Both the position numbers and the translations under genes were made by a program. DNA of 64,000 nt from a virus (taxonomy: Duplodnaviria > Caudoviricetes). The stretch spans positions 36,366 through 100,365 of IMG/VR virus record IMGVR_UViG_3300028048_000097; one strand, 5' to 3'. The notes under the pieces are model-generated. The model saw nothing but the letters and a program-made list of their open reading frames with translations, ran no database searches and was not told where the DNA came from. Position 1 is the stretch's first letter. Every line of letters begins with the position of its first letter. Positions 1-64,000 of the stretch are shown piece by piece.

Positions 1-225
1 GATCGTTTAATTGAACTTGCTTGATTTGCAACACAAGGCCCCAAAATGATGTCAGAATTAAGTAAGCATTGGAAGAAACAATTATCGGATCTTAGAGCAG
101 AGAATAAGAAACTTCAAGCTAAATCTGATAAGAATTCTAAGACTAGTACTTTTGTTGTCCCTCCGACTAAAAAAGAAGAACCTAAGACATATCAATCAGC
201 CTGGGACAACTCAGGACTAATATAA
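1..225 (+). CDS. 3' end of gene upstream of MCP (possible scaffold/head assembly protein), partial
   Basis: Frame 1 is open with TGA=Trp: DRLIELAWFATQGPK...SAWDNSGLI*, TAA at 223-225. Function inferred only from position. Confidence 0.6.
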
Positions 226-257
226 TCTAACATTAATTAAATTAATTTAAAATTATT

Positions 258-3104
258 ATGAGAATATCAGGTTTTACAACCACTCGTCCTAATATGCCTG
301 CTACTCGCACGTATCAGGACTTTATGCAATTCTTGGGTGAAAGTGATTTGTGCCCAAGTAAAACCTTGTGAATTGCGGGAAGTCCTCTAGCTCATAATAA
401 TTGGATAACCCGCAGGGAAGCTTTAGTGTAATAGCTAAAGAACCTTCAACGACTAAGCCTTGAAACTAGAAATAGAATATATTAGGTACACGAGCGCAAG
501 GCAGTGTTTTATACTGATGATATAGTCTGAACATATACGATAGTAAAGTATATGAAGTATAAGTTAAACGCTTATATAGAACAAATAGACAAATCCGGCT
601 AGACTTGGTATCGTATCTACTCTTTACGACCAGTATACAGCCACTCACCTTACCGAAGCTCTTATGAATACTTACACGATGGAGCGTGGTAAGAAGGGAT
701 TTCAGTCAATTAATTCTTTTCTTATTGAATGGGATCTTGCAGTAAATAAAATTAAAAGAATTCCAATCATTGCTGCTCCTGTTGGAACCGGCGTTAATGG
801 TTGTGATATTAAATTCTATTTTGGCGAAAACTACTATCAGATGTATGATACGTTTGTGGTAGAAAAGACTCGCCAACAGTTCTTTGTAACTAATATGCCT
901 CAACGTCTTCGTGATAATTGCTGGCTTGTTGTTGCTAAGATTCTTGATAACGATTACGATTCTGTTGTTGATTATTATGGTGCTACGGCAGATGCTATGA
1001 TTGGTCTTCAGACTCGTTTCGTTACAAACTATCATCCAGAAATGCATGATCGTGGCTATGTCAAATATCAGTCGAATGTAGAAAAAATGCGTACACATAT
1101 TTCTACACATCGTTGCGATGTTGATATGTCTGCTATGTATAATGCACTTGAGGATGTATTTATCCAGATCGGTAAAGGTAAAGATGACGATCCTGTTTAT
1201 AAGCTTAATACAGCTGAAAAGGATTGCTTAGATTCTTTCATGGAAGCTCGTAATAATGCACTTCTTTACGGAAAGACTGATGTAGATATTACTGGTAAGC
1301 CTTGACTTTCAATGAGTTACAGGGCCGCATAATGGTGACATTATGTAGAAATCAATCAAATTGCTGGGAAACCTTTAAGCAAATAACACCACAATATATA
1401 TATGATGGTATGACAAGAGTATTTGATTAGGCAATCAGCAGCAAAGGCCACTTTAAGTGGAATGTTCAACGACTAAAAGTTTGAAATCTTATGTATAAAT
1501 ATATAGTTTATAAAACGACGAATATAATAAATAATAAAATTTACGTAGGTGTTCACAGAACAAACGTAGATATTAATGATGGATATATAGGTTGTGGATT
1601 ATACAATTCGGAAAAAAGTCTTAAACAGTTTAAAAAGTATAAATTTCACAACGCGGTTAAAAAATACGGAGTTTCTAATTTTATACGCGAAACTTTATTT
1701 GAATTTGATGATACTGAAACTGGAAAACGATTAGCTTATAAAAAAGAGGCTGAAATTGTTAATAGAGAGTTTTTAAAGAGACCTGACGTTTATAACACAT
1801 GTTTGGGTGGTAAAGTTCCGTCTTCTACATTAGAAAGAGAGATTGCACAGTATGATTTGGATGGCAATTTTATAAGATCTTACTATTCTATTACATATGC
1901 TTCTCAACTTACAGGAATATCTCATAGTGGTATTCAGGCAGCTTGTGCTAACGAGATAAAGTATTGTAAAAATTTTCAGTGAAAGTATTTTTATGGCGAT
2001 GAAAGTAAAATTGAAGCAGTAACTACTCCAGAAAAAGTAGTATTTCAATTTGACCTTCAAGGTAATTATATTACCTATTATAAAAATTTATCAGATGCGG
2101 AACAAAATACAGGTATTAGCAAAAAAGGTATTTGTGATGTTTGTCTTAAAAAAAGGAGATCTTTTCATGGATACTACTGAAGTTACCAAAAAAAATTTGA
2201 GTATAAACCAAGAGATACTCAAGGTACAGCGGTAGCATGCTATACTGACAATGGTATTTTTGTTAAATCATATTCATCATTAACAGATGCAGCACAGCAA
2301 TTAAATATACCTATATCATGTTTAAGTAGAACTTTAGCGGGATATAGAAAACATTGTGCTAAATATAGATGGCGTTATTTTTATGGTAACACTTCTAATA
2401 TAGAGTCGTTATAAGATTAAGATATAGTCTGCTCTTTATAGAAATATAAAGCTAACAATAGGAAAATATATGATGAAATTGGGAGACCAATTATTACCGG
2501 TGATGGTGTTATTGCTCAGATCGAGCGTTTTGCTACAAAGTTTGTATTTAACAAAATGAATGTTAATTACTTTGAGAAGGCTCTCCAGACAATGATAGCT
2601 AAGTCAGAAAAAGCTCAGGGTAATTCTTATGTAATTCTTGCTAATTCTGCATTCTATCATGATTGGCAGAGAGTAATGTCAGCTTGGATTGGTGATAAGA
2701 AGACTGATGGTGCATTCCTTTACTCTAAAGGTTCTAACGGTTATATGAATCTTGGTGCTACATATGAAGGCTATACATATGGTGGTAACAGCATTATTGT
2801 TAAGATTGAGAGATCTCTTGATGTTGAATTCCCTACTCGTGAATACGCATTAATGCTTGACCTTACAGCAGATGCTTCTACTGGCAAGCCCGCGATTGCT
2901 TACTTTACATTTAAAGGTGGTGATTTTATTCATAACTACATTAATGGAGTTGGTGGTTCTACTGGTTTAGCTTCTGGTGAAGTTTCTAGCCCTATTGCTG
3001 CTCGTAAGCTTATTAACTGGGGTTATGCTGGTGTCGGCGTATTTAATCCTTATCGTTCTGTAATCCTTATGTCTGAGGAAAACAGAGATAGTTTCTGGGT
3101 TTAA
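258..3104 (+). CDS. Major capsid protein, crAss-like, 3 exons: 258-338, 589-1302, 2463-3104 (478 aa spliced)
   Basis: Exons join in frame: MRISGFTTTRPNMP...FLG|TNPARLGIVSTLY...HISTHRCDVDMS...TGKP|KIYDEIGRPIITGDGVIAQIE. The GRPIxxGDGxIxQ signature and position at the head of the structural block fit a crAss-like MCP. A terminator follows. Confidence 0.88.
339..588 (+). mobile_element. Group I intron 1 in MCP (250 nt, no endonuclease)
   Basis: P1: exon CUUGGGU pairs with intron GCCCAAG, with U-G at the splice site. P10: GAUUUGU pairs with exon 2 ACAAAUC. Core elements P AAUUGCGGGAA, Q AACCCGCAG, R UUCAACGACUA, S GAUAUAGUCU. Terminal G588. Splicing restores the frame. Confidence 0.93.
1303..2462 (+). 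mobile_element. Group I intron 2 in MCP, carrying a GIY-YIG homing endonuclease
   Basis: Exon ends in U (CCT); intron ends in G2462. Core elements P AAUUGCUGGGAA, Q AAUCAGCAG, R UUCAACGACUA (~1465), S AAGAUAUAGUCU (~2419). The ORF lies between R and S. Confidence 0.92.
1491..2414 (+). CDS. Intron-encoded GIY-YIG homing endonuclease with NUMOD1-like repeats (307 aa, code 4)
   Basis: YIVYKTTN...IYVGVH, YN..LGG, and three (Q/C)(Y/F)(D/T)xxG.F repeats. Reads through TGA to TAA 2412-2414. Confidence 0.88.
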
Positions 3105-3126
3105 TATTTAAAATTTAGAATTATAT

Positions 3127-3170
3127 AAATCTCTCCCCTATCCCCCTAATATTATAGGGGAGAGATTTTT
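3127..3170 (+). terminator. Rho-independent terminator after MCP
   Basis: AAATCTCTCCCCTAT / ATAGGGGAGAGATTT inverted repeat followed by a T-run. Confidence 0.8.
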
Positions 3171-3198
3171 ATATTTATAGTTTATTAAGATAAGTTAT

Positions 3199-4044
3199 AT
3201 GGCAGATAAAATTATACTCCGTAATGTATACGGAAAGATGAAGGAAATTCATATTCAGCCTGGCCGTCAGCAAAATGGAAATAGATGGCCTTTTGTAAAA
3301 CCTGTTAGATACGACTCAATGGGTAATTCTGAAATGATTTTAAGTACAGATGAATTAAATGATCCTATGAGAGAATATTTTATTCCTGAGGATATGGATA
3401 TTATTCTTACAGATGGTAAGGTTTTTGATCTTACTAATCCTCTTGAAAAGAATGTTTGGGAGTCTATTCAATATTCTGATTTAATTGCTCCTACTCGTGG
3501 TTCTAGAGATAAAAACGGTAATCTTTATATTGATGGTAACAAGTACCGTTATGGTACTGCTGAATTTTATGTAGAAATTCCTGGTGAGGAATCTGCAAGA
3601 ACTGTCAAAAAGAGACAGAAAATTACTGAAGCTTGGACATTGATTGGCCAGGATTCTGAATCTGGTAGATTAACTAAATGTAAGCTTCTTGGTAAGATTA
3701 TGTTAAATGCTCCTGCAACCGATGTTACCGATTGGTTGTATAATAGAGCACAAGATAATCCAGAGGAAGTTATTGAACTTTATAAAGGCAGTGATGCTGG
3801 TTTGAAACTTCTTCAGATTGATGCAAAGGAAAGAGGTATTATTGTAAAGAAAGACGGTATGTACATGTATGGTGAAACTATTCTTGGTGCAACTGATTCT
3901 GCTGTACTACTATTCTTTAAGGATCCTCAAAATCAGAGAATTCTTCAGTTTATTAAAGATGAAACCTATCCTGAATATGCATCTAAAGTAGATCCTGTTC
4001 CAACGATAACAGAACCTGCTAAAAAGACTACTTCGAAAAAGTAA
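3199..4044 (+). CDS. Conserved crAss-like virion/head-associated protein immediately downstream of MCP
   Basis: Uninterrupted 281 aa ORF. Function inferred from synteny. Confidence 0.6.
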   Translation: MADKIILRNVYGKMKEIHIQPGRQQNGNRWPFVKPVRYDSMGNSEMILSTDELNDPMREYFIPEDMDIILTDGKVFDLTNPLEKNVWESIQYSDLIAPTRGSRDKNGNLYIDGNKYRYGTAEFYVEIPGEESARTVKKRQKITEAWTLIGQDSESGRLTKCKLLGKIMLNAPATDVTDWLYNRAQDNPEEVIELYKGSDAGLKLLQIDAKERGIIVKKDGMYMYGETILGATDSAVLLFFKDPQNQRILQFIKDETYPEYASKVDPVPTITEPAKKTTSKK

Positions 4045-4099
4045 TAAAATAAAATATAGAGATTGGATATAATCCTCATAACTTAAATTTTATAACTAC

Positions 4100-5086
4100 A
4101 TGACTTCCAGAGAGTTATATGAATATGCTCTTATTGAGTTAAATAAATTAGAAGCGCCTAGTCTTTTACTTGAGGATTATAATTATTTTATAAACAAGGC
4201 GGTTCAGCAATATATCAATTTGATATATGCAAAACTTGAACTTGACCAGCAAAGTGTAGACGATTTACGTGTACTTAAAACTTCTACAATACTTACTCCA
4301 GAAAAACTTACAGATAGCGTAGTTGGATCTACTGGAATTGTTAATAATAGTCTTATGGGTAATTTTTATTATGCGAATTTACCAAAAGATTATTTACATC
4401 TTATTAACTGTATTGTAGAATATAAAGTGCAAAAGTCAAATTTTAAATGCTATGATAAAGATGACAGTGTTTATTTTGCTGCAAGAAGATTAACTTCTGA
4501 TATGTATGCACAAATTATAAACAATGCTTATCTAAGACCTACTTATAAACGTCCTTATTATTATTTAAATAATATTAATCAACAAAATCAAATAGTTACA
4601 GATAGTACTAATGATACTATGATTTTAAATTATAATAAAGGAAGCCATACTGATTCTATAGAAGGAACTACAGATAGTACTGTACCTAGCGGCACTAATT
4701 GGGATACTGACAACAGCAAATATATTGATTCTAATTTAGTTGATGCTTATAATACAGCTGGTGATAGGTTAGCAAATCCTGGTTTAGTACGATTAGAACT
4801 TCGTTTTGGTAGAGACGATAGTATTTTTAAACCTGTTAGACTTTATGTAGATTACGTCAAAGCTCCTATGTATATTAGACTTACACAAGAGCAAATTGAT
4901 TCTACACTTGATTACTCTCAAGTTCTTGAATTTCCAGATTATGTCTGCTTTGAAATTGTAAACATCTTTACTAGATTATTAATGGAAAACGCTAGTGATC
5001 CTAGATTACAAACAAATATGCCTATTAATAATACTATTGCTAATCCTGTTTTACAACAGCAAGCAGCTGCACAAAATAATAAATAG
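4100..5086 (+). CDS. Putative head-tail connector/ring protein
   Basis: 328 aa ORF. N-terminal MT..EL......ELNK...P.LL.EDYNYFINKA and LP.DYLH motifs resemble crAss ring proteins. Confidence 0.6.
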   Translation: MTSRELYEYALIELNKLEAPSLLLEDYNYFINKAVQQYINLIYAKLELDQQSVDDLRVLKTSTILTPEKLTDSVVGSTGIVNNSLMGNFYYANLPKDYLHLINCIVEYKVQKSNFKCYDKDDSVYFAARRLTSDMYAQIINNAYLRPTYKRPYYYLNNINQQNQIVTDSTNDTMILNYNKGSHTDSIEGTTDSTVPSGTNWDTDNSKYIDSNLVDAYNTAGDRLANPGLVRLELRFGRDDSIFKPVRLYVDYVKAPMYIRLTQEQIDSTLDYSQVLEFPDYVCFEIVNIFTRLLMENASDPRLQTNMPINNTIANPVLQQQAAAQNNK

Positions 5087-5096
5087 AAAATAAATT

Positions 5097-5993
5097 ATGT
5101 TTAATTATATTAAAGACACAATTATTAACGATGTTGCTAATACAATCGTTGTTGATAGCGCTACCAGCACTGTAGTTGTTAAACGTGGTGGTAACTATAA
5201 TGTTGATAACATTATAGATAAGAAGATTTTTAAAACTGTGGGTAATACTGGTGTAAATGCAGTTCTTAGTGTTCCTTTTGTCGCTGTTCCTTCTGGTTCA
5301 GATTATCGTCACTATGCTATCTTTGTTTCCACTCCTAGCCAGCAGCTTTCCGACTATGCTTTTGCTAATTGGGCCGAATTTGGTAAACCTATTCTTTTTG
5401 AATCTGCTGCTAAGAATGTAAATGATCTTGCTAATACATTTAAGCTTATGCTTCAGCCTGATAACGCAATGTATACTGTTAGTGTTAGTGGTTCTAATGT
5501 TATTCTTACTTTCAAAGAAAGTTGGATGCATGTTTCTGAAGCTAAGGTTTATAATCATATAATTGCAACAGATACACTTGAAGAGGATACGACTAACGCT
5601 CCTACAGTAACGACTGAAAATAAGACTGAATTTGGTACAGCTAAATGGATTGTTGAAAATCTTCGCTTCCCTAGCTATCCTAACCTTCGTTACAACCATC
5701 TTTATGCTGATGAATCTCCTGTCGCTGGTACGGTTTATGATCAGTATACATTTAAATATGGTGTAAAACACTATATTGATGGCGGTCTTTCTGGTGTTGG
5801 TCAGAATGTTGATTCTATTACCACTCATGTATTCTATGTGCCTCATGCTCAAGTTTCTACATTTGAAGGTAAATGGAGTGGTTGCGACTTTGTTCCAATC
5901 GCAAGAAAGGATGAAGTTTCTAGCATGAATGTTTATGCTAATGATATGGCTTCTGCCGCATCTGCTGCTGTTGAAGCTGCTGCAGAACCGTAA
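5097..5993 (+). CDS. Putative structural protein (possible auxiliary capsid protein)
   Basis: 298 aa beta-rich ORF with MCP-like codon usage and no TGA. Followed by a terminator. Confidence 0.5.
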   Translation: MFNYIKDTIINDVANTIVVDSATSTVVVKRGGNYNVDNIIDKKIFKTVGNTGVNAVLSVPFVAVPSGSDYRHYAIFVSTPSQQLSDYAFANWAEFGKPILFESAAKNVNDLANTFKLMLQPDNAMYTVSVSGSNVILTFKESWMHVSEAKVYNHIIATDTLEEDTTNAPTVTTENKTEFGTAKWIVENLRFPSYPNLRYNHLYADESPVAGTVYDQYTFKYGVKHYIDGGLSGVGQNVDSITTHVFYVPHAQVSTFEGKWSGCDFVPIARKDEVSSMNVYANDMASAASAAVEAAAEP

Positions 5994-6010
5994 TAAATTT
6001 AAAATATTAG

Positions 6011-6056
6011 AAAAAGAGCGAGTGAGAGATTAAATCTCGCCCGCTCTTTTTTTATT
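6011..6056 (+). terminator. Rho-independent terminator
   Basis: AAAAAGAGCGAGTGAGA...TCTCGCCCGCTCTTTTTTT hairpin with T-run. Confidence 0.8.
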
Positions 6057-6073
6057 TAAATACGCATATAATT

Positions 6074-6739
6074 ATGACAATAAATCAAATCGCATCTGTA
6101 GTATTTAATGATCTTTTTGGAGGTTCTATGATTCCACCTTCAAATAGATCTTTACTATCGCTAGAACAATTAGAAGACGAAGCTATAGAGATGCGTAAGT
6201 CTGTAATTAAAGAATTCTATCATCGCAACATGCTTTCTTTTAACGATATTGCTTATGCGATAAATTGCATAGAAATCGATTGCGATGATATGAATCGTTG
6301 TCCATGTAAATCACTTCCTGGAAAAATTGCTCAACATTTTGAAATTCCAAAATTACTTGATGCTCTTGGAAATGATGCCATCATATTTATTGGTAGTGTT
6401 GATAGAGTTGTATCATATAGAATTTATAATAGTTTAGCTGCTGCAAATTATCAAGCTTTTAAAAAACGTCATGCAGATGAACCTTATGTATTTATTGATA
6501 AAACTCCAAATAAAAATGGAATGATTGATGGGTGAATAATGAACGCTCCATTTGTTAAATATATATCTGTAGTTGGGATATTTGATGATCCTAGAAAATT
6601 AGAAGCTTTTAACTGCTGTCAATCTGATGGATATTTAGAGATGGGGTCTTTAAGTCAAGAAATTATAAGACGGATGTTGGTTAATAAAACCCAACTTTAT
6701 CGTAATATTGCTCCTCCTGCATCTCAATTAACATCATAG
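6074..6739 (+). CDS. Putative ring/tail adaptor protein (221 aa, code 4)
   Basis: Track ORFs 6074-6535 and 6539-6739 are in one frame, joined by TGA (IDGWIMNAP). Confidence 0.6.
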
Positions 6740-6740
6740 T

Positions 6741-7436
6741 ATGAGTAAATTATATAATTTAAAATCAGTGTACTCTCATGTCAAAACTTTATATGACATT
6801 GAACCAGATACACAAGAATTTGAGGATTTAGCATTAGTAGCCTGAAATCTTATTGGAAACAAACATACAAGATTATATAGATATATTGGCGACACAAAAG
6901 ATAGAACTCTTGAGTTGCCTTGTAATGTTGAACATATAGAATCTGTACATATTCCAATTGAGGATGCACAAATGACATCTAGTAAAGATATTTATTATGA
7001 TATAGATTCTTTATTTATTGAACATTATATCAATGCATGAAAGTGACATGATGATCCATTTTATCATAAAGGTAAATTAGTAAAATATAAAGAAGGAGAC
7101 GATAAACTTTATTTTACTAGAGATTATCGTAAAGTGGTTGTTATTTATCATGGAATTTTTGCAGATGAGGATGAAGGCTTACCGCTAATAAATGATAAAG
7201 AAATGAATGCTATTGCAGCTTATATAGCATATGTTACTTTATTTAAAGAAGGTTTAAGAAAACGTGATAAATCAACTTTAGAGTTAGCTAATGTGTTAAA
7301 AGAAGATTGATTAAGAAAGTGTAATTCTGCTAGAATAGTCGAACATATTAGCCAGAATGAAATGAATGCGATCCTTGATGTAAAATCACGTTGAGATCGA
7401 AAAAATTATAATTTTAGCTTCAAACCTATATTATAA
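6741..7436 (+). CDS. Putative tail tubular/ring protein (231 aa, code 4; missing from the track)
   Basis: MSKLYNLKSVY...LELPCNVEHIESV...GLPLINDKE...FSFKPIL*, with 5 in-frame TGA. Confidence 0.65.
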
Positions 7437-8405
7437 TGACTGGTTATATATACATATGTACCTGTATTACTACCAATAAAAGTTATATTGGACAAACAAG
7501 GCAATCTTTTTCTAAAAGAAAAAATGAGCATTTACGCCATTATAATAATAAAAACTATCCTAATTATAATTGTAAGTTCTATAGAGCTCTTAGAAAATAT
7601 AGTAAAGAAAATTTTTATTGAAGTGTATTAAAAATTGTAGAGAGTACAACGATAAAAAATCTTATTGACGAACTTAATTACTGAGAAATTTATTATATTG
7701 ATAAATTTAATAGTTATAAAAACGGATATAATATGACTTTCGGTGGGGATACTTCTAAAAAGATTTATAAAAAAATAAATGTATATGATAAGAACGGGGT
7801 ATTTATAAAGACTTTTGATAATATTGTAGAGGCATCAAACGAATATAATATTTGTAAAAGTACAATATGATCAAATTGCAATAGAGTAAGTACTTTTGTA
7901 AAATGAAATAATACAAGACTTATTTTTAGATGGGCTGATAATGGAATTTGTGATTCAGATTTAAATCGTTTAATAAGCGTAAATTATCAAAAAGAAATAT
8001 CTATGTATTCTATAGATGGAGTTAAACTAGGTACTTTCTCTAGTTCAAAAGAAATTTCTCAGAAATTTAATATAAGTTGCAGTAAAGTTACTAAAAATTG
8101 TAGAAGATTAATTTCATTTGTTCAAATAAACTCTGATAAATATATTTTTAGATATATTGATGATACTATTACAGAAGAAGATTTGGCTAAAGCAAGAAAT
8201 GTAAAAAGTATGCCTAAAGTATCAGTAATAGCTATTGATTCTATCACAAATGAAATAATTGGAGAATTTGTAACTCAAAAAGAAGCTGGAAGAATATTAG
8301 GCGTAATTGCGCATAATATAAGTGAAGTTTGTTCCGGAAAAAGAAAATCGGCTGGGAAGTATAATAATCATCCGATTATTTGAAAACGTAAACCTATATT
8401 ATAAT
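7422..8405 (+). repeat. 16-bp direct repeat AAACCTATATTATAAT flanking the HEG (7422-7437 and 8390-8405)
   Basis: Exact match at both ends. Both the upstream gene and the HEG end in KPIL*. Confidence 0.9.
7436..8404 (+). CDS. Free-standing GIY-YIG homing endonuclease with NUMOD1-like repeats (322 aa, code 4)
   Basis: GYIYICTC...SYIGQT, EIYYIDKFNSYKNGYNMTFGG, and C-terminal ISEVCSGKRKSAG. Confidence 0.88.
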
Positions 8406-8852
8406 ATGTCATATATTAAAACTGATTTCTGTTTTACATCATACGATATTTTTAGTACTTTTAATTTAAAGCAATTAAAGATTAAAAGAACTGTTGTACA
8501 AGATAAATACGGATGTAATAAAAAGCAACGTTTTTGTGCATTAGTTTTTACATATTGCTGTTATTTAATAGTTTTGGATATTATCCAAAATAATGCTACC
8601 TTTGTATTACCATTGTTTAATCATAAATATGCTAGTATTTTTGTTAAGCCTATTACTGGCGAGACATTAAAATTTGCAAGACAACATGGTGCGTTTAGAG
8701 ATTTAGATTTATTAATGACCAACTTTACAGGATATCAAATGATATATTCTTGAGAAACAGGTGGCCGTTATAAAGAAAAACCAATCTATATTAATAAACG
8801 ATTTAAAGACGTATTATATAAATATGCGAATGAAGGTAAACAGTATTATTAA
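8406..8852 (+). CDS. Hypothetical protein (possible crAss IHF/HU-like; 148 aa, code 4)
   Basis: ATG 8406, reads through TGA 8751, ends TAA overlapping the next ATG. Basic. IHF-like call is from synteny only. Confidence 0.5.
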
Positions 8853-9400
8853 TGGAAATTAAGCGTGTTGAAGATTATTACGATAAAATAAAAGAGAAAT
8901 TTCCTGATTTAGAAATGTGAGAAATTGAAAAAATTCTAAATCATGGGTTTCAGTCGATGTTTACACTAAATAATAATGGTGCAGATGTTATGCTTAAATC
9001 TCAAAAAGGATTTTTAATGTATTTTGGTAGACTTTTTAATAATAAAGATTTGTGATGAAAATATAGAAACATTAAATCTAGAATTAAATTCAGAATCAAA
9101 TATCTTGCAAAAAAACCTGTATGAGATGGGATTTATTATTTTGGATTAACTGAAGAAGAATATAATACATTAATACCTAAGAAAAAAGGTAGATATAAGA
9201 ATAAAATCACATTTCCAAAATTAAGAATATATAAAATCAAAGAAGAAGCTTGCTTGTTATATAATATTAAATATTTGTTTAAATTAACAGGCGAAGAAGA
9301 TCAGGGTTTATCAAATACTCTGAGTAATTTTTCAACACGAAATATAGAACTTATTGAAATAAAAGATAAAAATGGTAAAATGCAAAAAGTAAATGGCTAG
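8852..9400 (+). CDS. Hypothetical basic protein (possible IHF/HU-like; 182 aa, code 4)
   Basis: MEIKRVEDYYDKIKEKFPDLEMWEIEKIL..., several TGA, ends TAG 9398-9400. Confidence 0.55.
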
Positions 9401-12400
9401 AAGAGAAGCAGTAAATACATTCACTGATGGTATGATCAGTGATTTAAATCCAATAAACACTCCAAATACAGTTTTAACGGATTGTTTAAATGGAACTCTG
9501 ATTACTTATGATGGAAACGAATATACTTTACAAAATGATAAGGGAAATTTTCCATTAAAAGATTGTAAATTACAAGAAAATTATATACCGGTTGGAGTAA
9601 GGGAATACGGTGATATATTATATATAGTATCGTATAATCCTATAACTAAACATGTACAGATAGGTTCGTATCCTTCTCCAGAAACAATTTTTGACGAATT
9701 TGATATTAATGGTTTAATCCCAGACAATAATTTAAATTATGACAATGTTAATTCTATATGAGATAGAATTATAAATTCGATAAAGTATTCAGAATTAACG
9801 GAAGATCTTGAAAATTTAAAATTATTCTATGGACCTATTCCAGAAAATTATAAAATAAATCCTGGTGACAAATATAAACTTGAATTAACGGGCCTTCCTA
9901 ATAGTGCAAACGGATTAGATTTAGGAACTTTTGAAGGATTTGAATTTTATATTTTTGATGAAAATCGTAAACCTTATGATATTACAAAAAATATAGAAAT
10001 AAATACACAGGAACATACATATACTAGTTGAAAAGTTCCTGGATATATGGCTACAAAATTACGTTTTGCACAAATTGACGATTTTAAAGTAAATATACGA
10101 AAAGTAATCGTACCTACTTATACTATTACTGGACAAAGCGCACTTAAAGAATTATCATTAAATTTTCAATATTTTATTTCTGATTATTTATATAATAATC
10201 ATGTTGTTAAAACAATAGGATCTTTAAAATTATTAATTGAAATACGAAGAAATGGTTCCGCTCTTCCGTCTATAGTAAGTGAAAATAGTAATAATTCTCC
10301 TATACAAATAGTTGATCTTAAAAACGGAACATATTGTTATTATATTGACTGGACTTTACCTAATACAGATGATTATAAATGTGATTCTGATGATAAATTG
10401 GAATTGGTAGTTACGCCATTTGTAGAGTTAAATCAGAAAATAGTATATTATGATAAATTTAAAAGAACATTAACTTTTGACTTAGCGCAAAAAGGTGATG
10501 TCAATGATTTTGATATTGGAGAAGGTATTTGAAGATATACCGTTGACGACAAATTAATTTTATATTTTGATACTTCTGGGGTGCAGGAAACTTCCGTATT
10601 TGCACAAGACGTAGAACTACAATATAAAATTACTAGAATTTCTAATAATACTGATATTGGAGATTGAAGATCTATATATGATTGAAATGTAGTTGGTGAT
10701 ACAATATTAAAAATTGATTTTGACCCTTGAACCGGTGTATTTGATACTACTAAATTTTATGCTGAAGATTATTATCAAATATCGTTTAGATTTATTGATC
10801 CCGAATCCAATGGTTTGCTACGTCAAGATTTAATAACTAAAAGTTTATTAGCTACAGAATTATTAAACGGTAGTTCTTCAAAGCATTATGATAAAGTTTA
10901 TTTTGATGAATGAATAAATAATTATCCAGACCATATTAAAAATAAACATATTAGTGTGGCAGCCGAAATTGATCCAAATAGTGTTATTACTGACGAAGAT
11001 GCAAAATATGATAATAATTATACAACTTGATATTATAATTCAGAACTTAACAAATATCCTACTTATATTAATAGTACTTTAATAAATTCTGAAAATGGAA
11101 TTCCTGATTTTAATATTTCTTCAGAATTAAAATTTGAAACTAATATTACATATAATTCGGACATTGAAGTATTGAAAGGTCCTCTTTGAACTAATTTAAA
11201 TAGTATATTAAACTATACAAATACAAAATCAGCATTAATAAACACTACTACTGGTAAAATACAACAATCCGATGTAAATATTTTGGACTCCAGAATAAAC
11301 TCTCTTAAGAAAACATTAAACTATAAGCTCATACAACAAGGCGGTCCTGGAAAAATTGTAGCAATTGAAGAAGGTCCTGTTAAAAAATCAGGTCCTACTG
11401 ATATAATTATTACAGCAAATGGTATTTATGAAGATGATATATCTCCAAATGGTAAACCAGAACCTGATTTAGAAGTAACTATTAATGATGGATCTCAAAA
11501 AGATATTTATATTAATAAAACAACTTCATTTAACAATAGTACTGTATCGAAATTATTAAATAAATTAAATACAAACGATGTATTATTTTGTAAGCTAGAT
11601 ATACCATCTCAAACACTTGGTGATGATAGTAGACCTTCTGAGAATCACAATGTATTAAAATTCAAAATAGGAGAAGGGCTATCTGATGGATTTACATATG
11701 CTTCTGCTACTGGAGATACAACTTCTTCTACATATTATGCTGTTTTTAAATATCCTGGTGAAACAGCTTCTAGTGGAGGAAGACGAACAGAACAATCAAA
11801 ACTACTATTTGTTAGAGTTGGTAATTTAACTACATCTGGAGATACAGTTACATCAACGTTTTCTGATTCTGGAAGTGCACACACATTGTTTAATAATTGA
11901 GTTTCTAGAATAAAACATTATAAAGGATTGGGTTATTCTGTTATTGGAAATTTTTATAAAGCTGAACAGGCAACACCTTCTACAAAAATTCCAACTATTA
12001 GTATTGAAACTTATCCAGAATTAACATTTGATAGTTGAACGTTTAATAACCACAATATGTTTAACTCTTTAGATAGAAGTTCTATTAGTAGTATTGATAA
12101 TTTTTTCAAATTATCTTCTACAGAAAAAGAAATATTATTACTATCTGGAATAAAATTAGATAAAAATGTTGTAGAACTTCAATATGATGGTAACACCGAT
12201 ACTATAGATGCTGTATTAGCACAAGTTCAACAAAAAATTAATGATAGGAATAGTTTGGTAGAACAAAATATTGTTTCTTGGCGTGAAGATACATTTGTTC
12301 AAGCTCATTCTGATGAAGACAGTGAATATTTAGATGAATTTTCTTATGAAACTACTTCTTTAAATAGTAATGACGTACCATTATTAGCAATGTTGAATAA

Positions 12401-12539
12401 AACATATAATTGTAGTACACCTGTAATGTTTGTAATTAGAGATTACTATTGAATATCAGGGTACGGTCATAATACATCGGCTGAATACATTCAACAAAAT
12501 TATATGGGGGTTTCTGACTCAGAAGTAGCTATAACTTAA
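9393..12539 (+). CDS. Large tail protein with muzzle/stabilisation-like N-terminus (~1048 aa, code 4)
   Basis: NTFTDGMISDLNP...LTDCLNG...LQNDKGN...IGSYPSP. Track fragments 9393, 10047, 11283 and 12057 share a frame and end at TGA. Confidence 0.7.
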
Positions 12540-12540
12540 T

Positions 12541-15500
12541 ATGAATGTAAAATTAGAATTAAAAAAGTATAAACAAGAAGGTGATATGGCTCATGAGTAT
12601 AATCCATTAAGGAATGTACTTGATGAAAACAACCAAATTGTAGATTTTGATACAGATGAATTAAATATTGATTTAAATCATCCATTAAATTTGGAATGTC
12701 AACCTTCTTACGACGGAACTGTTAATTTAATTATCAATGATGATAAAAATCCGCCAAGAATTATAAATACAAGATTTAGTAAGATTGAGGATGATCGTTA
12801 CAAGATTATAAATAGAAATCAAAGAGAGCAAACAAATCTTTATAAAGTTGGAAAAATAGATCAGCAAACCAGATTGTTTAGAAATATTAATTCCATTCCA
12901 AAAATTGATTTAATAAACGTAACAAACGTTGGACAATTAATGGGCGGCAATTATACTTTTTATATTAAATTTGCTGATAATGATTATAATAAAACTGATG
13001 TTGTTGCTGAATCTGGAATAGTTTCTATATTTAAAGGATATAGTAATAGAATAAATACAATCTCCGGTACTATTTTTAACGAACGTACTGATAAAGCAAT
13101 TAAACTTCGTATTTCAAACGTTGATACGTCTTTTTCAAAAATATATGTTTATTATATTAGAGAAACTTGCGATCAAAACGGCTTTAGAATAACTAAAGCT
13201 GGAATGTATCAACATCCTTATGAAATTCGTGATAATGTTGTTGATATTATAATTAATGGTTTTGAGGATGAAGAAGAACTTACTCCTGAAGAAATTAATA
13301 TACAATATAATATTGTTACTGCCGCTAAAACTCAGGCACAAGTTCAAAATATGCTTTTCTTTGGAAATGTTCAAAGTAATATGGTAGATGTTAAAAATTT
13401 ACAAAATATATCATATTTTATTCCTGTTACTTTAAAACAAAAAGATAGTATTGGTTGAATAAGTGCAAAAGATTATTCTCAAAAATTTGGTGACGATATC
13501 GATCAAACAGAATATTATAGTACTAATAATATATATTATAATCTTGGTTATTGGCCAGATGAAATATATAGATTAGGGGTTGTATATATACTAAATGATG
13601 ATTCTTTAACTCCTGTATTTAATCTTAGAGGCCATAACTTTTCAAACATCGATGAATATAATTTTGATACCGATGAGCCGTTGTATTCTGAGGTACAAGA
13701 TGAATTTGGTATAACGAAAAAGGTTATGAATTATCTAGAAAGAGATGAATTTTTAACTAGTAAAAAATTTCTAGATAATACGTTTGGAGTGTTTAAAACA
13801 CCAGACGTAACTATTATTAATTATGAAGAAACCTCTGTTAATAATAGTCAAACTGTAAAACCGTTGTATTTTAAAATGGAAATTACAGATGAAATTAAAA
13901 ACGCTCTTAAACAGTTTAACGTTAAAGGATTGTTTTTTGTTAGACAGAAACGTATTCCTACCAACTTAGGACAAGGATTTTCTGTAGGTATCGATAGAAT
14001 AAGCAATACTCCTATTATTTGAGATAGTACTAGAAATTCAAATAAGGGTGCGTATATAGCAGAAAGTTTTTTAACTAATGATAATACACTTAGTACAAGT
14101 TTTGAATCGCATATTATAGAAACTCAAAATTCTCAATGTTCTGGTTTACTTTGTGTAGATGCAATGGTTGATACACAACTACAAGCAAATTTTGACGGTA
14201 GTGAGTTTATTTTAAAACCACAATTTCAAGCAAAACCTAATGGTAATTCTATAGCAAGAAATAAACGTCATTATTATGTAACAGATACGGCCGCCGTTAA
14301 TAATGTTCCACAAAATAGTCAGGTACAATCTACATTAATATATGTTGATTCTGAAACACCAATGAAATATATTAATGGTTTGGGATATTCTACAAAATGC
14401 GGAATGGCAGAAGATGTAAGTAAGTTTTCTTTCTTTTCAGAAACAAATAAGCGAGACGCAACTAATAAAATTTTACGTGGTGTATATTGCCCGTTTTTAG
14501 GTACTAATCAAAATTTAAATAAAAATACAGTATATACAATTAAAGTTCCTAATTATTCTGGAGCTCTTATTAAAGATTATTTTTCCATAAGAGGTAAAGA
14601 TACCGCACCATTTTATGCAATATCTGATAGATATGGAATAGATAATAGCTTTAATGTTGATTGTTTTAGAGGAGATTGCTATTCTAATACAGTTACTGTT
14701 AGAATAAATAGAAATTTTGTTGATTCTGAAGTTCCAGTTACAGATATAATTATTGATCCTGATACATGAAAAAATAACTACAAAGGTTATTTTAATATGA
14801 TTAATAATGTTGAACCTGATGAAGATACAGATAAAGATAAAATTGGTAATTTTGCTAATATAAATAGAGCGGATGTAAATACAGTACCGCTCGGTATTTG
14901 AGTTACATATAAATGCTTATCAAATTATAATTTAGGTTTACGTACAATTGATTCTAGTAATAGTAGTGAATATGCGTTAATGGGTAGTCCTAGAGCATTT
15001 TATCCTGTTATTGATATGTCTGTAGCATCAGCTCAAAAAATTGAAGAATCTAAATTATTAAACGATGGTTATAATTCAACCGTTGGTCAAAGACGTAATT
15101 TTATTGTTGACAACGTACCTTATATTAAAGATATATACGATAATAGAATTATGTTTAGTAATGTACAACGTGAAGATGATTTTCAAAATGCTTATAGAAT
15201 ATTCCAAGGCTTATCGTTTAAAGATATAGATAGGCAATATGGAGCAATAGTTAAACTTATACCTTATGGTGTTAATTTATTCTGCGTATTTGAACATGGA
15301 TTAGGTATTATACCTATTAATGAAAAAGCTTTATTGTCTACCACAACAGGTCAATCTATACACATGTATGGAGCTGGTGTTATACAGAATCAAATTAGTT
15401 TAATATCTCCTGATTTCGGTAGTATATGGTCAGAATCTGTAATAAGAACTCCTATTGGTATATACGGTGTTGACACATACGCTAAGAAAATTTGGCGTTA

Positions 15501-17025
15501 TTCAGAAAAAGGATTAGAAACTATTTCTGATATGAAAGTTCAAAGATTCTTAAACGATAATATAAAATTATACGAACAAGACAAATATCCAATTGTAGCG
15601 TTAAAAAACGTTAAAAGTCATTTTAATAATTATAAAGGCGACGTAATGTTTACTTTTTATAATGAGTTAAAAGACACCACATGGAATCTATGTTATAATG
15701 AACGTATGAATAAATGAATAACTCGCTATTCTTGAACACCATTATATTCTGAAAATATTAATAATATATTTTATAGTTTGGATCAAGATAGAGCTAAAAT
15801 TTTAAGTTATATTTATAATAATCAAAATTGTACTTTTGGAGTAAGAGTTAACAATGGAGAAAATAAATGAACTATTACTGATGTAAATAATAATCATACG
15901 ATTCATTTATCTACTGTTGGATACGATTTACCAAATCAATATGAATATATTATAGAATCTTTTGAAACTGCGTATTTAGATAAAAATGATAATCAAATAG
16001 ATATAAAAGTTACAAATTATGGAAATGCGTTTTTAATATCTGATAATATTTTAACAATAAATCAAATTAATTTAATTGATGTTTTATCTACTATTACAAA
16101 AAACGCTATTGATTATGTACCAGCATTTTTAAAGATAAATTTAAAAGTTAAATTAAGTACAGTTATTGATAAAAAATATGATTTAGATACCGATACAGCA
16201 TTTACTTATATTCATGATGTTTTAGGTATTGTTGTTGATAATAAAGTATTAGAAGGAAATGATGTTGATAAATATACAAAACAAAAGAAAGCGTTTTTAC
16301 AAAATGGTTTTTATGTTCATGGTAAAGCTGGTATATTTAATCAAATAAATTATCGTGATGCTTCGTTTGAAAATGAAATATTGCCTACTAAATGATACGA
16401 AAGACAAGAACGATTTGAATTTGAATTTGTTGTAAATGATCAAATCGGATTACATAAAATATTTGACAATCTTGTTATTATTTCTAATAATGTACAGCCT
16501 AAACAAATTGAGTATGAAATTATAGGTGATGTATATAAATTTAATAAAACTGGTATATTCAGAAGTGAGCAAACTTGGCAAAGTGAATGGGATACTACTT
16601 ATAATAAACCTAAGTTTATGGTGGCTAACGAGAAACGAGCTCATAGTGGACAAGTAAAACAAGTTAAATACCAATCCTCTCAAGACTTTGATAATTGTAG
16701 AGTTGTCTGAGATGATGTACTAAATCAGTATTCGTTAATTACCACACAAGATTGCAAAAATATTGAAGAATGGGGTAGAAGATTGGGTAATATACATTAT
16801 AAAGAGGATTCTTGATATGTTACTATAGAACCTATCAAATATAAAGAAAAATATCGTATTAATGATGGTGATGTTGATGATTGATCAGGTATAAAAGAAA
16901 AATATAGTAAAACAAAAGAAGCAAGAATTCGTGATAAATTTGTAAAGATAAGAGTGAAATATACTGGTGAGGACATGGTTATTATTACAGCTCTTAGAAC
17001 AATATTAACACCAAGTTATAGTTAG
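12541..17025 (+). CDS. Tail stabilisation (muzzle-like, P22 gp10-type) protein (~1494 aa, code 4)
   Basis: Same-frame fragments. Motifs LFFGNV, EIYRLGVVY, FRGDCY, YGAIVKL, GIYGVD, LCYNE...WITRYSW (W=TGA), RIRDKFVKIRVKY. Confidence 0.78.
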
Positions 17026-17027
17026 TT

Positions 17028-18185
17028 ATGGCGTTACCTTCGATTAATAATAGTGCTACAAAAGCTGCTAATAATGTAAAAGCTCAATCTAGTACTAATG
17101 GGCCTACTCCTGGTAGTGGTAATAAAACGCCTGGTGGAACAACAGGGTTTAATTGGTTAAATGTAGCTGGTTTATTTGGGCAGGCCGCTACAATAGGAAC
17201 CTCTTTATTTGGTAAAACATATGACGATAATTCTGGGTTTGAAGATGAACAAGCTGTTGCACAAATAGCTAGTAATTTTGGACCTTGAGGACAGTTAGCT
17301 GCAGGATTAGCATCAGTATCTTCTCAAATAACTAGAGCTGCTGATATTAATACAAGTAAAATATCAGAAAGAGCTAAAGAAGCTTCTGGCATGTCTGGAT
17401 TTGGACAATTTGCTAACAACACATTAAATTGAATGAATAATACTACATTTGGTTTATTGGGTGGATTTGGGGCACTTCCTAAAACTCAAGATTATAATAT
17501 GTCTAGGGAAGCAGAAATGTTATCTGGTGCTTATTCTGGAACTACAAGTGATATGAGAGCTGCAGAAGATGTTGCAGGTAGCAGATTTTTCTTTGGAAAA
17601 AATAAATTAAACAATCTTGTAGATTCTTCTATAATGAATGATGATTTAATATCAAATTTAGGTATTAAAAATAATAATACCATATCTAGTGTTCCATATA
17701 ATGCAGATATGATTAATTTTAGAAATTTCAGAAAAATGTACGGAATGACTGGACAGAATTATAATACACGTGTTGGTAAACAAGGTATGAAAATGCTTTC
17801 TAGAGAAGAATTAGATAAAATATATTCTGCGAGAAAACCTGAGTTATCTGATGTTAGTAAATTACAAAATGGAGGTTCTATTTTAATTCCAGATGGAGCG
17901 TTACATGCACATAAACATCATATGGAAGATGTAAATCCAGAATTAGCAGAAGAACTTACAAAAAAAGGTATTCCTGTTGTTACTACTGATGAAAATGGAG
18001 AAGTTAAACAAGTTGCCGAAATAGAAAAAGAGGAAATTACGTTATCTTCTGAATTAACAGCAGAAATAGAAAAGCTTTGGAAATCTGGAGAAGAAGACGA
18101 TATGATTAAAGCCGGTAAGTTAATTGTAGATGCATTATTCAATGATAGTACAGATAATGCTGGATTAATAGATAAAGTTGAATAA
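17028..18185 (+). CDS. Putative internal cargo/ejection protein (385 aa, code 4)
   Basis: Gly/Ala-rich hydrophobic N-terminal segments, KLQNGG tag, GALHAHKH and AEIEKEE motifs. Follows the muzzle gene. Confidence 0.6.
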
Positions 18186-19336
18186 TGGAATATGAGGAGC
18201 TTGGTTTTAAATTAAGTAAAAAGGATGCTTTAGAATTAAGTGAGTGTATAGATGTGGACAAATATATAGCTAATTTGGCTTTAAAGGATGTATTAACTAA
18301 GAGAATTCATGTTGGACAGGCTTATAGTAAGAAATCTGGAATTTATATTATTTATAATACAGCTAATTCAAAAAAATACATTGGTTCTGCTAAAACATTT
18401 ATTTCAAGAATTACATCACATTGTAAATTATTAAATGATAAAAATCATTTTAGTAAAAAACTTCAAAATGATATTAATTCTTTGGGAATTGAAACTTTTT
18501 TTATTAAACTTTTTCCATATACAATTGATCGAGATTTATTATTTGATTTAGAATCATTTTTAATTTTAAAATACAATACAATAAACAATGGATATAATAC
18601 TTTAGTTGATTCTAGATATAAAGCTATATCTGAAGATTACAAAAAGGTTATTGGGGAAAGATTGTCTAAAGCGAATAAAGGTATTCCGAAATCATTAGAA
18701 CATAGACAAAAATGCGGAATTTCTATTTCATTAACAAATCGTGCTGATGGAAATCCTTTTTCAAAATTAACTAAAGACGATGTTATATGAATTAGGTCTA
18801 ATTTTAAAAGTTTTTCTATAATAGAATTATGTAATAAGTTTAACGTATCAAAAAATGTAATAAGAAGTATTTTACATTTAAGATCGTGAAATTATACAGA
18901 TTGTATTCCAGAAAATTATATAGTTCCTACTAGAATTAAACGGAATGATCAATTATCAGATTCTGATATTTTATTTATTAGAAATAATTTATCTAAATAC
19001 TATATATCTGATTTTTGTAAAAAGTACAACTGTACTCGTAAAGTTATATCTGGAATTATTTATTTATCAACTTATAATTATCCTAATTTAATACCTTATA
19101 ATTATAATCCTAATGTTTTATTATCAGAACATTATTGTAAAATTCCAGATAAAGAAGTTTTAATAATTAGACAAACTTATAAGGAGTATACTTTAAGTCA
19201 ATTAGCTGCCAAATACAAAGTAAAAGAACAAAGTATAATAAATTTATTAAATTTAAAAAGTTGGAGAAAAGAAAGATATATTCCAAAGGATTATGTTAAA
19301 CCAGATAAACAATGATTTTCTAATGATAGACTATAA
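18185..19336 (+). CDS. Free-standing GIY-YIG endonuclease with NUMOD3-like and repeated HTH domains (383 aa, code 4)
   Basis: SGIYIIYNTANSKKYIGSA, NGYN, KGIPKSLEHRQK, and repeats KLTKDDVIWIR / QLSDSDILFIR / KIPDKEVLIIR. Confidence 0.85.
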
Positions 19337-19946
19337 AAATTTACCAAGTATCGATATAACAATTAACAATAAAACATATAATTTGCTTGTAGCAAAAACT
19401 GATGAAGAAAAGGAATATGGATTAAAAGGAGTAAAAGAATTAGATAACTCCGAAGGCATGTGATTTTCATATGAAGATGCTCCGCAGAAAGAACTTACAT
19501 TTTGAATGGAATCAACTTCTTTAAAATTAAATATAGCTTTTATAAACGAGAATTATGAAATTATTGAAGTTCTTAAAGGGGAACCAAATTCTTTAGAGTA
19601 TCTTACTTGTATTGCCCCAGATAATTCTTTTATTATTGCAGTTATTGAATTAAATCAATCGGAAAATATTAAATCTGGAGATGAAGTAGAAATTCTTGAT
19701 GAGTCTGATTTACAAGATTTACCAACCAGTAAATTACTTGTATTAAATGATGATGGCACAGTACAGTTTGACTTAGGTTCTGGTAGTAATCGAATATTTT
19801 CAAGAATTAGTTCTAGAGTAATTATTCATAAAGCTAAAAAAGCAGCTTCTTCTAAATCAGATACAGATTATAAAGCTCTTGGCCGATATATATTTAAAGA
19901 ATTAGACAGACAGGATAATAGAGATCCAGAATATGTTGAAAAATAG
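19323..19946 (+). CDS. DUF192-family protein with C-terminal extension (207 aa, code 4)
   Basis: LVAKTDEEKEYGL...EGMWF...FWMEST.L.LNIAFI...VIELN matches the DUF192 pattern. The W of FWM is encoded by TGA. Confidence 0.75.
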
Positions 19947-19955
19947 TATAAAATA

Positions 19956-19987
19956 TTTGTTTAATTTAAAATTATTCGCTATATTTG
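19956..19987 (+). promoter_or_regulatory. Bacteroidota primary-sigma promoter (-33 TTTG / -7 TAnnTTTG)
   Basis: TTTG(19956-59), 20 nt, TATATTTG(19980-87); ends 21 nt before the ATG at 20009. Confidence 0.75.
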
Positions 19988-20008
19988 CGCATTAAATATG
20001 TGTAATAT

Positions 20009-20926
20009 ATGAGTAAATTAACTACAGAAGAGTTTATAGAAAAAGCAAAAAAGATTCATGGGGATAAGTATGACTACTCTAAAGTTAATTATGTCAGATC
20101 AAGTGAAAAAGTTTGTATTATTTGCCCTGACCATGGCGAGTTTTGACAAATAGCTAATTGCCATCTTCAGGGACAAAACTGTCCAAAATGTAGTGCTATT
20201 AACAGAATTAATAGTTTAAAATGTTCCCAAGAAGAGTTAATATCAAGATTCAGAAAAATTCATGGAAATTTATATGAATATGATTTTTCAAATTATACTA
20301 CGATAAATGGATATTTGGACATAAAGTGTCTTAAACATAATTATTGATTTAAACAAAAAACATCTCACCACTTAAGTGGTCATGGATGCCCTATATGTTT
20401 TTCTGGTAAAAAAATGACTACTGAGGAATTTATAATAAAAGCTAGAGAAGTTCATGGTAATACTTATGATTATAGTAAAGTTGTATATAATGGTAAAGAT
20501 ATTCCTGTAGAAATAATTTGCCCATCGCATGGTTCATTTTGACAAAAACCACACAATCATATTTCTGGTTGTGGATGTCCTAATTGTAAACCATTAAAAA
20601 CTCAACAAAAAATATATGAATTTTTGTGTAAAAGTTTTCCAAACGTTGATTGAAAATGGGAATGTTCACCAGAGTGATTAAAACCTCAACGATTTGACAT
20701 ATATAGTTATAAACATAATTTAGCAATCGAATATAATGGAAAACAACACTATGTACCTTTAAAATGTTTTGGAGGTCAATTATCATTTAATGATACAGTC
20801 AGACGAGATGCTTTAAAATCTAATAAATGTGCTGATAATAATTGTAAATTATATATAATAAAATATGATAATATAGATTATGATAAAATTAAAGAAGATA
20901 TTAACAATTTAATTAACAATACTTAA
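20009..20926 (+). CDS. Putative endonuclease: three Zn-binding DUF723/CapR-like repeats plus a C-terminal PD-(D/E)xK (Vsr-like) domain (305 aa, code 4; missing from the track)
   Basis: TTEEFIEKAKKIHGDKYDYSKV...ICPDHGEFWQ...HLQGQNCPKC repeated three times, then QRFDIY...LAIEYNGKQHY...RDALK. Confidence 0.8.
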
Positions 20927-20928
20927 TT

Positions 20929-21282
20929 ATGAAAATCAAGTCTTATGATTCAATAAAAAAATTGCAAGAAGGTGGAGCACTACCTGCTGATCCTAGTCAG
21001 GGTGCAGCTCCAGCTCCAGCTCCTGCTCAAGGTGGAGTTGAAGAGCAGCTTGCTCAGTTAGCTCAACAGTTAGTGGAAATGCTAATGCAGCAAATCGGTG
21101 ATCCTCAAGCTGTTATGATGGTTCTTCAAATGGCAGCTGAAATGTTACAAGGTGCTCAGCAGCCAGTTGGTGCAGTTCCTGAGGAAGGTCAAGCATTCAT
21201 GAGAAAAGGTGGAAAAATCATGAAATGCGGTGCTAAAATGAAATCAAAGAAAGCTTGCGGTGGTGCTAAGCTTAGCAAGTAG
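20929..21282 (+). CDS. Small Gln/Ala/Met-rich protein with multiple KxxxGG-type tags (putative internal virion protein)
   Basis: 117 aa ORF containing KKLQEGG, FMRKGG, MKCGA and KACGG. Followed by a terminator. Confidence 0.65.
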   Translation: MKIKSYDSIKKLQEGGALPADPSQGAAPAPAPAQGGVEEQLAQLAQQLVEMLMQQIGDPQAVMMVLQMAAEMLQGAQQPVGAVPEEGQAFMRKGGKIMKCGAKMKSKKACGGAKLSK

Positions 21283-21292
21283 AAAACTCATA

Positions 21293-21326
21293 GGAGGTTG
21301 AGGCGCAAACCTCAATCTCCTTTTTT
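21293..21326 (+). terminator. Rho-independent terminator
   Basis: GGAGGTTGAGG-CGCAAA-CCTCAATCTCC-TTTTTT. Confidence 0.85.
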
Positions 21327-21338
21327 ATTATTAATAAT

Positions 21339-24300
21339 ATGTCACAAGTAAAAAAATTAGCAAAAGGTGGCACTTTTATAATCGATGGCCAAGAACTTAC
21401 CGGAACTGATGCCATTAATGCTGTCAGACCTTATTTAGGTGAGACTACTGGTGGCATTATGAATGCTCTACAAGAGGGTGCTACTGTAAATTATAATTCT
21501 GGAAATAATACAATCTCTATTGTAGATAGTAATGGTAAAGATCGTGTATATGATTATTTACCTGCAAGCGTTAAAGCTTCTACAATGGATAGTAGACTTA
21601 AAAAAGATTTTGGAGCTACATTTCATACAAAAACAGATCAATTTAAACGTGAACTTTCAGATTTAAAACGTGCTTATATTGCAAAACCTTCTACTACAGA
21701 AACTACTCCTGATTTAAAAGCTCTTGCTCGTGGTTCTGGTTATTTTTATACTAAAGATAAAGATGGAAAATCTATATATCTTGAAGGTCCAGAAAATAAT
21801 AATAGACTAGAAACAATAAAAGCAATACGTGCTTATCTTGAAGGCGATGACGATTTTAGAAAAGGATATAAAACAGAAGGTTGAAAACAAGCTGATCTTG
21901 ATGCTTTAAAAAATTGAGTAAATAATCCTACTGTTTCTACAGACCGCGATGCTTATTGAAAAGGGCTATTTGATAGAATTAGGGGTAATAATCTTAGTGA
22001 TATAGATAAACAGACTCTTAATTTAATGGGATTTAGTGAAGGAGTTGATAATGCTGGTTCTGATAGTAGTGGAAATTCTAATAAACCTACTATTGACAAA
22101 GATTGAATTGGAAATAGAGAAGCTGCCGAATCAGCTGGTATTGGTATAGGCAAAGATTCGGATGGAAATTGAATTATTATAGGTGACAATCCGTATGCAA
22201 GAGATACTTGGTATGCTCGCGATATGCCATTTTTAAAAGGAACTCCTTTTGAAACAGGTGCTATCCATAACGGGCGTTTATACACAGAAGGAGATGTCTT
22301 TAGTGGTAAATATGGAGACCTTTCTGCAGCAATGGCTCCTTTTATAAGTGCGTTTAGAGATGAAGCTTCTGATTGGAATACACGTTGAAACAATGCATAT
22401 AATTCTGGCGTTAAGTGATATAATATGGATAATAACATATATGCTAATGCTGGAGATCCTACAAAAGGTTATGCTCAATATTGATCACGTTATTTTACAG
22501 ATAATAATTTATCTGGTAATTATAACATGATAGACGTTTCAAACGCATTCAATAATTTAGGAAATCGTCAAGTTGTATCTTATATTGACGGTACTACAAA
22601 AAATCGTTATGGAATTGACGAACCGATATATTTAGTTAGGAATGAAGATAATACTATTACTAAATATGATAACTATAATCAATTACTAGCTAATTCTGGC
22701 TTAACTGAAAATCCTGATATCTATGGCTTTGCACCTAAAGATATAACTATAAATCCTTATCAAAATATTCGTGGTAAAGATTATGCAGAATATCAACGTT
22801 TTGGAAAGGATGGGCAAGAAAATACTGTTTTAGTTGGCCGTGATGGGTATTTATATTTAGATAGAGGGGACGCAAAACCTAAACGTATTTATGATATTGA
22901 AAAACTTAAAAATATACTGGCTGGTCAAGCTTTTGAAAATAAAGACCTTGATGCTATTACCTTAACTAAAGGTGAATATCGTTGAAATCTTGCAGCACCA
23001 TTTAGACAAAAACGGAGTCAGATGATTAATAATGAATCAATAAGAAAAAATGAACGTAATAATAGTTCGTTAAACAAGTTTCAATGGGGTGGTTCTATAC
23101 AAAAAGTTAAATCTTCTGCTGTATCAAACGATCCTTCTACCAAAAAACATGACTATACAAAAGCGCACGCTTTAGACGGTTCTGATGGTAAGTTAACTAG
23201 TGCAGAATGAATGCAAATTGGTGCTGCTGTTGGAGATTTAGCTGGTGTTGGAATATCGTTTGTTCCTGGATTTGGTAATATTGCTGGTGCTACAACAGGT
23301 GCAGCGGCTTCTACAACTAAATTTATAGCAGATATTAAGCAAGATGGCTATCAGAGAAAAGATCTTGGTAATTATCTAGCTAATCTTGGATTGGATGCTG
23401 CTACACTAATACCTGGGTTAGGAACTGGAGCTAAAGCTACCAAAGCTGCTAAAATTATTAAAGGGGTTGGTAAACCAATTATTAAATTATTATCTGCCAC
23501 TGGTGCCGCAGCTCCAGTTATAATAGCTGTACAAAAAATTCAGAATGGTGAAAAATACACTTCTGAAGATTTAACTACTGCAATTCGTGGGTTAGGAGCA
23601 AGTTTTATTGCAGCTAAATCAATGAAGGATACTATTGGAGAAGCAAGACTTGCAAAATCTGTTGCTACTAAAGCTGCACAATCTAGTAATAATATTACGA
23701 GTAACGGTATAACAAAAACAGCTGATGAAATCGCTTCCGCTATAAATGGAAAAACTCGTACTGAAGCCGCTAAAGAATTAAAGACTTTGTTTAAAAATGG
23801 TGAATCTGAATTATCTCAATCAGATGCTGTAAAATTATTAGATGATTTAAATATTACTTGAAATAAAGGAAAAATTCAAAATTGAAAATTTAAAAATTTA
23901 GGTAAAAATTTAACAGGGGGTAATAGAGGTCACAAAACTGCAGAACTTATTCTTCAAGAACCACACAGTACATTCAGATATATGGTAAATCCTTTTACTA
24001 GATCTAAAGTTCTTGGTTCTGAGGCAGTATTTGGGTTTGGTAAAAATCAAGGTTTATTAAAAGATTTTGTATCTCCTCAAACAATGGCGGCCGCAAATAG
24101 ATTACAGTCTATGCCTGGAAGAACACCATTGAAAGTGCAAGCTTTAAATAGAATAGCTGCAGAAAATCCAAATTTATTTGGAGATATGTTTACATTTGAA
24201 GGTAAAGTAGTAAGTCCTATTATCAGACAATATGGTCCATATTTTGGAGGAACTCGATATATGAGAATGGCTCCAGTTTGAACAAATTTAAGACCTATGA

Positions 24301-25895
24301 AAAACCCTAAAGCTCAAGGTATAACAGATGGATTACAAGACTTTTCTACTAACATCGTTCCAAGTACTTTAAGAGATCCTAATTTTGTAAGAAGATCTAA
24401 AATGATTCATGATTATGCGTTACCTGCATCTAAAACAAGTTATTGGAATAAAAATCTTTGAGCTGCTGCAATGGCTGAGGCATATAATCCGACTTTCTAT
24501 AGAAAAGGTGGCAAAATTGTTAAAGCTCAACCAGGAACTCTTATTAAATATACAGATCCTGAATGAGTAAATCCTTTTGATAGAACATCTAGTACAAGTA
24601 TAACTAGTTCGTCTAGTATGGATGGAAAAACCGGAAGTTTAACTAAAACTTTTTCTGGGTTAAATTTTGAACCGATTGATTCGAATAGATTTATATATGA
24701 TCCAAATTATAGGCTAAATTTAAATCCTATTAATAAGCCATCACCTCAACAAAATTTAAATCTACCTTCGTTTAGAAATACTGTAAGAGAACCGTTAATT
24801 TCAGATGTTAGTCCTATGGCTAAATATACTGTACATACGGCTTTAAAAAATGCACAGAAAGATGCGTTAAGTAATATAACAAATACAGATGCTATTTCTA
24901 ACGCTAAAATAGAAAGGCCAGGTGGTGACCATGGTAAAGAGTGAGGTATAAATCAGGCAAATATAGCGGATTATATTGACACGTTTGGTAGAGTTCGTAG
25001 AGGTATTAATCAGGATAGAGATATTCAGAGAAGAGCTTTAGGCGAACTTTATAAAAGACAATTTTTAACACCAGAAATAGACAGAGCTAAGTATAATTTT
25101 TCTGATATTGAACAAGGTTATAATCAAACTACAAGTCCTTATCTTGAACAAAAGTTTGTTACATCCGACGCTAGAGATTCTATGGCATTTAAATTAAATA
25201 AAGCTCAGCAGTTATCTCAATTAGCTGGACAAAAGAATGCTCAAGTAACTCAACGTCAACTTCAGACAGATGATACAAATCGTCAAATTGATACTCAAAA
25301 TGAAAATGCTAGAGCTCAGACAGCTAATGCAGTAAGTCAATATTTAACCAATTTAAATTATCAAGACGATATGCTTGATTCTGTTAGATTAAATAGATGA
25401 AATGCAGAAGGTATTGGCAGATTAAGTCAGCAAATGAGACAGCAATTACGTGATTCTCAGAATAAGATTGCTACTGATACATATAATGAAGAACTTAAAA
25501 AAGTAATCAATGGTGAAAATCTTCGTATTAATTCTGAACTTAGAAATAAGTATGGTTCTGCCTGAAGTAAATTATCTAATGATGAAAAAAATAAATATGG
25601 AGATTTTCAAACTTATGCTTATACGCAAGATCCAGAATGGTATAAATCACTTAGTGAACCTTTAGATGGAACTGTTAGTAAAATGCAAGGTATTAGAAAT
25701 TCTCTAGCGCAGGCAATGGGAGCTGGATTTTTCTATAAATCAGGTGGCACTATTAACATAAGGAATACTAATAAAAATCAAAGATCTGCACAAGAGCAAA
25801 TTGCTATTAATGGTGATAAAGCTGCTAAAAGATCTGTAGATGAATTATCTAGGGCATTACTTAAAATGCTTCAGCAATTACAAGCAATAAAATAA
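21339..25895 (+). CDS. Large putative cargo/ejection protein with hydrophobic Gly/Ala helices (~1518 aa, code 4)
   Basis: Track fragments 21339, 22527, 23022, 23211, 23982, 24618, 25182 and 25683 share a frame and are separated by TGA. Membrane-like segment near 23211-23540. Four KxxxGG-type tags. Confidence 0.7.
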
Positions 25896-25896
25896 A

Positions 25897-27783
25897 ATGA
25901 GAATAAAAAAGTATCAAAGTGGAGGTATAGCATATCTTCCAACTGTAAATAGATTTCTAGAAGGGGCTGCACAAACTGCGGCCTCTTCTTCTAATTCTAG
26001 TTCAGAATCTAGTAAAGTACCTGGATTTGCTAAAGAAATTATATCTTTAATAAAAGAGAATGGTATTGAAAGTGATGTTGATGTATTTTTAAATAGTTTG
26101 CAAAGAACATTAGATGTTGCTGGAGATCCTAGTGGTGAAAATTTAAGTATGCGTGATATCTTAAGAGTACTTAAAGATGTTAATAGAGTAAAACAGAATC
26201 ATGCTCAATACGTAACAGCTGAAAAATCTCTTGAGGCACAAGATGCATGAGCAGAACCTGCTACTGATGCAAGAGGTTATTTATATGTAATGGATAGTGA
26301 TAGAAATGTATCTAAGATTCATCCATCTCAATATGATCCAGAAAAATATGTATCGTTGACAAATCTTGATTTAATGCACATTCGTCAAATCGATCCTAGT
26401 AAAGCATACGATAGTGAAATATTGAAAAATCTTAGCTCTGCTGTTGGCATGAAAACTATTAGTGATTATGCTAGAAGTGTAATTAAGGATTTTGGTAAAA
26501 CTGATATTACCGGATATAGTGAGAAAACTGCTGGTAAAATTAAATCTGGTATGGATAAAATAGTTGGATATGGTTATGATGAACTAAGTAAATTGTTGTT
26601 TGGCGGACCAGATGGAGTTTATAAAACAAATAAACAAGCTACTATAGCTGACGAAGATATCAGATTAGCGCTTGATTATCTTAAATCCAGTTTACCTAAT
26701 AGTTTTCGTAATACATTAAATGCTAAAGCTACTGCTGAAGGATATAATCCTGATTTAATGCTTATTACTATGTTAAGAGCGGATACTGATAGAAAAATTA
26801 GTGTTGATTATGACAAAACTGCTAGTGCAGATGCTGGTGTTGGTGGAGCTGGAGCTAAGGCGGCAGAAGAAAAATTGAATGATCATGATACTTATTTGAT
26901 GCGTATTGCTACAGGTGGTATTCCTGAAGTAACAATGATTGCTCAAAATCCAGATAGACCGATGGATACAGCTGCAATGTATGCAATAGCATCTAAAGTA
27001 GGGCCACTAGTTGACAAAAACGGTAAACAACTACAAATAGGAAATCTAAACACAATTATTGAAAATTTAACAGCAGCAGAAGCAGCTAATTCAAAGGATA
27101 TAACATTTGGAGATCAGCTATTAAATTTAGGGGAGCGTGGAGCTATTATTTGAGACGGAGAAAGTCAATTAACAGACATTTGATTACCTTATACAACAGA
27201 AGGTGGACGAATTAAACCTGATTTTAGTAAGCTACAAAGGCTAAATGAATACACTGAAGCTGTAAATCCAAATATGTCTACTTTAGAAAAAATGAATCTT
27301 ATGAGAGCTAAAGGTTTGAATCCTGAAGAACTTAAATATGATCCTGAACATAATATTTGGACTTTCAAAGAATCATCTATGAAATTATTTTTAACATTTA
27401 GTGGTATAGCTAGTAGTAACAATATTGACTTTACTGATAATACTAAAAAGATGATCCAGCAGCTTAATCCAGATGAAAGTAAACATTTAGTACAACTTTA
27501 CAATAATGCTGTAAAATATAACACTATTTCAAGATCTAAATCTACTAAAGCCGTTAATACTTCTTTTGGTAAAGGAAAAGATGACAGATGATGGCGTAGT
27601 GGGAATCTTTATAGAAGTACAGTATATATGCCAATAGATAATGAATTTTTAGCTATGCATATGTCTACAAATCAAAATATACCAAAATCAGAATTAACTA
27701 GATTTACTGCAAGAGTGCAGGCTACTGAAGCTATGAATAATATGAAAAATCTAGATATTGCAAATTTAGGTCAATTTAAATAA
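25897..27783 (+). CDS. Putative internal virion protein (628 aa, code 4)
   Basis: Fragments 25897, 26290 and 27274 are in one frame. N-terminal KKYQSGG. Confidence 0.7.
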
Positions 27784-27784
27784 T

Positions 27785-30700
27785 ATGATTGAGAAAAAAA
27801 ATGATTGGGTTGCTACTTTATTAAATACTGAAAGCCATCCAGAAATTACAGAAGAAATTTTATATGCTAACGGAATTACTCCCGATAATACAGGAATAAA
27901 GGATTCTGATTATTATAGAAATATTCCGCAAATTCAAGAAAAATTTACTAAAAATGGTAAATTTGATGAATCATCATATCAACAGTTTTACAATAGTGCC
28001 TTAAGATCATATAATTCTTATAGTAATAAGGATTTTGTTAATTCGTTATTGGATTATTACGGTACATCTAAATATGATATAAGTACATTATCTAATCCAG
28101 CTCAAAACGTCTATAAAACCAGTGCTATTATTACTAATTTTTATGATAGAAATCGACACTCTTATGGTACAGGAAACCTTTGAGAAATGGGTGATGCAAA
28201 TTTTAGTGATAGAGAAGTTGCCCAAGCTAATAAAGTACGTGATGAAAATGGTAATGTATTAGATTGAACTCCTAATGATAAAGGAGGTTTAATTAAGGGT
28301 TTATTCAGACCATCACTAGTAATGGCATCTTATGATGAAGACGTTTATGATGAAAATGGTGTTTTAATTCATCAAAAAGGAGAATTAAAACTAGATGAAA
28401 ATGGAGACCCTTATACAGAACTTCTTGGAAACCGTGATTCTTATGGTAAAGATGTAGTAAAAATTACCGATACTTTAACTATTGATGGAACTAAGTTAAA
28501 TGATTGAGATCCATTTGACTCTGATGGGTTAAATAAAAGCATAGGAAGTACAATAGCTAAAACTTTATTTACATTAGGACCTTTCTTTATTCCGTATGTT
28601 GGCCCAACATTAGGTGTTATTTCTGCATTAACCGGCATTGCATCTTCTTTACCAACACTAGGCAAAACGATCGATAGTTTTATAACAGGTGGTGATGATG
28701 ATTCTTTTGGTAGATCTATGACTACTATTGAGAACGCAATGTCTAGATTTGGATTTTCTCAATCTGATGCTGCAAAAGGTAAATTTTTATCATTAGAAAA
28801 TATAGGTGATATTTTTACATCTAGTGCTGGACAATTATTCTCTCAAAGAATGATTGGGCAAGTTCCAAAAGTTTTAGCTAAACTTCAGCAAACTAATAAT
28901 ATAAATAAAAAATTAGGACAGCAATTATCACTTGGATACATGGCATTAACATCAGCTAATGATTCTTATGGAGTGTTTAAAGAAGCTGGTGCAAATGATT
29001 GGACAGCCTCTCTCGGAATGTTACTTACTCTCGGTGGATACTGAGGTTTAATGAATACTGGTTATTTTAAAGAAAAACTTTTTGAAGGATCGTTCTTAGA
29101 TGAAGAACAACAATTACGTAGAACATTTACAGATGCGGCTAAAGAAATTAATAAGGATTTGCATGGTACAGATTTAGAAAAAGTAGTTTTTAAAAAGGGT
29201 GGTTTTTGAGACAGACTAGAAAATGCGGAATCTAAATTTCCTCAATTTTTAGGAAAATCTGCTAAAAAAATTAAGGAGGCTGCACAAAAAATGCCTATTG
29301 GCCGACCAGGAGGAACAGAAAATGCTTTTATTAGTCGAGCTCTAAATGAAGGTATTGAAGAGACGATGGAAGAGGGAATGCAAGATAGTATTAAAGCATT
29401 AACTAAAGGTTTGGAATTAATAGGCTTAAATGTAACAGAAGATCCTGATGATACTTTAGATTTTGGTATGACTCCAGAAGAAATGCTTCAAAGATACGCG
29501 AGTTCTTTTGTTGGTGGAGCGCTCGGTGGAGCAACATTTGAAGTATTTAACCAAGTTGAATTATTTAGAAATCCTGAATTAAAAAAGTTATACAAAATGG
29601 CTCCAGTTCGTAGAATGGTGTATGATTTACAGGATAGCGATAATTTAGATAGGTATATTCGTACCATTGACAAATTATATAAGAATGGAAAACTAGGTAA
29701 TAAAAATCTTTCTGCTACTGAATACGAATCTGTTTCTGACCCAGAAAACAAAACAAAAGCTACTCGTGTATATAAACAAGGTACTGATGATAATAATCAA
29801 AATTTAGCAGTAAGAAATCTTTTATTAGGTATTACTCATCAAATACACGATGTTCTACAAGAAAACGGATTAATTCATAGTGGACGTTTAGCTTTATATG
29901 CATTAACCAATCCTAAACTTCAAGAAGAAATTAGAAAATCAGGTTTATCTATAGAAGAATACTGAAAACAAAACAATCCTGATATTATAGCTTCTACCTT
30001 ACATGATATAGGAGTTCTAGATACTGCTGTTCGTCAAGCAAAAGGTGTCGGTGAGCAAATATTTAATTTATCTCAAAAAATAGAATCATATAAATTAAAT
30101 TCTAGAAAAAATTTACAGTTGGAAACGAAATCTGCAGAACTTGATAAAGCTTTAAAAGAAGATAAAGATTATCAATTTTTACAGGATCAACTTAAAGTTT
30201 TAAGAGAAAAATATGATGATATTGTAGGTGGTAAAAATGGGGATGAATATATGGGGTTTGCGTATATGCTACTTGAAGATTCCCCATTAAAATATTATAC
30301 TAATTTATTTGACAGTACTACTAAAAACGGTGAATCAAAATCTATAACAACTGTAGAAAATTTTGCAGACGTTAATTTTAACATAGATTATGCTTCTTTA
30401 GATGAAAATTCTGAAACTAAAAAATATATAGATGACCAATTTAAGGATTTTATAGTTGGAAAAGAACAATCTTTTTGAAAGATTTGGGATTTTCATAAGA
30501 ATCTTGAAGAAAAATATGCAGATACTCTAGAAAAAGCCGATAATTTTTTAAAAGACCATAAAATAGATCCTTTTCATAAGTCTGTTACAATTGGAGAATG
30601 AATTACAGATAGTATAAAAATAAGGGATCAAAAATTAGCGAAATTAGCAGAATTTCAACTAAATCCAGAAGAAGTAGAACAATCCGATATAATAAATCTT

Positions 30701-33700
30701 TCAGAAGAAATTACTGCGTTAAATACTGAAATAGAAACATTTCAAAGATTAAATCCAAGTTTACATTTAAATGAAGTTTTTGATTTAGAAAAATTTCAGC
30801 AGTTAATGGATCCTGATGTATCCGAAGACGAAATTGATATTTTCAATAATGATGCACAAGTTAACGCTGCAAAACAAAACGTTATATCTTATTATAAATA
30901 TTTAAAAGACAATAAAATTGTAGCACCAACAAAAGAATTTTTAACTGATTATTTAAGCAAATTTTTAGGTAAATTAGGACTAACGGTTAATTCAGAAATG
31001 ACAAAAAAGATAAAGAGTTGACTTAAAGTTTCTCAAGAATCTGATGGATTTAAAAGATTTGTATTTAAAGATCAAAATATCGACGAATTAGATCCAGATG
31101 ATGTTATAGAATCTTTAAATGGTGCTCGCGAAGAAGCTTTAGGACTTTTTGATACCGAAAGTAAAATGAATGAATTTATTTCATCATTAGAGGAATTTTT
31201 AACATTATTACAACTTAATCCTTCTCAGGCTTTAAGTAAATATCAAGAATTACTAGATGAAGTAAAAAAATCAATTAACTTTGACGCATTAAACGCTTTG
31301 GTTCAAGATGATATAAAGTATGATGCAGAATTGTTATTAAATGAATTATTGTTTTCAAAGCATACTGATACTATAGAATTTGTTTCTAATATTATTAATG
31401 ATATTGATAGTTTGGATGTCTCTCCTACATTTGATATATTGCAAGATTTATCTGTAAAGATGACAGGAGGGTATAATAAAATCATTGACTTACTTCAACA
31501 ACAAAGGCAAAATTTAGGTTCTGGTCTTGCAAATTTTCAATTAAATAATACTATGAAAAATGCTTTGGACCAAGCTCAATTATTATTAAATATTTTTACA
31601 GCTTTAATTGATAGTGCTCAAAGTAATTTAAATACTAAAGTAAATGAATATAGAATTCCTCTGGGTAAAAAACCTTTTGCGGAAATATCTGCAGAAACTA
31701 AAAATATTCTTCTTAAAGATATTGAATATTTGCAAAGTCAAATTGATTATTTAAAAACTTTGGGTGGTGCAAATTTAGAAAAACGTTTAGTTGAACAACA
31801 GGAAATTATGAAAAACGATACAGTGAAACGTATCAAATTTTTTGTTGAGCATTCTGATGAAAAATCTAAACTTTTAGTAACAAAGCTTGAAACTTTATTA
31901 GGAATAAAATTTGCTGATTTGTGAGATGGTGATTTTGATATTAGTAGTGATTCTAAATTTGCAGAGTTTGACAAAAATCGTATAGAGTTTGAAACTAAAT
32001 TATTTACTGCATTTGATTCAAATTCAGATTCTCAAAAAGCAAATCTGATTCAAAATATAGCAAGTTTGTTTCAGGATGATCCTACATTTTTATCATCTAA
32101 TGCGGGTTTGTTAACTAGTGATGATTCTACTGTTACTATGTACGGTATGTACAGATACTTACTTTTAAATCTTCTTACTAATTCTAAACAAGTAGCAAGT
32201 TGATATAAAACAGTAATGAAAGGATCTTCATTTGTTCCATTTTATTCTCAAGAATTAATTATTAAAGATGCCTTAGCTAATTATTTAAACCGTTCTTTAT
32301 ATAACACAGGATTGGAAGTATTAGAGCAAAAGAAAAATGATAATAGTGATTCTTTTATTAAAGATTCTATTGTTCTTAGAAACTTTTTATTTATAAATGG
32401 CGTACCTGGAGCTGGAAAAACAGCTGTAATTGCTAATACTATTAAAAAAATGATTAGGCTTATTGATGGAGACGATAGCACAAAATTTATATCTCTATCA
32501 ATGACAGAAGTTCAAGCTAAAAAATTAGCGACTTCTATAGAGGAACCTAATTCTGATTTGACATGGTCTGAGTTCATTAAAGCTAATACAACAACAGAAG
32601 GAGAGGAATACAGCCAATCTGATGGGCATCGTTTTATAAAAAATTTTAAATCTAAACTTAGTTTTACAGAAATTACTAAAGATCCAAAAGTTAAAAAGGT
32701 AGCTATCTTTTTTGATGAGATTCAATTATTGAGAGAGCCTGATATTATAAAACTTAACCAATTAGTAAAAGATGCTAATGATAACGGATACGAAGTTATG
32801 GTTTTTGGTCTAGGTGATCTAATGCAAACTTCTGTATCAGAAAATAATAATGAAATTAGTATTGTAAATACATTATTTAATAGTAGTTTTAGACTATCTG
32901 CCTCTTTTAGAGAGACTAATCAAGGTAAATCTGAAAATACGTTAGCTATTGCAAGTAAGTTGCAAACTGTAATGGAACATCTTTATAATGATAAAGGTTA
33001 TCAATTACAAACAGCTAATAAGGATACAGATAATGCATTTTCTACCAGAACAGAACTTAGATGGTATGATGATGGTAAAACTATATATGGAGATAAATTT
33101 ATTAAATCTTCTGATATAGATAAGACACTAGATAAATTAAAATCTTATGTAGGACAGCATAATTCAAATTCTAATAACCCAGAAATCGCAATAGTTGTTG
33201 AATCTGAAGAAGATAAACAAGCCTATGCATTAAAAATAAATAATGATCCTAGAATAGGTATATATACAAAAATAGAAATTTCTGGAGGCGAGTTTGATTA
33301 TGTTCTTATTGATTCTAAATTAAGTAATAATTCTTTTTTATCTGCAAAAGAATTTTACACATTAATGTCTAGAGCACGTAACGCTTCATTTTTTGTTGCT
33401 GAAAAAACTCAGATATTAAATTTATATTCTAGTGATTCTGGTACACCTTCTGCTGCAAATTTATTAAGTTCTAAAGATGATGAACAGCAAAAGAAAATTT
33501 ATGATACTTTTAAAGAATGAAGAATGAAATTATTTGAAGGTATCGAAGAAACCAATACTCCCAAACCACAATCTCCTGAAGGTGAAGGAACTGGAGAAAG
33601 TAAAACAGGTGAATTTGATACAGCCCCAGGAACTGCTGTAAAAAAATATGACACTCCTGACTCTCCAACAGAACAAGAAATAAATGATTTTTTGCAACAA

Positions 33701-36700
33701 GCTGAATCAGAAATAGAAGAAAAGAAAAAGCAAAAAACACTTACTTCTAATGAAACTGCTCTAGATAATAGAAAAAGTCGTAGTAATCCTACTGAGGATC
33801 CTAATAAACCTACTTCCATTAAAGATAGAATTTCTACAAGTGATAATGATTGTGATTGTGAGGTATACGAAGAATGATTAAAGACTAATAATCCTACTAC
33901 ATTAGGTAAATGTATTTTAACAAATATTCAATCTGAAAAAGGAATTGAACAATATAAAGATTTTTTAAGGTACTTTTCATCTTTTATATTAAATTTAAGT
34001 TCAGACCCAGATACAAGAACTCAACAAATTAGAGCATTAGAGTCTAGTGTAAAAACTGGAGAGGGTGATATTGGCGATAATTTAAGATATGCTTTATCTT
34101 GAATTTCAAGATCACTTAAAGATGATACTGGATATTATTATACTACCCTTCTTGACGATAAACATTCTTTATTATATTACGTTTTTAATAATCCAAGTGG
34201 TAAAATGTATGCAATACCAGTAACTATAATAAACGGTACTTATAATGGAGTTGTTTGTAAAAATATTCAAACTGAAAAAGTTGCAGATTTTGCATTTATT
34301 TCATCTAATGGTAAATTTCATTTAGATCCTAGAATAGTTGCGAAAGGTAAGGTATCAATTAATCCTTTTTACGGTACAGTAGTTAATAAAACACACACTA
34401 GTACAGTAGAAGGTTTACGTAATCAAGAAGGTAAAAGTTTTGCTATATTTGGAATACTAAATGGTCTAATTGAAAATGATGAAGAGCTACTTAAAGATTT
34501 CTTAGATTTTGAATTTGATGAAGATGGCAATATTGTTAGCTATTATAAAAGAACTTCTACGTCAAAAAGTCCAAATCTTAGAATTAGAGGTATACAGCGT
34601 CGATTATCTATTAGTGAATTTATAGAACTTTGTGATTTAATCAAAAAAGAGCATACAGTAGATACCGTTGAAAAATGGCAAGAAGCTCGTGAAGCTATTG
34701 CTAAGAAATTAAATATCAAAGAATATAAAACTAATGTAAAACTTGCAAAACAGTTAGGAGAACAAGAACCTGATACTTCACAGAGAGTTCGATTAATGAC
34801 AGGAGAAGCTCGAAAAAAACTTATTAATGCTATTCATAAAGTTATAGCAGAACAACCTATTTTAGGAAATGGAATAAGTAAGTTTTGACTTGATGATATA
34901 TATAATAAGAATAAGGGACCTCATCCTGTTATTCAAATTGGATATGAAACCGGAGCTTCTAGTATAACAATTTTACTTAAAAAAGTTGGTAATAAGTTAG
35001 TATGGTGTGATGCTTCTGGCGTGTATCGTAATGGTACTGATATAAATGATTCAAATAGTTTTGATTTACCTGATGTTAAAGGGACTTGACGTGAGTTTAT
35101 AACTTCAATACTATCGTCTATTAAAAAATTAGATGTAAATGGAAATTATTCTGTTATTCCAAATAATCTATCTAAAGATGATTTCTATTCACATGTAAGT
35201 GTTGATTATTTATTAGACGGCTCTGGAAGTGAAGGTTCATACACTTACCAAAGATATATAGAAGATCTGATAAATATATTTGACGAATCTCAATTAAGAG
35301 AATTACAGAATAATATTGAAGCTGATCCAGAATTTGTACATGGTGTTTATTTAAATCTTCAAGTAGAAACCTTTTTAAATATAGAAGAAGGACAAGCTGA
35401 TGCGAGATGAGGTATAAACTCTTATGATGGTACAGGTACTATTACTTCAGACGATGTTTATGTTTTTGCACCTATATATAATATTACTTTATCAGAGAAT
35501 GGCAGAGAAAACAAAACTATATCTGAGTTGGATAATCCAAATCATATAAAAACACAGGATTTGATAATAAAAAATACAGATTATAATAAAGAAGGTACTG
35601 CTTTTAGATTCAATCGAGGAGACGTTCAAGTTTCTAAGAATTGATTAATTAACAGTATTTCTGAAAAATCTAATAAGAAAATTCCATCTCAAGGTGAGGT
35701 ATTTTTTGTACATAATATAGATCCACAGAAAAAGACTATTACTATTTGGATAAACGCTGGAACTAGTGATTTAATAGATCTTGAATTAAAAGAAGATTTT
35801 GATTTTAGTTTATTAGATAACTTTAGTGAAAATAAGGTTTATAGAACAAAGGCATGAGATAACAATCATACTTTAATTATAGATAAAGAAGTATTAAAAA
35901 TTGAAACTTCAGGCTCTAAACAAATAAGTCCTGTAACTATTATTGGTGAAAATAACCTTGGATTTTATTATTTGGTAGATGATACTTATCAATTCTATAA
36001 GTATGATGATACAGAAAATGAATTAGACCAGGTGTTAAAAGGTATTTTGAGTAGTTATAGTATAAGAGGATCTATATTAAGTGTTATTGATAATATTCCA
36101 ATATTTGTTAAAACTTCTAGGTCTGGATATGAGTTTACTATATTAAATAATGAAAATCAATTTGTTAAAGTTTCTTATGATCCGTCTACAGGTACGATCT
36201 CTGGAAAAAATATTACATTACAAGTAGACCAAACTTTTAAGAATGCTTTTGATAATTATCAAAATAATAACATAGATAACATAAGACAATTTAAAAACGA
36301 TGTTATTGAAAAATTTAAAAGTTATGGAATATTTAATGATGGTATTTTAAATGATATAGAATCATATGGAACTATAGATCAGGTTGTAGATTTTGCAAAT
36401 GATATTTTAATAGAACAGCGATACTTATTTAATGATGGTAAACAAAGAACTGTTACTGTTGATAATGGAAAACTAAAGATTATTGAACGTTTAGATCCTG
36501 CTATAACATTAGGATATATTCTGTTAAAAAATAGAAGTGAATTAAACAATCAACCTAGTGCAATAAAATCTATTGAAAAAATAGAAGATTCTAATAATTA
36601 TTTAGTAACTTTGCATATTAATGACCAAGATAAATCAGAGAAATGAACTCTGTTTAAAAATGATCAAAACCAATGGGATATAAAACCTTATAATGAAATT

Positions 36701-36907
36701 TCAGAATCTTTAAATTCTATTTTTGAAATGGATAATCTTATTTTTACAGATGAAAATAAAACTTTCTTTAAAGATTATTTTAATAAATTGCAACAGCATG
36801 AAGAACTATCTGAAGATGAAAATCAAATATATGATGATATTCATGACGCATTAGATAGTAAAATTCAAGAAGAGTTAGATAAACTAGTTTTGTCACTTAT
36901 TTGTTAG
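27785..36907 (+). CDS. Giant virion protein with internal SF1 helicase-like P-loop domain (~3040 aa, code 4)
   Basis: All fragments share one frame. Motifs GVPGAGKT, FFDEIQ, GLGDLMQ, LSASFR, GGEFDYV and YTLMSRAR lie at 32216-33520. Ends ...SLIC TAG. Confidence 0.78.
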
Positions 36908-36910
36908 AAA

Positions 36911-39900
36911 ATGAATTGTGAATATAAAGGTAATTATACTTCTAGAGATTATCGTTTAGTTAAAACTCTGTGAAGTAAAGTCAATCGTGATAATTCAGAA
37001 GATATACAAACTGCTTTTGAAACTGAACTAAAAAGACGTTTTGAGCCAAAAACCGCTTCTATTATTGTAGAAGCGGTTTTAACTGGCAGTTTTAGTCCAG
37101 ATTTTGAGATTAAAATTGATTCGGTTTCAAATTCATTAGTAAAAAATGGACCTGAAGAATTAATTGATTCTGCTCCTGAAACAGCTATAGATTTCTATGT
37201 AGATACTCAAGAAAGGTCTCTTAGTGGGTTTTTTGAGAAGGGCACTAATGATGAAGATTATAAAGCAGTAGTTAGAGATTTTAATACCAGACTGCTTAGA
37301 GATCTAATATATAATTCTGAAACTGGAATAGGTGTTACGGATCCTAATGCACCACTTCCTGGTGGAACTTTTGGCAATTATATAAACGATAAATTGTTTA
37401 ATTATAGACTTGAATTACTCAAAAAACTTCAAAGTCTAGAAGGAATGCCTAAATTTGAAATTACATATAGATCTACACCTGATGAAATACGTAATATTAT
37501 TTCTAAAGTCTTAAGCGCTTTTTCAACAATTTATAGAAAAAATTTAATATTAAATGATGGCAAAGGAATCGATAAGAGTTTTTATAATACTTACGTAACA
37601 TTATATAATTTTGATAAACTATTAGACGAACTAGACATTGTTAAGATTAGAGACGAATATAAAAATACAAATATTATTACACCAGACAGATATATTTATT
37701 CTGGAGAAAGAATTAAATATAATCAATCTTATGGTAAAGAAGATGCTAATATCGATGATTACACAAGCCCATTAGTTAAATTAGTATTAAATGAAATAGA
37801 AACTATTAATGATAGAGGTACGGATAGTGGTCAAAAAATCACATTAGATGGTTTTAAATATACCATGAATGTGATTAGCGATTGAGCTTGGCATCAAAAC
37901 CCTACAAGTAATATATTTAAAGAAGTTTCTAAAGGTTTTTTATGTGACTGAGAGTATCTAATTTCTGAATTTGTAAATAAAAGCAATAATTATCTTGCTA
38001 AGAGTGTAGCAAAGGGTATTAAAAAACATATTTTTTCGTCTGAGATGCCTAAAACTTTAACAGATTTATTTAGATCTCAGGCTCATAATACAATTCAAGC
38101 TTACTATCTAGAATATGCTAATGATTATATAAATGGGCAAACTGTTGTTAAACAGAGTATTCCTACAGAAAGACTTGTTGATAGATCCGCAATTATTTTA
38201 AATAAAAGACTTGCTAATAAAATTAATTTTTTACAAAATAATTCTGATACTCGTAATTTATTATTTAAAAATTTAGATGGATCTGATAAGTTTAAAGTTG
38301 ATATAAAAAATAAAGCTGTATCACTACAAGTTCCATTAAAGAATGGTAATTTAGTTGAAGTCACAATTACTTACGATTCTGATAAATCTAAATTTGAGTA
38401 CACAGGTGCATTTAATGGTGATTGAAGTGAGTTTAATGAAGGATTAAAATCTATTATTGAACAGCTATCTGATATTTTTATACCTAATGATTATGAAGAA
38501 ACTCTATTAGGCATTGGAGCAGAAAATTTAATGGAAGTATTTGCTCCTGTAGTATGATTAACTGTTTTCGCTACAGATCCTGAAGGTAGTGCATCTCAAA
38601 TTTTTACATGAGATAATAATCCTGCAAAAACAGATCGCTTTATAAAACTGTCAAAAACTTTTGGCCAAGACTTAAGATCTGCAGCATTATTTTTAAATCA
38701 ATTATATGGTTATAATTTAAAAACAGTAACTAAAAACTTAGAGGGAAACAATATACCGGGTTATCAAATGGGGTCACTATTTTTTAGAACATTTGAAATT
38801 ATATCCGATATAAAGGAAAATCCAGAACATGCATTAAGCGATAATACTTTTGTTAGAAATCCAGGCGCAATTGTTCAAACTAACGTTCGGGAAAGTGTAT
38901 CTATAAACGGAGTTACTAAAAATGTTACAGAACTTTGTCCTGCTGAAGTAGCGCAGATGGCAATAGTACAAGATATTTGAAATAAGTCTCGTGTTATTAA
39001 AAAAGAGGATATATCTAAAATAATAGTTGATATTCAACCTATGACATATTCTGATAAAAAACGGCAAATGACAAAGGCTATTAATATTTCAAAGATTAAA
39101 TTGTTATCTACCAAAAACGGACATCCTGTTGTATTAAGTGATATATTTTATTCTTTTAGAAATTTCGCTTATAATAAGAATGGACAAAAAAATTCAGATT
39201 ATAGTGAAAGTGAAACTCTTTTACTTAATGAAATTGCAGATGTTAGAGGCCGTCAAATAAAAAGAGTTGTTTTAAATTATTTAAATAAATTTTCTAGAAT
39301 ATTTGGTTTACCGGAATTAGATTATATAAATACTAAGTACGCTGATATTATAACTAGATGAGATAAGATTAATAGTGAGTTAGAAACTTTTAATAGAAAA
39401 GAAGACATTGTAAAGCGTTTTAGAATAAATAATCTAGATTTTGCGGACGAGATTGATCTTTCAGAAACAGATGATAAAAAATGAGTGTTAAATCCTGTAC
39501 TATTAGATGATGTTAAGCTATATTTAAATGATGATAATGATGCAAAAGTACGTGATTTAAGTTATTTTAATAATTACGTTAATCTTACAAAAGCTTATAT
39601 GGTGCAAGACTTAATAGATGAGGATTTTACTTTATCTGTTTATCGAGATGGTAGTTTAAGATCGGATTTTGATAACTGAGCTCAAATTAGACCTGATTGA
39701 GTAAATTCATATTCTGGTAATATTATAATGTATAAACTACGAGACGCTAAAACTGGAAAAGAATTATCGAATCAAAGTTTATCTGATTTTAAGAATATTG
39801 CAAATGGTAATATTATAGTTGAATTGAATCCTATACTAAATACTGCTTTTTATTTGAATTTGTATTTAGGGCAACAGTTAAAAGTATTACATTTTGGAGA

Positions 39901-42900
39901 TACTTGAGGATTTAAAGGTAATACGTTTTCTTCTAATTACTCTGTGGAAGAAGATAGAGCAAAAAGATTTATTGCCCAAACTAAACGTGCTGTTATCGGA
40001 GGAGGTACAGTTTCTTTATTTACATTAGGCTTACCTTTTGGAGTATCTGATGAATGACGAGCTGCTTGTATAGATGATTTAAAATCATCTGTAAATGATA
40101 TGGGAGGTGATGTTCATGATAAAGAATTAGTAGCAGATGGCGCAATTTATGTATCTCCGGAACAAGCTATTATGGAAAATGAATCTTTGCTAGATCGTAG
40201 AGTTGGTGATAGATTTAAGAAAACTCTATATGGTTGGCAAGATGAAAATGGACAATTAAATGAGATTAAATGTGCAGCGTTTACACTTTCTAATAATAAC
40301 CGTAGGCAAAATCCTTGAAGTTCTACATATAATATAGAAAAGGCTTTTTATTTAATGCATAAAGATACTTTACCTAAATTTATAGATCTTAATAAATATT
40401 ATAGTGTAGGAAATAATGCAACTTCTATAGAATCTATCGTTGATCCTGGAAGATGGATTACACACAATGACTATATTTATTTTTATGATAATGATTCTGG
40501 TAAATATTATAGAATTAATGGTTTTATTCAAACTCAGACTGGAGTTAGTAGAATTTTACAAGAGTGTGATGAAACAGGAAAATTAAAAGGCACTGAGTTT
40601 ACGGAATCTGAAATTTCTATTCAATCTATGTATGATATAGATAGACTTTTTGGTGGGGCCTGAAATATGAAATTAGATTTTGCTTCAAAGCACTTAAAAT
40701 TTGACGATTCTAATAATAAAATTTGTGCAACTATTTTATGTGAAGAAAATTTAAAAAATCAGATTATCCATTATATTATTACTCCTTCTGCAATGAAGGT
40801 TAATGTTAAAAACATAAATGATGTTGCTGTCTTACAAAACTCGGTACTAGATCCAAAAGAGAGTTTATGAGAATTTAAAATGAATCCTAAATATTCTGGA
40901 GTACAGATGGATGCTGGACATGCAGTTGAAGGAGGACATGTTACAGAAATGTCCCAAATGATTCAGCATTTAATCCAAGATGGATATTTAGTAGAATATG
41001 TGGAACAAATATATGATGCTATTGCAGAAGTTACTAAAGATGGTAGAAAAAATTATGAAACGTTAGATTCTCAGACTGTAATTAAAGAAATTACAGATGC
41101 TTTAGTAAAATCATTATATATTAATAATGGTATATCTACATTAACAGATAGTTTTATTAAACTAGCTGCTGAAAATTTTGAAAAATATAAGTCAAAAATT
41201 AAAAATCCATTTAGTGATCCTTCTATTAAAAAGAAAGTTGCTGGTGTTATTATTAGTAATTTAAGCCAAAAAAGTTTGAGGAGAACTTATCCAGGATTGG
41301 GTACTGTTCAGGCACCATCTTATGGTTTTATGCAGTATTTTAATATCAAAACTATTAGTGGCAAAACGTTACATATGAATTACATGCGTTTTTGTAATTA
41401 TATGCGTAAGATACTGGAACCTGGAGAAACGTTAGAAGATCTATTTAAAGATAAAAATTCTGTAAAACCTGGTGTAGTTACAAAAGAATATGTTGAAAAG
41501 TTTAAAAATAGATTCGTTAGAGAAGAAGTTCCAGTAGGACAAAAAACAATAAAGGATATTGGAATCATTGAGGCCATAGACGTTAAAGATATTGATTTTG
41601 AGGATACTTTACTTATTAAACGTAAAGCGGATGATAACTATGATATCGTAAAAATAAATGATATTAGAAGTTATGATTACTGAAGAAATATACAAACTGA
41701 CACACAATATGTATATAGATGAAATACTCAAGGTCGAAATTTATTAGCTCAAACTTCTAGAATAAAAACTTCTGATTTTAAAATCTATAATTTTTATGAC
41801 TTTGATGAACAACGTAGATCTTTTTATTTGACAGAATTTATTTCAAAGTTAAAAGATTCAAAATATATTATTCAAGGTGAACAACAAAAGTATGATTTTA
41901 TTGTTAGAAAATATCCTAACATAAATATTAAAGACGTAAATTCTTTACAAGAAGCTTTAAAACAGGAATTAAAAGATTCTAGAAATACTTTTTTAAGATA
42001 TTCTGAATCTTTAAAGACAAATGGTAAATTTGAAACTTTTCAAGAGGCATTTAACTCTCAAGTAACTAGAAAAATTCTTAGAGAGTTATATAATTGGCGT
42101 AAAGAATCAGTTAGTATTGAAACTATTTTATCTTTTCTTCAGTATTATTTATTAGGTAATTTAGATGAACGAAAGGCTGCAATACAGTATATCAAAAATA
42201 CTCCGGAGATTCAAGAATATTTTGATAAAAGTATTTATGATATTAATTTAAATGAAACATTAGGAAAACCAGATGTTTCAAGAGCTCAAGTCATGGGAGG
42301 CAGAATGTTTGGTAGTAAATATGGTATAAGCTGAGAATATGTTAGTGATGTTATATATAAAGGACCTGAATTTTTTAGTAAAAAAATAATCTCTTCTTTA
42401 TTATCTCCAACACTTCTTGGATTTAAAAAATTATACGATTTACAACTACATACTGGAAATAATGATAATATTTATGTTATTGTTGGGGATACTGAGGAAA
42501 ATAGAAAGCGTTGAAGTGTTATTAATTCACAATCAGATAAATTAAAATCTATAGATGATGGTATATATTATAATGGTGATTATTTATGTGATTCTGATGG
42601 TATTGAGGTTGGAGAATTTAATAGTAACGGTAATAAGCAAATTATGGTATGGGTTAAAGATAATAATAAACTGCAAGAATTTAAAAATTCTTTAAGCCCT
42701 AATTTTGTTAGATATAATTATAGTCAAACAAATGTTAAAGACTTATTACGTGATCAATATCATTATAATTTTGATGAAGATGGAAATCTTATAAAAGAAT
42801 TTAGTATTAGTAAAAAATTTAAGTGAGAATTAGGAACTAATATAAACGATATTAATATAGATCCTGTGTGAATTAAAGATATACAAGATCGTGAAAGAAT

Positions 42901-45900
42901 ATCATATTCTAAAAAAGTATCTCGCGTAAGTAAAGATCAATATAATTCTTTTTTAAAATCTCTTCAGGGGGTTGGAGCTCGTATTCCATCGCAATCTATG
43001 CAATCTTATAGTGCTGTAGAATTTATTGATTGAATTGATACTGAAGAAAATGAAATATATTTACCAAAAGCGTTAACTTGAATTGCTGGTAGTGATTATG
43101 ACATTGATAAGTTCTTCATTATGTGTTGATCAATAATGAATGACGGTACACTTCCTGTATATAAACATATTCCTGGATTTGATATCGATGAATTAGCAAT
43201 GCTCCCAGAACCTAGTAATAAAACGATGGATGTTTATTATACTGATGACTTATCTACAGCAGATTCTACTACGGCAATTATAACAAGTAATGAATTACTA
43301 CAATGAAATTCTGGAAATAGATTTGAAATATTACGTGAAATATTGTCAAAAGATTCTAAAGTTACGTTTGTTTTAACTGATGAAGAGCTTGAAGACGATG
43401 ATTTAATTGACGCTCAGGATGATATTTTTAATACAGTTAATGATTATAATCATACAACTAAAAATCAAAGAAAATTAATAAAATCTTATTCTGAGCATAT
43501 ATTTAAAAATAATGTTGTACGTTCTTTGTTAGAAGCATTAAATGATCCTGCTGCTCAAATTAATTTATTAACTGCACTAAATATGTCAGCTGGTAAAGAA
43601 TTGATCAAAAAGAATTCTTCTAGTAAAGAAAAACGAATGAATGCTGATAATCCTATGTCAATATTTATTCAACAGTATAATAATATGGTGGGACGTAGCG
43701 GTATTAGTGGTGTTGCTGTATCACAAAAAGCATTTAGTACTATTTCTTTTGCTATTGACTCAAGAATTAAAAAACTTGCGGATAAAGTTAAAATGGCAAC
43801 AAATGATGCTATAGAACAAGTAGTACAAGATATAATTGATTCTTTAGCATCAATAACTTTTATTGGTAAGTTACACGATCCTAGTTTAAGATCTTTTGGT
43901 AATATTAACTTTAGACCTTTAATTCAGGCTTTAAAAACTAAAGGTTTTGATATAATTACAATTACAGATCCTACTAAAAATTATTCTAAATTTTTAAATT
44001 ACATAGAAAACTCACAATTTAAAATTGTAGATTTTCTACAAATGATTCAAGATAATTCTAATAAAAATAACGCTTACGATTTATATTCAAATCTTATGTC
44101 ATATGCAACAGATAATGCTAAAGTTTTAGGTTTGGATAAATTAAACGCAGTTGGTAATTTTATTGATTATTATTGTTATTTGTTTGCTACAGGAGAATCA
44201 TTTAATGATATTGGTAATTTTATGACATCTCCTTTGTTTAATATTGTAAGACGATATAGTAAACAAAATATATTTGAAATTGGTTCGAATAGAGTACGAT
44301 CTAAACATATAATTGATTTTATATTAGATCGTGATGATTTACCTATAATTAATAAAAAATTATTTCAAGGTTCTTTAAGTTCATTGGAATTTTTAAGTTT
44401 TTTACATAAATCGAATTCTTGACAAGAATTTGCTAAAAATATTATATCAGAATTAGATATTAAAGCTAAAGGTAAATATGTAGATCAAGAACTACTTTGA
44501 AGTATATTAAATGATACAGAACAAGTTGTACACACATCTACGTTAACAAATGAAAATGATTCTGCAAAATTTGATTATAAACAATCTGTTAAGTTTGTAA
44601 ATGCTGTAAGAAAAACTTTGAAAATTCCTGAAATAAGAGATACTTATTTAAAATGATTAGAAAACGTTATAAATTTAGTAGCGGATCATAAAGTAGTTAA
44701 TCAAGATGAAGTAATTGATTTTGACGATGATAATCTATGAGATGAAATTGACTATTCTGAAAATATTGCTATAGAAAATAATGCTAAATTTTCAGGATGA
44801 GACTTTGATCTCAATGTTATCACTAAAGATCAGGTAAGATCTTTATATAGATATATAACTGATTATCTATCTGTAAAAAATAGTTTATTAGAAAAAACAG
44901 GATTAACTTCTGAAAATTTAAACAATGCTTTAAGTAAATTAATAGAAATTTCAAATGGTGCAGAAGAAGTAAGTTTGCTGGGTAGAATTCTTGCTATTAA
45001 TCAAGGTATGAAAGGAAATGATTTTGATGAATTTTCTTTTATTTCTAAAATGGAATCTGGAATTAATAGAATCTTTATTAATAAATATAAAGAAAAATAT
45101 AGTGCTGAGTCTATTAATGATTGAAAAGCTTTTGATTTTATTAGGTTTATGACAGATTCTCAATATCAACAAGATCTAATTAAACAATATGATAAAGTAA
45201 AAACTACTTTTAATATATTAGATGTATTGGCAAGATCTCCACATTTCTCAGAAATGTTGCAAACTAGTACTGTAATTAGAAAATCTATCAATTTAGCATC
45301 AGTATCTTTAAAATTATCTCGTAAATTAGCGAAAGATATATTTAAATATATATGAGCGGATAAAGATGGAAATGATATTGGAGATATAGTATTTCCTGGA
45401 TTACAGTATCGATTGACGGATAAAGAGTGAAACGAGTTATCAAGTGCAATCGATGATTTAATAATTTATCATTTTGTAGTTAAAACTGCACAAATAAATC
45501 CAGAATTATTTGAATTTAAGGTGCCAGATGATTTTGAAACTTATAATGATAAAGCAAAGTTAGATAAAAACAGAAGTCGCTTTACAATGGATTCTGCAAT
45601 AGGTATTGCTAATTTCAAACGATTAATGGATAAATATATCATTCCAAGATTAAAAATGGATGATCGTTTTAAAGATAATGCATTTATACGAATGTTAACT
45701 TTAGATAGTGTTTCTGATCCTTTAACCAAACAAAGAAAAAGATACTATAAATTAGCAATTAATACAGATGTTAGTGAAAACTCACCTGCTTATGATTTAT
45801 ATGAACAAGCTAGAGAAGGATTAAATAAAATTGCATTTGAAAGATTCGACGGAAAGACCATTATAGATTTATTTTACTTATATAATCTTTTAGTATCTAA

Positions 45901-47071
45901 AGAGAATTTCGGTAATACTAACTTTAGTATGATTTTTGAAGATTTACAAAATAGACAAGTTGGTTCTAATTTAATGGATGCTTTTCATAATTTTGTAGCA
46001 GATTTAGATGCTGAAGATATTACAGTAAAACTTAATGAAGATGGAAAACCTGCTGCAAAAAATGTTATTGCTTACGATATTAATGATTTCTTATGAAGAA
46101 TTATAACACCAGAAAATGCATATAAGTTTAATTATGCTCAAAGAACAGGTAGTACATTAACAGTTCCTAGAAAATATTATGGCACCATTAATACTAGTAA
46201 AGATATAGATATAAAAGGTTTGGATGTTACAAATAATACAACAAGATCATTATCTGATTTTGTAATTAATTTACCATCTTTGTATAAAGAATATGGTAGA
46301 CTATTATTACCAGAATGAGAAGGTTATAAACCAGATATTGCTAGACAAGAAATTGTTAATTTTACTGCTCCTGATGTATTATATGAAATAGTACGCTATC
46401 TACAAGAACTATTTGGAAATGAAGTACCTATTAGACTAATTGATAATAGAGACTTAGAAAATTATCAAAATGAGGGCTCTTTTATGTTTAGAGGTAATTT
46501 ATCTCAAGAACAAATAGATAAAATTAAAGCATCTAACGGGTTTATTGATAATGGGATTATTTATATTAATACTGATAAATATGAGTTAAGCACACCAATT
46601 CACGAACTTGGGCACTTAATTTGTGCTGTATTAAAATTTAATCCTGATAAAAACGTCAAGAAACGATATTACGATTTGTTAAATGCAATCTGGGAGAAGG
46701 AAAAAGGTAAGTATCCTGATATTAGAAAAATAACTCCTTCTGACAAAGAAGAATTATTAGTCGAATGGTTAGGTAACCAATTTTATAATGAATTTAAAGA
46801 GCAATGGTCTAATAATGCCAAATCTCCTATGTATTCATTTGAAATTAAGAATCTTGTTAGATCTGCATTAAATACTTTGTTTAAAACTAACGTTAATTCA
46901 GAAGTTAAACTAGATAGATTAGGTAATACAACACTTGAAGATTTTCTACGAATTTTTCCATCTGAATTATTTGATCTAAATTATAAAAGTAGAGCACACT
47001 TTAGATTGATTTTAAATCAACAATTAACAACACTTAAAAATAAATACGTCGAATGAGATTGTATTTCTTAG
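36911..47071 (+). CDS. Virion-packaged multisubunit-type RNA polymerase with C-terminal zincin domain (~3386 aa, code 4)
   Basis: GARIPSQSMQS followed by GSDYDIDK (DYDID at 43094-43108; crAss-type DxDID catalytic motif). Also ADGAIY, GVQMD, ATDNAK, and HELGH zincin at ~46601. Confidence 0.88.
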
Positions 47072-47077
47072 TACAAT

Positions 47078-50000
47078 ATGAGTTGTGGTTATATAATAAA
47101 AATTAAAGGCACTCCTTTATTAAACGAAAATGGAAGTGTTTTAATGTTTGCAACAGATGAGGAGCTCGATTCTTGATTATACGAGAATCGAGATTCTCTT
47201 CTGCCAAATATAGATCATTTAGATATTATAGCAGAATTAACCCCTTTGCAATCAAAACTTCAATCAGTTTCGGTTTTAAATGATTTTGCTTTAAAATCAA
47301 CACAAAAAGATACTCGTATTAGTGTTACAGATTTATGAGGTAATGTGGATCCTCATAAACTAACACGAAAAGATTCTTTTGAGGAATCGAGTATTAAACG
47401 CATTATGCAAGAAGATAATGTATCAAGAGACGATGCTAAAAAAATTTTTGATGATTTACAAAAAGATACTAGTAAAAAAGATGCGGGCACAGCTATACAT
47501 AAAATATTAGAATTAAAATTTAACGGTAAAAAACTTGGATATGATTCTGAAATAAAAGCTGATTTAAGTTCTGATAAGTTTAAAAAAGATATAGATTTTA
47601 TTGATGATTTTATTTCTACTTTAGGTAAAACATTTAAAGCTGCTGATGGAAGCGATGGCGTTAGAGGTATAGATTATGAAATATTAACTGAAACGAGTAT
47701 AGCAACCTCTATAGATGACATAGAAGCTAGAGATTTTTTACAATCTATTTTTGGAGATAATCGTAAATATATACTTGGTAAAATAGATTTAGTGGTAATT
47801 ACTAGAACTGGGCAAATACATGTATATGATTATAAAACCTCTAATAAAAGATTGGGAACACCTTCTACTGTAACAGATAATTGATATAATAGAGACACAA
47901 ATGTTATTAAAAGTAATGGCTGACTTTCAAACGTTGCCAAAGACACTTACGAAGCACAAGTTATGAGTTATATTAGTATGTTACAACAAGCATTAAATAC
48001 TTCAAATATATATGGGCATATTGTAAAATTTCATATGAATGATGATAATCATATTGACGAATTCGAAGGTGTTGTTAATTTACAAAATAGTACTCAAATA
48101 ACTCGGCAGTTAGGTAAAATATTTGGTAAAACTATTTCTATCACAAATAAGGATACTAAAACAACAAATGAACAAATAAGTGGAATACTTGGTAATAATG
48201 TTTCTGCAGCTAAAAAATCAGAAGGTTTTATACGCAACGTTGAAGTTTATTTAAATTCTGGATTTCTACGACAAGCGGATCAAAATTCTAACGAATATAA
48301 AAAAGGATACACACATTTCTTTAGAGATGACATTCATGATGAACTTATTTATTGTAAGGGTATTGAAGGTGAAGAAGGTGCTAGAAAAAAGGTAACGGAG
48401 TACATTAAAGAGTTAAATAAAAACGCTGACAAAGAACTATTAGATATTGCTAAGGATTTAAAAGCTTGTAAAACTAAAGAAGACTTAGAAAAAGTAGCAC
48501 AAGAAATTTCTTATAGAAATCATAATACTATTGTAAGAACTTTTGAAAAATATATTACACAACATTGAAAATTTGTTGATAACGAAGAACTTAACGGTAA
48601 TGGAATTTTCTTATTTGAAAAAGATAATAGGTGTGAAATAATAATGTTAGAAACAGCAGAAGGCCTTCATAAAAGGGTACAACTCAGAAAAGGCACTTCT
48701 ATTTTAGGCAATGTTTTAAGAGATGATGATAAAGGGGTTGATAGTAGATTTTACTTAGATGCTTCAATTGGCAACATGTTATTAATGAAAGCTGTTTCGT
48801 TTATATCAAATCATGCTAATTATTTTAGATCAAAAAGAGTATCGAGAATATCTGCTTTTAATCCTATTTTTGGAGACAGTTATACTAATACTCCTTTAAG
48901 TGTATTGGCTCATAATTGACAGACTCTTGCTTATTTACATCCTAAGTTAAATTTACGATTAGTTGACGAACTCTTATTTCCAGATGCACAAGCATGTGTA
49001 GAAACAGCTAAAGACCTAGTTAACGGTATTAGTGATTATTATAGTAATATAAAGTTATTTACTATTGCTAAGGATCAAGCTGATTATACAGAAGAACAAT
49101 TACTTGAAATGTTAAAAAGCTTAAGCATTATTGGGCCTAATAATGAAACAGTTGATCCAAAATTACGTCTTGCTTATGGAGAAATTTATAAAGCACTGTT
49201 AATGATTCGGGGCCAATATCGTATTTGTGTTGAGGCTGATTTAGGAGAATTTTTAAGTAAAGGTTTATTTTTTACGGGTGGGTATTTTTCACCTTTTGCT
49301 CTTTCTCCTTCTGCTAATTTACGTATTATTAATGAAATGAGTATTACATTCCATAATAAAATAGCAGACGAAGTTCATAAAGTTGTTATAGAATGACAAA
49401 AAAGACTACGTAAAGCTTGAAAAGGAAAAACTAATGATTTTATGGGTGGTCAATGATCCTTTTTTGAACCTTGATTCGTAACAGATGAGTCTGGAAATAT
49501 TGATAAATCTTTTAGGTTAAAGGATCCTAGAACAGATTCTTATTTTAGAGATAAACCAGATGAAGCAGAATTATGTAAGTTTTTCCTAGACACTCTTGCA
49601 AAATTAAGATGAGGTGATGATTGGGAAAATAGAATTGGGTCTTTTGAATATTATGAAGTTCCATTATGTGAAGCTAGAAATATTGAAATATTAGAAACTT
49701 CAAAAGGATTAACAGGAATTACAAAGGTAGCAAAAAAGAAATGGGATTATGCTTGAAATGTAGGTCAGGAAACTATAAATGGTAAGCGAGTAGAAGTTGG
49801 TAAATATTCACCTAATAAATCATTAGATATAGATAAAATTTATAATCCATATTTTGAACAATCTCATGCAGATAGAGAGAATGAACTAAATGATAAATAT
49901 AAAGGACCTTCATATTTTGAAAAAAATCTAGATATTGTATTTTTGAATACCGTAGTTACTTCAATAAAATCTAAATTAAGTACTAAATTTCTGCCATTAT

Positions 50001-51601
50001 TTACCGGTATGAGAACATTAATGAGCATTGAAAATTTATTTAATGACGCTAAAATGAAAGAAGTTGCCCAAGCTATGGATAAATATATAGATAGTGTTGT
50101 ATTAAATAATTCTTTTGTTCCTGATAGTTTGCAACCTTTAAAAAAGTTATTAAGTGAAATTCAAGGATTAGTCTCTAAAATAACAATTGGTTTAAAATCT
50201 GTAGCTTTTGTACGTGAAAATTTAGGTAATGTTATTCGTGCTGGTTTCCAAGCAGCTGTAAAAGATCCAAGATTTGTTGGTACAGAACATCCTTATTCCG
50301 ATGGTTTTGAAGTAGAAGAATATTTATCTTGTCTATTAGATATGATGGAGCATTGAAAAGAAGGTTTTACTTCAGATAGTAAAGATATGCAATTAAATAC
50401 AATGTTCCGTATGGCAAACATGTCATATCGTGAAATATCTAAAAATCTACAAACTGGTAAATATGGATTAAAAAATATAACAGATGATTTTTGATTCATT
50501 ACATCCACAACTCCAGATTTCTTGCACAGAGTAGCTATATTGAAAGCTACACTAAAACATATTGGTGCATATGATGCTTATGTTATGGAAGACGGTGTTT
50601 TAAAATATGATTGAACTAAAGACAAACGTTTTAATTTATTATTTAAATATGCTGATGATAATATACCTAAAGAGTCAGATGTGCAAAAAATATCGGACTT
50701 TGAAGAAAAGAAACGTTGAAATGAACAATCTGAACAGTATAAAACTTATTTAAAATTTTGAAATAAGACTGGAGAAAAGTTAAAATATGGTGATCCTTTA
50801 CCTCAAGCATTAGATCCAATACAACAAAATAACGCTAAAACTCGTACAGATATTCTATTTGGTAATTATGACGATGAGTCTAAATCTCTAATACAGAGAA
50901 CATTGTTAGGAGGTATGTTTTTTCAATTTAAAACATATGGTATTTCTCGTATGATTGAATGATGACGCCAAGGAGGTGCAATAAATATCATTTTACCTAG
51001 TGATATGAAGGACGAAAATGGTAAACAATTATATATAAGATATGCTACTGAACAAGAAATATTAGAAGGTAAGCCTTGAAAGACTATAATTACTGAGGAT
51101 GAACTTACACAAGAAGATTTAGATAATAATAGAGTAACAAAATTTCAAGATTATACAGGTACTCCTAATGAAGGAAGGATTCAAAGCGTATGAGCATACA
51201 TAACAGCTATCGTTAAAAATGATAGTGAAGAAATGAAGCGCTTATGAAGCGACCCTCATAAAAGGGCAAATTTATTAGCATCTCTTCATGATACTTGGTT
51301 AATGGTTATAATAGCAGGACTTGTACGTTTATTATATGGTGATGAAGTTATTGAAACAATGAATGAGCAAGATTGATGAACTCGTTGGACACATGCTGTA
51401 TTAATGGGTGTTGCTCAAGATGGACCAGTATGAGAAGTTGCAAAGTCAATTTGAAGTAATGGTGAAATTCCTGCTATGTCTGCTTTATCAAAATATGTTA
51501 CAACAGCAATGTCTGTAATTAATGGTAATACATATGTATTAAATGGTTTTATAAATACAGTAGGCGCTACTAAGGAATTTAGTAATTTAATTTCAAACTA
51601 G
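47078..51601 (+). CDS. Large virion protein with N-terminal PD-(D/E)xK (RecB/Cas4-like) nuclease domain (~1507 aa, code 4)
   Basis: AGTAIHKILE...TETSI...GKIDLV...VYDYKT...YEAQVMSY. C-terminal QFKTY region. Ends TAG 51599-51601. Confidence 0.78.
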
Positions 51602-51653
51602 AAAAAAATAACCCCAATACAAGAGAAAAATCTCAAGTATTGGGGTTTATTTT
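51602..51653. terminator. Bidirectional terminator between the convergent modules
   Basis: A-run, CCCCAATAC...GTATTGGGG, T-run. Confidence 0.85.
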
Positions 51654-51978
51654 ATAGCATTTTAACGATTGATTCTATTAGTTTAGGATTAGAATTATCT
51701 AAATTATATAGAAGTGTTCAAAGTTGTTCTTCTATTCCACAATGTATATCGTTTATAGACAAAATACAAATATAATCATTTATACAAAGTTTATCCTTTA
51801 AATAACATCTAATTGTTTCAGATGAATCGTCTGATTTTATTAAATAGGCCCAACCATGATAATACAAACAAGTAAGGCCGATTATTGATATAGGTCTATC
51901 TAAAACTATTTTTATATAAGAAGTTTCACTTTGTAAATATTTAATCTGATAAAAATTCTTTAAACTAATTTTATACAT
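51652..51978 (-). CDS. Small paralogue F (108 aa, code 4)
   Basis: MYKISLKNFYQI...NDYICIL...EEQLWTLLYN. Confidence 0.75.
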
Positions 51979-52291
51979 TTTGTAGTAGTATTGTAATTAT
52001 TTCTATTATATGTTTGTTCTTCGTTTCAGATAATATAGTCCATAAATCTTCCTCTGTTAATTGTCTATCTACAAAAAGTATATAAGTTCCTTTAAAATTA
52101 TGATTACCTCATATATTAATTGTAGTATTCCATGTTCATATTTTATATTTAGAAAATCATGTAGAATAAGGTTTTACTGTATAATATGTAATTCTTGCTC
52201 AAGTTGGAATAAATCAATTTAAATAAAGTTTTTTAAATATAAAATATTCTGTTGGTCCTTGATCAATTACCTTACGTAATTTATATTTCAT
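51971..52291 (-). CDS. Small paralogue E (106 aa, code 4)
   Basis: MKYKLRKV...GTYILFVDRQLTEEDLWTILSE, with 5 TGA. Confidence 0.7.
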
Positions 52292-52622
52292 TTAATAGCA
52301 TAGTTAAACGGTTTATTAACTTTAAATCTTTTGTTGAGGATAGAAGATTTCATATACTTTCTTCATTTATAGGCCCATGATTAACATCAAGAAGACATAC
52401 ATAATCACCTACTGATATTGATCAATCATAGTAATATGTTATATAATTTTCTCCATAATTATAGAAAATTGGCCCAGGAACATTTTCAAAAAGGAATGTA
52501 TGTTTACCTAAAGACTTATTTAAATAAATGCGATTTTCGAATCTATATATCCATCCAATATCTACACTAGGAACTTGAATTATAATTTTATCAATCCTAT
52601 AAAAATTATCAAATGACAACAT
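52281..52622 (-). CDS. Small paralogue D (113 aa, code 4)
   Basis: MLSFDNFYRI...GDYVCLL...EESIWNLLSS. Confidence 0.75.
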
Positions 52623-52993
52623 TATGAATTTACTATATTAGTAAGAACTGGTACATATGCAACATCTTCTTCTGATAAATTAGCTAAAGTATTTCATGCA
52701 AGCTCTTTTATTAATTTAAGCGGACGAGAAAAACAAGGTATATATATGTAGTCATCTTTATTAGCAACTATAGATATACATCCTAGCCATGTTAAACTTG
52801 TTCTAAGATAATTTTTTCCAAAAGACATAAATGGTATTCACATTCCATTTATAAAAACAGTATAGAATTTAAATAAATCAAATTTTCCATTATTGAGTAC
52901 TAATTCTATTTCCTGGGACTCATTATTAGAGCCTATATATCATTTAATATCCTCAACCTTATAAAAGTCAGATAAATCCAACGTATTAGACAT
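52622..52993 (-). CDS. Small paralogue C (123 aa, code 4)
   Basis: MSNTLDLSDFYKV...DDYIYIP...KELAWNTLAN. Confidence 0.72.
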
Positions 52994-53330
52994 GATAAGA
53001 TAAAATTTTAATTATATATTTGTTATCTGTTGTAGATAAAATATTTCAAATATTCTCCTTAGTTAAAGCAACTTTAGAAACTAGTATATAGTCGCCTTCT
53101 GTAAGATTAAGTAAGTTAGGTTGCTCGTCTTTAGGATAATAAATATTTACATATTTATAAAATTTAGAATCTTCATGAGCCATAAAATAATAATACTCTA
53201 TATTTCACAAACTATATAGATAACCACATGGAGGAATTGAAGTTTCTAATTCTAATGTAACACGATCGGAATAAGCGCTATAGGAACTATACCTAATTTT
53301 ATTTATTCTAGAAAGTCTTATCGAGTTCAT
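52986..53330 (-). CDS. Small paralogue B (114 aa, code 4)
   Basis: MNSIRLSRINKI...GDYILVSKVALTKENIWNILST. Confidence 0.72.
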
Positions 53331-53673
53331 TTATCGTGTTAGTAATGTATTCAATTAATTTTATATCTGGATTTTTTAAGCTATATAATATATTTCATAA
53401 TTGTTCAGAATCTACAAAAGTATCTTCGTTTGCTATTATAAGATAATCTCCTGTTGTGCATTTATGTAGTAATCAAAGATTGCAATTAAGAAAATTATAT
53501 GATGATTTTATACACTGTCCTGATATATTTAATTCTATGAAAATACCCTTATATAATACTGCTAATCTGTCATGTTCAATAAATCTATCAACAATTATTA
53601 CACAATAAGAACCTAATATATCGGTATGATACTGCACTTTAATTATTTTATAAAAATTATCTAAAGTAAGCAT
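53308..53673 (-). CDS. Small paralogue A (121 aa, code 4)
   Basis: MLTLDNFYKI...GDYLIIA...SEQLWNILYS. Confidence 0.75.
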
Positions 53674-54374
53674 AATATATTATTATACATATAAAGAACC
53701 TCATTAAATAGATTTTTTATATTATTTCCATCATTTTGTATAACTATATCAAATTTATTACTCGTGCTTAATTCTAAGATTTCTTGTTCTGAAGCATGAT
53801 TTCCAGGTTTACAGTTTGGATTATCTACGAGTATTGTTGTACCACCTAAATTTTTAATAGATTCATATTCTACTTTAAATCGCAAATCAGAAATAATTAA
53901 GTTTCCTTTTTGTTTTAATGTAGATAAAATCCAGAGTTTATCTCCGAATGTATCTCTCATACATTCTGTACCAAATACTTGAAGTAATTGTCTAATCGTA
54001 ATATAATTAGTTTTCAAGAATGATAAGTCTTTATTATTTACCATTCTTGAAAACTTGCCTTCACTAATTACTTTAGCACAATCTGGTTTATTAGTAATAA
54101 TTAAATCTGGAAAATATATAAAATATGTTTCTTTAAATATTCTATCTTCAAATTTACTAATATCAATATCTAATAATGCAGACAGAGTTCTTTTTAATGG
54201 ATAAGCAAAACTAGTAACTTTAAAATTACCTTTAGTATAAAATTTCGCAAATAGTTTATACCCAATATAATTATGTAAAAATTTAGGAGAGTTATATAAA
54301 TATTGCAACATAGAAGCTACAGTATTTTTTCCGCTATTTTTGTATCCTGCTACTGCAATTATTTTATTCTGCAT
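53661..54374 (-). CDS. Deoxynucleoside monophosphate kinase
   Basis: GYKNSGKNT P-loop, SFAYPLK, RQLLQVFGTE, ISDLRF..E, HASE. Confidence 0.85.
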   Translation of the reverse strand: MQNKIIAVAGYKNSGKNTVASMLQYLYNSPKFLHNYIGYKLFAKFYTKGNFKVTSFAYPLKRTLSALLDIDISKFEDRIFKETYFIYFPDLIITNKPDCAKVISEGKFSRMVNNKDLSFLKTNYITIRQLLQVFGTECMRDTFGDKLWILSTLKQKGNLIISDLRFKVEYESIKNLGGTTILVDNPNCKPGNHASEQEILELSTSNKFDIVIQNDGNNIKNLFNEVLYMYNNILCLL

Positions 54375-55317
54375 AACCTTTAAAGTTTAATCCAGGAATG
54401 TTAAAGTCTTTTGCATACTTATCTATTTCTTTTAAAGCTATTTTACGTCAGACATATTTTGTTAAAGTTTTATTTAGATCAGAGGTTATTTTATCATATC
54501 CATTAGTAATATTAAAGTACTCATCCATATTTACAGTAGATCTTACTTGTTTAACTCCAACACTATCTCAGGCTTTTAATTCTGTTAAATGTGGATTTTT
54601 TAAAAGTAATTTTACTGTATAAGGACATTCATTAACATTAAAACCTATAAGCATTTTTAAACCTAATTCCATAGATTGATAATCTTTAGAATTTAACAGA
54701 TCCAATAATAAATCACATGTATCTTCAGTTAAGCTTTCTAAATCTTTATTAATAAAAGCGTCTAACTCAAAATCTGTAATTACGTTATTATAAACTTTAT
54801 TTTCAATATTAGCTAAATCCTCAAATGTATTTTTATTTAATACTGTAATAGGCCCAGTATAACTTACTACAGTATTACGTAAACATTCATTTTCTGATAT
54901 TAATCTTGTAACAAAATCAGGGTCACTCTTCTCTATATGTCTTTTTTGCCAAGGTCCATAAGTGCAACATCAAGCCATATTTAAAATATAAGTAACATCC
55001 CCTGTAAAAATAATTGCATTAAATTCATTAGATGGTTGTAAAGACCCTATAACTTGAATATTAGATTTTTCTGGTTTTATACAACGTTTTAAAGAAGTTT
55101 CTTTTAATTTATGTCTTGGAAATTTAGAAGTTTTCCCAAAATATAATATAGAATCTTTACTTATATCAGCACATTTTACTTTTAATTTTTTAAGATTTTC
55201 TATACTATTTTTAACATAAACATTATTATCGTCTTCTAGAGAATAGAAATTTAAACTATCTCAATAACTATGATAATTAATTTTAACTTTTCCAGAAGTA
55301 GTAGATATTATTTCCAT
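54364..55317 (-). CDS. Hypothetical protein coupled to the AAA+ ATPase gene (317 aa, code 4; missing from the track)
   Basis: ATG overlaps the AAA stop (TAATG). Frame matches TAA 54364-66. Contains YFGKTSKFPRHKL. Confidence 0.65.
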
Positions 55318-57644
55318 TATCGAATCATTGCTCTAAATTTAGGATTAAGCATAAATGAATTACATCTTGCAGGATATAATTTAAGAATATTTTTAATAAT
55401 ATTGAAAATTAAATCTGTAGAAAGTAATTGATTTTTCTTATCTTCGCATTCATCAATAAAATTTAACAGCCTCTGTTCAACAAGTTTTGTTTCAGATTTA
55501 GGGGTTTTAAAATATTTATCGATATAATTCAATAATCTAGTATGAAGAATACTTGCAATATCAGCACGATAAACATCTCCATCATATACACATTTCTTAA
55601 TACGAGGTTTAAGAACCTTCCAATCTTGCATAAGCATATCTTCAGGAGATACTAGTTTATCAAGTTTATTTGCGATAAAATTAGTAAACATACCTCCTAT
55701 AATGTTATCAGGATCGTTAAAACATCCTGATGCTATTTGTAATATCATTGCAAGATTTTCAGGTGAACTCCAATCATCAATACCAGAAATAATATCAGCA
55801 AACATTGTATAATTTCTAGCATTCATGATATGAGTATGCGTATTTTTAGAATCCATCAATTCTTCACCGTGAAACAACATAAAATTAATAGTTCTACCGT
55901 CTATATTATGTTCTTCTGCCCATCTCGCCCAAGATTCTAGGTCAAACTTTATATTAAAATTAACCATTCTAGATGTACCTGCCTCATCAATACTATTAAC
56001 ATTGTAATCTCCATTATCAGGATTAGTTGTACATATTACAGTTGTACGAGGTGGAAGTTTGAAGCTCCAAAACTCTTGTTTGTAAATAAGTTCATAACAG
56101 GCTTGCAAAATATTTGGTAAAGCTCGTGTAGCATCATCCAACAGCATAATTACACCTTTATGAGGATCTAAGTTCTTATACCATTCCGGAAGTGCATAAG
56201 ACATCTTTACGTCACCTGTAAGTTTATATCCAGCTTTAACATAACCGTCTATTAACTCTGGTGCAATTCATTTACATTCTGATTCATCAGGAAGACAAGC
56301 ATAATGTAAACATAATGGGAAACCAGCGATCAATTTGTTATCGTATTAGCTCTTTATCTAATACTTCTATATATTCCTATATAGTTCAGACTATCTCTTC
56401 ATTAACCACTAAGTATTGGTATACATAGGTTAATGCCTCGCACTCGTGGATATTTCTCCTTCGACACCACTCGGTAAGGTTACTTTATCTAGTCGTTGAT
56501 CCTTTATTCAATTTCTTGAACACTTGGATTATGGTTGCCTGTTCTAGGGTTTCCAAGATTCACGAGGTTTTTTATTTTAGGAATTAAAATTATTTTATCA
56601 GGATTTTTTTCATTAATTAATTTACCAAAAAACTTTCATACATCTCTACAGTCATTAAAAGCAAATTTTTCTATTCCATCATCATCTATAAAATTAAATG
56701 AAAAATATCTACCTACAAATTTTTCATTAAAATGAAATGTTTGAACTGGGACTTTACTTATAGCATATCTAAATCTTTTTCCATGTCTAATTCTACCTTT
56801 TTTATAATTTCCTGCGCAATCTCTAATATCTTTAATAGACATTCCAGTTGCTTTAGACGCTTCTTCTAGATTTTCATATAATGCTAAAAAATTACCAAGA
56901 ACATCGTAACATTCAATTTTCGATGATTCTTCTGGTTTTTTATATTTACCTTCTTTTAATCCCTTTTTAATAGAATTACTAAGTTTCTGTTTGCTATATT
57001 CTGATAATTCTGATGTAACAGGATCTTTAAAATTTAAATCTGCATTAAGTTCATCAATTCAAAATTTTTCTCTCACTATCCTATCTTCTGGTTTACAGAA
57101 TTCAACAATATCAATTTTAATATTATTTATTCCATATTTATCACAAACTCTTTGTAAAAATTCATTAGAATGTTTATTAGATTCTAAATCATGTCTGTGT
57201 TCCGTTAAGCGAGAATATAAATTTTTACTACTACCTATATAAATGTGTCCTCCTGCAGATAATTTATAAATACCTGATTTCTTTGATAAATTTTTACTAC
57301 TTAAAGTGTAAAATGATAAATTTTCTATTTCCATAATTTTACATAAATTAAAAAGTTAAATATCTTTTATTTCTTTATAATAATTTATGCAAATTTATAA
57401 AATAATTTTTTAATTTCCAAACTTCTTAACATTAATCTCCCGTTTCAGTAGTCTGAGCTAGATTTATCTTCACAAAATTATAATCTAACTCTTTTGCTAT
57501 CTGTTCAATTGTTTCTGACTTACCAATTCCAGCTTCTGATATAATATTTATTGCTTTTGGAATTTTTCCTTCGTCTTGAATACGTTCGTTATTACGTATA
57601 ATATATTTAATTAGTGGTTTAACTTCACTTAATGTTAATTCCAT
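55317..57644 (-). CDS. MoxR-like AAA+ ATPase, 2 exons: 57644-57435 and 56330-55317 (407 aa spliced)
   Basis: Walker A SEAGIGKS, junction ETGD|IAGFP, Walker B MLLDD.TR, TTNPD, IDEA..SR. Confidence 0.88.
56504..57334 (-). CDS. Intron-encoded GIY-YIG homing endonuclease (276 aa, code 4)
   Basis: SGIYKLSAGGHIYIGSSKNLYSRL.EH. Fragments 57334 and 56842 share a frame. Stop TAA 56504-06 lies inside the ribozyme core. Confidence 0.85.
57390..57421 (-). promoter_or_regulatory. Bacteroidota-type promoter inside the intron, upstream of the HEG
   Basis: Minus strand TTTG, 20 nt, TAAATTTG. Confidence 0.72.
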
Positions 57645-58765
57645 TTTGGTATGTAAATTGTTATTCCTGGATATTCCGCCTTCTGTCCTGACGACGAAAT
57701 TACCCATATTACATTTTTACGATGTGGTAGACCATAATTTAAATAACCATCTGTAAATATAACAAACGTTGAATATTCTGGATGATTACTATAATAATTT
57801 CATGCTTCTGAAACATCTGTTCCACCTCTACCACATATCTCTATTTTTTGGTTTCTATTTTTATAAGTAAATTTATTAGTAATTCGAGTATCAAATTCTA
57901 GTATATCTACTGTGATTCCAGATTTATGCAAATGATCTATTTCAGTGAAGAAATCTGATAACTCACTATTACTAACAGAACCTGAGGTATCTACTGCTAC
58001 TAATACTTTAGGTTTAAACTTTAATGTATTTCCTGGATTACCTTTAAATCTTTTAGATGGTCTATATTTAGTAGATTTAATAAAAGATTCTATTGAATTT
58101 CCAATAACTCTTCTAAAATAAGATTTCCAATTAAATATAGCTTCTCTATCTTTAAATAATCCATTAATATACTCTTTAAAACAATCTGGAATAGATCCAG
58201 CTTGTTTCATTACTTGTTCAGCAGAATGTTTTGCTTGTGAATTTAATTGCTGTTTAACGAGTTCTTTTTCGGCATCAGATAAATCAGCAAAATCTTTCCA
58301 AAATTTATGATTTTTGATAGACTGTAATTTTATGAAAGTTTCCAAATCATATCCTGCTTTTTTGGCATATTCTATAACATTTTCATAATACCATTTTACA
58401 CCCATTCTTTCTGGCATATTAAACATTGCAGGATATATAAATGGTTCATGTTGAAGAGCCGGAATATAACTGTTTACTTCTAGATCACAAGCAATGTTTA
58501 ATAGTTCATGATTTTCATAGTAATCGTCTAATACTACATGTTGAAATAGTAAATGCATTAATTCATGTTGAATTGTACCTACACATATTTCATCATTTTG
58601 AGATTCAAACCATTCTCTATTAACAAGTAATTCTGAATTAATACCATTTCTGCAAACAGCGGCTGTATCTATTTCTGTTGTATATCTTTTATTTAAGCCT
58701 AAAACAAATATACCATAAAACGGTTCTCTAATTAGAAGTTTCTTTAGAGCTGATTGTAGTTCCAT
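57635..58765 (-). CDS. Metallopeptidase-like (HExxH) plus vWA domain protein (DUF2201-type; 376 aa, code 4)
   Basis: HELMH, NIACDLEVN, MIDAS DTSGS, GRGGTD, and IFTDG after TGA read-through. Adjacent to the MoxR-like ATPase. Confidence 0.88.
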
Positions 58766-58940
58766 CTTCTATTAATTCCGCATCACTTATGTTTTCCTCA
58801 GTGACTTTTAAATTTAATAAAATATAATCTAATAAGGATTGAGGGCCTCCCATCATCCTTATATAGGTATCAATCTTTTCTTGTCTTGTTCCAGAACCAA
58901 GATCGATATTTCTATGAGTAAATTTTATTATACTACTCAT
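58728..58940 (-). CDS. Hypothetical protein (70 aa)
   Basis: ORF overlaps both neighbours within the operon. Confidence 0.5.
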   Translation of the reverse strand: MSSIIKFTHRNIDLGSGTRQEKIDTYIRMMGGPQSLLDYILLNLKVTEENISDAELIEDGTTISSKETSN

Positions 58941-59505
58941 TGTCTGTTCTACGATATTCTTCTAAAGCTTTTTTATAAGCTTCTGTATTACAATATCCAC
59001 AACTTGGGTGTTCTGGACAAAATCCTCTATATACACATTCAGGTACGCATTTTTCAGCAAGAATCGGATCTTGTTCTTTTAAAAAATCAATTACCAATTT
59101 TCAAGCCTCTCTAGTTTCTTTAGAAGCTCTAGAACATAATCGTTTTCTAGAAATATTAATAAAGGCTTGTGCATTACAAGTCATGTCCATATCATTTAAT
59201 GAACCTTGAGGTAATTGATCTCTAGGAACATCTAATTGTCTTTTATCTTCCCTTTGAGTATGAACAAATTTTTCGCAACCTTCATGATGTCTAACTAAAT
59301 GTGTAGTTACCCATTGACGTATATCTTCCCAAGTAAAATCATATTCAAGAAGTCTTATTGGAGAATGTTCTGCCAAAAGAATTCTTCTTTTAAATTGATT
59401 AGAAGGTTCATGATCAATTGGTTGTTTCCCAACTGTTTTACGAGCAGCATTTACAACTCTAATTCAATTGGCAACTGGATTAATAAGTCTTGTTACTTTA
59501 ACCAT
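58933..59505 (-). CDS. thyX: Flavin-dependent thymidylate synthase ThyX-like (190 aa, code 4)
   Basis: VVNAARKT, EHSPIR, THLVRH, TQREDKR, NAQAFINISRKRLC..AS.ETR, VPECVYRGFCPE. Confidence 0.78.
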
Positions 59506-59654
59506 TATTTATAAATTACATAAAAATTATCCTTTACGATTTTACGTAATCTTCTATGTGCATGTTTTTCACTAAATGCCCAAATAGTACCATTATATAG
59601 TATAGTATTTGGATAGGTTTTATATATAATGTAGTGATATCTTCCCATAATCAT
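59505..59654 (-). CDS. Hypothetical small protein (49 aa)
   Basis: ATG 59654 to a TAA that overlaps the thyX ATG (TAATG). Confidence 0.45.
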   Translation of the reverse strand: MIMGRYHYIIYKTYPNTILYNGTIWAFSEKHAHRRLRKIVKDNFYVIYK

Positions 59655-59664
59655 TAAAATTAGC

Positions 59665-59731
59665 CGATTTAAGACACTTTTATATAGTTTTAATATAGTT
59701 TATCATATAAAAACAAAAGTGTCTTAAATCG
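59665..59731. repeat. Perfect 17-bp inverted repeat just after the PNK stop
   Basis: CGATTTAAGACACTTTT (59665-81) / AAAAGTGTCTTAAATCG (59715-31). Confidence 0.85.
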
Positions 59732-59732
59732 T

Positions 59733-62677
59733 TTAAAAATCCCCATAATAAACTTGATTGCAAAGTAGACCTAAATTTCTCCACATATCACAAACTCGAT
59801 TTCTATCATCAAAAACAGCTATGACATTATAGTTTGGTTCAATATCTGTATGATAAATTTCTTCTTTGATGATTTCGTCATGTCTATAATCGCCTTTTTT
59901 ACGCATTATAAGTTCCCAATCTGTTCCATAGAAATTATCTTTAATCCAATTAAAGGTATCTTTACTACATTGATCAGTACCTTCTCTGCCACTGAGAAAA
60001 ATGATGTGAAAAGATTTGTTTAATTCTGTTAAAATATACAATAAAGGCCAATTTGGTTTATCTTCAGAAACTCGTTTTAAATCATAAGGAGATCTTCCTT
60101 GATGAATGGCAACTGTCGTAATATCATACATTTCTGTATGTACTGACTATATCTTAACTGAAGTTTAACTCAGCAATAACCGTTTCGACTTATGTACCAA
60201 TAATAAGTCTACTCTCCCGATTCGGAGATAGTCGATACAGGTTTATAAGTATTAATATCTATAATTTTATTATTTAAAGTTCAATATTTTTTGTTTTTAT
60301 GATATATAGGAACGTTGAGATATTGATATATTAAACTTCTACGAAAAGAATCTAATGAGTTACTTTTATTAAACTTAGTATAGGTTTCTTTTAATGTATG
60401 TGTAGTGTAGTATTTACGAATAATAAAAATCTCATTATCTTTATACAAAGATTGACAATTAGATTCTCCAGGTTTACCATTACTTTTCTTATGTCATTCT
60501 TTATTTTTAGAATTATACACTTCATCCATAATACCTTTTCAAGTATCACCTGTTCAAATTTTTATAAAAGCTGATCTTGAAATTTTATTTTCATACATTT
60601 TATAACACTCCTTTCTTGTTAATTTACATTCATTATAAATAGTTCTTATATCTATAACATCTTGTTCCGATAAACAAGCTTTAGGATTTGCATCTCATTG
60701 ATTAGATTCACCTCCAGCACTTTCATTATAACCGAAGTTAGGATTATTTGAATTGTAGAGTTTTATATAATATCGTTCTAATCTTCCGAGTTCTATAATG
60801 TCATCTATTTTATCACTAACAACTTCTAATTTAAAAACATCTATTCCATATTTATTCATAGCAGAATATAAATGGCTTTTATTTTTCCTTTTATATTCTC
60901 TAATATGTCCGTTTCAACGAGCTTTTAATGAAGTTGTTGTTAATCCTATATAAACTTTATTATTTATTGTATTTGTAATTTTGTATATAATCATATTGTT
61001 CTATTTTTAGATTAAATTACAAATTTAATAAAATATTTCTAATAAAAAATATAATACTTAATTTCCCACGGTATTCCCATGCATCTCTGTTTAGGGTTCA
61101 CCGTTAGCCATTTCTGACCCCACTGGTTAGTGGAAAAGTTATAACAGGCACTTTTACATACCATCAATATCTACTATAATGCAGTTCTGCTTTTTACCAT
61201 CATAAGGAACAAATTTTCTTTTATCAGTATAATAATTTTCAAGTTCTTCAGGAAAATACCTTGAAAAGAAGCCTTCTAAGACCTTTTTACCAACTTTCCT
61301 AGTACGATTATTATCTCGTTCTAAAGCTGTCTTAAAATCGATAAAAAAGTCCTTAAAATCGATTTCTGCATCAAGTTCTTTAGCAAGGTTTTTCCATTTT
61401 TCTTGAGTTTTAGGATTAAGATTCGTAGCGTCTATTATTACATTAAGATTGTTTTTAATAGCACTTCTTATTTGAAACTCTTCTACATCAGAAATATAAT
61501 CCTCTCTAGAAGGAACTCAATAAGTACCGGTAGCTTCACGAATTTCATCACGAGATACAATAACCCAATCTTTTTTACCAAAAACAAATTCTTTAGCCCA
61601 GGTGGATTTTCCAGATGCCGTATTACGGAGGCCCTTGAAGAACAATAATCTTCTTGGGCCTCATTTCTATATTTTTAATCTGTTCCATTTTCTTTCTAAT
61701 ATTGGTAAATTGTTATTTTGTAAATAATTATAAAAATATTCTCTTACAAGTTTATTTCCTGCTGAAATAGAAAGCGTTCCATTTTTTCGCTCATTAATAT
61801 GAAAATTTAAATTTAACGTATCAATTAGGTCTGTATAAAATTTCTTTCAATTTTTATGAGCAGTTATTGTGATGTATTTTCCAGATTTATCTATACAACC
61901 ATCACCATCTATAATTCCTATAAGTAATGCAGTTAAATCAGAATTAGTTAATTTTTTAAAATTAGTAAAATTACATGGATTATATGTCTTTACATAATGT
62001 ATTCCAAAGACGTTCATAATATTTTCTATAGAGTTTTTATTATTAAATGTTAATTTATAAGAGTTTGTCTTTGGTTTAAATATTATAATATTAGAATCTA
62101 TATCTAAAAATTCACATAATTTTTTAATTTGATTTAAATCAGAAGCTTTTAATGTAAATTCAAATCTATTTTTGTAAAAAGAACCATCTGCTAAAATAAA
62201 ACCAAGCCAATAGTAAGATTCTTTAGTTTGATTAAGTAAGTTATCTAAAGAGTATTTTGGAGTACTTGTAGAAGTAATCATTTTTATACCGCTTTTAAAT
62301 TTTCCAGAGTTATCTGAACAATGTAAACATTTTGAATTTGATTTAACTCCTCTTAATCAATCACTTCTTCTTTTATACGTAATTAACTTATTACAAATAG
62401 GACAATTTCGTGTATAATTTGCTGCTAAACCTTTTTCTAAATCTCTACAGGATCTACAAAGAGTTTTATTCTCTTCAGCTTTATCAAATCCGCTCTTTGT
62501 CTTATAAATCATATCATGTCCACATTTTGGACACTTATGAATGTAAAATTCAGTTTCTTTCATATTTTTTATTTTTTGATTATTTATAAGAGCAAAGATA
62601 TAAATTATTTTTAAAATTTACAAGTTTTTCCGTAAATTTCCAGATGCTGGGGCTCCTCTAAGTACTAGTAGTTTCAT
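59733..62677 (-). CDS. Polynucleotide kinase/3'-phosphatase (T4 PseT-like), interrupted: N-terminus at 62677-62648 or 61664-61626; body 61618-61160; last exon 60116-59733
   Basis: G[A/P]P-ASGKSTWAKE, VSRDEIR, IIDATNLN. HAD motif DIDG|T is split by an intron. Also LSGR and FDDR..V..MWR.LGL. Confidence 0.85.
60117..61159 (-). mobile_element. Group I intron in the PNK HAD motif, with GIY-YIG HEG
   Basis: P1 GGU/GCC with U-G. Core elements P UAACGGUGAA, Q AAUACCGUG, R GUAUCGACUA, S AAGAUAUAGUC, P9 CAUACA-GAAA-UGUAUG. Terminal G. Splicing gives DIDGTVA. Confidence 0.92.
60209..60994 (-). CDS. Intron-encoded GIY-YIG homing endonuclease (261 aa, code 4; missing from the track)
   Basis: MIIYKITNTINNKVYIGLTT..LKARWNGH...FGYNESAGG. 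Ends PVSTISESGE* within the R element region. Confidence 0.88.
61667..62563 (-). CDS. Double-motif LAGLIDADG endonuclease with N-terminal Cys Zn-finger repeats (298 aa, code 4)
   Basis: CPKC..CRSC and CPIC..CLHC, then YYWLGFILADG and LLIGIIDGDG, ending LERKW. Fragments share a frame through TGA. Confidence 0.85.
62593..62624 (-). promoter_or_regulatory. Bacteroidota-type promoter upstream of the LAGLIDADG gene
   Basis: Minus strand CTTG, 20 nt, TATCTTTG. Confidence 0.68.
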
Positions 62678-62680
62678 TTT

Positions 62681-62989
62681 TTATACTTCATGAACAATGT
62701 CACAAATTTCTTTTAGCTCTGACAAATTCGATTCATTAAAAGTAAAAGCCGATTCCATTTCTTCACCGGCGTTAAAAAGTTCTAAAATTTCGTAAAGCCA
62801 ATCTGGTGTATGATCACATAAAACATCAGCAATATTTTCTTCATCTAGTTTTACTTTCGGATCGTCTAAGTCCATAACAACTGTAAGACGCTTATTAAAA
62901 AATATATCCTCTGTTTCTTGTAAATATATTTTATGATTTCCTTTTATTTCTAAAGCTTTATTTTGCCTTTCTGTCATATTATTTTTCAT
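62681..62989 (-). CDS. Hypothetical acidic protein
   Basis: 102 aa ORF within the operon. Confidence 0.6.
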   Translation of the reverse strand: MKNNMTERQNKALEIKGNHKIYLQETEDIFFNKRLTVVMDLDDPKVKLDEENIADVLCDHTPDWLYEILELFNAGEEMESAFTFNESNLSELKEICDIVHEV

Positions 62990-63578
62990 TTAATTTACTT
63001 TTTACTAGCTCTTGTTTATATAAATCATCGGTATTTTTATGTAAAATTTCGAGACCTTTTTTTATTATCTCTTTATATTTATTTAAACAAGAATAATAAT
63101 CCTTACAATTTTGTATTAACTTAAATTCTTTAGATGGACTTTGAAGATTTACAATTTTATGATTTTCTATAATCTGATTAGTTAAGTTTAAACTAACAAT
63201 ATCCATAGCCATTTCAGATAAACAGTCATCTAAATCAGGATATGATTGGTAATCTGAATATTTTAACTGATCTAGAATATTTTTACGAAGTTTTAAAATA
63301 TCTAATGGTATCATTAATTTAACATGTTGTTTTATAGTATGCTTTTTATCCATACAGCTGCAAATCCATGCAAGTAATGAATTTTCATTCATTATTTTCC
63401 ACCATGTAGACATTTTATAAAAAGCGTAATGTTCTAAATCAGGGTTATTTGGAATATAGTTATCATCTGCAATAATAGTATAATTTTCTTCATCAGGAAT
63501 TCCATATATAGAAAGATCCGTTTGATATATATAGTATACTAACGGATCTTTCTTTAATTCTTCAATAAACTTATTCAT
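62979..63578 (-). CDS. Hypothetical protein (possibly degenerate nucleotidyltransferase fold)
   Basis: 199 aa ORF. N-terminal YIYQ...SIYG...YTIIAD loosely echoes the GS.xYG...DxD signature but lacks the catalytic residues. Confidence 0.45.
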   Translation of the reverse strand: MNKFIEELKKDPLVYYIYQTDLSIYGIPDEENYTIIADDNYIPNNPDLEHYAFYKMSTWWKIMNENSLLAWICSCMDKKHTIKQHVKLMIPLDILKLRKNILDQLKYSDYQSYPDLDDCLSEMAMDIVSLNLTNQIIENHKIVNLQSPSKEFKLIQNCKDYYSCLNKYKEIIKKGLEILHKNTDDLYKQELVKSKLNEK

Positions 63579-64000
63579 TAATTATCATCCTCAATATTAG
63601 AAATATTGTTGTCTAATTCCATCTGATCAACTTTACTTAGAAAATTCCAACATTTTAATTTCCAAGCTCTTGGAATCATATCTTCTTTCTTGATAACTAA
63701 GCCTTCGTGAGGAACTTTATTATTACAAGATGGAGAATTACATTCCATAAAGAAATTTTTATCATTAGCTAATTCTTCCCAGAATAATTGATTCCAATCT
63801 TCTGGGTACATCGGCTCTCCATTTACATCTTGTCTTAAATCAAGATACAAATCACCAGCCAATCCATAATACCATTCTTCAACAGGAGTTAAACCAACTT
63901 GTTTACACCATTGTTGCACTTCTCTTGCAGAAAATTCATGAGAAACACCATCAACATTGGTAATAGTAATACGATATATCCTTACTTTAAAATGTTTTTC
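63578..64000 (-). CDS. RNA ligase-like nucleotidyltransferase, C-terminal part (partial)
   Basis: Frame is open to the window edge. IYRIT, HEGLVIK (motif IV) and AWKLK (motif V). Near the PNK gene. Confidence 0.65.
   Translation of the reverse strand, partial: EKHFKVRIYRITITNVDGVSHEFSAREVQQWCKQVGLTPVEEWYYGLAGDLYLDLRQDVNGEPMYPEDWNQLFWEELANDKNFFMECNSPSCNNKVPHEGLVIKKEDMIPRAWKLKCWNFLSKVDQMELDNNISNIEDDN

What the first reader, a model, noticed from the sequence alone, without database searches (positions are those of the whole stretch)
61608..62677. PNK gene has two N-termini, both broken in the P-loop, around an endonuclease cassette with no intron core: candidate ribosomal bypass or non-canonical excision element
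Seen in sequence (minus strand): the upstream start encodes MKLLVLRGAPASG-NLRKNL* (62677-62618). After a promoter and the LAGLIDADG gene, a second start encodes MRPKKIIVLQGPP, then a 7-nt insert TAATACG (stop plus frameshift), then ASGKSTWAKEF... Neither start reads directly into the otherwise intact kinase-phosphatase body, which has no in-frame ATG/GTG/TTG between the P-loop and its intron. The 1029-nt cassette is bounded by an 11-bp direct repeat GCATCTGGAAA (62647-62637 and 61618-61608). Just inside lie complementary 7-mers TTACGGA / TCCGTAA (62635-62629 and 61629-61623). The insert also forms a local palindrome CCGTA-A-TACGG that competes with the long-range pairing. No group I P/Q/R/S elements are present and there is no room for them. 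Either removal of the cassette between the repeats (giving GAPASGKS) or skipping 7 nt (giving GPPASGKS) restores a canonical Walker A. Established: T4 gene 60 uses programmed bypassing with a take-off codon, an adjacent stop and a hairpin. Inference: this is a stop-hop (CCG UAA U ACG, 2/3 landing match), a long-range bypass between matched GCA/UCU/GGA codons, or RNA/DNA excision at the repeats, possibly using the neighbouring RNA ligase.
Basis: partly seen in the sequence, partly recalled or inferred. Interest (0 to 1): 0.88.

Follow-up and report, generated by a model that had tools for sequence, protein, structure and literature searches.

The report
Homing-endonuclease cassette with ribosome hop
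A selfish nuclease gene sits inside the ATP-binding loop of a rumen phage's RNA-repair kinase gene and brings a substitute gene start that ends in a hairpin, a stop codon and four extra bases, which ribosomes most likely hop over; this would be a short natural counterpart of the phage T4 gene 60 bypass, but no protein or RNA evidence exists yet.

Summary
On the minus strand, a T4-type pnk gene (code 4, TGA=Trp) has a native 5' stub (A, 62677-62618), a LAGLIDADG endonuclease gene (62563-61667) and a second 5' end (B, 61688-61623). B stops at CCG-TAA. Seven bases later the kinase body resumes at GCA (61618).

The 7-nt gap is not an assembly error: contigs from two other ruminant-gut studies carry it, and a goat-gut run also holds the empty site.

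About 40 loci (20 distinct junctions) from other phages share the layout. A cassette-borne B ORF encodes the kinase's first strand. A hairpin with compensatory changes always ends on base 1 of the last B codon. A stop follows, then a 6-9-nt gap. Skipping the gap always restores GxxxxGK[ST]. The triplet before the resume codon usually pairs with the departing tRNA (CAG/CAG, CCA/CCA, CCG/CCA).

Three loci have lost most of the endonuclease and stub A but keep B, hairpin, stop and an intact pnk.

Best reading (about 0.6): a mobile endonuclease cassette whose gap is bypassed by a short ribosomal hop. Excision at the repeats and long-range bypass are not supported.

This scan reached the same reading earlier on other genomes. 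I found no publication.

The parts
62618..62677 (-). Stub A: the native pnk 5' end (MKLLVLRGAPASG), cut within the Lys codon of GK[ST], plus a 6-codon tail and TAA. It is a remnant of the invaded gene.
   Evidence: Stub A differs between loci that carry the same cassette. It has decayed in L023 (in-frame TGA), is absent in L005 and is deleted in L176, L178 and L184.
62564..62636 (-). Left end of the cassette: a conserved non-coding stretch between stub A and the endonuclease start. A promoter is possible but not shown.
   Evidence: The stretch is similar in L002 and L003. The promoter scan was not above shuffles.
61667..62563 (-). LAGLIDADG homing-endonuclease gene: 298 aa with two in-frame TGA=Trp codons and N-terminal zinc ribbons.
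   Evidence: Pfam LAGLIDADG_3, E 2e-7. 97 homologues were found. In most of the closest ones examined it lies directly upstream of pnk.
61623..61688 (-). ORF B: the cassette-borne substitute pnk 5' end, MEQIKNIE-MRPKKIIVLQGPP plus TAA. The upstream ATG is at 61688 and the proximal ATG at 61664.
   Evidence: The ORF is open from the upstream ATG in all junction types but one. In the CAG-TGA-CAG group (18 loci) its last 60 nt are the most conserved stretch of the locus, at 94% mean pairwise identity.
61628..61662 (-). Hairpin: 5' arm GAGGCCC (61662-61656), an inner 5-bp stem, and 3' arm GGGCCTC (61634-61628). Its last pair uses base 1 of the take-off codon.
   Evidence: RNAfold gives -20.4 kcal/mol, z -5.4. 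The register is the same in 20 of 20 distinct junctions, with 2-3 Watson-Crick pair types at stem positions 2, 3, 4, 5 and 8.
61619..61628 (-). Recoding site: take-off codon CCG (61628-61626), stop TAA (61625-61623), spacer T (61622) and landing triplet ACG (61621-61619). The 7-nt gap is 61625-61619.
   Evidence: The gap is present without an indel in contigs of two other studies.
61160..61618 (-). pnk kinase exon, from the resume codon GCA (ASGKSTWAKEF...) to ...IVDIDG.
   Evidence: Pfam AAA_33, E 6e-15. It is 75% identical to the intact 295-aa Pnk P0098. Of 23 listed strain differences, 21 fall at third codon positions.
60117..61159 (-). Second intervening sequence in pnk, within the DxDGT motif. 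It is probably a group I intron carrying a GIY-YIG endonuclease ORF (60994-60209).
   Evidence: Pfam GIY-YIG. The boundaries are inferred from alignment to P0098: U before the 5' junction and G before the 3' junction. Rfam found no match, so the fold is not shown.
59733..60116 (-). pnk phosphatase exon (TVAIHQGRSPYDL...YYGDF plus stop).
   Evidence: Pfam HAD_PNKP, E 7.5e-40. It aligns to the C-terminus of P0098 and to T4 Pnk 1LTQ.

Best explanation
A free-standing LAGLIDADG homing-endonuclease cassette has homed into the Walker A (P-loop) codons of a T4-type polynucleotide kinase/phosphatase gene. The native 5' end is left behind as a useless stub (A).

The cassette brings its own substitute 5' end (ORF B). 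B encodes strand beta-1 and the first three P-loop residues, and it is followed by a stop codon and four more bases. I infer that this 7-nt gap breaks the endonuclease's recognition site, so the invaded gene is immune.

I also infer that full-length Pnk is still made. A ribosome with peptidyl-tRNA-Pro on CCG and UAA in the A site terminates slowly. It slides 7 nt forward, the tRNA re-pairs at ACG, and decoding resumes at GCA, giving ...IIVLQGPP-ASGKST...

The conserved hairpin ends on base 1 of the take-off codon. It would be melted inside the stalled ribosome, and its re-zipping behind the ribosome is the likely source of the forward pull.

Shown here: the cassette, its mobility, and the conservation of ORF B, hairpin, stop and gap. 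Inferred: the hop itself, its driver, and the immunity function.
For: 1. The layout recurs. The closest endonuclease homologues (74-38% identity) mostly sit directly upstream of pnk with a stop in the P-loop.

2. Across 20 distinct junctions the gap is 6, 7, 8 or 9 nt. Skipping it always restores GxxxxGK[ST], as found in stub A and in intact Pnk such as P0098 and T4 1LTQ.

3. Take-off and landing triplets match or can pair with the same tRNA. CAG/CAG occurs in two lineages, then CCA/CCA, CCG/CCA and CCT/CCG. With G-U pairs allowed, CCG/TCG, CCG/TTG, CCG/CTA and CAA/CGA also fit. Only this window's CCG/ACG has one mismatch.

4. Every junction has a hairpin of -20 to -29 kcal/mol (z -4 to -8). 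It ends on base 1 of the take-off codon and shows compensatory changes at five stem positions.

5. In the CAG-TGA-CAG group, the last 60 nt of B are the most conserved part of the locus (94%, against 73-88% for the endonuclease). The loop always encodes a kinase-like beta-1 strand that matches the local pnk type.

6. Loci L176, L178 and L184 have lost stub A and most of the endonuclease. They keep B, hairpin, CAG-TGA-CAG and a 293-296-aa pnk body. About 20 invaded loci have intact bodies.

7. TGA is a true stop in the CAG-TGA-CAG group: neither the endonuclease nor the pnk body there has an in-frame TGA, and several pnk genes end in TGA.

8. The cassette is mobile. An empty-site allele occurs in a goat-gut run, B is identical across strains whose pnk bodies differ by about 9%, and identity falls with distance from the junction.

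9. The T4 MobA/gene 60 cassette is a precedent for an endonuclease plus a bypassed insert that blocks self-cleavage (10.1101/2022.08.31.505936).
Against: There is no protein, ribosome-profiling or reporter evidence for any member.

In this window the landing triplet ACG mismatches tRNA-Pro at position 1. The four TGA=Trp lineages have non-triplet gaps with imperfect landing triplets, so they could be decayed versions of a 9-nt type.

Because the cassette spreads by homing, intact pnk bodies and their synonymous-site pattern may predate invasion.

In the in-frame types, simple stop readthrough cannot be excluded. The UGA-C context in particular is known to be leaky.

In L161 the stop is TAG, in a phage whose endonuclease has six in-frame TAGs. 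TAG may therefore be read as an amino acid there, which would give a 3-residue insertion rather than a hop.

Matched codons could simply be a by-product of how the insert arose, as a duplication.
Confidence: 0.6

Rival explanations
1. The cassette is purely parasitic and pnk is dead in invaded phages. ORF B, the stop and the gap are relics of the donor's gene and of imprecise repair. Intact bodies only reflect recent invasion.
For: The cassette is younger than the flanking pnk divergence: there are no differences over 61605-61828 but 23 over the next 244 nt. The landing triplet in this window is imperfect. A second mobile element (a GIY-YIG intervening sequence) also sits in the gene.
Against: Endonuclease lineages down to about 40% identity all keep an open ORF B that encodes a beta-1 strand, a hairpin with compensatory changes, and a stop at the same codon. 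In the CAG-TGA-CAG group B is more conserved than the endonuclease. Three loci lost the endonuclease and stub A but not B or pnk. Of about 20 invaded pnk bodies, none has frameshifts or scattered in-frame stops; L019, which ends after 140 aa for an unexamined reason, is the one exception.
Confidence: 0.15
2. Recoding occurs, but by frameshifting (7- and 8-nt gaps) or stop readthrough (6- and 9-nt gaps). This would give a Pnk with 2-4 extra residues in the P-loop.
For: Pro codons and stop codons are classic shift sites. UGA-C is a leaky context (established knowledge). In L161, TAG may be decoded as an amino acid. A G-rich stretch lies 3 nt upstream of the last B codon, as in the prfB +1 site (the prfB comparison is from my own knowledge).
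Against: It needs three different mechanisms (+1, +2 or -1, and readthrough) at one conserved site. The products differ in length and replace the conserved first Gly spacing of GxxxxGK[ST]. The landing-triplet regularity and the repeated codon would have no role.
Confidence: 0.15
3. The 1029-nt cassette is removed, as RNA or DNA, between the 11-bp repeats, or is skipped by a long-range bypass. That would join stub A to the body, perhaps with help from the neighbouring RNA ligase.
For: The repeat and the complementary 7-mers exist in this window, and 1029 is a multiple of 3. An RNA ligase gene lies nearby in relatives.
Against: The repeat is broken in related strains (TCT>AGT) and differs between A and B in L002, L003 and L006. 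The 7-mers are not conserved and show no compensation. Stub A is decayed, absent or deleted in several loci with intact pnk. Rfam found no intron family here, and stops rule out an intein. No contig joint across the cassette was listed in the four runs laid.
Confidence: 0.03
4. Pnk is made as two pieces, or by reinitiation. The B peptide (21 aa) ends at the stop, and the body starts at or near the landing triplet.
For: In L002 the landing triplet is TTG, and a gene caller used it as the start. ACG can initiate weakly (established knowledge).
Against: Landing triplets TCG, CTA, CCA, CCG, CAG and CGA are not start codons. A body starting at ASGKST lacks the central beta-1 strand and the first P-loop glycine.
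Confidence: 0.05

Closest known systems
Phage T4 gene 60 translational bypass carried by the MobA homing-endonuclease element (Manning & Atkins, bioRxiv 10.1101/2022.08.31.505936, which cites Bonocora et al. 2011)
   Same: An endonuclease gene is inserted in a conserved enzyme gene. It adds a new start for the downstream part and a non-coding insert that begins with a stop right after the take-off codon. In most relatives the take-off and landing codons match. In T4 the insert blocks self-cleavage. Derivatives exist that lost the endonuclease but kept the bypass.
   Different: The endonuclease is LAGLIDADG, not HNH. The target is the pnk P-loop, not topoisomerase. The gap is 6-9 nt, not 50. 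The upstream ORF is only 20-25 codons, so the nascent peptide is short. The conserved RNA element is a hairpin 5' of the take-off codon, not a stem-loop inside the gap. The upstream fragment (stub A) is discarded rather than used as a separate subunit. There is no sequence homology, so the origin is independent.
Short 'stop-hops' in synthetic E. coli constructs, such as CUU-UAG-CUA (Weiss, Dunn, Atkins and Gesteland 1987; cited from my own knowledge, not read here)
   Same: Peptidyl-tRNA leaves a codon next to a stop and re-pairs on a similar codon a few bases downstream. This is the same geometry as CAG-UGA-CAG and CCG-UAA-CCA.
   Different: Those events were inefficient and artificial. Here the site is natural, conserved, tied to a hairpin and needed for an intact enzyme. 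Non-triplet distances (7 and 8 nt) also occur.
prfB (RF2) programmed +1 frameshift (own knowledge)
   Same: A stop codon in the A site and a G-rich SD-like stretch 3 nt upstream of the P-site codon.
   Different: A +1 shift here would not restore the Walker A motif. The gaps of 6, 8 and 9 nt do not fit a +1 shift.
Free-standing phage homing endonucleases with co-conversion of flanks (T4 seg and mob genes; see 10.1101/2022.08.31.505936 and PMC10448857, title and abstract only)
   Same: There is presence/absence polymorphism at one site, and flanking identity decays with distance.
   Different: Those usually lie between genes. This one lies inside a gene and supplies a replacement 5' end.
Intron-, intein- or split-intein-borne endonucleases ('fractured genes', PMC2677866, abstract only)
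   Same: An endonuclease gene interrupts a conserved motif of an enzyme gene.
   Different: There is no ribozyme core. There is no continuous frame and there are no splice residues. Stub A has only six extra codons, far too few for an intein half.

Membership tests
Programmed translational bypassing (gene 60 type) | Take-off codon directly followed by a stop or other poorly decoded codon | tested here: met
   CCG-TAA in the window. A stop follows the last B codon in all 20 distinct junctions.
Programmed translational bypassing (gene 60 type) | Landing codon that matches the take-off codon | tested here: inconclusive
   The match is exact or synonymous in CAG/CAG, CCA/CCA, CCG/CCA and CCT/CCG. 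It is G-U-compatible in four more types. The window's ACG matches CCG at only 2 of 3 positions.
Programmed translational bypassing (gene 60 type) | Skipping the gap gives the conserved, functional protein sequence | tested here: met
   The result is GPPASGKST, the same spacing as stub A, P0098 and T4 Pnk 1LTQ.
Programmed translational bypassing (gene 60 type) | Stem-loop inside the gap that includes the take-off codon | tested here: not met
   The gap is only 7 nt. The conserved hairpin lies 5' of the take-off codon and ends on its first base.
Programmed translational bypassing (gene 60 type) | A single polypeptide spanning the gap, shown experimentally | not testable with these tools
   No proteomic or reporter data are available. 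The RNA-run contigs do not cover the junction.
Mobile free-standing LAGLIDADG homing-endonuclease cassette | LAGLIDADG endonuclease domain | tested here: met
   Pfam LAGLIDADG_3, E 2e-7. The alignment of 32 homologues has two motif blocks, including an invariant G-D-G-D-G block.
Mobile free-standing LAGLIDADG homing-endonuclease cassette | Alleles with and without the element at the same site in related genomes | tested here: met
   A goat-gut run holds an empty site...RGVP|ASGKS, that breaks at 61618, alongside the cassette form. P0098 is an intact cassette-free Pnk at 75% identity.
Mobile free-standing LAGLIDADG homing-endonuclease cassette | Co-conversion: flank identity falls with distance from the element | tested here: met
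   Mean pairwise identity runs 94% (B), 87%, 80%, then 50-70% along pnk in 18 loci.
Mobile free-standing LAGLIDADG homing-endonuclease cassette | Cleavage of the empty site, with resistance of the occupied site | not testable with these tools
   This needs an enzyme assay.
Group I intron | Conserved catalytic core (P3-P9) flanking the ORF | tested here: not met
   No Rfam match at E<=1 over 58000-64000. Only about 70 nt and 45 nt of non-ORF sequence remain in the cassette.
Intein | Continuous reading frame with the host protein and splice-junction residues | tested here: not met
   The three segments are in one frame, but they are broken by TAA (62620-62618) and TAG (61669-61667). There is no Cys/Ser start and no His-Asn end.
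T4-type polynucleotide kinase/phosphatase (Pnkp) | N-terminal P-loop kinase domain plus C-terminal HAD-type phosphatase domain | tested here: met
   Pfam AAA_33 (E 6e-15) and HAD_PNKP (E 7.5e-40). The close relative P0098 matches T4 Pnk 1LTQ over its full length, E 3e-37.

The most novel reading that the evidence does not exclude
These cassettes are a second, independently evolved class of endonuclease-linked translational bypass elements. A GC-rich hairpin abuts the P-site codon and is melted inside a ribosome stalled on a stop. As it re-zips behind the ribosome, it pulls the mRNA 6-9 nt through. Peptidyl-tRNA then re-pairs, with G-U pairs or even one mismatch tolerated, and an essential P-loop is decoded across a gap that protects the DNA from the cassette's own nuclease. 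Earlier notes of this scan report similar short gaps in other phage genes (dNMP kinase, metallophosphoesterase). If so, short hops may be a general way for phage selfish elements to sit inside conserved motifs.
Probability: 0.5. Interest if true: 0.9.

Novelty: new variant of a known kind. Interest (0 to 1): 0.8.

Why it matters
Programmed translational bypassing has rested on one natural bacterial-virus example, T4 gene 60. A 2022 survey still called that cassette unique (10.1101/2022.08.31.505936).

A second, unrelated family would show that ribosome hopping is a recurrent solution when a homing endonuclease must disrupt its own target inside a motif that tolerates no insertion. The family has a very short gap, a simple hairpin and many natural variants: four gap lengths and at least ten take-off/landing combinations.

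It offers a compact system of about 70 nt for reporter assays on how mRNA structure drives ribosome sliding.

It also matters for annotation. Gene callers split or truncate these pnk genes, or start them at spurious codons.

Tried and rejected
- **Rfam scan, 58000-64000, E<=1.** Only a chance miRNA hit. No intron family for the cassette or for the second intervening sequence.
- **Searches of viral contigs.** An exact-pattern search and a protein-pattern search with the window's own pnk found nothing. Relatives were reached through the endonuclease instead.
- **Named phages (INPHARED).** No record carries this endonuclease family, so no curated annotation could be consulted.
- **Degenerate pattern CARGGSCCTCCGTAAWT.** One true locus. 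The other 14 hits are GC-rich, with no endonuclease match and no kinase-like context.
- **tRNA search.** None in the window or the 100-kb contig, so no phage tRNA-Pro or suppressor can be invoked.
- **RNA run X17.** Its contigs cover parts of the endonuclease gene only and do not reach the junction. This says nothing either way about transcripts or splicing.
- **Split intein, selenocysteine (UGA with a 3' SECIS) and transcriptional slippage.** Considered and dropped. Stub A has only six extra codons, the hairpin is 5' of the stop and TAA types exist, and there is no homopolymer run.
- **The CCGTA-A-TACGG palindrome.** Not conserved in L002, L003 or L006.
- **P0098 locus.** Its DNA could not be fetched.
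Full report
**What is in the window**

The window is the last 64 kb of a 100,365-nt viral contig. Its DNA also occurs in ruminant-gut runs.

Coding stretches hold in-frame TGA codons. ORFs roughly double in length when TGA is read as Trp, so the phage uses code 4.

On the minus strand the order is as follows.
- A 102-aa ORF ends at 62681.
- Stub A starts at ATG 62677 and reads MKLLVLRGAPASG, then NLRKNL and TAA.
- A 298-aa LAGLIDADG endonuclease gene occupies 62563-61667.
- ORF B runs from ATG 61688 (or 61664) to TAA 61625-61623 and ends in ...KKIIVLQGPP.
- Four further bases (TACG) follow the stop.
- The pnk kinase exon starts at GCA 61618 (ASGKSTWAKEF...) and matches Pfam AAA_33.
- A 1,043-nt intervening sequence carries a GIY-YIG ORF.
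- The phosphatase exon matches Pfam HAD_PNKP.

The kinase exon has no in-frame ATG, GTG or TTG.

**The insert is real and the cassette is an insertion polymorphism**

Contigs of 21 kb and 25 kb, from two other studies, cover 61300-62674. They differ by about 40 substitutions and show no indel at the 7-nt gap.

There is no difference at all between 61605 and 61828. Over the next 244 nt of pnk there are 23 listed differences, and 21 of them fall at third codon positions.

In those strains stub A reads AGT instead of TCT. The 11-bp direct repeat is therefore not conserved.

A goat-gut run holds a contig at higher depth that follows the pnk body up to 61618. It then continues with a native 5' end (...KLLVLRGVP|ASGKS). 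This is the empty site, and it sits beside the cassette form.

The closest intact Pnk, P0098, is 75% identical and 295 aa long. It reads MITVLQGVPASGKST..., and it matches T4 Pnk 1LTQ end to end.

**The same layout recurs widely**

The endonuclease has 97 homologues. I fetched loci through exact-protein look-ups and pattern scans.

About 40 loci, giving 20 distinct junction sequences, have the endonuclease directly upstream of pnk with a stop inside the P-loop.

The junctions, written as last B codon | stop and spacer | triplet before the resume codon | resume codon, are listed here.

| Locus | Junction | Gap |
|---|---|---|
| window | CCG \| TAA T \| ACG \| GCA | 7 nt |
| L002 | CCG \| TAA A \| TTG \| GCT | 7 nt |
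| L006, L158-160 | CCG \| TAA AT \| TCG \| GCT | 8 nt |
| L162-169 | CCG \| TAA AT \| CTA \| GCT | 8 nt |
| L003 | CCG \| TAA \| CCA \| GCT | 6 nt |
| L004, L005 | CCA \| TAA TAT \| CCA \| GCT or GCA | 9 nt |
| L161 | CCT \| TAG TAT \| CCG \| TGT | 9 nt |
| L007 and about 20 large-phage loci | CAG \| TGA \| CAG \| GGN (GCA in L021/L022) | 6 nt |
| L086 | CAA \| TGA \| CGA \| GGT | 6 nt |

The L162-169 junction is identical in eight loci from at least eight samples.

In every case, leaving out the gap gives GxxxxGK[ST]. That is the spacing seen in the local stub A and in intact Pnk.

In the TGA group, TGA is a genuine stop. There is no in-frame TGA in 263 endonuclease codons or 291 pnk codons, and several pnk genes end in TGA.

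**Which part is native and which is cassette**

Among loci with near-identical cassettes, stub A differs (VETKKLIICRGIQGSG, MDKRVLIICRGIQGSG, MKERKLIICRGIQGSG and others). B is constant (MEQTNDKGALCQRKLIICRGLQ).

Stub A is therefore the recipient's own 5' end, and B travels with the endonuclease.

Identity between 18 loci is highest in the last 60 nt of B, at 94%. It is lower in the endonuclease (73-88%). Along pnk it falls from 87% to 50-70% with distance. That gradient is the pattern expected from homing with co-conversion.

**A conserved hairpin**

In all 20 distinct junctions the minimum-energy fold of the 66 nt ending at the last B codon is one hairpin. It has -20 to -29 kcal/mol and z-scores of -4 to -8. 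Its closing pair uses base 1 of that codon.

Stem positions 2, 3, 4, 5 and 8 each show two or three Watson-Crick pair types across lineages. Examples are GAGGCCC/GGGCCTC, GCACTCC/GGAGTGC and GGAGCCCTCTGC/GCAGAGGGCTCC.

The 3' arm is the P-loop coding sequence. The 5' arm explains the odd residues early in B. The loop encodes strand beta-1.

**Evidence that B is used**

ORF B is open from an ATG embedded in the endonuclease's conserved R-K-W codons. The exception is one lineage, which uses a proximal ATG preceded by AGGAGG.

Its beta-1 sequence follows the local pnk type.

In L176, L178 and L184, deletions removed stub A and most of the endonuclease. They left B, the hairpin, CAG-TGA-CAG and a 293-296-aa pnk body.

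Stub A carries a nonsense codon in L023 and is absent in L005.

About 20 invaded loci have full-length bodies.

L091 shows a related endonuclease upstream of an uninterrupted P-loop kinase. This may be the ancestral state.

**Mechanism**

The features fit a short programmed hop.
- Termination should be slow at Pro-UAA or Gln-UGA-C. This rests on established knowledge.
- A tRNA can re-pair a few bases downstream.
- A hairpin that can only re-form if the mRNA moves forward through the ribosome would supply the pull.

A role for 5' structure in forward movement has been discussed for gene 60. There it is poorly conserved.

The T4 MobA element supplies the logic for the gap: an insert that blocks self-cleavage without altering a conserved protein region.

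None of this has been tested for the present family.

**Weak points**
- The landing triplet in this window (ACG) has a first-position mismatch.
- The four TGA=Trp lineages have non-triplet gaps, which could be decayed 9-nt forms.
- Readthrough is possible for the in-frame types.
- L161 uses TAG in a phage whose endonuclease has six in-frame TAGs.
- Intact bodies may partly reflect recent invasion.

**Other readings**

Excision or long-range bypass between the repeats is not supported. The repeat and the 7-mers vary without compensation. Stub A is dispensable. No intron family matches, and stops exclude an intein.

Reinitiation fails because most landing triplets are not start codons.

**Literature and earlier notes**

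Two full-text searches found no description of a LAGLIDADG/pnk hop. A 2022 preprint calls the gene 60 cassette unique. No named phage carries this endonuclease.

Earlier reports from this scan, on other genomes, reached the same reading for pnk and for other genes. I read them only after recording my own reading. They are not independent evidence.

**Verdict**

A mobile LAGLIDADG cassette with a substitute 5' end is well supported. The ribosomal hop is the best explanation, at about 0.6, and awaits a reporter or proteomic test.

Noticed in passing
window 60117-61159 (-): pnk is interrupted a second time, inside the phosphatase DxDGT motif, by a 1,043-nt sequence with a 261-aa GIY-YIG ORF (60994-60209). 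The junctions fit group I rules (U before the 5' junction, G before the 3' junction), but Rfam found no match.
   Followed up: partly
whole window; L002, L003, L006, L158-L169: These phages read TGA as Trp (code 4). The CAG-TGA-CAG group uses the standard code. The stop in the gap is never a codon that the phage reads as sense, except possibly in L161.
   Followed up: partly
L161:2001-2876 and 2926-2928: The endonuclease has six in-frame TAG codons while neighbouring genes have none. The pnk gap also starts with TAG. TAG may be recoded (to Gln), or decoded only late in infection, in this phage.
   Followed up: partly
L091:2200-2400: A 38%-identical endonuclease lies directly upstream of an uninterrupted P-loop kinase gene (MIQKNAIFMLGLPGSGKST). 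This is a possible ancestral free-standing arrangement.
   Followed up: no
L176, L178 (=L039), L184 (=L032): These are deletion derivatives in which the upstream gene is fused to the C-terminal part of the endonuclease. Stub A is gone, while ORF B, hairpin, stop and pnk remain intact.
   Followed up: yes
window 61637-61632 and the equivalent place in relatives: A G-rich, SD-like stretch (AAGGG, AGAGGG, AGGGAG) lies 3 nt upstream of the last B codon, as in the prfB frameshift site. It may simply follow from the Gly codon and the hairpin.
   Followed up: no
L019, pnk body: The pnk body ends after 140 aa, unlike its relatives (about 290 aa). This could be another insertion or a real truncation.
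   Followed up: no
window 61645 (-); L002:5943: Gene callers start pnk at spurious TTG codons next to the gap, or call only the phosphatase half. These genes are therefore mis-annotated in public protein sets.
   Followed up: partly
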